A stretch of DNA of 63,021 nucleotides from Rhynchobatus australiae (lineage: Eukaryota): positions 19,713,240-19,776,260 of the forward strand of contig JAUZTB010000072.1 in NCBI GenBank assembly GCA_034780895.1. Direction: 5' to 3'. This document shows, piece by piece, positions 1 to 63,021 of the stretch. Numbering within the stretch: position 1 is the first letter of the stretch; each line of letters begins with the position of its first letter. Made by a program: the position numbers and the translations under genes. The notes under the pieces were generated by a model that did no database searches, was not told the DNA's origin, and saw nothing but the letters and a program-made list of their open reading frames with translations.

Positions 1-127
1 TTCCTGCACTGAGAGATGTTGGAAAAATGTCCCACAAGTAAATCCTTCACAATTCGAATTCATTGCAAGTTTACTGCCCTGTGAGTGGAAACTGCTCCAT
101 GAAAAGCTTGTGTTTATCTTTTCACAG

Positions 128-206
128 CACAAAGCACGCAGATAGTATTGATCTAGAGTTGGAGGTGGATCCACTGAATGTTGATCATTTCTCCTGCACA
201 CCACTG
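128..206 (+). CDS. CAMTA1: CAMTA1 internal coding exon (ankyrin-repeat region, TKHADSIDLELEVDPLNVDHFSCTPL)
   Basis: Boundaries are ttcacAG| at 126-127 and |GTaagt at 207. The exon is 79 nt (phase 2 to 0). The peptide matches the CAMTA1 ankyrin-region sequence as recalled. Upstream exons lie outside the window. Confidence 0.93.
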
Positions 207-429
207 GTAAGTGAAGTCCCAACTCTGTTTAAAGAATGTTTATAAAAACATCCTGCAGGCTCATGTGATGGCCCACACTGTACCCTGGCTACTTTTTTCA
301 ATTCACACTGCAGTTGTCCAGTATTGGTTTCCAGTCCAGCAGGCCTTGATTTTAAAATTCTCATTCTTTTCAAATCCTGCCTTGATCTCACCCTTTCTTT
401 TCATTACCCCAGCCCAGCCATCGACTGAG

Positions 430-680
430 TTCAATCTCTTCTCCCAATTCTGACCTTGTTAAATTGCTCTCCCCTAAACGTTTGGATTTCTCTCCTGAAA
501 CCTCTCTGCTTTCCTTTTTGATATGCTTACTAAAACTGTGCTCTTTCACCAAACTTTTGGTCATCTATCCTAATCTCTCCCTGTGTGACTCATTATCAGT
601 TTTTCTTGACAACAGGGCTATGAATCACCTTGGCACTTTTTACTACAGTAAAGGCACTATATGAAAACATTATTGTTGCT
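430..680 (+). mobile_element. decayed L2-type LINE/SINE 3' tail
   Basis: Motifs such as ctctttcaccaaacttttggtca and ttactacagtaaaggcactatatg recur at 6530-6800 and 59540-59710. Confidence 0.55.
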
Positions 681-1080
681 ACTTTTATGTGGTATAGGAG
701 CTGCTCCTGGTGAGGACTGCTGGATTAGTGTTGCCCACTGGCCACAAGCCAAATGCAAAACTGCCTGGAAACACTGGAAATGCAGCATCTAGCTCGGAGA
801 AGTCCAGCCAGAGACACACTGGTCCCATAGTAAGCTGCACTTCGAGTAGCTGGTAACAACAGTAAATGCTACACACTGTGAAATACCTCCAAGTTGTGTG
901 GAGTTATGGCTCTCTAAAGAAAGGAAGAAGTTGTGTTTTATTTCAAACTCTGAAATGGAATGTTCCAGTCTGTCAACATTGGAGGAGGTGTTGTTACAAA
1001 TGAAAACAATTTTTATTTTGCTTTGTTTCATCTGTAGGAATGAATGTAAAATAATTAGTTATTTGATCCTTTTTAACCAG

Positions 1081-1399
1081 ATGTGGGNNNNNNNNNNNNN
1101 NNNNNNNNNNNNNNNNNNNNNNNNNNNNNNNNNNNNNNNNNNNNNNNNNNNNNNNNNNNNNNNNNNNNNNNNNNNNNNNNNNNNNNNNNNNNNNNNNNNN
1201 NNNNNNNNNNNNNNNNNNNNNNNNNNNNNNNNNNNNNNNNNNNNNNNNNNNNNNNNNNNNNNNNNNNNNNNNNNNNNNNNNNNNNNNNNNNNNNNNNNNN
1301 NNNNNNNATCAGGGAGTGACAGCTGGATCGGACAGTGGAACAATAGCAGTAACAGCAGTCAGGAGGCTCAGAAGAGTGTCAGCACATCATCCACCACAG
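1081..1399 (+). CDS. CAMTA1: CAMTA1 coding exon (MW...SGSDSWIGQWNNSSNSSQEAQKSVSTSSTT), middle hidden by N gap 1088-1307
   Basis: It starts ttttaaccAG|ATGTGG, continuing TPL-MWACALG. Donor is ACAG|GTgcat at 1400. The 319 nt give phase 0 to 1, which fits the next exon (G|AT = Asp). Confidence 0.85.
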
Positions 1400-1604
1400 G
1401 TGCATTTATTCAGCCTTTCTTGTATTAAGCAATCATTGTTTTGCACGTTTGTGGACCCTATCCCAATCAATTTTGTGGCAATCAAAGACTGGATGTTCAT
1501 GCTGGGGAATGGTACAATTCTATTTTAAGCACTCTGCGTGAGCAACAGATGCTTCATGGAATGATCATCACACATGAGATACAAAGCGAATCTACAGTGT
1601 TTCG

Positions 1605-1830
1605 TCAAAAACTCCAATGCCAGGTTTAGATTCAGAACAAAGCTCCCTCTTCTCATCAAACAGTCCCAGGAAAGACACAGTACAGGTTAATTGCAGTGCA
1701 GATCCATTTTCATTGTCCTATCAAACACTTCCAATGCATACAGCATGGACAAGATACAGTGAAGCTCCTTGTATTCTATCTCATCAAACATTTCCAATGC
1801 AAGCATAAATCTCACTCTGTACTATCCCAA
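1605..1830. repeat. degenerate ~65-70 bp tandem repeat, about 3 units
   Basis: Recurring blocks are (t/c)atcaaaca(c/t)ttccaatgca, aagctcc(c/t)t and agatacag. It resembles an elasmobranch satellite as I recall it. Confidence 0.6.
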
Positions 1831-2383
1831 TAATTACTTACTTAATATAGATATGGATTAAAGATCCATTTACACAGCCCAAACAAACATCCCATATCAG
1901 GAACAAAACAGATGTCTTTTCTTTTTAGGCAGCCTTCAGGATTGAGGACACCTCTCTTCCATTGCAGTTCTCTGCGTTTTGAAGGGACTGATAACACCAT
2001 TGTGGGACATGTAGATTCTGGCACATTTGGGGCTTGAAGGGATAAGTGGACGAGTGGAATGGGAGTTGGTGCACTCCTTCTACTGCTAACACTGAGCTTT
2101 CATGTTCTACCCACAAAAGGACTTCATTCTCAGTGCCATCCTGAATGTTCCTTCTTCAATTTGACTAGTCATGGGCCAGGGATTTTCATGAGTCACTGGA
2201 GATGTTTATTTCTTTTAAAAAAAGAAGAGGCCTTGAGAGCATCTTTAAATTGTTTCCTCTGTCAACCAAGAAATCTCTTGTCATGACACAGCATTGAGTA
2301 AAGTGGTGATCTTGGAATCTGGTGTTGAGTCTGCAAACACATGGCCTGTCTATCAGGGCCAACTGAATATCATTGGAGCCTTG

Positions 2384-2559
2384 AAAATAAAAAAAAAATC
2401 TGCAGATACCAGAAATCTAAACTAAATACAGAAAATGCTGGAAACACTTAGCAGGTCAGGCAGCACCTGTGGAAAGAGAAACAAGTTAAAGTTTCAGGTA
2501 AGAGACCCTTCATCAGAATGCGCTTGACTGGGTGAGTGTTTCCAGCATTTTCTGTTTAT
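2384..2559. mobile_element. short palindromic Penelope-derived element with hammerhead-like core on the - strand
   Basis: A perfect 21-bp inverted repeat sits at 2428-2448 / 2535-2555. The - strand at 2487-2516 reads CTGATGA-agg..cct-GAAAC. Confidence 0.65.
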
Positions 2560-3594
2560 TATCGTTAGAAACATGTTGTTGAGGCCGTTGGCCTGGGAGA
2601 GGATGCTGATGTTGGTGAACTTATCGTGCCGGTGGATTGGAGGATTTTGCAAAGCTTGCCTCAGTGTGCCTTAGTCTCTGAAGAGTGATTTCTTCCTGTA
2701 CTAATGTGACAGTTTTCCATTCACAACAACCATCCTTCCTGAGCAATATTGCTAAGTAGTGTTGGATTACATGTAGTTATTAGCCTCTGAGCTGGAGTCC
2801 ACGAGGAGGAAGACAAAATTGCAAATTCATTCTCCACAACCATGGAGAAGGAAAGGAAGGAGGTTCATCTTAATCTGACCCAATGTTACTGAAGGTGTAA
2901 ACTCAATATTTCTGCTTTCTCTGTTCTACCTTGATTCCCATTGTCCTACACCTGTGGGACAGATGGTTTGTTAATTGGTTTTTCCTAGTCGATGCTGAAG
3001 TTCCTTATTTTCTCTCTTTCCTTGGGACATATGCCAAGTTTCCCCAAGGCTTATTCCAAAGGATAACAGCTGACAAAGCCCCCAACTACCCAGATTGGCT
3101 CAACAGCATAAAAAGCAGGAGGATAGAATGGTATCATAGCTAAGGTCTGTGGTCTGAATCTCAGTTTAAGGTGATAACTGGTTATCTGTCAGTCAACAAC
3201 CCTCAGTAGGTGCACTGCTACCATTCACTGGGCTCATTCTTGGTTCCCCGGTTAAGGAGGAATGGCATTATGACTCTCCATTGATATCTTAGCAATATCC
3301 CAGTGCACAAATAAAGGGAACTGTACTCATGATTTCTTGTATGTCAGGTTGGTACCATAGCCACCATACGTTTATAAGTCATATATGTAAGGCATGGCAA
3401 AGACATGATATCATGTTAAATTATAGGTCTAGTAATCATGAGTCATGAGCTCAATTTCCACCATGATAGGTGGGGAATTTAAAATAAGTTAATTAAATAA
3501 ATCTGGCATTAGAAAGATGACACAGCTAATGCTGACCTTGCAACTACCAAATTGTTGTAAAAATGTATCTTTTCTACCTAATGTGGTAAATATT

Positions 3595-3815
3595 CAGCAG
3601 GCTAATAGGTATCTGTGGAGAGAGAGGCAGAAAAGTCACCTACCTAAAACATTAGCTCAGCTTTTCCACAGATGTTTCCTGGCCTGAATTAATGCAGAAT
3701 TAATGATTCGGGATGATGACTTTTCTACCTCTCTTTCCATAGACTTTGGTTGACCTATTAAATATTTTCAGCATTTTCTGCTTTATTTTCAACCTCTGCA
3801 ATATTTTGCTTCCGG
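3595..3815. mobile_element. decayed copies of the same Penelope-derived element in both orientations
   Basis: The sequence atattcagcagg...atctgtggagagagag is followed by tttccacagatg and atattttcagcattttctgctttattttc. Confidence 0.55.
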
Positions 3816-4393
3816 CTCATAAACTCCACTGTCCTTGCTCTGACCTGTTTGTGCCTTCTGAAATGGCCTATCAAGCTACTCTGTCGAAGGGTATTTGGGG
3901 ATAGAAATAACTTCTTGATTTACCAGTAAAACTTTTGAATATGTTATAAAAAGTATACGAGGCAGCCATTTTGAAAAGCATGAAAAACTTCATTGGTTAG
4001 GATCATATGGAACCACTGGAGGTGCCAGTGTTCATTCATTCCCATGAGTTCTGTATGCTAGATGACAATGTGGTATGGCCTTTCCTCTGCTCACTCTCAA
4101 GTGGGCAAGCAGTGTTTCCCACATGCTCCAAAACAACAGCCACATTTTCTAAGCTAATTAAATGTACTTTATGTCTCTTCAAAAGGGAAATTGGTCAATA
4201 CATGGGGGATTAATTCTGCAGGAAGAGAACTAGAAACTGGGACTCTTTTGAAAGTGCTGGCATAGCCACAATGGTCCGAGTGGTCTCTACCTCTGCTGCA
4301 TGCTTCTGTGATTCTATGTGAAACTCATCTGAGATGTACCTGAGAGAGATGATACAGAGGTGTGTAAACACAAACCTGCTTTCCTTGTACTAG

Positions 4394-4932
4394 ATCTCAG
4401 ACGGCCGAGGTCAGAATCCCTCCAGTACCGTGGGAACGACAACCAGCGAGATCTTCCAGCTTCCAAGAAGCACAAGCTAAACACAGAGCACTTCCACACC
4501 AGGCAAGACAAATCATCACCCCCTCCACTAAATCTAGAGCAGAAGATCCCCACCAAGCTGAACTCCAGCCCAAAACAATCAAGCACTGATGCAATCGATT
4601 CCGAAATGGAGAGGAAGAGCCCCAGGGAAACCTCCCACCATACCTCAGAATTCTCTTTGCCACTAGCCACCGGATGCAGGAATGTTGGGAACCAGACAAG
4701 TCCAAAATGGAGCCAAAAGGAGATTTATGTCAGCGTAGCAGCACAGACTGCAACAGGACAACCTGCAGTGATAAGGAAGGTGTCGGGTCTCAGTGCCAGT
4801 TCCATTGCTCACAGGATACAACAGAAGCAAGACATCAGTGTTTTAATGTTATCAGAGAGAGAGATGGTGGATGCAGAACTGTTGTCATACAAGGAGAATG
4901 AAGAGTGCCTCCAACATATGGATGATTTGCAG
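4394..4932 (+). CDS. CAMTA1: CAMTA1 large linker exon (DLRRPRSE...KKHKLN...ENEECLQHMDDLQ)
   Basis: Boundaries are gtactAG|AT and CAG|GTagga. The 539 nt are open (ORF 4360..4962). Motifs LRRPRSE, KKHKLN, SVLML and ENEEC..MDD.Q are CAMTA1-like. Confidence 0.93.
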
Positions 4933-5722
4933 GTAGGAGATGCAGAATTAAGAACTTTTTAATGTAGTTATGAGAACATCAATGACTCAAACAGAAAATG
5001 TTTATCCGATTTATTCTACGATTTCCCTGCCTAATCTTTTTTCTTGGCAATGCAAATACTTGCAGTGGGTTCCAGTAGCTCAGGTCATAGGGGCTAGAAA
5101 CAAACTGTGACACTGAGTGTTGATAGATTATACTGAAGGGACCAATATTTTGGTTCCTGGTTTCTGCCAAGTCCGCACTAGTTGCAGTACAATAGCTTGT
5201 CACAGTGGCTGAGCCCAGGAAAGCGAAATAAGAAGCCTGCACTCCTGCTCCCTGTCCCCATCCGGCAACACCTACAGTAAGGAGTGCGGATGGCAGGGTC
5301 AGGTTTGGCACACACGCCTGGTAATGTGATGGTGAAGTCCCCCATTTTCTAAGCCCAAATGCAAAGTATAGCTATTTGACCAAGGAGGGCTGATAAAAAT
5401 GGTGGTATTGTACCTCAGCGTGAATCAGCAGTTTCAGGAGACGATGGATGGATGGGATTATATCTGCTGTTTTGTGATAGATTTATTACTTCATTCACAA
5501 TGATTTTGTTATACTGTAGATATTAATGCAAAGGGCAGGAAAGCACAAAATATAACATTGAACAATAATATTTTTATGATTACATTTTATTAGAAAACAA
5601 TGCAATTTTGTTGTAAAATCCATTACCTTCTCTCTGCCTTAAAAGATTTTCAATTAGTAATTTAGAACAGTTGTATTGGGCATGCAAAGAAAAATATTCT
5701 TAATTTCCTTTTACTTCTTTAG

Positions 5723-5910
5723 GCTAATATGATGTCCTTGGCTGAACAGATCATTGAAGCTACACCAGACAGGATCAAGCAGGAAAACTTCATCCCTATG
5801 GAATTTTCATTGTCTGAGCGAGGGGATGTACCTAGCGTGAACACCACCTTAAGCTGGTTGGCCAGCTACCTGGCAGATGTGGACCATTTACCCAGCTTAT
5901 CTCAGCTTCG
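5723..5910 (+). CDS. CAMTA1: CAMTA1 coding exon (ANMMSLAEQIIEATPDRIKQENF...SWLASYLAD...QLR)
   Basis: Boundaries are ttctttAG|GCT and CG|GTcagt. The exon is 188 nt (phase 0 to 2) with a highly recognisable CAMTA peptide. Confidence 0.95.
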
Positions 5911-6529
5911 GTCAGTACCTCAGGGTCTTCATATTAGTGTTAATGAAAGTCTGAACTGGGTGAAAGTCAGAAATCTGTGCCACAAACTATTAATAAAGGT
6001 TGAAAATAGGGGCAATGTAATAATTAGCTGATTGCCAAGCTCAATTTAGATTGTGGGAAGAAGGGAAAAGCAAGGGAGGGGAGTTGATGAGATGCACAAT
6101 TTGGAGTCTTGTTGCAGAGGGTTGAAGAAGCTTGATTTCAACCCATTGATCATATGGAGAGAACAAAAGAATAGGGTAGTCAACCTCTCCCTCACCAACA
6201 CTCTGTTTTCACTAATCTTTGTACCTGCCACAAGCTATCTGCTGCTAAAGTTTTCAATTGTGCTTTGTTATCTCCAAATTTGCCCCAGCACATGACTGGC
6301 CAGCCCCCCATTTTCCAACTTTCAAGAACTTAAACATATGCAAAGTGCTTGAATCTGTTTCCTACTTCCACCTATTCCCACTTACCCTTCACAGTGCTTA
6401 CTTTGATCTATATTGGGCTGTGGTCTGGCAATGCAGCAGGTTTGAAGTTTTCAAAGTAAAATTCAAATCCTCCATGGACTTTACCCTCTTTTTTTGTATT
6501 CTCCTCCAGCCTACAGCCCTCTAAATTCC

Positions 6530-6800
6530 AAACTCCTCCATTTCTGGCTGTTTGGCATCCCCTACTTTTCTTTGCTGAATTTTGACAACCATGACTTCAA
6601 CTGTCTGGAATTTGCTCCCTAAATCACTCTTTCTCTCCACCTGTTTCTCCTCCTGAAAAAATGCTCTTGAAATCCCTCCACTTGACCAAAGTTTTATTTC
6701 CTGTCCTAATAATTCCATATGTGACTCAGTGATTGCACTCCTATGAAGTGCCTTGGAATGTTCTTCTGCTTTAGAAGAGCTTATAAATGGAAGTTGTTAA
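6530..6800 (+). mobile_element. decayed L2-type LINE/SINE 3' tail
   Basis: It contains ctggaatttgctccctaaa, ttgaccaaagtttt and ctcctatgaagtgccttggaatg, and is homologous to 430-680. Confidence 0.55.
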
Positions 6801-6922
6801 TGATGAGTGGGTGCTCAGCTGAAAACATGCTGCTGTTGATTGATATGAAAAACTGTAATAGGAGATAGAACTCTTGTGGAACTAGTATTGCTGTTCATCA
6901 TGTTGTCCCTTTTATGTTCCAG

Positions 6923-7169
6923 ATCTTTGTACAGCGAGCCCCTGACTCCTCCCTCTAATGCAAGCCAAAGCNNNNNNNNNNNNNNNNNNNNNNNNNNNNN
7001 NNNNNNNNNNNNNNNNNNNNNNNNNNNNNNNNNNNNNNNNNNNNNNNNNNNNNNNNNNNNNNNNNNNNNNNNNNNNNNNNNNNNNNNNNNNNNNNNNNNN
7101 NNNNNNNNNNNNNNNNNNNNNNNNNNNNNNNNNNNNNNNNNNNNNNNAGACCGCTTTCCGAAGTACAAG
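6923..7169 (+). CDS. CAMTA1: CAMTA1 coding exon (SLYSEPLTPPSNASQS...TAFRKYK), middle hidden by N gap; apparent 1-nt deletion near 7160
   Basis: Boundaries are gttccAG|A TCT TTG TAC and TAC AAG|GTtaga. Both ends match the CAMTA1 exon that ends in the first IQ-like motif. Confidence 0.85.
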
Positions 7170-8194
7170 GTTAGAGGGGATGGAAGGCCAGCCCCAGAAA
7201 TATGTTGCAGAGTTGCACCATGAAAAAAAAACGTGAAACGTCTGTGTGGTAGCCATACTAATTTGATCCTCAAAACCCAGACTTGGTATTATTGTATTGT
7301 ATGAGGCATAGTAAACTGTGTCTGCACATGACCCAGTAATAGCACTGTGATAAATGACTGGATAATTTTTTTCGGTTAATGTTGTTTGAGGAACTACCTA
7401 AGTCTTCCTCAAAATAGTGCTTTTCTATCTATTATTGCCCGTGGGTTCAAGCCTCCTCCTGTATACTTGAGCACACAATCTATGTTGATGCCTCAGTACA
7501 GTACTGAAGGAGCCCTGGACATTTGGGTGAGACAAACTGAGGACCTCGTCTGCCTGCTTGGGTCACTAAAATATTTTAAAGTAGGGCTGGGTAGTTTCTC
7601 AACTGTTCTTGCCAATTCATATCGCTCAGCCAACATTACTAAAACAGAATATACTGCTTGCTTTACACAAATTATCTACATTACATCAGTAATGGAGCTA
7701 AACTTCCTGGGTCATTTTGCCAGAGTTTACGGTTATAGTATATCCTACAATTGAGGCCTAAAAATGCGTTATCCTGATGTAGTTCTCTTACCCACTGCCT
7801 ATAACCTGCACTGCAAAGTGTTTGTGACTGGATATTGGCTGAGGTGCAGGAGTGGGCTGGTTTGCAATGCCTCTATGCTTAAGTTACAGTTGAGACAAGA
7901 AGAATAGAGACTAAGCTTGGTCTTTAAGGCCATCGTGCCCATAGAACCCCAGAAAGTGGCTATAGCTTCAGGAGGAAGAAAATTACAAGTCCAAATAACT
8001 GCAGTATAGAGCGCTGCAGTTTGTGCAGTCCTCTCACAGCTCCAGGTTTGGTACTGTAAATTGCTCCTTGTATGTTGGTGGTTGGTAGAACCTGGGAGTA
8101 GTTGAGAGGAATGTAAGGAGAATGAGATTAGAATAGAATTAGTGTAAATGAGTGATTGGTTGGAGTGGATACTGTGAGCCAAAGGACCCGTTTC

Positions 8195-8480
8195 TGTGTA
8201 TGATCCAGGTTTGATTCTGATGTTCCGTGCTGTCTTGCATGTTCTCTCTGTGACCACATGGATTTCCCAAGTGCTCCAGTTTTCTCCCACATCCCAAAGA
8301 CGTGCAGGTTGAAAGGTTAATTGGCAACTATAAATTACCTCAAGTGTAGATAGCTGGTGGGAGAATCAGAGGGTTGTTAATAGGCATGTGCGAAAGAATA
8401 GGTTTGTGATGTAATGGGATTGATGGGATTGCTCTAAGGGCTGGCGTAGACTTAGTGGGCTGGGTAGCCTCCTATTTGGT
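8195..8480 (+). mobile_element. HE1/V-SINE-like tRNA-derived SINE
   Basis: The core ttgcatgttctctctgtgaccacatggatttccc..gtgctccagttttctcccacatcccaaagacgtgcaggtt is shared with 27605-27940 and 58660-58960. Confidence 0.75.
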
Positions 8481-8509
8481 GATGAAAATTCTATGAAATA
8501 ACAGGTATT

Positions 8510-8870
8510 AAGAGGATTTGGCAAGAAAGCAAGAGATAAGATTCTTTTTACCTCAATGTGCTGTGTGGTAACATGGAATGGACTGCCTCGAAGTTGGGGA
8601 ATGCAGATTTAATAATAATTTTCAAAAGAAAATTGGATAAATACTTAAAGAGAATAAAGTGCAGGGCTATGGTGAAAGAGCAAGGAAGTTAAACGAATTG
8701 AATATTTCACCAAAAGGGCAGCACAGGCAGGATTGACCTTCTGTNNNNNNNNNNNNNNNNNNNNNNNNNNNNNNNNNNNNNNNNNNNNNNNNNNNNNNNN
8801 NNNNNNNNNNNNNNNNNNNNNNNNNNNNNNNNNNNNNNNNNNNNCTGTGCTATCTCATTCTGTGACTTTA
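8510..8870 (+). mobile_element. CR1-type LINE 3' end fragment
   Basis: The stretch tggaatggactgcct...ttcaaaagaaaattggataaatactt encodes a decayed WN.LP...FK..LD.Y C-terminus plus 3'UTR. Confidence 0.6.
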
Positions 8871-8899
8871 AAAGAAGATACAATAAGTAAGTGAATATT

Positions 8900-8998
8900 A
8901 GTTTTGATGAAGGATCTGTGACCTAAAACGTTAACTGTTTCTCTTTTCACAGATGCTGCCTGACCTCCTGAGGTTTTCCAATATTTTCTGTTTTTGTA
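8900..8998 (+). mobile_element. Penelope-derived fragment with degenerate hammerhead core, 40 nt upstream of an IQ exon
   Basis: The sequence ttgatgaaggatctgtgacctaaaacgttaactgtttctcttttcacagatgctgcctgacctcctgag is the reverse-complement homolog of 2430-2516. Confidence 0.65.
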
Positions 8999-9038
8999 AA
9001 GGGTAGCGATTGTTAACATTGTTTTCCATTTGTTTTAG

Positions 9039-9110
9039 GGACGTCCTTTTAGGGAACAGCAAGAATTGGCTGCTGCTGTCATTCAGCGCTGCTACAGAAA
9101 ATACAAACAG
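9039..9110 (+). CDS. CAMTA1: CAMTA1 IQ-motif exon (GRPFREQQELAAAVIQRCYRKYKQ)
   Basis: Boundaries are tgttttAG|GGA and CAG|GTaaaa. The 72-nt exon is phase 0-0 and contains IQxxxRxxK. It is too short for the ORF track. Confidence 0.95.
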
Positions 9111-10029
9111 GTAAAAATTAAATATGAGCCTTCCCACTCTGGGAGAGGATACGTAGAGAACCGTAAAGGCAACTGATGTGTCTGAGCTGAGTTAGTTGGT
9201 AGCCTTATGGTAGGAGGCCTCTGCACTGGATCTCAGTCCTGCTTAGCTGGAGTGCAAAGGGTTTTTCCCCAGCCCAGATCACTGTTACAATTCTGCTCCC
9301 CTCCACATCACCACCACCTCTCCATCCCTCACCCATCCACAGAGAGCAGAATTGATCTGCCATCACTTTCTAGCCTTGAACATGATACACAGTCACCCAA
9401 GCACAATGATGAATGATCATTATAGAACCCTATTACTAGCCAGGGGTTACTAGTTTTTGTTGAGAGGACTGGGTAGTTAATGGGAGAAACTTTAAGGATG
9501 TGGGCTGACAGAAAAGAAGGGTAAATTTTCTCAAAAGAAATCAGATTGACACAAGCAAACTTACTCTCAGAAATTCCAGACTCCGTGGGAACCATTGATC
9601 AGATTGTACTGAAGTATGATGACTACTGATTTTTGAAAATTGCCTTGGCTTTTGCATTTTTTTCAATGAAAAGAAAAATCATCAGGGATGGATTTTTGTT
9701 TTGAGATACTGAGAAACCTTTTGTGAAATGGCCAAAATGCACAGACAACACCAGAATGAACCTCACAGTTAGAAGTGCCTGGATAACTTCAATTCCAAGG
9801 GAAGAAAATGGGACAAGAAGTTCCATAGACAAAAGACCCTGAGAAAGGAGGAGTTTGTATCAGAGTCTAAGTTTCAGTACAATGAGAAGAAGATAGAGGC
9901 AGAAAAGTGCATAGAGATTTAGGGACATGGGGGAAAAATTCAAAGGAAGACTCGACATAGTAACATTGATAAAACCAAAACAAAAGGGCTTGTTTTAGTT
10001 CCTGGCTTGAAAGCAACTTTAATTTTTCT

Positions 10030-10620
10030 TAATGTTGCAGTTGTACAAAACATTGGTTAGACCGCACTAGGACCATTGCATACAGTTCTGGACACCACAC
10101 TACAGGAAGTATGTAGTAGCAGTAGAGAGAATGCAGAAGACCGTCACCAGGATGTTGCCTGGAATTGAGGACTGTAGTTATTAGGAGAGATTGGATAGGC
10201 TGGGTTTATTCTCACTTAGATGTAAGAGTCTGAGATTTATAGAGGTTTATAAAATGGTGAGGAGCATAGATAGGATAGTTAATCAGAATCTTTTTCCCAG
10301 TGCAGGGGAGTCTAGAACTAGAGAACACAAGTTTAAGGCGAAACTAGAGAACACAAGTTTAAGGCGAGAGGGGAGAAACTTAAAGGAGATCTGAGGGGTA
10401 ATTTTTCACACAGGGGGTGGTGAATGTCTGGAATGAGCTACCAGAAGAGGTAGTGGAGACAGAAACAGTTACAACGTTGAAAAGGCATTTGGATAGATAC
10501 TTAGATAGGAGAGGCATAGTGGGTACAGGTCCAGTGCAGGAAAATGGGATTAGCATTGTTGGCATGGACAAGGTGGGCTGAAAGGGTCTGCTTCTGTGCC
10601 GTATGTTTCTATGATTCTAG
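10030..10620 (+). mobile_element. CR1-clade LINE 3' portion (end of ORF2 plus 3'UTR), degenerate
   Basis: It translates as LYKTLVRPH..., ERLDRLGLFSL...IEVYKMVRSIDR and FTQGVVNVWNELPEEVVE..FKRHLD-like, with stops and frameshifts. Confidence 0.85.
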
Positions 10621-11134
10621 GGAGTGAAAGGTGTANNNNNNNNNNNNNNNNNNNNNNNNNNNNNNNNNNNNNNNNNNNNNNNNNNNNNNNNNNNNNNNNN
10701 NNNNNNNNNNNNNNNNNNNNNNNNNNNNNNNNNNNACACTGACACTGATTTATTGACGTACTATACTACCTCAGACAGTCTCCTGACTAGCCAACCCATC
10801 TGGCCTCAGTAATTACTTACACCACAAGGGAAGTTTGCTCTCACAGTTCAGTAGATACGCCAAATTGTGTTTCTTCAGGTATGAGAGCTCACCTGCTTTG
10901 CACTGACGCACACATTACTAAACCCAGCTCCAGGCATGTGGCTACTCGAGACACTATCCAAGCAATGTGTGCTGTTCTCAGTGGGCTTGGAAATGCTTGG
11001 CATATGCACAGAGAACAGGGCCTGCATGGCAATAGGTCTGTTATGAACAAGCCACTGTCCCTGTCTATTAGAAAGTGTTAAGTCAGACCCTTCATTGCCC
11101 TGGGGGACTTGTGCTCATGACATGAAACATAAAT

Positions 11135-11225
11135 AAGCAAGCAGAAAATGCCTCAAACATTCAGCAGGTCTGGCAGCATATGTGATGTAAGTAAAACAGA
11201 GTTAATGTTTCAGGTGAATAATCTA
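11135..11225. mobile_element. decayed Penelope-derived short element
   Basis: The sequence gcagaaaatgcctcaaacattcagcaggtctggcagcata...acagagttaatgtttcaggt is homologous to 2428-2500. Confidence 0.55.
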
Positions 11226-13569
11226 AATCAACAACAATTACTTCGTTGATCTAAAATACTTCTATTTAACCCCCTCTTCCCTCCTTTCCCTTGACTTCTT
11301 CTTTGCTGTCCTTTACAAGTTTCTTCTGAAAATATTGATTCAGTTCATTTCTGATGGATGTTCAAAAGGACAATCAGGCAGATTGTATAACAGGTGGCCA
11401 ATCCGATATCAACTGTTTAATATTGTCATTGGCTCCAGTCAAAGTTAAAAGTCCCACCCTTTAATTAATTTGTTCATATGTCCTTTATTGTGAGCCTAGG
11501 TTGGATAATAAATTGGTCTGGACTCAAATGTCACCTCTGCTAATGGGCCTGTCAGTCCACATTAACTGGATGAAGCTCGCGAGGGTGAAATGAGTTGGGC
11601 AGATTCAATACTGCTCCCGTGCATTAAACTGTCTCCAGAAATTGTGACAATGATGGTGGAGAGATGTAAAATTGATCAAAAAGATCTTTTACTCCAGATC
11701 TAGATGCTTAGCTTTGGAGTACTTGACTTAGGAGTACAGAAGAAGCTTAACTATGTATACCTCATCTCTGAGGGATTAGTGATGGAAGTATTCCATTCCC
11801 AGACTGTAAAATTCCCCACTTTCATTATAAAGAGTTCTCAAAAACAGTGTCTAAAAAGAGCACTAAGTGTATCCCTCTTCCAGTAACTTCACAAATTATC
11901 CAAGCAGATGGCAAGAGAATGACAAAAGGAGCTGCCACTGAGAACTAATATGGATTAGTTCTCAATATCTTTCATCTCCTGCTGCTGTTCATCAATATCT
12001 CATGCAAAGCTCAGTCAATCTTAACAGCTGATGGCTGCTCTGCTATGTGTTCCATATCCTACTTTCACCTTGATCTCCAATATTCCCTTCTGCCACTAAT
12101 TTCCTGATCCCTCACAATTTTACTGTAATTACTTTAATTAATACTTCACAACTTCCACACACCATCCTGCAATCACATTTTGGTCTTCGTTGTCACTAGC
12201 CAGTCCTGACAATATTCCCAAGCACAGTTCTGCTGATCCAGGAACCTCCCTGTGAGAATTCCTGGTGTACATGCTAAATCTGATGGTGGCAATAGTAAAT
12301 GCTATATTCGATACTGGAACTGTTTCATAGAGAATCATTATAACTTCATAACAGATGAGACAACTATATGTGTACCACTCTCAACTAATGAAAAACCAAG
12401 AATGGAGAGGTGGGGAATCAGAGTGTTGTAGAAAAATATATTCATTTCAAAGTCTCAGCAAAATGATTAAATAAATCCCCAAGCAGACCAGGAGCTCCCA
12501 GACTCAACCTGGGGTTTTTGTCAAATTCCCTACCATTCTTTGCCATTATTTTTAATCGTTCATGGGATATGGATGTTGTTGTCAAAGCCATTATGTAGTG
12601 ACCATCTCTGATTTCCACTTGAACTTGAGTGACTTGCCAGACCATTCTAGAAGCTGGCTGAGCCAACCAATTTCCTTTGGATGCCAAGTTACAAATAGAG
12701 CTGGCCTAATAAGGACAGCAGGTTCCTTCACTACAGGACATTTTTTCCTGCCATCTTCATGTTTTTAAAAGTTTTGAAAACCAATCTTTTTACAGTCGAA
12801 TTTCTTGATTTATCTTGCAGTTCTCTTTTGGCTCAGATCAACTCTGTCTTTGTCCTGCACAACATGTCCTTATATTTTTTAATTTCGATTACCTAAAAAA
12901 AAACAGAATTGATTTTACTGCCAACTCTTTACCTGAATTGATACCATTTGGCAGAATGTCTATGGTATCATTGTTGTGGGCTGACACAGACAGAATGACC
13001 CAGATGGCAGCTAGCCATTGTGCTGGGCCTCAGTTAGGATCAGCATCTTCCCCGGGCAAAGGCAGAAGACTTTAGGTAAAGGAAACCTGTGGGGGAAATC
13101 CTAAATCTAGGAATATTAGCTGGGTACCATCACACAGAAACATTTCCCTTTATCTATTTGAGTTTATTAGAAAAGACCATTGATGCATCCAAAGCAAGTG
13201 GTCAGGATCGGCCAGGATCTAATTGAACTGTGGGGCAGGGTAGAGGGGCTTAATGAATTCTTTCTGTTCTAAAAGGGGTTAATATTGAGTTGATGAGTTG
13301 GGGGAGACTGCTTCAGAAAACTCAACGTCTAACATGTTTCTGTGCAAAATTTAAAAATTGTCCTCTGCAGATTGTTGCTTCTCCCCAGTTCCCTCCAAAA
13401 TCCTCTTACCTCTCCACCCACGCAGAGCTTTGTGACGTTCATCAGTGTTAAAGGTGCTGTTGGAGTACAAGTTTCTGTTGTGCCTCAACACTGACTGGGC
13501 AGGCTCTATTATATCTACAGAAGACTTTCTTTTCTCTGGTACTAATGTCTATTATATTCACTTTGCAAG

Positions 13570-13590
13570 CTTACATGGATAGCCTTGAAG
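13570..13590 (+). CDS. CAMTA1: 21-nt alternative microexon encoding LTWIALK between IQ motifs
   Basis: Sequence is ctttgcaAG|CTT ACA TGG ATA GCC TTG AAG|GTaatg, with a branch-like TACTAAT at 13540-13546. LTWIALK is the peptide I recall at this junction in CAMTA1/CAMTA2 isoforms. Confidence 0.9.
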
Positions 13591-14156
13591 GTAATGCAGT
13601 TCACAAATGGAATTTCAATCTTGTTCATTTTGCATTGCTGTGACATATGGCCACTAGGTGACCACCAATTGCTATTATTTTGGCATAAGCATATGTAATT
13701 TTTTTTACAGGTGCTTTTGAATCATGAGCACTGTGTGGAAATTTCAGATGATGTTCGTCTTTCATCGTCTTTGGGGATGTTGCATGTTGTCTTCATGTGC
13801 CAACTACCATGTGCCAAAAGTCATTTGTATAATCATTTAAATTAATTTAGATTAAAGTATTTTGTATAAACCACTTTTCTTTTGAGAGGGTACAGAAGAA
13901 GTTTACAGATAACAAGGTTAAGAGGCTTCAGAAATGAAGAAAGCTCCAAGAAGTTGGGCTTCAGCTTAAATCCGGGAAGAATAAAGGGAGATTTAATTCA
14001 GAAGTTTAAAATTGCAGATTGCACCCATGGACTTTACAGAACAGAAACAAGTCATGGATAGCTGCTCTGTGTTGGTGTTTGTGCTGCTGTCAAGCCTACT
14101 CCTACACTAAATAATCTCTCTCTCTCTCAATATAATAAAACTGAAGATGCTGGAAT

Positions 14157-14850
14157 TTTAATTGGTTTATTATTGTTACTTGTACTGAGGTACAGTGAAA
14201 AACTTGTTTTGCATGCCATTCATACAGATCAGTTCATCACACAGTGCATTGAAGTAGAACAAGGTAAAACAATAACAGAATGCAGAATAAAGTTTAACAG
14301 CTACAGAGAAAGTGCAATGCATGTAGACAATAAAGTGCAAGGTCATAACGAGGTAGATTGTGAGGTGAAGAGTCCATCTTATTGTACTAGGGAGCCATTC
14401 GCTAGTCATATAACAGCATTATAGAAGCTGTCCTTGAACCTGGTGGTACTTGGTTTCAGGCTTTTGCATCTTCTGCCCAATGGGAGAAGGGAGAAGAGAG
14501 AATGTCTGGGGTGGGTGGAGTCTTTAAATATGTTGGCTGCTTTACCGAGGCAGTGAGAAGTATGGACAGAGTCCATGGAGGGGAGGCTGGTTTCCTTGAT
14601 GTCCTGAGCTGTGTCCACAACTCTCTGCAGTTTCTTGCAGTCTTGGGCAGAGCAGTTGCCGTACCAAACCGTGGTGCATCCAGATGCTTTCTTTGATGCA
14701 TCATTAAAAATTGGTGAGGGTTGACAGGGACATGCCAAATTTCTTTAGCCTCCTGAGGAAGTAGAGGCACTGGTGAGCTTTCTTGGCCATGATGTCTACG
14801 TGGTTGGACCAGGAGAGGCTATTGGTGATGTTCACTTCTAGGAACTTGAG
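14157..14850 (-). mobile_element. Rex1/Babar-type LINE 3' portion
   Basis: The - strand reads CLYFLRRLKKFGMS, then GCTTVWYGNCSAQDCKKLQRVVDTAQ...KDSTHPRHSLFSLLPLGRR...TTRFKDSF. This is the typical post-RT C-terminus of this clade. A second copy lies at 43175-43585. Confidence 0.85.
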
Positions 14851-15544
14851 GCTGGAAATACTCAGCAGGTCAGGCAGCATCTTTGCAGAGAGATGTTATT
14901 GCTTCAGGTCAATGACCTATATTGTATATAGCAATCACAAATTTTTGCTTTTGCTCTTTTGAATTATAATTGAGTAAATAAGAGCAGACTGTATTCTACA
15001 TCTGTTAGCTGAAAAGATGAAGCACCTTCTCGAACTGCTGTGATCCATTTGAAGATAGCACTGCCATGAATTCCAAGGATTCCAGGATGGCTGATTAACA
15101 ATGTAGGAGCATTTGATGTAGGTCCAAGTCAGGAATTGATGGTGTTCCCAATAACATGATATTTCCTCGTCCTTCTTGCTCATGAATGTTGTGGGGCTGG
15201 GGGATCCTTCTGACATTGCGTGAGGCTGAACAGCAATGCCTGTACTTCTGAATTTCCTTCCCCTTTCGCCACAGCAGGAGAACTCACTTATCAACTCTTA
15301 CCCAGTGGTTGCAGAGGTCCGGAGCTCTGAAACAGGAGAGACTGTGGGAGCAGAGCTGGGTCTGCAATGTGGCACTGTGTGTGTTAGTACCCTCTGCTGT
15401 GTGGATTCTCAGCAAATCTGCACCATTCACTGAAGCCAAGGGTAATGTGCATTTCATTCTCATTTTAAAGGGATGTATTGCTTTGAATATAAGATGAGAT
15501 GAAGTGAGAAGAAAGCCCACATGATGTGCCTTCACATCTTCATA

Positions 15545-16220
15545 GAATCTTGCAATGCAGAGGAAGGCTAATTAGCCCTTCATGCCTATTCTGGCTCTTA
15601 AAGAGCTATCCAATCAGTCCCTCATCTTCTGCTGTTTTCCCAGAGACCTGAATCTTTTTAAGTATTAATCCAATTCCAATGATTTTTACTGATAAATCTG
15701 TTTCCACCACCTTCTCAGGTAGTGCATTCTCGATCATAACTGCTTGCAGTGAAAAAGAAATTCTCCTCATGTCCCCTCTTCTTCCTTTGCTAATTAGTTT
15801 AAATTTGCATCCTATGATTACTAACCTTATGCTAGTGGAAAAGAAATAAAACCGCAGATGTTGGAATCTGAAACAAAAGCAGAAATGCTGGAAGAACTCA
15901 GTTAATTGGTTTCTCTTTCCGCAGATGTTGCTTGACTGCTNNNNNNNNNNNGGCTGAGTTCTTCCAGCATTTCTGTTTTTATTTCATGCCAGTGGAAACA
16001 GTTTCTCTTTATTTACTCTTAATCAAAATTAAAAATTTGCTTCATCTACTCTCTCTAAGAAGAACAATACCAATTTATCTTGTTTCTCAGAATAACTGGT
16101 CCCTTATCCCTTGTAAATTCTGATAAATTGACTTACTCCCACCTACAAGCACTTAATAATTTTTCTAAGGTGCAATGACTGGAATTGGATGGTACCCTAA
16201 ATGGGACTTAACCAGTGAGC
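15545..16220 (-). mobile_element. decayed CR1-type LINE 3' fragment, interrupted by a palindromic element
   Basis: The sequence tctgtttccaccaccttctcaggtagtgcattctcgatcataactgc is the reverse complement of the CR1 3' motif. Confidence 0.55.
15842..15985. mobile_element. short palindromic Penelope-derived element with 13-bp TSD
   Basis: A perfect 22-bp inverted repeat sits at 15880-15901 / 15954-15975. The flanks are atgctagtggaaa (15829-15841) and atgccagtggaaa (15986-15998). Confidence 0.7.
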
Positions 16221-16394
16221 ATGAGTGGCTTGGTGGCACACGCATGGTGGAAATAGTTTCTCATCATGTTGGGGACATTGCTGTTTAAGTTTTCCTCAGT
16301 TATAATGTGAGAATTCTGGCATAACTTCATCTGTCCATTGCCACCAGATGACATGGTTCAGAAATCACCATAACCTGGCACCATCCTCCATACC

Positions 16395-16600
16395 AGAATC
16401 GCCAGTAGTCCAGTATTAACCTGAAATCTCCAGCAATTTAAAGAATTATCTTCAGGACAAACAAAACCAGGGAGAAAAAATCAGAGGAAAGCATTAAAAA
16501 TACATGGTTTTATTTCATTTTCCTTGAATGTTTTTGTTTATTAGTTACACAAATATTGGTGATAAAAAGACCCATTTGACTGGGCAGGGAGGTTGAATAT
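16395..16600 (+). mobile_element. old dispersed repeat, probably a non-autonomous DNA transposon; inverted homolog at 54870-55060
   Basis: Here tcattttccttgaatgtttttgtttattagtt..aaatattgg matches the reverse complement of ccaatattttt..aactaataagcaaaa..catcaaggaaaatga. Confidence 0.45.
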
Positions 16601-17187
16601 ATAAGCCTTCAGCAATAAATCCATCCAGGGTTATAAATCCTAACATTAGCTGCACTTTAATTAGGGTTTTGACCACAGAAATGGCTNNNNNNNNNNNNNN
16701 NNNNNNNNNNNNNNNNNNNNNNNNNNNNCCATTGGATTTTTTTATGTACAGTTAAGTGGTATATGAACATTTAAAAGGTGATGGTCAATAATTGTTGGTT
16801 TACAGTGTGATTCTGCTTATTTTGAGTGTTAGCTGAGATTTTGATTTCCTCCATCTCATTTTCTTTTTGTTTCAAAAGGCTTAGAGATAGAATGGAAATG
16901 TGAAATTGAGAGCAGCCATGATCGAATTGAATAGCAAAGTGAACTCGAGGGGTTGTATGACCTACTCCTGCTCCTATTATTAATGTTCTTTTGTTATTAC
17001 ACTTTGGCATGGCATTTTTGGAAGCTAGCTACTAGTTTGAGATGAGGATCCAGAAATGCTGAGTTTGTATTCAGCTGAGGGAAAGCCATTTGTGGGGTCC
17101 CTCCCCCAACCAAACATGCCTCCTTTCTTTCCAGGATTCACCTGTTTTTCTCTTCTGACAAGGATATTGACCTTTGTGTTTCCTCAG

Positions 17188-17381
17188 TATGCACTTTACA
17201 AAAAGATGACGCTGGCCGCCATCCTGATCCAGAGCAAGTTCCGCAGCTATTATGAGCAGAAGAAGTTCCAGCAGAGTCGTCGGGCAGCTGTCCTTATCCA
17301 GCAGTATTACCGTAGCTACAAGGAGTACGGAAAAATGAGGCAGAAGCGAAGGACAGCTGCCATGGTCCAACAGAAAATCAG
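17188..17381 (+). CDS. CAMTA1: CAMTA1 IQ-motif exon (YALYKKMTLAAILIQSKFRSYYEQKKFQQSRRAAVLIQQYYRSYK...VQQKIR)
   Basis: Boundaries are ttcctcAG|TAT and AG|GTaggg. The exon is 194 nt (phase 0 to 2) with two IQ motifs. Confidence 0.96.
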
Positions 17382-17419
17382 GTAGGGCTTTGCTTATGGA
17401 CATAACTCTTCTCTAACTT

Positions 17420-18385
17420 CCTTTGATTAGGCCGAATCAATGTGCTTTTATGAAAGGAATATTGTATTTGACAATCTAATGGAGTTTCTGAAGATGCAGC
17501 TAGTGGGTCAGATGAAGGAAGTTAAAGGATGTGGTATATTTGGATTTGCAAATGCATTTGATAAGGTGCTACCAAAAAGATGCTACACAATGTAAGGATT
17601 TATGGGGGTGGGAATAACATCTGCATGAATAAAGGATGGGCTAAAGGACAGAATATAGAGAAACTGAATAAATGTGTCATTTTCAGATGATTAAATGTAA
17701 CTTGTGGTGTATCAAAAGGATCAGTACTTGGCTCTTCACAATTTATATTAATGACTGAGATGAAGACAGTGTAATATATCAGTGCTGACAAGTTGAAGAA
17801 ATGAATTTTGAGAAGTGACGAGAACTTGCAAAGGAATACATGCGTAGGGAAAGAAAGTGGTACGCGGATTGTAATTTGAGAAGTTGTGAGATTATGCACT
17901 TTGGTAGGAAGAGTAGAAAAACAAAATATTTTTTAAATGGTAGTAAACCAGTAAATTATGTTTAGGGAAAATAAACATGAAGGTAGAGCAAGGAGTAGGA
18001 GAGCCTATTGATATGTTAGAAGGGCACTGGACTATAGCAGTAGTAAGTTTTGTTGAGATTGTACAAGGCTTGGATGAGGTATCATTTGGAAATCTCTATG
18101 CACGTCTACTCTCTATACTTAAAGAAAGATGCATTTGCCTTGGAATCAGTGCAGTGCAGATTCACGAGATTGATTCCTGGTTTGAGGTTGTAAGATTGGC
18201 CTCTTCTCACTGTAGTTTCAAACAATATGAAGTAATCTCATTGAACGGGACAAAATTCAAGGAGGGATTGACAGGGTGGATGGCAAGAGGCTGATCTTCC
18301 TCTGGAGAGTCCAGAACCAGGGACACAGTTGCATTCTAAGGTGGTCAGCCATTTATAACTGAGAGGAGGAGAACTTTACATAGGA
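17420..18385 (+). mobile_element. highly decayed CR1-type LINE RT fragment
   Basis: The sequence gatgtggtatatttggatttgcaaatgcatttgataaggtgc resembles DVVYLDF.KAFDKV. It also has GV.QGSVLG..F...IND-like and HFGRK motifs. Confidence 0.75.
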
Positions 18386-18554
18386 CAATCTTCTATAGCA
18401 TGCGAATGAAATTGTCTGCTACTCATGTGGATAACATGGATAAAATAACATTATGCTTGATTAAGTGCCCGTGGGATGTGCAGAGAAACAAGTTTTGTGA
18501 ACACAGTTGGCTTGGTGCTTGGAGCTTGGGCTGTTTTCGTAGTGCAGCCATTGA

Positions 18555-19160
18555 AGATAAACCACATGTTTGCCAGTTAGTCAGTGAACCCCATTTTTAT
18601 GTAAATGAGTGAACCTCATTAATGGGTGGATATCTAGTTTATGTCATGGTAAGCCCCATGATTGTAAATGAACCCTATATTTGCATCATTGGGTGAACCC
18701 CATTCTTGTATTAGTTTGTTTATATCAGTGAGTGAACTGTATGTTTGCCAGTCAATGGATGAACCCGATGTTTGCATCAATCAGTGAAATCATCATTCAC
18801 GTCAATAGTTGAACACCATATTTGCATCAGTGAGTGAGCCTCATCAGCAGATGATCAACATATTTGTATTGAAGGGTGAACCTAATACCAGTCAATGTGT
18901 GATCCTCCCTTTGTTTGCAAGTTGAACCCCATGTTTCCAACAACAGATGAACCCAATGTTTGCATCAATGGCTATGCCCTATTTCTGCATCGATGGGTGA
19001 GCCATATGTTTCTCAGTCAATGGATGAAGCTTTGATTGCATCTATGGACAAATGCCATGTTTGCCTCATGAGTGAATCCAGTGTTTAAGTCAATAGAGCA
19101 ACCACTTGAGAATCACTGAGTTTGTGCGTCATTGACTGAACTCTGTGTTTGTCAGTCAGC
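18555..19160. repeat. degenerate minisatellite, ~25-26 bp unit (consensus ~GTGAACCCCATGTTTGCATCAATGG), roughly 20+ copies
   Basis: TGAAC(C) and ATGTTTGC/TTTGCATC recur at ~25 nt spacing throughout. Confidence 0.8.
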
Positions 19161-19276
19161 ATGGAAATTGGCATTTTTTCATGTGAATCACTTTGGCACA
19201 GTTACCTTACAGATATGCTGGATCTTCAGCAATGAAGAGAACTCTTGTTCTTATTTTTTCCTTGTTCTTGTTTCAG

Positions 19277-19351
19277 GAGCAGTCTGCTAACCAAGAAACA
19301 GGATCAAGCTGCACGGAAAATTATGAGATTTTTGCGCCGTTGTCGTCACAG
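19277..19351 (+). CDS. CAMTA1: CAMTA1 coding exon (SSLLTKKQDQAARKIMRFLRRCRH)
   Basis: Boundaries are tgtttcAG|G AGC and CAC AG|GTgaga. The 75-nt exon is phase 2-2 and encodes the conserved basic calmodulin-binding/NLS-like segment. Confidence 0.96.
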
Positions 19352-20229
19352 GTGAGATGTCAAATGTCATTCAAATCTGACACCTTTCTGAAAAGTTTTA
19401 TTTTCACTCTAATTTATTCTACTTTCTTGCTTTTATTTCTTTGTAAAATAATACCAAGTAGAATTTTAAGGTCAACCCATTTATGTCATAGAATAATAAA
19501 AGAGAAAAATTGAAACCTTCTGAAGGTTTCTCATTGTTACGATAATTTCTTCATTAATCCTTGTGTACTTCTCTGCTGTGGAATACTTTACCACAGCTCA
19601 CCCAGTATTTTCAATAGGTAAGATCAAGGTCCCTTCCTGAAACTGAGCTCATAAAAATGTCAAGGTGTTAGGTTCTATTTCCCCACTCTGTGCTGGGTTA
19701 GCCAGTTTGCTTGGTGATCGCTGCTCCACAGCAGGCTCTGTGGACTTGGACTAAGGAACAGAAATCAGTCAATGTTCCTGTCCCTGCATATATCCCAGTA
19801 AGCCCTACAGGAAAATTTGCATGTTTGGCTGGCTGAGTGAAGACAGTATCAGGTCAGAGTGTGATGCCCACCACAGTCAATAATCACAACAATCTTTTTC
19901 TGCATTGCCATACAAATGAACATACATAGTTTGTACAGGGCAGACTCTTCCAGACCTGGCAGAATGATATTGTTGGAATAAACATGCAGGAATGAATTCT
20001 GAGATTGGAGCTTTGAACTTATGCTGACCAATATCAGTTCATCAGGACTTTTGGTTTAAGTGTCTGTGTCCAGCAGTTTTATAACAAACTTTCATTTTGA
20101 ATGTATATCATCCTTTATTACAGACAAAAGAACTTCATATCTGTCCATTAACTAACAATTACACTAAGTATCTCAAAGGTCTTTAACTTCGTGATGGTGA
20201 ATTGTTACCTTTAGCCCTCTGTCAGTCAT

Positions 20230-20575
20230 TTTTTCAAATGGTAGGACTCTCACCTTGGAACCAATGGGTTGTGAGTTCACATCTCACTCAAGAGACTTGA
20301 GCACAAAGCTCATTTTTTCCCTGGCAGTGTCAGGAATGCTGTCTTTCAGAGGTTAGAGTTCTTACTAACTGTTCTTTCAGCTGGTATTAAAAGGATCTCA
20401 TAATTCTACTTAAAGAAGTTCAAGAGAATCCTTCCCATTGCTATGGACAATGTTTTAACCCACAACAAACTTGCTGTGCAAAAATGGGCTGCTTTTTATC
20501 CTACATCACAACAGTGAATGCATTTATTGACTGCAAAGGAGTTTGGGAGACCTTGAGGTTGTGAAGTTGCTGTAG
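20230..20575 (+). mobile_element. decayed tRNA-derived SINE (Deu-domain/SacSINE-like)
   Basis: It contains ggttgtgagttcacatctcactcaagagacttgagcaca, tgctgtctttcagagg and the tail ctgcaaaggagtttgggagaccttgaggttgtga. Relatives lie near 40500-40710 (+) and 62510-62790 (-). Confidence 0.5.
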
Positions 20576-23500
20576 TGTGTGGCAATCTGGCAAATGAGGA
20601 AGGCAGAGCCGCAGGGCCCCATGTGCATCCTCACAACAGCTGCTAGCTGTTGTGCATTTCCAAGTTGTGCCACATGCAGAATAGTGTGGCATTGGCAGTG
20701 ACACCCTGCTTCCTGGGAGAGCCTGCATTTCTTGTGAGCCACAAAAATGCTTTGTTTGCTGCTCTGGCAAATTTGATAGTTCAAAATTTCCTCAGCTCTT
20801 TTGGAATAGTGTGTGCCACTGACCTCCCAAATGCAGTGATGAACGCAAAACTGAGCGGTTGCCAATATCTCCAGCTCCTTCCTGGAAGGAACTTGACCCA
20901 ACAAAGATAATGACAGCCACTGGCAAAGTGGTCCTCAATTTATCCTGTGTTTGGAATTGTGATTGAAATGGTGGTACTCCCCCCATAGACATTAGCAGAG
21001 AACTCAAATTGCATCAAACCTTGTTGGATCATGGTATCAGCCAGTATAATCAGTAACTTTCAGTGGGGTTGCCCTTCCTTCCAGTGAACATATGTTCAGT
21101 ATGTAAGGTTCAGAGTGGATGTTAGCTGGAATATGCAGCTCTGCTTTGGTGCCTAATAAACAGAGTCACTGATTGGCATGATCTCCAGACTTTGCAAAGT
21201 TTTGCCAGGTGTTAGTGTCCTTGGTACTGGTGCCCTTACTAACCAGTGTGACTCAGGCTATAAACATACACAGGAGCACTTTGGTTGCCACTTTGGAACC
21301 AACTGGTACCCAGTGTGTCCAGATAAAGGCTACTGAGCTGAATTATGTGGCCAGGATATTCCTTGAAGCCTATTTTGTTTGGTCACTAGCTAGTTGGAGG
21401 GGCTTCACACACTGTCAGCAAATATAAACAAATCTCAGGCAGTGCATGCGTAATACATTGCTGTGCAGGAAGCTCTGTCCCAACCTGGCCTGGCAGATTT
21501 TGCTGCACTGCATTTTTAAAATGGGAGTGAAGGAAGGTGGCAATTCTGAAAGATAAAAAAAATGCTCAGATGGTGATGTGTTAATAAACATTCAACTCAG
21601 TCGCAGCTTTATTCTGGCAAATTCACATTAGCAAACTGTTTATTTCAACACCAGAGACAATTCCTCTCTGTGTGGATATTAGTTTTTTACATCTTTTATC
21701 AGGGTGAACTAGATCACTTGATTGTGAAAATAGTTTTGGTGCTGCCAAGACACTTTATAACAATCATTTTCACTTGTGATTTTAATGACTTCTTTGTAAT
21801 GGTGGAAAATAGCAACCTCTTACTCCCCCACCCTTGCCACACCTGAGCAATATCTTTGACCTCAAAAAATAGGTACCCATTTATAAATGTGAATGTTGGA
21901 TTTGGCTTGAGTATTTTCAAACTGCTGCACATTTTACTTTTCCTTACTGATTCACTAATATTGGAGGACTTGTCTGGATTCAGTATTTTTTATGTGTTGC
22001 CCCATACCTTCACCAGTGTCATATTTACTTTTTCTCTTCTACCTGGTTTAAGTTGCCACCTTGGTTGAATGTATTTCTGAAGATTTAGTTATAAATCCAG
22101 CCCCAGCTCCCAAATGATACAACAGTGTGCCTGCCCTATTAGTGCATCCTTTTCCTACTTCCATCCTCCATTATTCATCCAGTGTCCACACTCCTGGTGC
22201 ACCTATCACCCAATGCCCATTGTTAATCACATTGTGCCAATCCTCATGATCTACCTCTCTGCCACTGCTACTCTGTTGATCACCCACTGTGCCCATCCAC
22301 TGCCCCCGTGAATCATCCAGTACCCATCCTCGCAGTCCATCTGCTTCCTACTGCCCCCTGCCTTTAGCCACCTAACGTCCATGCTCATGGTGCACCAGTG
22401 TTAGTTGGAAAGCAACTATTCTTTACAGCTCAGTTCAGTAGGCATTGTCAAGCAGCTCTGTCTCCCTGGCTCTTTTATTTTTATAATCAATTAAGCTCTT
22501 CAAAGAAAATTTTAAAAAACCACAGTGTTTGTATTGTGATTTTCCTCCTGGGTTTGCTCCCAGCAGTATCCTTGAGATTAGTCTTAAGTTTCTGGAGACA
22601 CCACACCAGGATAACACTGGGGAGGTGGTTTGCCAAGGCAGCCTGGTCAGTTCTGCCAAAATGGGGAGGCCATTGTTGTGAGTTTTTCCTTAATTGGCCT
22701 GTTATGACCTTTGCCAAGATCCAGGAGCTAGGTCAACGAATCTGTGAAAGGTACACAAGATTAAAGTTGCTATACATTGTTCCTTTTGTTCTCCTCAGCT
22801 TTGGACTCTGCCTCATTCATTTCCACATTGTAAGCAGTATGTGCTTAAAATAATGTAATATAAGAGAAAAGGGAATAAAAGTGTTACAGGGCAAAGACAA
22901 TGGAAATCAAGAGAAACAAAACTGAAAGCAAGGGATTGTGGTAAGAACAGATTTAAGATCATTGGCAAAAAAGGAAGAAATTAGGATCTGTTAAGTGTGA
23001 GGGTTGTTTTGATTTAGAATTCACAGTCTTGAATGGTAATGGAAGGAGATTCAGTAGTTATATTCTAAAAGGAATTGAAATTAAAGATTTGCAAGGTAGT
23101 GGGGAATGAGTGAGGGAGTGGGACAAATTCTCTAGCTCGCTGAAAAATCAAGCATGTGTGCAGTTAAGGCCTCATTTTATGCAATAGTTAAAAAAAATCT
23201 TGATGCTGGGAATAGCCATTGGCCAATATTAGCAGGATTATCAACAGGGTAGAAATTTGTCTCAGCCCTTATTCCTTTGACTCTCTGGTGTAATCCATAG
23301 CACTGAGTTATTAGTAGAATAGCTTTCCTTGGTTTAAAAAAAATAAAAAACCATGAACTTGCAAAGCTCAGTCATTCCTTCCAAAGTTCCATAGTGATGA
23401 TAGATGATGTGAACCGCTAGTCTTAAATCCAAACAAATAACAAACTAGCAATGTAAGCCAGAAATCCAGAAATGTGACACATAACGCACACACATCCACA

Positions 23501-24049
23501 AGAGCCCAGCCCTTGTGACTTTCCATGAGAATGATAGAATGATAGCACAAAAAGAGACCATTTAGCATATCATTGTTCTGAATGGTCCTTGGGGCCAGAG
23601 TTAGTTGACATCTATAGTAAAACAAACCACATCAGATGAGTTTGGATATGATGGTTACTGACCCCTAGGAAGGATGAGGTTGGTAATTACAACAATGCCA
23701 ATATTTTATATATCCAAGGAACATCTAGACTTTTGTACTTAATCCTTGAAAATTACTTACACTTCTCTTTATTTAATTCCTTTGAATGTGTTTATGTTGT
23801 TTAAACTTCTGGCCACAACACTCTGCCTGCATATTGTAGTCCACTTTGATTGCCATTCTGCCTCGCCCCTATAGGAAACTGTGCGACTTTTAGCATTGGA
23901 AGGTCTGAGGGGTGATTGGATGATTTTTGGATCTGATTATTTGTCTCATTTCTCCTTCTGTGTTTAAGTAAAGGTTTGCAACAAGGGGACAGACCTTTGC
24001 TGTTTCAGTTCAAACAGAAACTTAGATATCATTGAATTGTCATGAGTGG

Positions 24050-24410
24050 ATTATAATAGTACAATGTTAAGTTACTGAACTAGCAGCCAAAGTTGATCCA
24101 AGGTCATGAGTTCATGGCGGCTGGCAAATGTAAAGTCAAGTAATCAAATAAATTCTGGAACTGAAACAACAGCTAGACTCAGTAATGGTAATTATGAAAA
24201 CACTGGATAGTCAGAAAATCCCACCTGGTTTGCTGATGTTCTTTGGGGAGAGAAATCTTCCATCCTTACTCAGTCGGGCCTGTGCGTGACTCTAGAGCCA
24301 CAAACTAGCTGGCTCTTAACATCCTCCTCAGTTCAAGGGCAATTAGGGATGGTCAATAAATGCAAACATTGCTGGCAATGTCCACGTGCCAAAAACAAAT
24401 AAATAAATCA
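24050..24410 (+). mobile_element. dispersed SINE-like repeat
   Basis: The sequence agtaatggtaattatgaaaacactggat..aaaatcccacctggtttgctgatgttctttgggga is shared with 3400-3580, 58400-58650 and, inverted, 48420-48790. Confidence 0.55.
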
Positions 24411-26729
24411 ATGGCAATTCAGTTTGCCTGTTGGCAAAGTTGGCCTTCTAAAAACCTTGATGAAGCTCACCTGCTATTTTGCCCCAGTGTGATTGAGTTT
24501 CTGAGTATGTTCATTACTGATCTGTGCATGTGAAAATCATCATCAGCCCTAGCCAGATTGCCACTGGAGGGGCAGAAGGGAAGTCCTTGTTGATATATAA
24601 CTTCTGCCAAAAAAACAGGTGTCGTGCAGGGCAACATTGGTGCTGATAGTTTTGGAGGAGTCCTTGTTCCCAGATCACCAATGCTCCTGTTGAGTGGAAT
24701 TGAATCTAAAAATTGGAGGGAGGGATGGNNNNNNNNNNNNNNNNNNNNNNNNNNNNNNNNNNNNNNNNNNNNNNNNNNNNNNNNNNNNNNNNNNNNNNNN
24801 NNNNNNNNNNNNNNNNNNNNNNNNNNNNNNNNNNNNNNNNNNNNNNNNNNNNNNNNNNNNNNNNNNNNNNNNNNNNNNNNNNNNNNNNNNNNNNNNNNNN
24901 NNNNNNNNNNNNNNNNNNNNNNNNNNNNNNNNNNNNNNNNNNNNNNNNNNNNNNNNNNNNNNNNNNNNNNNNNNNNNNNNNNNNNNNNNNNNNNNNNNNN
25001 NNNNNNNNNNNNNNNNNNNNNNNNNNNNNNNNNNNNNNNNNNNNNNNNNNNNNNNNNNNNNNNNNNNNNNNNNNNNNNNNNNNNNNNNNNNNNNNNNNNN
25101 NNNNNNNNNNNNNNNNNNNNNNNNNNNNNNNNNNNNNNNNNNNNNNNNNNNNNNNNNNNNNNNNNNNNNNNNNNNNNNNNNNNNNNNNNNNNNNNNNNNN
25201 NNNNNNNNNNNNNNNNNNNNNNNNNNNNNNNNNNNNNNNNNNNNNNNNNNNNNNNNCTGAATTCAGTCATAGACTGGAAGTGTACACTTCCTGGCTCTAA
25301 TCGTGTTAACTCTGATCCTTCTGCAGTGATCTTGAAGGATTATTGGAGCCAGACTGGATTATGATGAAGACCCAGAGTCCCATTGGGAACCTGATATTCT
25401 ATTGGGTATATTGGAACATGGCCTTGAACTATCTGAAGACCAAGATAAAATCAAGTCTGTGGCCTTCAGCACATTTCAATTTTAGTTTAGTTCAAATACC
25501 CTTCCATTCCTCCCCACTTCCCATGCAAGCTGTGGAAGGCAAGGTTGCACCACACTGTTGTAAGAGCTGATGTCATTCTGACACAGCCATATTTTAATGA
25601 GGATATCCCAGAAGGAATGCAGGCAGGACAGGATCTGCTATGAACTGCATGTAGTAAACAATGGATAGGCTGCACCTGACCTGTCTTTTATTTCACAAGG
25701 GTCCAGCAGAGATTGTACCGGTAAATCAGAAAACACAGCTTAAACTGCCTGATCCTTCTTTATATTATGTTGTAAGGGCAAGTCAGTATGCTGACAAAGC
25801 CTTTGTCAACAAACCTTTTATGGGATTTGTGGTCCTGATTCAGGGACCCAGAACCAGCATCAAAGATTCACAGTTCAAATATATAACATGGCCTGGATGC
25901 AAAGTAGAGTTGTTCTAGCTTTCCAGCACTGTGATTTTGTCCCAAACTTAAATTGTCCATATTCTACCAATGTGACATTAAACCATTTACCACACTGACT
26001 ATCAGAGTGAGGCTACAGGATGGGAATGCTCATTTAAAAAGTAGGGCTCTGTCCATTAGGAAGTAGAGTGAAAAGGCCCAGGGTAGGATATTTTATAATC
26101 AGTAGTCTATAACTGAATGACTGCAACCCTGACTATCAGCCTGGCCCACTCCTGCCAGTTTTCATCTTGATTATTGAAAATATTTTCCTCCCCCTTGGAT
26201 TGAATACAACACTTGCTGATGTCCAGTTGCCTCCCTCCCTGGAGCCTATTACTCCCTTGACCATGTGTGCCTGTTCGCTGTTGGATAAACCTCACCTGGG
26301 TTCACCATCATTATTTACCTGGTGGGAGGGGCAAAGTGGTAAAGAGAGAGGCACCTTTCTCAAGTGGCATTCAGATTTGTTTTCTTGCTATTATCTAGTA
26401 ACAATTAATTTTAAAGAAAGCAGCCTTTACTTCCTTAATTATCACAATCCATTGAAATTCCTGGCCATGCTAAAGTTCATTTGTTAAGAAATGATATCCA
26501 CTTATTGGTTAATAAAATATCTAATTATTTGTAAATAACTTCCAAGTTCAGAAGCACCTGCCTGGTATCAGGTGGGGTTCCTGGAGTTTCATGCTTCAAT
26601 TTTCATTGCATGTCAGTGGTTACAGGTGATATTGGAGAGCCAGCATAAAACATCCATTGTTCCTTGTAACTTCAGCACTGAGGCAAAAATAACACATTAT
26701 TTACAAAAAGGAAGGAAATAGTGGTAACA

Positions 26730-28325
26730 TAATATAGAAGCATAGGTGCCATTCAAGCCTGCTTCACCAATCAATACAATTATGATTCATCATTTATCTC
26801 AGTACCATATTCCCACTCTCTCCCTATGTCTCGTGACATCATTTATCTACTGTCGTTTAGCTATCTCCATCTTAAAACCATTCAGTGACTTGGCCTCTAC
26901 AGCCCTCATAATGAATTCCACAGGTTCATCACACCGTGCAGAAATTTCTCCCTATCTCAGTCCTAAATCTCTTCCCCTGAAATCTGAGATTGTGACCCCT
27001 TGTTCTCTGTACCACATCTGGTCTGTCCAGTCCTGTCTGAATTTTGTATATTTTCATTACATCCCATCTCATTCTTCTTAGCATAATGAATATAAATCCT
27101 AATCTTACCTCATATATTACACTCCAGCCATTCCAGGAATCAGTTCAGTGACTCTTTGCTACACCCTCTATGGTAAGTATATCCTTTGCTAGGTGATGAG
27201 ACCAAAGCAGCACCCAGTACCCCTTGTGGTCACATCAAGGCCCTGTAAATTATGGCAAGACATTCCAGCTCCTGTACTCAATTCCCCTTGTTTTGATCAT
27301 CCATTTGCCTTCTTAACTGCCTGCTACACCTGCATATTCACTCTCAGTGACCAGTGTGCACTTTGTACATTAACACCTCCCAATCTAAATAAAATAATAT
27401 GCTGCCTTTCTGCCTTTCCAAACGAAGTGGATAACTTCCATCTACCCTCTGCTGCATCTGCCATGTTTTTGCCCTCTGGATTAATATAAGTCACCTTAAA
27501 GCCTCTTTGCATTCTCCTCAGGATTCATATTCTTACATAGTTTAATGTCATCAGCAAACTTTGAAATGTTACATTTGGATCCCTCATTCAAATCATTGAC
27601 AAGTGTTACAGGCGACACAGTGACACCACTGCCTCACAGCTCCAGTGCCCCAGGTTCCATCCTGACCTCAGGTGCTGTCTGTTTGAAATTTACATGTTCT
27701 CCCAGTGAGCCCCTAAGTGCTCTGATTTCCTTCCATCTCCCAAAGATGTGATGATTGGTAGTAATTGGCTGCTGTCAGTTACCCTTAGTGTAGCTGAGTG
27801 GTAGGAAAATCAGGGAGAAGTAATGGGCATATGAGAAAGAATAGGTCACAGGGAAATCAGTGGAGGTATTGGATTGAAAGCTGAAAGCTGGCATAGACTT
27901 AATGGGACAANNNNCAAATAGCCTATATCACAAGGAAATATAACTATGAAATAGTTCAGCCCCAAGGTCTGATCCCAATGAAACTCAACTACTTACTTCC
28001 ACCCCACATAATGTCCATTCCAACTCTCTCTGTTCTGTCAACTAATTTTCAATCTATAAAGTATATTACCACCAAAACCATCTTCTTTACTTTAGCACAC
28101 TAACTTTTAGGTGGGACACTTCAAAAGATTTCTGTAAATCCAAATATGCCACCTCTACTAGTTCTCCCGTATCTGCTTTCAAACATAACTCCAATTGGTT
28201 TGTTAAACACAATTTCCCTTTCAGAAATCCATGTTGACGTGTCAAATCCCATTGATAATTGCAAAGTATCCTGTTATCTCATCGTTCGTATTGGCCTCTC
28301 ATACTTTCCCCATTACTGACAATGA
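26730..28325 (-). mobile_element. decayed CR1-type LINE fragment with nested SINE
   Basis: tgtcatcagcaaactt (- strand KFADD), ttccctttcagaaatccatgttgac (- strand QHGF.KG) and a CR1 3' end near 26730-26960. Confidence 0.7.
27605..27940 (+). mobile_element. HE1/V-SINE-like SINE inserted in CR1 fragment
   Basis: It has a tRNA-like head ctgcctcacagctccagtgccccaggttccatcctgacctcaggtgctgtctg and the same body as 8195-8480. Confidence 0.75.
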
Positions 28326-31300
28326 GTCACCCTCCCAGCCTTTAACTGTCTGAGCCATTAAACTAATGGGTTAGCATGCATGGTATTGTTTACATTATGA
28401 TGGCTTGCTTTTTCTGAACTCCCTAAAACCTTGGTGTTTTCTCCCATGAGCCAGCCCACAAAGGGGCACTACCAATGCACTAGTTCACTGTGAGGTTTTC
28501 CTGTCTTAGCAGACCCATGAATTACCCAGTTTGGAATGACTGCATGCATGCAAATGGCTGATGTTACAGGCTAAAATCAGAATTGTTGATAGTTTTTAAA
28601 GCTGCATTATATTATAGAAAAGTATTGTTTTTTACCCAGCAAATTACCAAAAAGAATGTTTCTGTCTGCCACCTTCAACAGCACCACAAAACCCCTGCTC
28701 CAACCCACCACTCTACTTAACTTTACTTTGGGTTCTGACTTGCACACCTCAGAAGTTTTCAACAGCAGCTGCAGGGGCTTGCCCTCATATTGATTCACAT
28801 TAGTGTCCTGGTGGGTACTAGAGCAACATTTTGAAAGACCCACCAAATTGAAAGTATTAATGATTACACAGCACAACAATGCCATGCATCTCTCACGCAT
28901 CTTTAGTATAACAAGATGACCCAAGGCACAGGAGCATTTTCAGGCAAAATTTGACACCACTAACCAATATAACTACAGCCTCCAAGAGAACGAGCCAGGA
29001 TTTTTCCAAAGAGCTGCCAACCTACTGTTAATTGCCACAGCAATAAGTGTATAATTGATCTCTACTGTAATCATTTAGAACCACTTACCCAGATAACGTG
29101 GTTAAGCAATGGCCTTTAAAGGTCAGGGCAGATTAAACTTGGCTTCATTTTAGCAACTATGAGCAATTCTACTGGAGTTCAGTCTGATCCACTTTGACTG
29201 TTGGGAGCGCAACAGACGAGCTCCTTTTTTATAAACATATTACTGCTTGTCCACCTCAACCACTGACACAGTTTAGAAAGCGTCATTCATTCTCTTCAAC
29301 TAGTACTGCTCATTCTTAATCAGCACGAATGGGATGCAACACTGTTCCATGAAGTGTTCATTGATTCAGTTGTCTTCACCATAATGATTTTTTTTACTTT
29401 GATTCCACTAGTATTGATACTGCCATGAATATTGCTTTCTGAAATGTCCTATTATTTCTCTTGTCCTCCATAAAACCCTTTTGTACCTACATCCTTATTC
29501 AGTTGAAATTAAGGGGTAGCTTCAGCTAAATCTAATGAGNNNNNNNNNNNNNNNNNNNNNNNNNNNNNNNNNNNNNNNNNNNNNNNNNNNNNNNNNNNNN
29601 NNNNNNNNNNNNNNNNNNNNNNNNNNNNNNNNNNNNNNNTCTAATGAGATGGGGTCAGATTGTTTGCTGCTTTCCTGTAAGCAAGAGTTAGATTAAAATG
29701 ACTCTCCCTAACACTTGTTACATCATTTTTCTTCCTACCTTCTCTAAATTCTCTCACTTTCTCCATGGTCCTATAACCTACAGACAGTTGAAACCCATTT
29801 GTTTTGACTCTCCCCACCCTCCCCTAAACAGAAGAAGCTATTGTCTGTACTTCACCTAAGGATGTGCCTATTTAGTTCTGTTCATCACAAAATCATGAGC
29901 AATAAACTTGGCACAACCCTAGCAGCTGACTGTCACGACCCTGTTCTTGGCCTACACAACCTATGAGAAATGTCACGATTGCACAGCTAATTGACTTCAC
30001 TTCTTGATTAAACCCAACTTTCCTCCTAGTTCATTACTCGTCTCTAACAGCAGGGGCCTTAGCCTGTGAACACTAAAAACGGCCTGTTGACGCTTATCAG
30101 TAGACTTCTGCATGCACTATTTCTTTTATATAATAGATTGCAGCTTTAAACAAGTGATTTGAAAGATTGCTCAAAGTACACAATATTATAGTAGTTCATC
30201 ATCTTATTTGGATCACATAAGTTGTGATTAAATGATACTGCTCAGAAATATTAATGGGACAACACGATTTCTATTGATGTGGAATCAATAGTGTGTGATG
30301 TGCAGAAATATATAATCATATTATGTCATGTGTGAGCTGGGCTGTTGCTGTGGATTTTCAGTCTTGTTGCATCTCTACACTGCCACTAATATTTTTAAGT
30401 GCCTGCAGCCATGATGTTTACTGAATGCACATTGGGGGTGGGGGAGAGTAGTTACTGTAAAGTCCTGGGTCATATTGGGGAGGAGTTGCCTGTGTGGCAA
30501 TATCCTGTGGAGGTTATTTTCTAGATACACTTATGGAGCCATAAAACACACTGAATGATACAACCCTTCTGCTCTTATTGCTGTAACCCATGCCAAATGG
30601 CATCCGAGGCCCTGAACATGCTAAGACGTCTAGCCTGTGTTTGAGGCTTATGAATTGAATGAAATGTATGAATTTGAACTAAATTTAAAGGTTGTGCTAA
30701 GACCCAGGCCCATCGTTTGTGGAGAAATTTGTCTTTGATTCCCAGTACCAACTGTATATAAGAATGTTGGCCACCAACTGCATTCCACTTAACTCAATGG
30801 AACCAAATATGTGGAGGCAAGAATGATGGAATACTAATACCCTTATGCGTGTTCAGCACAGGCAGTCTCAAGATTACCAGGGATTGCTGGATCTCATAAT
30901 TCTGTTCAATGGGAGTCAGCAAATTGCCACAGCTGATGATACATACCAGTGAGAAAATAGGCTTTCCTACTGCAGAGTGTGGAAATGGAAGTACTTTAAA
31001 TACTAGCTCGTTGCCCCATTTGGAACAAAAATCACAGCACAACAGTAGAGAGCTGTGTACTATCTCCCTCAGTGAAAAGACTTCCAACATTTATGAGTTG
31101 TGGCTGTCACCATAAGTAATGAGCAATGATTATGCACTGCTCTGAATTTAAACCTGTAAGAGATAAGTTGCACCAAACATGGATCTTTGTGCGACAGGGA
31201 CTCCTGCTGGGAATTTATGTATGGACACTTGGGTCCAAGTGTTCTTCTGTCCACTAGTAGCTGAGCTCCATGCCTGTTTTCAAACCTGTAATGTGAATCT

Positions 31301-34300
31301 ATACATTGGAAAGACTGAATTGTAATACTGCAGTATCATCCCTGATCTAGATTGTTGTCTGAATGTGCAAAACACACATAAAAGATAGACTTCTGCCACC
31401 AGGGAAAACATGCACAGTTGGTCTAACACCTTTTTGCTGGAAACTTGTGTTTACCAGTTTTGCACCTTCATTTTCAAATACAAATGATTGGCAGGCTTGA
31501 AAGATCAATTCAATTCTGATAAGTTACTACATTATAGCACTAACAACAAGTCACTAAATCATTAATTGCCAACACATACATATATAATGACTGGAGTCAG
31601 CTGAGTGTCAATAAAATTCATTGTTTTTCCTCATGTTAGTACTCTACCACATGGTTAGTTTATTTGTTCAGAGCCACTTACTTGCTTGCTTTAAATGGGT
31701 CAAGTCAATTGTGAAATGGCATACAAAATATTTTTTTTCTGAATGCATTGATAGTTGGTGCAATGTTACAATCACAGTGGAATTTCCAGGCTCTTGGGGT
31801 TGACTGAATTGTTAAATAAGGTCTTGAATTAATGAACAAACCTGAGCAACTTGNNNNNNNNNNNNNNNNNNNNNNNNNNNNNNNNNNNNNNNNNNNNNNN
31901 NNNNNNNNNNNNNNNNNNNNNNNNNNNNNNNNNNNNNNNNNNNNNNNNNNNNNACAAACCTGAGCAACTTGATAGTCCATTTTGGGGAAAAGTTGGCAAC
32001 TGCTTGTTGCAGGCTAAGATACAGGGCTTTAGTGGGGGAGTGGGCAGTAAGAAAACTTCATGATTCCTCTACTAAAGAGCTGGCAGAGGTTTGTTGCTTG
32101 TGCTAGTGTCACAAGGAGTGATTTCAAGCCCTTGAAGACTGCATTATTCAAGAATCTTGTTGTCTATTCAGCTGATTTAATTTGCAACAAATTAACTTAA
32201 TCAGTTGCTCGAGGTCAGTGTTGGATGAAGCAGCTGTCTTTTGGACATGTAAATTGAACCAGATCATTCTTGTCTGCTGCCCCTAGCATGAGTTTGAAAT
32301 TTTAACTGGTTATGATAAGTTAAAGTTGAAGTCCAGTTGAAGGCACAACTGGACAATTGTGACTTGAGGAAAGGTTTTACTCCAATCCCAGTATCCTTTT
32401 GCTGACTCATTTTCTGTTCTTGTCAAAGACCAATTTCATCCCTTCCAAGTTTTAATCAATAACTTGGCACATTATGATTTATTGCAATATAGCAATTATA
32501 CTTCATCAATTCCAAATTTTCTGTGTATTCAGAGGATAATTCCTTGCTTAATGGTTGTCCGCCTGACACAACTAAGCTATAGCATGGGTTTCCTTGTATT
32601 AAAGACCGACCCTTTGCTATCTCATCTTCAGTTCTCCTTCCTTCTCTTCCTCTTCTCCACAAGGATTGTGTCTATACATTTCAAACCCTGTGAAGAGGCA
32701 AGCTTCCACTTCTAGCTCAGTATTTGAGGACTGTATTAAAAAGGAAAACTGTGTGAGGATGTTTGAGTTCCTCAGAAAACCTTGAGAGAATTGGTACATT
32801 GAGAGAATTTTGAAACTAAAAGCTTTGAAGACAGCATAATTACCCCTCGGCCCAGAAGACCAACCAGTGGGGAGGAAGAAACTAGCCTGCTCAAGATAAT
32901 CTCTTCTCACAGATCAAGGAACAGTAAGAGGTCATTCATCCCTCAAGCCTGTTCCATCACTCATCTAGATAATGCCTCAACTATATCGATCCACCTTTGC
33001 TCCATATCCCTGATGCTTTTACCAGACATAAAAAAAGTGAACAAATTCAGCCTTGAAAGCCTTCATTTTTGCCACTATCCAAATCCTTTTTGATGAACCA
33101 CCAATAATCTGTATTGTGAAAACATCTTCACTCATTTCCTGACTGAATGGCCTCTTTGAAAATGTGACTTTAAACCACCATGTCTAATGCATAGCCTGGG
33201 ATTTGAAAGAGAGTTTGGGAACATCCTAATAATTTGCCCTCAAAGTGCTGCTATCCAACCAGAAAAGAATCAGTGGTTACAAGTGAACTTCAAAATACTG
33301 ATAACCCGCAATGCTCCAGTGAGTGCAATTTCAACTAAATATAATGAACCACTTCAGATTCTTGTTATCTACCTCTTAACCAACAGTAGCTGATGGCTAA
33401 TATAGATTCTTGGGAAAGGAAATCAAGAAGACAACACAAGAGAAAACTCAGCAAAGTTTTGAAGATAATATCAGGACACCACACCATGGCCTTATCGCGA
33501 TTAAGACACTGCCCCCTGCATAGTGACCAAGCAATTTAGCCTATGACTATCAGTTCTAGGAATACTGGTGGAAGGTTAGCCATTCTGGTTGAGCAGTCAG
33601 TGCACTGATGCTACTGCAGTCTGAATCCCGGAAACTATTTCAAGGTACGCCAGGTCCCATGGGCAGTTCACTTAATTGCTTAAGTGTCAACAACACCTGT
33701 CTCTATGTAGAGCTCCATGAATCCTTGCTTTGAAAGGCTTGGTCAAATCAGAACTATTAAAATACTGGAAGGGTAAAAATTATGGAGATATGGGAAAGAG
33801 TAAAAAAAGTGAGGCAAAGTTAATTGCTGTTTGAAAGAGCTGGTACACAGTCAATGGACCGAGTGATCCTGAGAAAATGAGCTTTGGAGCGATGAGGAAA
33901 AGCAGTATGGTGTGAAAAGCAACTACGTCCTCTCATGTTTGAAGATTGAGGAGAAATTTTAGTTTGTGTTTGGAATCAATCACTCTAGCTAATCACCTCC
34001 CTGAAGAAGTTAAATCTATAACATCTAAAATGTAGGTTAAGCAGAAGAACTGGGGTTCTGGGGGAATTGCTGTGTTACCTAATGNNNNNNNNNNNNNNNN
34101 NNNNNNNNNNNNNNNNNNNNNNNNNNNNNNNNNNNNNNNNNNNNNNNNNNNNNNNNNNNNNNNNNNNNNNNNNNNNNNNNNNNNNNNNNNNNNNNNNNNN
34201 NNNNNNNNNNNNGATGCTGTATTCCTTGGGGATTCTTAATCCTTTCAATCCTTCCATTGCATCTGACAAATATGTTGGCTGGTTAGAACAGTGGAGATGT

Positions 34301-34339
34301 TCCATTTGTTCCAACTACAAATTCACCTAATTTTTTGGT

Positions 34340-34535
34340 GTACATAGAACAGGACAACACAGGAACAGGCCCTTTGGCCCATGATGTTTGTGCCAACCGT
34401 GCCTGCACATGGTCTACATCCCTCCATTCCCTGTCTGTTCATGTGCCTCTTTAAATACCTCTTAAACATTACTATTATATCTGTTCCCACCACTTCCCCC
34501 AGCAGCATGTTCCAGGTACCTGCCATTCTATGTGT
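34340..34535 (-). mobile_element. CR1-type LINE 3' end
   Basis: The - strand reads WNMLLGEVVGTDIIVMFKRYLKRHM plus a 3'UTR matching 10430-10615. Confidence 0.75.
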
Positions 34536-37500
34536 AGCTCTGGGTGGATAAATGGTGATCCATTAAACCAGCAAAATAATTCATGATGAGCTACACCTCA
34601 GCTAGAGATACTTGTACTGGCAGTGCCATGTGATAACTATGTCTCAACATTTGCCCAGGAAGAAAATTTGGGGCAGAACTCTGTAATCTTTCAGAGAAAT
34701 AGAGAACTTAAAATCTGAACTATCTTCCAACAGGAAGCCAGATCTTTAAGTTGAACCATTCATCTCCAGAGCATAAGGTTGCAATGTGTTTCCATATAAT
34801 TTGGGATCCTCCAGCTCAGCTGTGCGTTGTGTTGCCAATATCGCATATTTTTCTTGATTCCCAAAGTGACCGTTTGGCAAAGGAGAAGAACACATTGTTC
34901 AATATTGACTGGAAAAACAAATTCATTGACATTCTTAGTTAATTCTTCCTTGGTAAGAAAAAGCCAAGTTATCTCAAAAAGTGAGGTTCGTTTAGTCACC
35001 TAGGCTTATTTAATGAAGAGCTTGTTCCATTTGTCCCCACCTGAAATATTCCTTAATATTGACATGTTTACTCTCGGCTGTGATTACCTGTTCTATTTCT
35101 TTCTTCAATTGCTTCTGATGCTTGTATCCCACTGCAACCTACCCGCCCACCTTCCCCCCGAAGCTCCCTCACCTCATCCATAATTAAACACTGGGATGTT
35201 TTTTTAGGTTAAAAAAAAGGTGAAGTCTGTTGGGATAAGACCATAAGCAGGAGAGGTTTTTATTTTATTAGCTCAAAAAGTTTGTTTAAAAAGCTGAAAT
35301 ATTTTCTAACATAACCCTGGACCTGGACCACATCCGCCTGTTTCCAACTGGACCTCGAGCTACTTCTGGCCTAAAACATCCAGCTGTAGATGATTTCTGT
35401 CCTTACAANNNNNNNNNNATTTTGAAATCTTACCACACAGAAGAAACAAAAATGGTCCAGTGATAGTACATTGCTCAATACCTCTTGAGATCCTTTAATG
35501 TCCATTTACTTATGGGCACCGTCCCGCCATTTTCTGATCTCCTTTCCCCACATTGCCTCCAAACTCTTACTCGATTACAACAATATGTAACAACTGTGCT
35601 TCATATACTGTTGCATCTCCTTGCCCTCTTGTAATGATGAGCCAAACCTGACAGGCTTGTCATCTCAAATTAAGTGGATAAAGTCCTGTAGTACCTCAGC
35701 AGTAAGTCAGCACAAATGAGAGAAAGTTTGAAAAGGAAAAAAGGGAAGAGAAAGTGTGGGGTGGGGTTAGAGAGATGGCAATAAGAACTAGTTACTGGAG
35801 ATAAATGCATTAATTGCCAATACGTCACCAACTAGTCACACAGTGAAAGATGTACATTGACGATACCTGGGGAAAAAATTAATATTGGAGGATATTCATT
35901 GTGGGTTTACACGTGGATAATAGATGCTTTTCACTCCAAGTTTAGTGGACCCTGAGCTTCCTTTAATCAATAGAGCCCCATGTGTGAAAGCCCTATACCT
36001 ACACGAAAGCAAATGAACAAGGCTGAGATTCGGCCACTTTAAGATCGCAGTCTGAATTGCACAACAAAGTTAAAGCTGCAGCTGATATCTGGTGATGCAG
36101 TTTCTCATAACACTGACAGTCCCTCACAATTGAACCTGTCAGTGTGTAGATAGACATGGCAGTCTGCCAACTTTTTTAAAGTGGTATTGGATCAAAGTGA
36201 ACCCAGAAAGGAAGGTGAAAATCTTTACTTGGGTGTTACTGAGTCACATTATGGAGATTACCATTCACATCTGGGATTATGAAAACCTTGTTTGTGAAAT
36301 AATTGTTTGGTGTCCCCCTCACTGAAAGGTTGGCTCAGTGTGTTGAGGCTGGGTCCAAGTTGGGCTACAGTGTTAGAAAATCTAGTTTCAAATCTAGAGC
36401 CTTGGAATCAGCCTCCAAGTGAAAGCTGAATATTCGGATGGAATTTAGCAAGAACAAAGCCATTAATGCGTTGTATGCCATTAACATGTGCTTTATTTGC
36501 CTTTGGCCTGGAAATTGCTGTGATTGATGCATTCAAATCAAATTTCTTTCACTGTAAATAAATTGTGGGTGTATGTTATGTAAAAACACTGACACCTCCA
36601 TTAAATGAGAAAGAGTGGCGTTTTGACACAGAAGAGTAAAACGGCCTTCAATATCCTCACTGTACTTTAGTTAAATTGGTTTGTGCTGGTGGATTCACCA
36701 GGACAGATGATTGGGAAAGGAGTAAACTGGTGGGCTATAAAAATTGAGCTAACCATTAGCAATTCATCATCCTTCAGTAGCCTTGCCCATTCCTTTGCTG
36801 TGCTGTGACCTGTTCCTTCACAAGTGTCATCCACACAGAAATTCAAAGAAAATTTCCTTTAAAATTAATTCTTCAGATTAGATAAGTAAAGCTTTAAATC
36901 CAACACAGCTTGTTTTCTGGACAACGTTACAACAAAGAACTATTTCATGGGGTTGTGTGGAACCTGGGTTTTATTCTTCCAGATTGGTGAAATGAAAGAC
37001 CCGTTCTCTCCCCAAATGGTGTGACACAATGCAGACATTTTCAAATTTCAGAATCTCAAAATTTCAAGAAACACATATATAATATTGTTAGCCAAATGTG
37101 ATGTTGATAACCAATTCTTTAGAAATATCACTGCCATTATTTTGATAAAGGTACCAACCCAATGTGTTTGTGCCTTTCCTAAACCAAGAGGCAGAGAGAT
37201 TCATCAAAGCACATTATTATTGGCTCATTTTCAGCAGTTATAGATATAATCAGGGTCTGGTATACCCAGAATAAGCTGGAAAATGAAGATCCCACACAGA
37301 TTCAGTTCCACAAATCACTGTTAATTCATGTCAACCATATGACCTTTTTAGCAATGGATAGCACTGATCCCAATCAGCTCTGGTTCCTGTTTTGACTCAC
37401 TCGGCAGCAGCTGCAGTCACGAGGAACTAACCCCATCCAAGAGCCAATTCTTTGTGTCAAGTCTCTGCCTAATCAGAGACTAAGCTTGAATAAACAAGTT

Positions 37501-40500
37501 CTGCATTTCAGGAAGAAAATAGAAAGGCAAATTATCCAGCACACAGTTAATGTCCTGTGGCTTTATCTATACCCAATATGACAACAGACACAAAAGAAGC
37601 AATAAAACCAAACCAACCAGTTCCTCTAAAACACTTTACTATGGCTATCCACAGCGCACTGGGAGGAAAGAAAACCACATTTGCTGGAGTCTTAGAGCTG
37701 AACCCTTACATACGCGGAGGGAGGTAATAATCTATTACAACTTTCCATCTCAAAACTGTACTGTCATTCTGTCACTCTGCTTGNNNNNNNNNNNNNNNNN
37801 NNNNNNNNAGATACATTTCTGGTTGTATTGTTCTAAGAAATCTTGTTTTGAAATATGTATATTGTGGACTGACTAAGTCCAACAGTGAGCCTCAATTGTG
37901 CAGGCCAGCGGTTTTCAAACATCACTCTGGAGTTCCTCACTATTTCATTCCCAGGGACACCACCACAAAATATGGTCACCTTCCTGGAGATCTATATCAA
38001 AATAATGATTTATCCTTCAGGTACTCCTGTAATTATTAACAAGCTGGGGGATCCTCTGTAAGCACTGAAACATTCCTTAAATACTGATATTGGCACGTGA
38101 GGAATAGCTATTCACACATTCCTAAACCTCCTCACTAAAACTTACCCATGTAGGATTTATCCAAAAGTAGAAAGATGTTTTCAGTCATCCAACAGAACAG
38201 TGTTAATGTTCCAAAAATTATTTAATAATTTAATTAATCACAAATACAATTAGTAAATACAGAAACTGAGAGAGATCCTCTTACTACAGAGGCATGCTGT
38301 CATCACTTTGTAGATCCCTTTATGTGGGAGCTCCAGTTTGAAAACCTATGGTCTACAGAGCAGTATGCCATCTAAGTCATGCGCTTGTTAAGATAATGTT
38401 TCATATTTAAGCCTATGGAATTGCTCTGAGATAGAGAAACAGAGCCTGGTTACATGTGACATAAACTGGCAAAGGTATGTACTACAGGGAAGCTGCATGC
38501 TATTTATATTGAAGACTATCCTCCTTATAGAGGAGTGCATTCTTTTATGTGAATATTGAAGTGATGAGCAAAACAAATATCGATATATTGAACACATACA
38601 CAATCCAGCCAACTTTCAGATTTAAATTTATAAGAACTTGGCAATAAGAAAGGGCAATTCTGCTGCATTCAGCTTTCTCATTGCCTTGGTGCAGTACCTG
38701 CACTCCTCCCCAACTAATCCTATGTTATCGTAATCTAAGAACAAACACAATCAGTGCTACATGTGCACAGTAACCGGTAGCAATATGTTCCAATTCCCTC
38801 CGTTCCTGAAAGTGTTGCTCATGCTAAGGTACAGTTCCTTCATGACTTACACCATTTGAAACGTTATCCGAGTTACCAACTTCTGTGGTATTGGCATTTC
38901 CAACTGTTCTCAGCTTGAACATCAACACTCTTAGGGCTGTATCTAAGAAGCTTCATCATTGGTTCCTCATTTAAAAACAATTAAATTGCAAGCATTTATC
39001 CATGCTGCCTGCTGGTTGGGCAAGTAAACGCATTCTGCCTCTTGTATTGCTGCCCTCATAAAATCCAGCTTTGATCTTTTATTTGAGTAAGCTGCTTCCT
39101 TCCAATGCCTTACCGCCACAACCTATGGTCCCTGCACCCCAGTGACAAATGGTGAAGACTGGGCATGTCCAAACATTGGGCAAGAACAGGATTGGGATCC
39201 ATTGCAATGTCCCTGCTATAGAAGAGTCTCTTTATAGTCCTGTAATAGGAATACCCATATAGCACAGGGAACATCCATGTCTCTAGCGAAGCAGGAAAGA
39301 ACAGGAATAAGAATAAATAAGTTGGCTGAGATTATTCATTTTTATTTTATTTGGTTCTGGGAGAATTTCTACCTATTTGTGTGTGTGTGTGTGGGGAGGG
39401 GGCAGCGTGAGGGAGCTATTTTGTGAATTGATGTCTAATATCTTTCTGAATGAAATATTATCTATTTTTAAACTTAATGCATTCAAGCAAACAGTGAATA
39501 TCAGTAAGTTCTGACAGTGAGAGCTGTTAATGGAACAAATCACCATCAACATGGAATCTTTTGTTTGCCTGCTTTTAATTCACAATGGTACACTTCACTG
39601 TAATGAATGTTTGAAAACGTCATCTCTCTCCTAATTGCTAATACTCAGCCTTCACCATCCCAATTCTTACAAAAGCAACTAAAAAGGAAATTTGAAGCCT
39701 TGTTGTTGTATCTGCATCATTTTTAGCCTTTTCATCAGCACAACTAAAATTAGATTGAATTGTTATCTGCAATTAGCAGTGACGTCTTGCCTGACCAGTT
39801 CTTGAGTTGATGAATTGGGTGAAGAGCCAAACCCAACAAACCAGCAGAACCACCACACTTGGTAGGAACAGACAAGAGTAGTTGAATCAGGAAATAATGA
39901 TTATACAGAGATATAAAAGCTTATCGATAAGGGGAACAGAGAGGGAAGAGTGAGGAATGGGAAAGGTTCAGCAGCATCAAATGTTAGAGATGGGTTGATT
40001 TCAAGGCCTGGAATTTAAATAATGACGAATCACAGATTAAGCAACGATTTGTAATGAATTTCATTTGATTTTAAAGTAAAATTTGAAAAGAAAATGCTTT
40101 AAATTTGCTGTGTGTCCATCCCCCTCTAGCTCTGTAAATCTGGCATAATGCCAAGAGAAGTGGCATCAAGAGACTGAAAAGGCCACTTATGCCACTTCTC
40201 CAGGATCTCTATTGAAATTTTGCACAGAGGATCTCCTACAAGCTCTTCTCCATAGAAATTAATAGATAAAATCAAACTATTTGTGGAGAATCTTTTGATA
40301 TCCTTAGAAGTTCTGTTTGATTCTGGCAGTGAAGAGTAGAGGATTTATCATACAATTAACAGAAAATTCCTTTCAATCTCACCCAATTAGAAGAAAGCTT
40401 GTTCACAGTGTATTTGGAAACATGCTGAATCTTTCCGCTTGTATGGGGTATTTTACCTCCCGCCCTTGGATCTTATGTGCCAGCCTGTAGTCATGGCACA

Positions 40501-43174
40501 GTGAAGAGCAATCTTACTTCTGAATCATGTGGTTCAAGTCCTGCTGATGAAACTTAGCACATAATTGGGATCGTAATTAGGATTGACATTCCCAGTGTAA
40601 TTCAGTAGGAGTGTTACAAAGCCATAGGTGATGTGCTTTAGAGGAGAGGTTGAAATGAGATTTTCAACTTTCTAAGGAAGATGTAGAGGATTCTATGACT
40701 GTTCTTTAGAAATTAAATAAGCCAAACCAGGATGGAGGTAGGGTGCAGATAATCTTTGATCACATTGAATGAGAGAAACAGCTCAAGGGGCTACTTCTTT
40801 CTGGTCGGCATGGACAAGTTGGGCTGAAGGGCCTGTTTACAATGAGGTGCAGCTCCATGACTCTATTGATAGTCATTATGACAAACAGAGAAACTAGTGC
40901 TATGTTGGTGCTACTATAAATCAAACCAGCCAGTTATGAATTGGTTCTGACCCACCCTCTCCAAGTGCGCAGTTTGCTAGCCTCTTGCTGTCCACAAATG
41001 GAGAACAGGAACACAAACCCAAAGATTTTAGGGGTTAAAGCCTCATTCACTGGGAGTATGGGCAATACAACAAATACAAAAATCTATTTTCTGGCACATT
41101 GAATTTTCTAGTGATCATTTTTATCCTGGTTTTTGCACTTTGATGTACAGAATAAATATATACCATAATCCTTCTGGCTTCTGATTAAAGCCAATGTGAA
41201 GACNNNNNNNNNNNNNNNNNNNNNNNNNNNNNNNNNNNNNNNNNNNNNNNNNNNNNNNNNNNNNNNNNNNNNNNNNNNNNNNNNNNNNNNNNNNNNNNNN
41301 NNNCAATGTGAAGACCAGTCAACCAGGATTTATATAGTGGTTTCCACATAATGGAGTGCTATTAAAGTATTTAACAAGTGCATTATCAAACAAATTTTGA
41401 GATCACACCAGAGAAAGAAACACGAGGGCAGATGACCAAACATTTTATTACAGAAATACATATTAAGGAGTATCTTAAAGCAAAAGGGGGGCAAAGAGTC
41501 AGAGAGGTTTGAGGTAAAAATAGAGCCACCATTGTTGGGATGAGGGTATTGGGGCAGGCAGGAGTGGAGAGGTTTTCACACGATGCAGGCGAGAGGGAAC
41601 ATTGGAGTAGAACTCCTGGGAGGCAGTGGTAAAAAAGCCTGGTCCCTCTTTTCACTAGGGACTGCCAAGGCCCAAGGTATCACCCTGAAGAGTTCTTGGG
41701 GTTAGAGGGCTGGTGGGGTCAGGAGGAAATCTATTAACACTCTATCTCTGGTAACAAAGCCATTCCATCAACTCTTTACACATGAATGCTGAAGTATTGG
41801 ATTCAGCTGGGCTGGGCTGGGATGCTCTTTGCAGTAGAATAACCTTCTCACTCATACCGTTTTCAAGAAGAATGGACATGTCAGAAGGCTACCAAGGAAT
41901 TACTGGAGTTTGTTGGTATATGCCTGGGTCCTCCAAGCCATTCCAGTCATCAAACTTAACAAGAAATACACATCTCAGCCCTACATGCAAGGTTGATCTT
42001 TTATAATCTCAACTAATTTTGCGTCATTAAATTTGTCTGAGTTCAGGATCTGAATTAATCACAGATGTTTAGGCTGGGAAGCTAATCAAGTATGTCTGCT
42101 GCAAAGTGTTTGTTGATTAGTTCAGTGAAAAACTGTCAGAGAAATACAAGCCAAAATAATTATTTTCAGAGTTTTCTGGCAAATTTTCTGTTCAAGTTGA
42201 TGGAGTACTCTGTTGTTCTTCATAGGCCAATGCTGAAATCATGACTTACCCCACGCCACCTGTTGCAATGCCTTTTTTTTAACAATGCTTGTATTCACTA
42301 AAATGAGGAATATTGGTGTTGAGACTGAGATACTTCAGACATCTAGCATTCACAACTCATCTATTGCAGTTAACTGCAGATTAAAGATATCTCTACTTTC
42401 AGCTGGCACTTAGCCACAAAATTTGGTGCTTGGATCTCAAAAGTGTTGAATTGCTTCTGTAATGGAGGTGCACATTTGTCAAGCAGGTCAAACTGGTTAT
42501 CATTTTGTTAAGGGCATTACTGCCTGTGAAGCTATTGCCCTTCGGAAGTATCAGAGTAGGCAAGTCAGCATGCACAGGTGATTTGACACCAGTGCTGCAA
42601 AACTGGAGTTCCATGCACCAGCTAACACCCTATCTTAACCTCACACAGCAGAACAGACAGCTGAAAAAGATTATCAGCTAGTTGGAGATAAATTTCTGAT
42701 TGATTTTACAGTTCCACAAGATTTTAGTGCTCTCTGTAGTGCTTTAAAATTGTTGAAGTCTAGAAGGAGTTTTGTGCCAGATGCTGAATAACCTAAGGGA
42801 GCATAAGGCTGAATTATGTTGACTTTGAACAAATCATTTATTCGCAACATTGGTGCTGGTAGACATTCCCTGTGGAATACAGCATGACTGGGAGGGCTCA
42901 CAGAGCTACCAGAAGAGGGAAGAAAAGGAGGGGAGAAGGGCTCTCAATCCAGGATACTGTTCTGCTTGCTGAATGTCATGGAGGGACAGTGTGGGAAGCT
43001 GGTGCTTCATTAAGGATGGCCTCACTGAAAAATGCCACTATTCTACCACAATGTGTGTTGAAGATCCCATTGCCAGTGCTTGTCAAAGTCATTGTGACTG
43101 TGAACTTTTAGGGGTGTGGCACCTTTCAGGCTGAAGCAAGAAATATTTGCAACATCTCTCAGAATGTGCCCATT

Positions 43175-43585
43175 GTATTGGTATTGGTTTATCATTGTCA
43201 TTTGTACCGAGGTACAGTGAAAAACTTGTCTTGCATACCAGTCATACAGGTCAATTCATTACACAGTGCAGTTACATTGAGTTAGCAGAGTGCATTGAGG
43301 TAGTACAGGTAAAAACAATAACAGTACAGAGTGAAGTGTCACAGCTGCAGTGAAAGTGCAGTGCAATAAGGTGCAAGGTCACAACAAGGTAGATCGTGAG
43401 GTCAGAGTATAAGGGAAGCGTTCAATAGTGTTATCACAGTGGGTCGAAGCTGTCCTTAAGCCTGGTGGTACGTGCTCTCAGGCTCCTGTATCTTCTACCT
43501 TGATGGCAGAGGAGAGAAGAGAGAATGACCCGGGTGGATGGGGTCTTTGATTATGTTGGCTGCTTCGCCAAGGCAGCAAGAGGCC
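43175..43585 (-). mobile_element. Rex1/Babar-type LINE 3' end
   Basis: It is collinear with 14160-14560 (tgtaccgaggtacagtgaaaaacttgt...aagctgtcctt...ggagagaagagagaatg). Confidence 0.8.
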
Positions 43586-44532
43586 TAAGGGAGCATAAGG
43601 GAGAGGGTGCATAAGGGAGAGGTCATTAATACACTCTAATCCAAAAGAGGAGTGCATTTCACTCTCTCTTGGCAGAGACTAGCAGGCAAAGCAAGCTTGC
43701 AGCTTTGGGAGAATTTGCATGCTTCCCCACGGCACAGAGTGTCACTGGCTCTGTGCATGCTGTTTTGAAGGTGCCATGTGCAGGAACCCAAAGGGATTCC
43801 ACTTCCTTATTTGGTGGCTGGTTTGTGACCAAACAGTGCATCATGCAGGTCGACCCCTGATCTCCTGACAACAGTCAAACTGTATTCATTCTGATGCTCT
43901 TCAGTAATAATACTGATGTTTCTGAGCATCCACCAGAGGGGAACTGTTTTATCTGCTAGGCTTCAATGTACAACCCATTCACAGGTGGACATTGCACATA
44001 GAATGAATGCCATGTCATAAGAAATGTGGTGAGGCAGCTCGTGGTGTTTTCAAATGGTACTTTGTTGCCTGGCGCATTCTGGAGGAGCCATGCAGAATTG
44101 GGTCTCAGGATTCATGGTAATTTGCTGCATGCTCCATAGCCTTATCAGAATAATAGTGAACCTGTACAGTGGGCAGCTGTGCAGCAGGTGGGAAGACACA
44201 CCGGACCAATATATGCAAACCCAGTTTTCCATTCACTGGCAGCCCATGTCATACCTTCCCTCACAGNNNNNNNNNNNNNNNNNNNNNNNNNNNNNNNNNN
44301 NNNNNNNNNNNNNNNNNNNNNNNNNNNNNNNNNNNNNNNNNNNNNNNNNNNNNNNNNNNNNNNNNNACACCAACTACCTGTTTTCCTCCACAGGTTACCG
44401 ACAAAGTGAACTCCACCGGATTACTCTCAACAATCCATATTGCAGTGTCAGTCACAGTTATTGTTTCTCATCCATTGACAGAGAAAACAAGCAGGCTGGT
44501 GTCTCTCTCTCTTCCGTCCCTCTCTCCTTCAG

Positions 44533-44591
44533 ACTGACTCCGACTGGCTGTTCCAACAACAACGTCATGAAGTTCTTTATCTTCTGTTGAC
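44533..44591 (+). CDS. candidate 59-nt cassette exon in the last intron
   Basis: A ~30-nt almost pure pyrimidine tract ends in ttcAG|, and the donor is GAC|GTAAGC. It is open in phase 0 (TDSDWLFQQQRHEVLYLLL). In phase 2 it reads RLTPTGCSNNNVMKFFIFC*. No homology recognised. Confidence 0.4.
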
Positions 44592-44600
44592 GTAAGCATG

Positions 44601-44601
<1 letters not shown>

Positions 44602-44642
<41 letters not shown>

Positions 44643-44644
44643 AC
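44602..44644. repeat. (CA)n microsatellite, ~18 perfect units
   Basis: Directly visible in the sequence. Confidence 0.95.
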
Positions 44645-47280
44645 TATCTTAAAGGGACACTCACTAATAGTCCTAGTCCATAACAGGAGAAATTGCCCTA
44701 GGGCAACTTGTCACACAAAAGTTTGTGTACACGGTACAATTCCCACCATTCAGTGGTGTGACACCCCAACACCATACTATCAGGCACAGCTAGCTCAAGG
44801 AGCAATTACAAACACATTTCTGAAGGAAAACAGAAAATTAGAAACAAACTATAAAGATTGTTTTAAAAAACTGAGCTTAGATTGATGATAATAGAAATAG
44901 TTACCATTTTGCTGGGATATTATGTTCATTCTTGGCCCGCAGGCAGTTATTAGGTTTAGTAACGATGATAATGTCCTTCAAAATAATATATTATATTAGC
45001 AGTTGATTATTGGAGTATTTCTCCTGCCCCTTTGGCTTCATGAAGCAATGGGCTTTCAATCTTCATGCCCCATAAGAGTTCCAGCTTCCAGACAGCATTC
45101 TCTGGGGAATGCATTTCCGGTGTGGAGATGTACGATCTTGGTAACTCTTTGGTTTTAATATTCAGCTTCCAACCCTAGTCCTTAGAGTATGCAGGACCTT
45201 GTTTTTGCAAGTGACATGCTGTCCCCTTCCATCTGCATGCAGAATTCTTCAGACTCTGAGATTATAATGTGATACTTGCACAATCATGAAAAATAAAGAA
45301 TGCAACAAAACAAAAAGGTCAGAGCCATATAAATACTCCAGCCAAAGATTAGTGAATGCAAGAGTTTAATTAAATCACAGTGAGTTTCTCCATAGAAACA
45401 TTTTTGGAATGTTGTATAAATTCACAGCAGTGAGATATAGCAGATTTTTTTCTGTTTTATAAAACAAGTCAGGTTTCATGTTCATTCTTGTTGTATATGA
45501 TCTGTCACGACTTCTTGCATGCCCTTGAAATAGCTGCTTTCCCACCCTTGAGGCGAGCTCAGAAGTGCATAACACTGAAAAATGCATGCACGCACATTCA
45601 GGTGAGAGATGAGAGACCAGGGCAATGGAAGCCTCAGTGATGGTATCGTGCACTCCCTGGTGAGGATGACAGAGATAAAAATTCAAGACAAAGCTCCCTT
45701 TATTTTATCTGACAGTAGCACCTCAACAACCTTTGAATCATGTCCCCTATTACCACACTGAAATAATGTTTCCCACTCTGCTTCTTTGAATAAAAATTCT
45801 GAACTTTTAAGTCAAAATCCGTCAATTGCTTACAGAAGTTAGTCACTTATGTGCATTCCCTTTACTCCTGTCCTCCATATGCATTTTCCTGCCCAAGAAT
45901 TCCAGCGCAGTGCTGCCCTCATCATTTCACGTGAGTTTTCTCACAAATTTCCCACTGCATTTTATTGTGCAGGTCATCTGACCTCAGTAACTGTACAAGC
46001 CCCATCAAAGGGCATATCTGTGATATCTGCAGCTGGAACCTCACTCTCCTTTATTCTTGCCTTTGCTGCAGGCCCAGTGTCTCAGCACAGGTGGGCTCTG
46101 CTTACATGTTCACCTCTAAATTACATGTGCTGTTCTTTACTGAGCTATTGGCTCTGAATGCCAAACAAGTCACAAATGTGTCTTCATCAACACCATATTC
46201 TTACTCTTGCACGGAGGCCTGTCCAGGTTGCGATATTTGGCTGTCAGATTGGACAACATGTCACACCAGTAACTGTCACACCAGTATTATCAGGCAGGAT
46301 TTTGCAGGGAGACAAGTTGATGGAGCTGCACTTGTCCCCTACTGATTAGCTGTTGCCCTGGTTGTGCCTTGTCCTGTGATAGAGAGAAAAGTGTGTCAGC
46401 ATTGTGCTGTCTATTCAGGTAAAGCAGCTATCACATAAATAACCTGCAGTGTGTGAAAGCTGTGAGATGTGGTTATGAGACTTGTTATACAAAGTATGGC
46501 AGATTGTGATGGAGCTTATGAATAATAGGCCCAAGCTTCATTGTAAAAGGTCGCTAGTGGTTGAGTGATGAGGGTGTGGTACACCAAGAAATGTTTGCGG
46601 CTGCTAGTGCTGTTGGTGGCATTTGAAGATGCATTCATGGCTTTGATCATTGATGTGAAGCCATTGAATTTCTAATGGCACTGCATCCAGGTCCTCAGTG
46701 CTTGAATTCTGGCCTTGAGTCCCACAGTTATCTGTTCCTGTTGCCTTCTGTGTGAGGCTGGAGGACCACCCACTCTGAAGACCTTCAGTTTAACATAGGA
46801 GAACTCCACATTGTACTCTCTCCTGTGCCATGCCACTCTTGAATGTTTCCCAGGTCACCTTCGATTCCAGAACACATGTCGGCGCCTACCCCAACCTTAG
46901 AACACCCTCCCTTTAAGAAGTGCAGACTGACTTTAAGTAAAGTTGACTTGCTTCGATTAGTACTAGCCACTCACAAAACTGGGTCCCCTGCCAAAGCAGC
47001 GCACCAGTGAAAAGGATAACTACCCTCTGAGCTGCACACTGACAGTATTACAATTCTCAGGCAACACATGTGGCAGGTGTAGGTTACAAAAGATCACCGT
47101 GCAGGTTTTTTCAGAACCAACCAATTTAGTCCCCTCTCAGAAGAATTCCTTTTACTACATTAATAAGACATTATTTTCAGTGCCAACCACCTCAATCCAG
47201 TGTCTGTGACATTGCCAATTTAAGAGCAGGTTTTTTTATGCCATTGGTACAATTACAATTGGTAATTGCAATTGGTACAA

Positions 47281-47490
47281 TAGGGACTGTTGTGCACTAT
47301 GTCTCACTGAAACGAGGCTCACACCTGCCTCACCTGACTGTGCCATTCAACCTGAGGGCTTCTTAATCTATTGTATGGACTCTACAGCATCCTCAGGCAA
47401 AGTTAAAGGCAGAGGGGTCTGCTTCTTAATCAATAACTTATGGTGCTTGGACACTCCTGGCGAGATCCTGCTCACCCAGCCTGGAATATC
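47281..47490 (+). mobile_element. LINE APE-endonuclease fragment (Rex1/Babar-like), degenerate
   Basis: It translates as CALCLTETRL..PDCAIQPEGFLIYCMDSTASSGKVKGRGVCFLINNLWC, matching the TET.L and GGGV.... APE motifs. Confidence 0.7.
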
Positions 47491-49100
47491 TNNNNNNNNN
47501 NNNNNNNNNNNNNNNNNNNNNNNNNNNNNNNNNNNNNNNNNNNNNNNNNAATGTCCAGCAGCTATTCCTCACTTCAGCTCCTTTGGCTGATCTCAGAATC
47601 AATCCAGTGTATATAGAGGTTAGGTGATCTACACTCAAGACAGAGCTAGGGTGGATCACTTGGCCTCAGCGGTACTACACCTCTCCCTCCAGTGTGAGAA
47701 AGACTCACCAGTGTTGGCCTTCACAGCCAAACGGCCAGTTGAGCTACTCATTGAGGCTAGAGAACCACCCTGTCCCTTGCTTCACCCCTTAAACGTGAAG
47801 AATAATGATACGTGAGGGTTCGGAAGATGGTGGAGTCAACATTTAGGTCCCCAAGTTTTCAGCTCAGGAGGGGAAAGGGACCCATTAAGGAGAATTTGGA
47901 ATGATGACTGGGTTCGAGAAAAACTGTGAAGTATATATTCAGAGGTTGCCAAACATTGTTTTTATTATCTTGCCNNNNNNNNNNACCTTCCATCAGCACC
48001 ACTTCTCACCTCTGCCCCCTGGACATGGAGGGGCTGGGGGGAATCTGAGAGACATGTAGAGCTATCAGTCTCCATGGAGAGTTCATCCCAACGTCATTCC
48101 CTTCAAAGTTTCTAAAATTATGCAGTACACAGAAAGGAGGTGCCACTGTTTTTCTCTCCAGGGATGGCCATTATGGAGGAATTATTTCTAGAATCAGCCT
48201 TTAAGCCATTCAGAGCTGCTTTTGGTACATATCAACCAATCAGAATCAGCTCTGAAAAGCATAGGATCCACTTTGAGGGAGCAGCAGGCTTCATTCTTGC
48301 AAAGNNNNNNNNNNNNNNNNNNNNNNNNNNNNNNNNNNNNNNNNNNNNNNNNNNNNNNNNNNNNNNNNNNNNNNNNNNNNNNNNNNNNNNNNNNNNNNNN
48401 NNNNTCATTCTTGCAAAGTGGGTATTGCTGGTAAGATGGGCATTTATTACCCATGCCTGGATTCCTTGAGATGGTGGTAAAGGGCCTGCCTTGAACCACT
48501 GCAGTAATGTTCTGAAAGACCAGTCATGACTTCAGAAGACAATTAAGCTTCACTTGTGTTGAAATGGGACTGAAGTCACATATGGGTCAGATTTACTTCC
48601 CTAACGATCCCGAGAAGGTTTATTTTTACAACAATTCAATGCAAACTTGATCACTTTTATTTCCAGTCAGTTTTTAATAAAGTCAAACTCGCAGACAATC
48701 ATGATGGGATTTACACTTGTTCTTTATGGATTAGTAGTCCAGTCCTCTAGGTTATTAGAAGAGTAACATTTCTGCTGTCTGCACTACTAAAGATCTCACT
48801 GTGTCAGTCTAGGATTTGAAACCAGGGTCACTGAGGTAAAAGTATAACTGATCGCTTCAGTCTATGGTGTAACAATGTTTACCATGAACCTTTTTTTTAA
48901 AGAGGATTGTTGTCTTGCAAACAATAAGACTTGAGTGGCCTCTTTCTGTGCTGTATCATTCTATGATTGTAGCCTTTTCTAACTATTGTTACCCTTTAAC
49001 CACCAATGTTACTGATTATTCCTTGTTAGCGTGTCCTTGGTTTATAAATTGGTTCTAATATCTGTAACATGATTTTACTTTTTTTTCCCCTCTCCTTCAG

Positions 49101-49164
49101 AGTGAAAGAATTGAGAAAGGCCAAGGAACCTGAAGATTTACAGAAGCACCCCATAGCAATGTAA
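49101..49164 (+). CDS. CAMTA1: CAMTA1 terminal coding exon: RVKELRKAKEPEDLQKHPIAM* (phase 2) or SERIEKGQGT* (phase 0, stop 49131-49133)
   Basis: The acceptor is strong (ttttttcccctctccttcAG|). Both frames match the two CAMTA1 C-termini I recall from mammals. Confidence 0.92.
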
Positions 49165-52100
49165 CATTGCTTCCTGACTGTTTTCTTTATGTTTATATCA
49201 GAGACATTTACAAAGATCACTAGAGATTTGGGAAGATTAGCAACACTCTCATCGCAACAAGGCTCTAGAAACTTTTTTTCTCTCGACCACATCGGCACTT
49301 TTATGGAACTTTTTTTAAAGAAAATGAAACAAGGCGCCATAGAACTTGCAATTTATTGTTTTAAGAACTTGAAAACTAACTTGTAGAATGAAATAACCTC
49401 TTTACCAGCCTGGTGCGTAGTACTGTAAACTTGTGTCAAGGTTTGCAACACAAAAAAAGGGGCTTTTTTGTCAGGATTAAGCAAATGTATGTAGAGATAT
49501 CAAAGAGTGAAGAAAAGCAGGTCAGTGCACTGAGGGGAGTGTTAGACTGAAAGGAAAGGTGATGCACAGCTTATGTGGACCCTGAGCCAGGGAGTCACAG
49601 GTTTTGCATGTTGTTCTCGTGGGTGTGATCATGGCCGCACTGCGGTGATAGGGACTGGTCCAATACTAGGCGTGGGACTTTTTCTCTTCTAACTTCTTCC
49701 TTGATTTCATCAAATCCTGCTGTTGGTCTGTACTAGAATAGAACATACTCTATGGGTAGGAGAAAGGAGTAAGAAGTGGAGAAGAGCCCTGCCTCCAGAT
49801 GTTTGACGCAGGAGATGTGCAATTTGCCAAATTATGGAAGTGGCCAGTGGCTGCCTTTTATTTGTTCATTCAGTTAATTGGGTCAAAGTGCCTAAAGTCT
49901 GGTATATTTCCCTTATCTGTTCTCTCCTTTTCTGACTAGAACCCTCCAGACCAGAAGTACTGTGGTCTTAAAAATTTTTTAAGGACCAGTGATAGCTTCT
50001 TGGGGCCAAACGTAGAGAGCAGCTTGAGCTATGATTTGTTTTCTATACATTAGTCCAACTTTGTGGATATTTGGTGTGTTTGTGTGTATGCGTGCTTAAA
50101 ACCAATCAATGTTTTGGTCATCCTTCAGCCCACACTTGGTTGTAAACTGTGAAGGAAATCAGAGGTTTAACAACTTCTGAAGTCCCAGAGCCTTGCTATT
50201 TTGGAGATACTCATCACTGTAAGATCAGGTAGCAAGCTGGACTAAATCAAGGTGCTTTAAAAATATCCCAGACAGCTGGAAATCATTTAGTAAATCTGCT
50301 ATTAACTTTACACCAGAGTCAGCCTAATGGGTTATGCAGTACAACGAAAGATGATTTATTACTAACAAGAGCAGAAGTTTAAAGTCTAGGTATTCTCTTC
50401 GCTAATCTGGAGGGGCAAAGATGAATAGTCAAGTCTGTGCTCCTGGGATGATAGTCACTGCTCAAAAGAGCTCCTGTCAGAGTACTTTGCCTACTTGTGC
50501 ATCCTCTGGCATCAGAACGACATTCATATGTGAGCCCAGAGAGTGAGATTTGGCAGGCTGTTTGCCTGTAAGGGACTTCACAGCTAAGACCATTCCCTAT
50601 GTTACCCGATGCAACACATGCACACTTTTTATAACTGGGCTCACTGGTTCATGATTGAGAGCAGAAAAGCCAGCTAGTTTTTCCCTTGATCCCAATCTAA
50701 CGAGGAAAGACCATTGTGTAACAGAGTCCATGCATTCTTAAGTTTAGTGTTTCAAAATCTGCAGCCTACATGAATGCTGCAGATCCCAGAGCAGGACCAG
50801 GATTGAATGCCTCAGAGAGACACTGAGTTATACAGTCAGAGAGCATTTTATCTCCTTGCCTCTAGACTCCATGGAGACTAGGTCACTCCCAATCTGATTA
50901 ATTATGTGCAATGTACAATAAGTGGATTTATAACATCTTCATCTCAATCAATGTATTATGCATTGATGGAGTTTGGTGGAGTAACCTACACTACACAAAC
51001 AGCATGCAGCATATAGAGCCAGCCAAGTATTCATAACCCCCTCAGGTGCTACATTGATATGTGTGGGTGATTTAAATAAGTTTAAAAAAATAATGAAGTG
51101 ATGGAGTGACTGTGTGTATAAATTATTATTGTAGATTTTTTTAAAAATGTGCTATCAAATCTTAGAGAGTTGCTGGAAATGAGATTTAAGGTGTTTTTTG
51201 GGTCACCTCAAGATAGACACCCAAAGCAAGAGGCCCTGGCTTGGCTGCAAATGCACCCTTCCACCATTTTATTTATGCCGTTTATTCCCCTCCTCTCTTC
51301 CCTTCTCCTCGTCTCTTGAAGGGCATTACTGGCTACAGTTCAAGCCCCAGGTGCTGTCTGTGTACCGGCCAATATACAACTCTCAACGAACACCTCTGTA
51401 AACAATCTATCTTAAATTGGCTGCTGTGTTTCTCACATTATGACGGTGGTAAAAATTAGTTCATTGGCTGTAAAGCATCTTGGGACATCCTGAGGGTGCT
51501 TCATCCAAGCACTTATTTTTCGGAAAAGGGACAAGGAGTTATCTCTGCCCAAGCCAGCATCTTGATGGTGTCGGCATGAGGAGCCCAGGCCTTTCTGGCT
51601 CCAAGCAAAGAGACTGATAACATAAGTTCCTGTTTCTCCATGCTGGCCAATTATCAATGTTATGTTGATTCAAAAATCAACCATGAGGGACATATCCTTT
51701 CACCAACAGCCAGCAATTGGCCTGGTCTTCCTAAGGCCAAGGGTCAGTGAGAGAAAGGATTCAATTTTCCCAAGTGTGAGTAAGTAGTACTAAGAGATTT
51801 AAGCTGGCTCTACTTTCCTACAAACAGATAAGGCCTCCCAAGGCTAACAGTATTGAAGGTGGCACAGCCTTATTTTCCAGATTGTATGCCAGTTGGGGAA
51901 GTTGAAGAAAAGCAATGTCTTCTATTGGACCATCTATTTTGCTGTGTTGTAAAGGGGCAGGAAACTTGGATTAGGTTTGTACTGAGATACAGACAGAAAC
52001 CCAACCAACCCTCCGTAAACTCATGCGGGTATAGGGCCCTTTGCTGTGGTCAAGTAAAAAAAAATTGCTAAGTACTCTATGGACCTGATCTGCATTGAGA

Positions 52101-53844
52101 ACACCATGCAGTTTTATTCTTTTTAACTTTGTTTTAAATTACTGTGAAGTTGGCTTCCAGAACTACCTGAGCCATCTAATAAAATGATGCTTGGGAAGTA
52201 TAAAACATATCAGTATTTCAAGTATGGGGCAATTTCTTTGCCTGTACACAGGCATGCTGTCTGTTGATAACTCATTGGCAAACATTATTATTGACAGTTC
52301 AATGCCTGAAGTTTTTAATGCAAGACCCTTCCCCGCATGTATTTCAAACTAATGAACAAATAAAATTGAAAAACAACAAATTGCTTCCTCCTTCCACTTG
52401 ACTCCCTCCATCTCCTCCCCCCCCCCCCCACCTTCAAGGANNNNNNNNNNNNNNNNNNNNNNNNNNNNNNNNNNNNNNNNNNNNNNNNNNNNNNNNNNNN
52501 NNNNNNNNNNNNNNNNNNNNNNNNNNNNNNNNNNNNNNNNNNNNNNNNNNNNNNNNNNNNNNNNNNNNNNNNNNNNNNNNNNNNNNNNNNNNNNNNNNNN
52601 NNNNNNNNNNNNNNNNNNNNNNNNNNNNNNNNNNNNNNNNNNNNNNNNNNNNNNNNNNNNNNNNNNNNNNNNNNNNNNNNNNNNNNNNNNNNNNNNNNNN
52701 NNNNNNNNNNNNNNNNNNNNNNNNNTACCTGACCACAGTATAAAGACAAGGAAAATGGAGGGGGTTGGGTTTGCTGGGGTGGTGAGCAGTGTGGGGGCAG
52801 GAAGTTCCACATAAGCTGGGTATTAACCTTTTCCAAAAACTCCCAAAACCTTTCTTCCTCAACAGTCACTGTCACCTAGCTAGTGTCCTGTCACGTCCAG
52901 CACTTTATTTTGCCTTACTTTTTAACTTTTTTTTTAGTCTGAACTTTTTTTTAATATATATATAATATATAAATAGTTTATTTAAAGCTTTGATTATTTA
53001 TTTTAATTTCTCTTGTTCTTTCTTTGTTTCAAAAAGCATTTAAGCTTTTTTAGCCTTTCAAAAATAGGACGATTTTTTTGTGGGGTCACATTCATTGCCT
53101 TGACATCATACAAGACAGTAAGGTCTAGTATGATGTATTCTGCTGGCCAGTAATGTCCATATTCTTGGCTACTGTCAGTAACCTGGGTGGACTCTGTATA
53201 TATAGGAGAACATGATAGGGAAATGAATGCAAACAATGAAAAAAACGTGGGATGCCAACAATGAATTATTTTACTGTGAGTGGTTATGAGATTGGTGATG
53301 GCAGAATGGGAATTTGTATAGTTTTATCTGAATGAGCTAGCAATGTGGATATACTGTTTGTAAATAATGTATATATACTTAAAATGATGGAAAAAAACAA
53401 CNNNNNNNNNNNNNNNNNNNNNNNNNNNNNNNNNNNNNNNNNNNNNNNNNNNNNNNNNNNNNNNNNNNNNNNNNNNNNNNNNNNNNNNNNNNNNNNNNNN
53501 NNNNNNNNNNNNNNNNNNNNNNNNNNNNNNNNNNNNNNNNNNNNNNNNNNNNNNNNNNNNNNNNNNNNNNNNNNNNNNNNNNNNNNNNNNNNNNNNNNNN
53601 NNNNNNNNNNNNNNNNNNNNNNNNNNNNNNNNNNNNNNNNNNNNNNNNNNNNNNNNNNNNNNNNNNNNNNNNNNNNNNNNNNNNNNNNNNNNNNNNNNNN
53701 NNNNNNNNNNNNNNNNNNNNNATCTTTGCTGAGCAGGTTACTGTAAGGATATAATATATATATAGCATTATACCATAAATCACTCTTTGAAAAGAAAGAT
53801 TAACAGGCATTTTTATGTTAAATACTGTGTGATAAATACAGTGG

Positions 53845-53950
53845 AAAATGATACACATACAGACATATACACATATATACACACAAACATACACAAACAC
53901 ACATATACACATACATACATGCACGCACACACATACCCACACAAAACACA
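53845..53950. repeat. degenerate (CA/TA)n low-complexity tract in the 3'UTR
   Basis: The tract begins atacacatacagacatatacacatatatacacacaaacatacac. Confidence 0.85.
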
Positions 53951-54437
53951 ATAAATTTTGAAAAATATATTAGAAAAAGCAAACTTGACAGTAATGGAGA
54001 GAATGTCCACTTCATCTGTTCATCTGAGATTAGAAAAACAGGTCACAACATTGCACAAAAAAAAATTAAAAAAAGAAAATTCTAGAAAATGNNNNNNNNN
54101 NTGCAACAGCCCAGAGACGTAAGCTACGACAGACACTCCTGGGGTTGCTCACAATTGCATGTGATACTAGTGTAGATTCTCCTTTTTTTTTGTCTCTCTT
54201 TTCTTGTCCCTTCTCTTTTTCTCTTTCTCCCTCTTCACTCTTTTGTTTATAACCTTTTTGATTTACCTTTTGTTTCAGTTTTTCCTATTTTTGTATGTCT
54301 GCATGTGAGAGTGTCACTGGGTCGTTTAGAATCTTTACAAGGGATAGCCCAGCTGCCAGAGTCATGCAAACATTTTAAATTCCCCTTCAAAATTATGTAA
54401 GATGTTTTTGAATGCTTTATAATCCTTTCTGCTGTAA

Positions 54438-54443
54438 ATTAAA
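54438..54443 (+). terminator. candidate distal polyadenylation signal (ATTAAA)
   Basis: It is preceded by TGTA and followed ~25-40 nt later by tgttagtttgttaaatttatttct. An alternative AATAAA lies at 53950-53955, with others near 52178 and 52359. Confidence 0.4.
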
Positions 54444-57400
54444 AAAAACAAAGAAAAATCTCCTCATGTTAGTTTGTTAAATTTATTTCTGAATATATAT
54501 TGTTTGATACTCACTAACTTTCTCATTCTCTGGACAACTTTTTGACTCTTGGCACAAAGGTGCCCTCCAATGGGTTGGTTATCAAATTATTTCTGTCAGG
54601 TTTCTTTCCTGTTTCTTTTTATTATTGTTCTGGGCCTCTCTTTTTCTTCCCTGGATATCACTTTCCTGCCAATAGTCTTCCCTTCCATTTCCTGATCTTA
54701 TCTTACTGTTAGCTTCCCCAGTTTTCCTCTTTCCTGAAATTTCCCCTTGCTGGCGCTCATCCTCCCCTTCCCCTTTTCTTGTTGCATGCAGCTTCATGAT
54801 ATCCTCTCACACCTCGCATGAATCCAGAGGTCCACCTCTGGTTGATGGTCCCTGGAGGTTTAATCCATCTCTCCTCGTCAAAAAGCCTTTATCCTAGCTC
54901 CAATATTTTTAAAACTAATAAGCAAAATTTACATCAAGGAAAATGAAAAGGATATCCATTTTTATTTATTGTCTACCTGAATTATTCAGAACAATGCCCA
55001 CAGATTTATCTTTAATTTATGGAGGCTCACGGGCAATCCTGAAAGGTTAGTAACCCTGCTTTCTTCTGTCGACCCAGATAGAGAAAGTCAACAGTCTGTT
55101 AATCCATGAAGGGTTGTACAGCTGACTCGTGCTTTCTCTGGCACATGTCCTTTTCTCATGATCAGGTCGAGATTTTCTCCCCCTACATCCTACCACGGAC
55201 TAGTCTTATTTTCACACCTTGAGTTTGTATGGCTGTAGGTGTCCCTCTAAAGTATCTCTCAGTTTTTGTCTCCAGTGTTGTCCATCCATGGTCATGTGTT
55301 TTTATGTGGCCAGTGAGGTAGATACTCTTCTGGCTACACATAGGTGATCCTGCATTGGAGGGATATTTTTAAATGTCTAATTTTCACATTGTCTCTCTGT
55401 CATTGTCTCCATGGGTAATTGTCTAATTTCCATTTGTGCCTCCCTCCATCTGCAATGCAGGCAACTCAGTATCATGGGATTAGTGTACATCCTACTTGTC
55501 CAGCCAAGCCCTTACACACCTCTGTGAGACTGCCTCACCTTACACTTGCATTATGTACTCTGAAGAGTAACTACTGACGAGATGTCACCCCAGCAGCAGC
55601 TGTGTGTGCTTCCTTCTTCAAGGTATTTCAAGCATATTGTTGTTCTTGTTGTTAGCTTGGGCTCCTGCCCCTGACAATTTCAAAAGCAGAACAGGCTGAT
55701 TCCTAGGAAGGTGACCAAGAAAATGGTTATAAGCACAAGAGGATGGACAAAACACTTTAAATGAAGGCAGAAATCACTAAAAGCAAAATATGGTAGACCC
55801 CTTCTTGCTACGTCTTTGAAAAGGACTAAACCTGGAACATTGAGGGCAAATGTGGGCACTGGGATCAGCCCAACAAGAAGAAAGGATTGCTTCAGCAGTT
55901 GACAAAATAAAGCAGTGATCAAGAAGGACAGATTGTGATGGAGGTACAATGCTGGATCTTACTAGCCACTCCAGTGCTGTCGAAAGGAGCCAAGATAAAT
56001 CAGAGAGATTTCACTTTTTGATTCTTCTTCTTCAAAATCATGATGGCTTATTTATGGCAACATAGTTGAATCAAGGCTGGTCACCCTCCTGCCATTTTGG
56101 CTGTATCTGGCATGAGCAGGAGGAAATATCAGAGCAGAGAAAATGTGCATACAGCAGGATGAAATATTGGAGGCTAACTCAGCATATTATTCATCAGCCA
56201 TTGGATATTCAATTCAACAGCAGATGGCAGTTGCACTGAATCAGCCTTCTGAACCAGCTATCTTCCCATCATCTACAGAACAGCTCACTGGAATTTGTAA
56301 ATTAACATAAAGAATCATGGAGACACTAAATATTTACCTTGCCACAGCACTATAATAATTTCACCAACAAGAAGTTTCCACAGAGTGAGCAAACATTGAA
56401 GAGAGACCAGTGCATCCATTTCATTCTTGTTCACTTCATCAGGGGCTTCTAGGCACTGCGTCCAGATAGAAGAGATGGATTTCCGAAGCACTCATTGGTA
56501 TGGCTGAAGCTGGTTGAGGGATGACAAGCTGTGTGGAAAGCCCAGATGTAAAATGGAAATGTAATTTTGAGCCATGTGACAGATAAAAGTTTATCCACGG
56601 TTCTGTTGTGTTGTTTCCTTCTTATCTAATTCTTGAGTTACATTGTGGTTAGTTTCATACAGGAACCAGTAATGTTGTTGGGACTCCTTTGTTAATATTC
56701 TGCTAATCTTACAGCTACTCTGACACACAATGTGTATAAAGTGTCAGGATGTGTTGAGAACCTATTTGTGAGAGAGTACCATGTCTGTGAAACGTGTTGC
56801 CAGCTGATATAGAGAGTATTGGCCTTCAAACCAGGCCTGCTCTGGAAGATATGGCATGACAAAGAATGTTTCTCATGATACCAGCTAGTCTCCTGAACTG
56901 GATTTCAATTGTCCAAAGGAGCTTGAGGAAATTTTTAGAGCCATTGTTTTCCAAGTTTCTTTTTGTTTCTTTTTGCCTCCAACGGGAGATTAAGTGCCTC
57001 GGGAAAAGAGCGAGAGGGTAAGTGTGTTATATTGAATAATTTACTCACATGATGAGCAGGATTATTTCCTCTCATGGGGGACCCTTGATCATGTGTTGAA
57101 GTTAAAGCTAGTTTGTTCAGGAAGCAAATTAAGTATTCTGTTATATGTGCTCACAAATCCCTTTATCATTTCCCTCACAATGATGTTGTGTGCAGGTAAC
57201 ACAACAGTGGACTTCAATATGCAATATGTATTGCATGTCTCCCAAATGGTGCTGGTAGTGTGGCACTGGTAGAAGATGATGCCCATTGCATCAGTTGGGG
57301 GTAGCCATGTCTGGACTTCAGTGGCACTGCTGTCAGGAGCCATGTCATTAGCACTGGACCCCCAGTGACCACTGACCCAGAAAGTCTGGAAGAAATCAGG

Positions 57401-57714
57401 AAACCCCTCTCCCTTCCAATCAATTACAGGTCTGATGACAAATGAACATCACAGTAGCTGTGAACTATATAGATAAACTGAGCTGCATTGTGTTGTAGCA
57501 TATCAGCACAAATTGTACACCCCTCAGTTGACTCTGGGATGAGTAGGAGCAAAATCTGCCCATCAGAAAGCCGGAGACATAGGGTGCACTACTGGATTTA
57601 CTCCATGCCCCATAGATTTGCACTGATGGGTGATCTGTAAAATTGAAGCTCCACCCACTCCCCATTGGTTAAATGCCATGCCTGGAGGATTCATTTAANN
57701 NNNNNNNNTTGTGC

Positions 57715-57965
57715 TATCTAACCGAATTCTCTTGCTCTTTCCCATAATTGTCTGTTTTCTTTCCGTTCAAGTATTTATCCAGTTCTCCTTTTGAAAGTTA
57801 CTGTTGAATCTGCTTCCACTATTGCAGCAGCACATTCAGATCACAACTTGCTCTGTAAAACAATGCCCTCACTACACTGGTTCTTTTGCAACTTACCTTA
57901 AATCTCTATCTTTTGGTTAATGACCCTCCTGCCACTTGGAACAGTTTCTGGTTATTCACTCCATC
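57715..57965 (-). mobile_element. CR1-type LINE 3' end fragment
   Basis: The sequence caagtatttatccagttctccttttgaaagttactgttgaatctgcttccac is the reverse complement of the motif at 8600-8650. Confidence 0.65.
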
Positions 57966-58659
57966 AGAATGAGAGGAAATCTCGGTTTCAGATGCATGAA
58001 GTGGATTTGCTCTGTTCAAAGCTAGTTAACGCCTTCCAAATAGAGCAAGTCTACCATCAGAATGGGCAATGGGATGAGATGTAAAGAGTACTATTGGCTC
58101 AGCCTGTCAGAACAAGAGTGAAAGACACCTTTGGAGGTGAGTTGGACATCATTAGATTCCTTTTGCAAAGGGGTTTAAAGTGTTCGATTGCTTTTGAAAT
58201 TGAGAGATTTTTTTTTACATGTTGCTCTTTGGAATTGTTGTGAGCAATTTGTTCACTACATTAATAAAGATAAGTCAATATTGGCATATCAGAGAATGAA
58301 AAATTAAAGAAATATGTCAGTAAAAATGATCAAACCTGAAGGTTTTATATAAAATTTGCTGATTTTGAAATCTCCACACCCTGAAATGAGGATCAGGTTA
58401 TAGACAAGAATGGCTCAATATTATAGTGGATTATGTAGCCAGGGAACCTGACATAAATTCCAGTTTGGGAATTGAAATTTGGTTGAAGATAAATTGGGAG
58501 ATAAAAACCATCAGTAAATGTAATCAGTTAGAAACTCAGCTGGTCAACAAGTGGCCTTTGGACACAAGTATGGTCTGGCCCTTTACATGATTCCAGTTCC
58601 ATATCACCATGATTGATCCAACTGACCCCTGAAGTGTCCCAGATGGACACTTACTTGGA

Positions 58660-58960
58660 TTAGCAGCTAGTGGAGCTGCTGCTTCACAGTGTCGGCGATC
58701 CAGTTCAATCCCAACTTCCAATATGAAGTTCGCATGTTCTCCCTGTGACCAGCTGGGTTTCCTCTCAGTGCTCCAGTTTCCTCCCACGTCCCAAAGATAT
58801 GCGGGTTAGTAATTAAATTGACCACTCTAAATTGCCTTTAGTGTGCGGGTAAGTGGTAGTATCTGGAGGAAATTGATGGAAATGTAGGGAGAATAGATTA
58901 TAGGAAAATTAGTGTGAGCCAGCAAGGGCTCAATAAGCTGAATGGCCTCCTATGTCATAA
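58660..58960 (+). mobile_element. HE1/V-SINE-like SINE
   Basis: It contains gctgctgcttcacagtgtcggcgatccagttcaatcc and gttctccctgtgacc..gtgctccagtttcctcccacgtcccaaaga. Confidence 0.75.
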
Positions 58961-61174
58961 GGAAAGAAAGAAATAATGTTTGGATAATAATCAGCAGTCT
59001 TGTCGCCTGCACCTCCCCAACTATCTCACCCCCACAACTACCAGTCTTCCTGTGGAGAGTTAATTTTTAAAATCTCGTTGATGCATGACAATTTACCAAT
59101 TGAAGCCAAATCTCAAACAAGTCCTGGTGTCTGTCCTGATGGCTAATGTTGCTCTGGTGTTGCAGAGTTTTGGAATGCAAAACACAGCTGACACTGGGAG
59201 GAACCAATTACAAATCTGGCAAATATTTTTCCACTCTAGTTTTCTTGCATTCCAAACTATCTCTAACAAGAAAAAGTGGTCAGAATCACTCCCAACCATT
59301 ATCCAGTGGGTATGTACAAAGAAATACTGTGAGCTATTGGTTCTCCAGTGCTGATCAGATGAGATAAAGTAAAGTGGGAGACTGTTTGTATGGAGCATAA
59401 GCACAATTGAATTAGGTATTGCGTTTCTGTACTGTAAATTCTACATAATTCTGCATAAAACTTAAAATTGTTGTTTCCTCACTCCAGTCCAAATTAATAA
59501 TTGACTGTGACAGTTTAAGTAGAGTGCATATTCTTTGGATTCTCACTGTCATCTTTTAAGATCGCACCTAAACGCAACCTATTTGGCCAAGCTTTTGGTC
59601 ATCTGGGCAAATGTCTCCTTGTGTGGTTCCATTTTATTTTTTTTATTCTGTGACACACCTTGGGAGGTTTTACGACATTAAGAACATTACATGAATGCAA
59701 AATGTTATTTGTTGAAGGAAGTGACCAAATCCAAAAGTAATAAGGTGTAAGAAAAGCCTAGAATATAAAGCACAGAAACTGGCCATTTGGCCCCAATGTG
59801 CTTATTCTAGTGATTATGTTCCTCACAAATATCCTCTCATTTAATTCCATGTCATTCTATTATCCCAGCAATTTGTTCTTTGTTCCCTTCTGCTTATCTA
59901 GTTTACATATAAAAGTATCAATGTTATTTGACTCCCAGTGGTCGGGAGTTCCACATTCTCACTACCACCCTGATTGGATTTATTAGCGCCTATTGCTAAT
60001 TACTCTGAGGGCATGAGTCAGGCATGTATGTGGGATTGAAGTTTTCTGTAAAGTGGACTAGGTATGCCTAAGGACAAGAGGGTAGCTCTTGTTATTCACC
60101 AGTTTTACAGCTTTTTCCAGTAAAAGCCGACAATTTTTATAATGTCCCATAGTAAAATTTTAAATTCATGGGTTATAAGATAGGAGCACAATCTTTGCTC
60201 CAGTGGCTGATATGGGAGGTTAGATTCTGGCCCTTCACCTCAGCCCAGGGGGATGATACAGGAGTCACCATAGGTCTTGCTATGACTAGTACTTCAACTT
60301 CAGTGTCAGTTGGCTGAGCTAATGTGGGAAATGGAAATGCCAAAGCATAAGTTTCTCCTCATCTACTTTAGTATAATTCCCATCTTCTGAAATGCTTGGG
60401 CTGGTGAGACCAAGGCTCCTTATTGGTGAAGCCTATTGAGGGAATTGGGGTACAGGTATCTGAAATGGAAATGCATCCCTGATTCCATGGGGAAGGCCAA
60501 AAATTCAATTTGTTTTCTTGGTTGCCTCATTCTAATTTTTTAAATTATTTTGTTGACAGTGCCTGTTCTTGGTGTATGAAGCCTGAATATCAGTGCTGTT
60601 ATTCCAACCATGGTGAATGGCAGCCAGCAGAGATTCATTTCCCATCAATTAACAGCAGCAATCCAACNNNNNNNNNNNNGGTATTGAAAAATAATAGTTT
60701 CAAATTTCCTGTCTCTTGGCATCCAGTAATTTCTGCCTTATCTGTTTTAATTATCATTGAAGCAACTATTTGTTCTAACCAGTTTTTCAATGTTTTAGCA
60801 CAGCGTTCCAGTTCCCACTTTGGTGAGTAAAGGGTGACTTCATTTTAAATATTTATTTGTTTACTTTAGTTTTGCCATTAGATTTTCTTAAACCCTGTAG
60901 TTTTCATTTGCAATACAAACTAGGAGTAAAAAAAGGTAGTTAGCAAGATGCCTGCCAATCTCCCAATTAATTGCATAATAAGGTGGAACTGGCTAACTGA
61001 AAATATTCTCAACTAACTTTGAACTTGTGGTAGCAGGGAATATAAATTTGTAGATTCTGCAAAAGCACAGTATAGCTGCCCATTGATTACAGAGTTTGTG
61101 GAGTGGGGGCTTTGATGATGATGGTTTCCTTGGTTAGGGTGTATGGAACCAGGAGTCATAGTCTCGCCAGCCAT

Positions 61175-61415
61175 TTGGAAAAAGAAGAGAAGAAATTTCT
61201 TCACCTTGAGCATAGTGACTCTTCTGAATTTTCTAGCCAAGAGGCCATGGAGGTTTAGTCACCGAGTATATTTAGTACATAGATTGGATATGAAGGGAGT
61301 TGAGAAGTTTTGCAGAAAAGTGATACTGAGGTAGAAGATCAACCACAATCTTATTGAATGGCAGAACAGGAGCAAGGGGTCAAATGGCTACCCCGCCTCC
61401 ATTTCTTATATTTTT
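61175..61415 (+). mobile_element. CR1-type LINE 3' end fragment
   Basis: It contains gagaagaaatttcttcacc, ttgaatggcagaacagg and aaggggtcaaatggctacccc, a typical CR1 3'UTR. A further fragment lies at ~62170-62440. Confidence 0.6.
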
Positions 61416-63021
61416 GTGTAACTCAAGAACTCCATAGATTGATAAAAAAATGAGACCAAGAGGCACCAAATGTGAGCATTGCTGGCAACACCATTTATTG
61501 CTATACTGGAGTTTTCATTTTTCTTTAGTGTTTCAGCAATTCATACTNNNNNNNNNNNNNNNNNNNNNNNNNNNNNNNNNNNNNNNNNNNNNNNNNNNNN
61601 NNNNNNNNNNNNNNNNNNNNNNNNNNNNNNNNNNNNNNNNNNNNNNNTGGCAGATGTATAGGCAACTGGCTGCTGTACCTACAAAGGCCCAAGAGTGGCA
61701 TAGACCATGAGTTAAGTCAGTAAATTACAGCTCACTTACTATGCATTCTCACGGAGAGTTTGTGAGTGTAACTTGCAAAAGTCTTGAAACAGGCAGCAGC
61801 TCTGAGAGTGCACCCTCCAAGGTCCAACATTTTCAGCTGAGCAAGATGAATTTCAGCGATCCATTGAATACAGTGTTCTATCTACCAGATCATTTGGTGC
61901 AGATAAAAGGTGATACAGTCTTCTTTATCATCAACTATTCTCACAGGTGTTTTGCTTCCACAAACAGAAGGAAATATCAGGTGCTGCAAAATATCCAAAA
62001 CACTCTTAGATAGAGGACTCAGGCACATCAGAAAAATACTTAACATTTTACAGGAAGTTCAAGCAGATGCTGGAAGGAAAAAACTACATTTATTCAGCAC
62101 CTAATCACATCTTCTTAATTACTTTGTGAATGATTGTTACTGATTTGCTATTCCCATTAGCAGATGGTTCAGGAACCAGGAACATAGATTTAAAATGCTG
62201 GGCAGAAGATATAAGTGGTTTGTGAGGATTTTTTTTACACTCAAAGAGTCGTTAAGATCTGCAATTCAATGACTGTAGTCATTGGAAACAGAGTCAATCA
62301 GTGCCTTCAAAAGGGATTTGTACAGGGACAAGCGAGGGAATAACTCACAAGGCCATGGTGGAAGATGGAAAGAATAGGACTGCTATACCAGGAGCTGGCA
62401 TAGTCTTCATAGTCAAATGGCATAATAATTTTATGATTTTATTTTTCAAATGAATGGCATATGAGTTGAATATTTAAGTCATCTTTTTTGTTTGAAGGGT
62501 AGTCACTTTTGCAGTCTGAGAAACTCAATTGCCAGTTTGCATACAGCAAATTTCCACAGCAGGAATGTAATCATTTGTTGCAGAGCTGTTGGATAGGGAA
62601 TTTGCCAGGATTCAGGGGAGGATTTGCAGGCTCCTTTTGGTGTAGGATCTGCCTATACACCAAAATGGCTCAACATAGCCCTTGTACAACATCTAATCTG
62701 CAAGGCAACACTTTGGACAGTGCAGCATTTCCTCAGTCCTGCACTGAAATATTGGCTCGGCACTCAAAACTCATGACAACTCCATCCTTTCATTTACTAA
62801 CATTTACTCTCCAGTTTGTTGCTTGATTTTCATGGGAAAGCTGTTCTTAGCACTATTGCCTATTTGATGGTTAAATTCCAAAATAGACACCCAAATCTGC
62901 CCAGGATTACATAGGTAAAAGGGTACAGAAACAAGCCATTTGGTCCAACCAATTCACCTCCTCCAGCCTGTCAGTGACAGTAATTGGTGACCAATGGGAA
63001 TTAAAGAGGATCGAGATATTA

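Follow-up and report, generated by a model that had tools for sequence, protein, structure and literature searches.

A 21-nt CAMTA1 microexon in Rhynchobatus australiae, its catalogued orthologues, and its predicted effect on a calmodulin-binding IQ array

The microexon and its host gene

The window analyzed here, a 63,021-nt stretch of the Rhynchobatus australiae genome, contains the 3' part of a gene that sequence similarity assigns to CAMTA1. A search with its exon at 17188-17381 returned 1803 proteins, the best 120 of which are nearly all named CAMTA1, with top matches from electric ray, horn shark, devil ray, catshark, and skate, and Narcine CAMTA1 matches two window exons at 100% identity, compared with 57-85% for CAMTA2 proteins. 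A synaptobrevin exon lies 21 kb past the end of the window on the same strand as CAMTA1, matching CAMTA1-VAMP3, which we take to be the gene order in this region. All CAMTA1 features of the window described below are on the forward strand.

An upstream 72-nt exon (9039-9110) ends in IQRCYRKYKQ, the first half of IQ repeat 2, with the donor CAG/gtaaaa, and the downstream exon (17188-17381) starts with YALYKKM and carries IQ repeats 3 to 5; both are phase 0. In the 8077-nt intron between 9110 and 17188 lies a 21-nt microexon (13570-13590, phase 0/0) that preserves the frame, contains no stop, and translates as LTWIALK. A branch-point-like TACTAAT (13540-13546), which contains ACTAAY, puts its presumptive branch A at -25 and ACTAAT at -29 from the microexon. 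A TGC at 13564-13566 (-6 to -4) directly precedes the AAG acceptor (13567-13569), the last 8 intron bases being TTTGCAAG, and the 5' splice site GTAATG (13591-13596) gives the donor AAG/GTAATG. These elements of the preliminary description could all be read directly. A TGCATG is located at 13781-13786, 191 nt downstream of the microexon.

Splice motifs alone are not unique here and would not prove an exon. The same intron contains 241 in-frame, stop-free AG..GT windows of 3-27 nt, 16 of them with a good donor, and 2 of the 241 pass a combined filter for donor, branch site, and TGC; as background, 130 of 578 intronic AG dinucleotides have a TGC no more than 18 nt upstream. The second window to pass, 14749-14772, was rejected since it corresponds to no insert among homologues. 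The exon call is settled because LTWIALK occurs, identical, at exactly the same junction in homologues, and we regard it as virtually certain that this 21-nt exon is real in ray CAMTA1. It falls within the 3-27 nt range of microexons, preserves the frame, is conserved, and has AG/GT flanks.

A second CAMTA locus in the ray genome is CAMTA2 by similarity, with an exon matching CAMTA2 at 88% and CAMTA1 at 77-78%. It has its own LTWIALK microexon (L004:7778-7798, that is, G000:C83:10510277-10510297), which differs from the CAMTA1 copy at 4 of 21 bases, all synonymous, and which is preceded by ACTAAY at -28 and, where the intron is rich in UC, by a TGC at -20. A degenerate pattern for the peptide followed by GT has 3 matches genome-wide, 2 of which lie in these CAMTA1 and CAMTA2 introns, while the third lacks L-T-W in its translation; reversing the pattern as a control gave none.

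Occurrence and age of the exon in vertebrates

Among the best 120 of the 1803 matches, LTWIALK is present at this junction in 78 and skipped in 41, and the remaining one has a different 3-residue insert in the same place. Inclusion models come from skates, sawfish, Mobula, and catsharks, with both forms present among the Mobula and catshark models. In mammals, the peptide is found in both CAMTA1 and CAMTA2, in agreement with the preliminary description, which placed it in mammalian CAMTA isoforms, and from lamprey to human it is near-invariant (109 of 116 proteins), the three variants seen being LTWTALK, LTWTSLK, and LSWIALK. Two river lamprey proteins carry LTWIALK; with copies in both paralogues as well, the exon must be older than the separation of CAMTA1 from CAMTA2 and older than the ancestor of jawed vertebrates. 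The earlier proposal of conservation since early jawed vertebrates was thus right about conservation and understated the age.

Alignment with known CAMTA1 and CAMTA2 microexons, which the preliminary description had called for, gave a close match. Zebrafish camta1a and camta1b and mouse Camta1 are tabulated with a 21/21 nt exon that encodes LTWIALK and differs from the window at base 3 only (PMC12626420), leaving 20 of 21 bases the same, and the ray CAMTA2 copy shares 17 of 21 bases and the identical peptide. Gene, junction, length, and peptide are common to the mouse, zebrafish, and ray CAMTA1 exons and only the species differs, the inclusion pattern being known from the orthologues and the ray exon from genome sequence. 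Unusual nucleotide ultraconservation was considered: counted by eye between ray and zebrafish camta1a, 1 of 6 degenerate codons differs in the exon and approximately 9 of 29 in the flanks, numbers too small to support such a claim. The ray exon might be a silent relic in its lineage, or intron DNA that reads as an exon by chance, and the annotation of Narcine, the closest among the species listed, does skip the microexon in 6 of 6 scorable isoforms, but the agreement with zebrafish and mouse, the intact splice sites, and the skate, sawfish, Mobula, and catshark inclusion models make this highly improbable.

Inclusion and its control

The LTWIALK exon is already known and is new here only as an observation in the ray genome. 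The novelty implied by the preliminary description was overstated, as the exon had been catalogued, assayed by RT-PCR, and probably perturbed in screens. In zebrafish, RT-PCR values of the microexon climb between 12 and 72 h, and there is a line in which a deletion in camta1a spans it (PMC12626420). The mouse Camta1 exon, at GRCm38 chr4:151,076,577-151,076,597, belongs to the cluster Neuronal N5 and is differential from E13.5 in mid/hindbrain and from E14.5 in forebrain, with direction +1; it is also flagged for heart and skeletal muscle, with no direction given, and its loading on PC2 (muscle) exceeds that on PC1 (PMC7821500). A frame-preserving, neuronal Camta1 microexon in a class of 3-9 amino acids was deleted or skipped by CHyMErA-seq, where it was a screen hit; its skipping altered thousands of genes in mouse cells, and a reviewer of that study states that it is not included in stem cells (PMC12868881). 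This is likely the LTWIALK exon; the read-out was transcriptomic. In a zebrafish neural-exon table, the sole camta1 entry is the 31-nt camta1b exon (PMC12626424).

The tissue regulation first proposed for the exon is therefore supported by its orthologues as to neuronal class and developmental induction, but strictly neural use is not supported, the mouse exon being flagged for heart and skeletal muscle too. Developmental neural inclusion very probably holds in R. australiae as well.

A UGC just upstream of the 3' splice site is the SRRM3/SRRM4 enhancer of neural microexons, and two SRRM_C (PF15230) loci above cut-off are present in the ray genome. The TGC is present at the microexon acceptor and absent at 5 other CAMTA1 acceptors, yet it has the intronic background given above. 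At -25, the putative ray branch site is nearer than the median of 45 nt reported for neural microexons (PMC12871342). Evidence of a response to these factors comes from the paralogous exon: the human CAMTA2 21-nt exon HsaEX0012302 goes from a PSI of 1.9 to 99.6 on SRRM4 expression (PMC7935315), and the mouse Camta2 21-nt exon MmuEX0009028 has negative changes in an nSR100 mutant table whose column heads are not shown in the available file (PMC4387716). We infer from gene and length that both are the LTWIALK exon, a peptide that the ray CAMTA2 copy shares. The 12 of 19 supplement files searched from the first study contain no CAMTA1 row in the SRRM4 table, and the 5 of 6 searched from the second contain no Camta1 row; with this, and with a TGC before so many other intronic AGs, SRRM3/4 control of the CAMTA1 copy, as originally suggested, is not directly supported. 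The layouts of the two ray copies differ, the TGC standing at -6 in CAMTA1 and at -20, in a UC-rich tract, in CAMTA2. We nevertheless think it probable that the CAMTA1 copy responds to SRRM4 as the CAMTA2 copy does.

If SRRM3/4 control were instead specific to CAMTA2, the CAMTA1 exon would be a neuro-muscular one driven mainly by RBFOX, by QKI/SF1 competition, or by release from PTBP1, all factors with recognized motifs. RBFOX would act via the downstream TGCATG, presumably an RBFOX-type motif, which is the sole copy within 300 nt of the microexon and is absent in the CAMTA2 paralogue, and QKI and SF1 would compete at the ACTAAY branch site. The positions of these motifs, at +191 and -29, fit such a scheme, as do the mouse muscle flags and PC2 loading (PMC7821500), the lack of CAMTA1 rows in the SRRM4 files searched, and the more UC-rich layout of the CAMTA2 paralogue. 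However, zebrafish camta1a has an identical acceptor end, TTTGCAAG (reverse complement read by eye), and the orthologue rows are scored Yes/Yes (camta1a) and Yes/No for UC/UGC (PMC12626420). Absence from the tables may also reflect low coverage or SRRM3 back-up, a single TGCATG is weak, and the RBFOX1-responsive Camta1 event of PMC12713644 appears, from its primers as located by eye, to be another exon in the C-terminal region. We consider control of this neuro-muscular kind possible but doubtful.

The insert within the IQ array

The CAMTA1 region contains five IQ-like repeats, spaced 23-23-23-23 when the microexon is skipped and 23-30-23-23 when it is included, and the distance from IQRCYRK to IQSKFRS, 23 residues without and 30 with the exon, is as previously given. 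The insert lies inside the IQ array and shifts its register. Since the junction falls after position 10 of IQ2, the exon replaces the second half of IQ2 as well, supplying positions 11-17 and adding W13 and I14, and with these positions rewritten, the insert is more than a spacer. Its initial portrayal as a re-spacer of two IQ motifs thus holds for the re-spacing and misses the five-repeat array and the rewritten IQ2. Over the same boundaries, canonical anchor patterns number 6 in the skip form and 16 in the inclusion form, an uncontrolled count, and one that any hydrophobic insert raises. A review that describes the CAMTA1/2 calmodulin sites as lacking experimental validation has anchor counts of its own, 5 vs 16, and the passage concerned sets a skipped CAMTA1 sequence against an included CAMTA2 sequence with splicing unmentioned.

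Of 149 representatives, a set that includes non-CAMTA IQ proteins, 81 could be scored, and 59 of these have a spacing of 23, as do named echinoderm and leech proteins; comparison of these sequences indicates that 23 is the ancestral IQ spacing. The best PDB sequence matches to the CAMTA IQ array are 8OF8 and 2IX7 of myosin V, whose lever arm has, like CAMTA1, tandem IQ motifs ~23 residues apart on a long helix; among PDB matches at E 0.1 there was no CAMTA-calmodulin structure. The similarity is weak, and myosin V is a motor whereas CAMTA1 is a transcription factor whose 30-residue step is made by splicing. The myosin Va lever arm can be aligned with the skip form on both sides of the junction (E 0.0027), and with the inclusion form from the insert onward only (E 0.03). 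Pfam IQ scores barely differ between the two forms in the 6 proteins scanned. The structure model of the inclusion form has a mean pLDDT of 51.9 and a helix through the insert, with pLDDT <50 at 170-172 and 177-179, and that of the skip form has a mean pLDDT of 68.4 and is helical across the junction; with low pLDDT and different alignments, these models are too poor to judge the isoforms. On a continuous helix, simple arithmetic makes seven residues approximately two turns, an extension of 10.5 Å and a shift of 20 degrees.

Inserts at the same junction in tunicates

Seven-residue inserts unrelated in sequence are found at the microexon junction in gene models of three tunicate genera (P0187, P0306, and P0426/P0428/P0430): RTMDSDW in Clavelina, where it is alternative (3 of 7 scorable models include it and 4 of 7 skip), HSGFPPQ in Phallusia (1 of 1), and VSILPIK in Ciona intestinalis (1 of 5). 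The three sequences are also mutually unrelated, and a genomic read-through (P0455) places an intron at the junction position in tunicate-like sequence. In Ciona and Phallusia, where the inserts begin with V-S and end with P-P-Q, respectively, a flanking exon may simply have been extended; the Clavelina insert has no initial V and no final Q or K and for that reason reads best as a cassette. Among further tunicate fragments, 7 proteins were found, none with an insert. Our literature search brought up no relevant paper on the LTWIALK exon in lamprey, shark, or tunicates, and by that search the tunicate lead is unreported. Because the tunicate 7-mers are unrelated but equal in length, length may be the conserved property. 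In amphioxus, 4 of 4 models (P0186, P0270-P0272) are three residues short at this junction, for a spacing of 20, possibly through a missed short exon or a shifted splice site.

Predicted consequences for calmodulin loading

Our preferred reading, which we hold to be probable, is that this is the ray orthologue of the catalogued CAMTA1 LTWIALK microexon, a neuronal exon likely aided by SRRM3/4 that alters calmodulin loading on the IQ array. The exon would be included mainly in maturing neurons, perhaps also in muscle, with SRRM3/4 likely helping its inclusion. Inclusion would lengthen one step of the five-repeat array from 23 to 30 residues and place a tryptophan in IQ2. With two helix turns inserted, IQ3 would move 10.5 Å further from IQ2 with only 20 degrees of rotation, so that neighboring calmodulins would lose contact while keeping to the same face; additional anchors, dependent on Ca2+, would come from the segment with the tryptophan. 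We judge this combination, calmodulins separated on one face and a tryptophan segment anchoring in Ca2+, to be slightly favored, and the polar or proline-containing tunicate inserts count against the anchor role. Altered loading would then tune the calmodulin-dependent feedback of CAMTA on transcription. In C. elegans, the calmodulin gene is repressed by its own product via the IQ motifs of CAMT-1 (PMC8428840), which makes such feedback a plausible output for the insert.

The insert may instead act chiefly through its length, as a spacer or hinge between IQ2 and IQ3 that uncouples the two, with little importance attaching to its sequence. This would account for the tunicate 7-mers, including the alternative one in Clavelina, and seven residues nearly preserve helical phase. 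However, the vertebrate peptide is near-invariant from lamprey to human, the CAMTA1 and CAMTA2 copies differ synonymously only, and the tunicate inserts are known from gene models rather than DNA, all of which makes a pure spacer unlikely. We give a similarly low weight to the insert forming a surface for another partner, or changing how stable CAMTA is or how it enters the nucleus. The region is basic and rich in W, I, and L, worm CAMT-1 IQ mutants are described without a behavioral defect (PMC8428840), and our literature search found no published calmodulin-binding test of the two CAMTA isoforms; on the other side, the insert sits within IQ2 itself and shifts the register of the array.

A joint reading of the tunicate and vertebrate inserts can be offered tentatively. 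A 21-nt alternative exon of the tunicate-vertebrate ancestor may have been selected for length, as a two-turn insert uncoupling tandem calmodulin sites, with its sequence drifting in tunicates and freezing in vertebrates, where a tryptophan-anchored version would have been fixed before the CAMTA1/CAMTA2 duplication. If this is true, then the neuronal isoform is a different calcium/calmodulin sensor, one that sets the feedback on expression of calmodulin genes. The age of the exon, and whether its length or its sequence is what counts, could be read from lamprey and tunicate sequences. The exon itself is no discovery, and its interest lies in the predicted effect of the seven residues on calmodulin binding and in the tunicate inserts; comparing the two isoforms would be a direct and cheap way to learn how the distance between IQ repeats governs the loading of calmodulin onto a transcription factor of neurons.

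Other alternative exons of CAMTA genes

A bioRxiv preprint (10.1101/2024.11.28.625692) reports a switch of CAMTA2 between brain and non-brain in which an IQ motif gives way to a 'P-loop NTP hydrolase domain'. This may be the LTWIALK microexon, as an IQ array with no interruption is similar to the lever arm of myosin and might be annotated on that basis.

Further downstream in the window, shark and ray models use two reading frames for a 69-nt C-terminal alternative exon at 37655-37723 (SALG... or RTGRKENH...); the last exon, from 49101 onward, likewise has two (RVKELRK... or SERIEKGQGT), set by a 31-nt exon upstream. This 31-nt exon, which horn shark, Mobula, and tetrapod models have as SPLVD.RLYK, could not be located in window positions 19352-49100, and it may lie inside one of 12 N runs or have been lost. 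In Drosophila, Camta has a head-enriched microexon of 28 nt (PMC8042270), close in size to the frame-shifting 31-nt exon of vertebrates.
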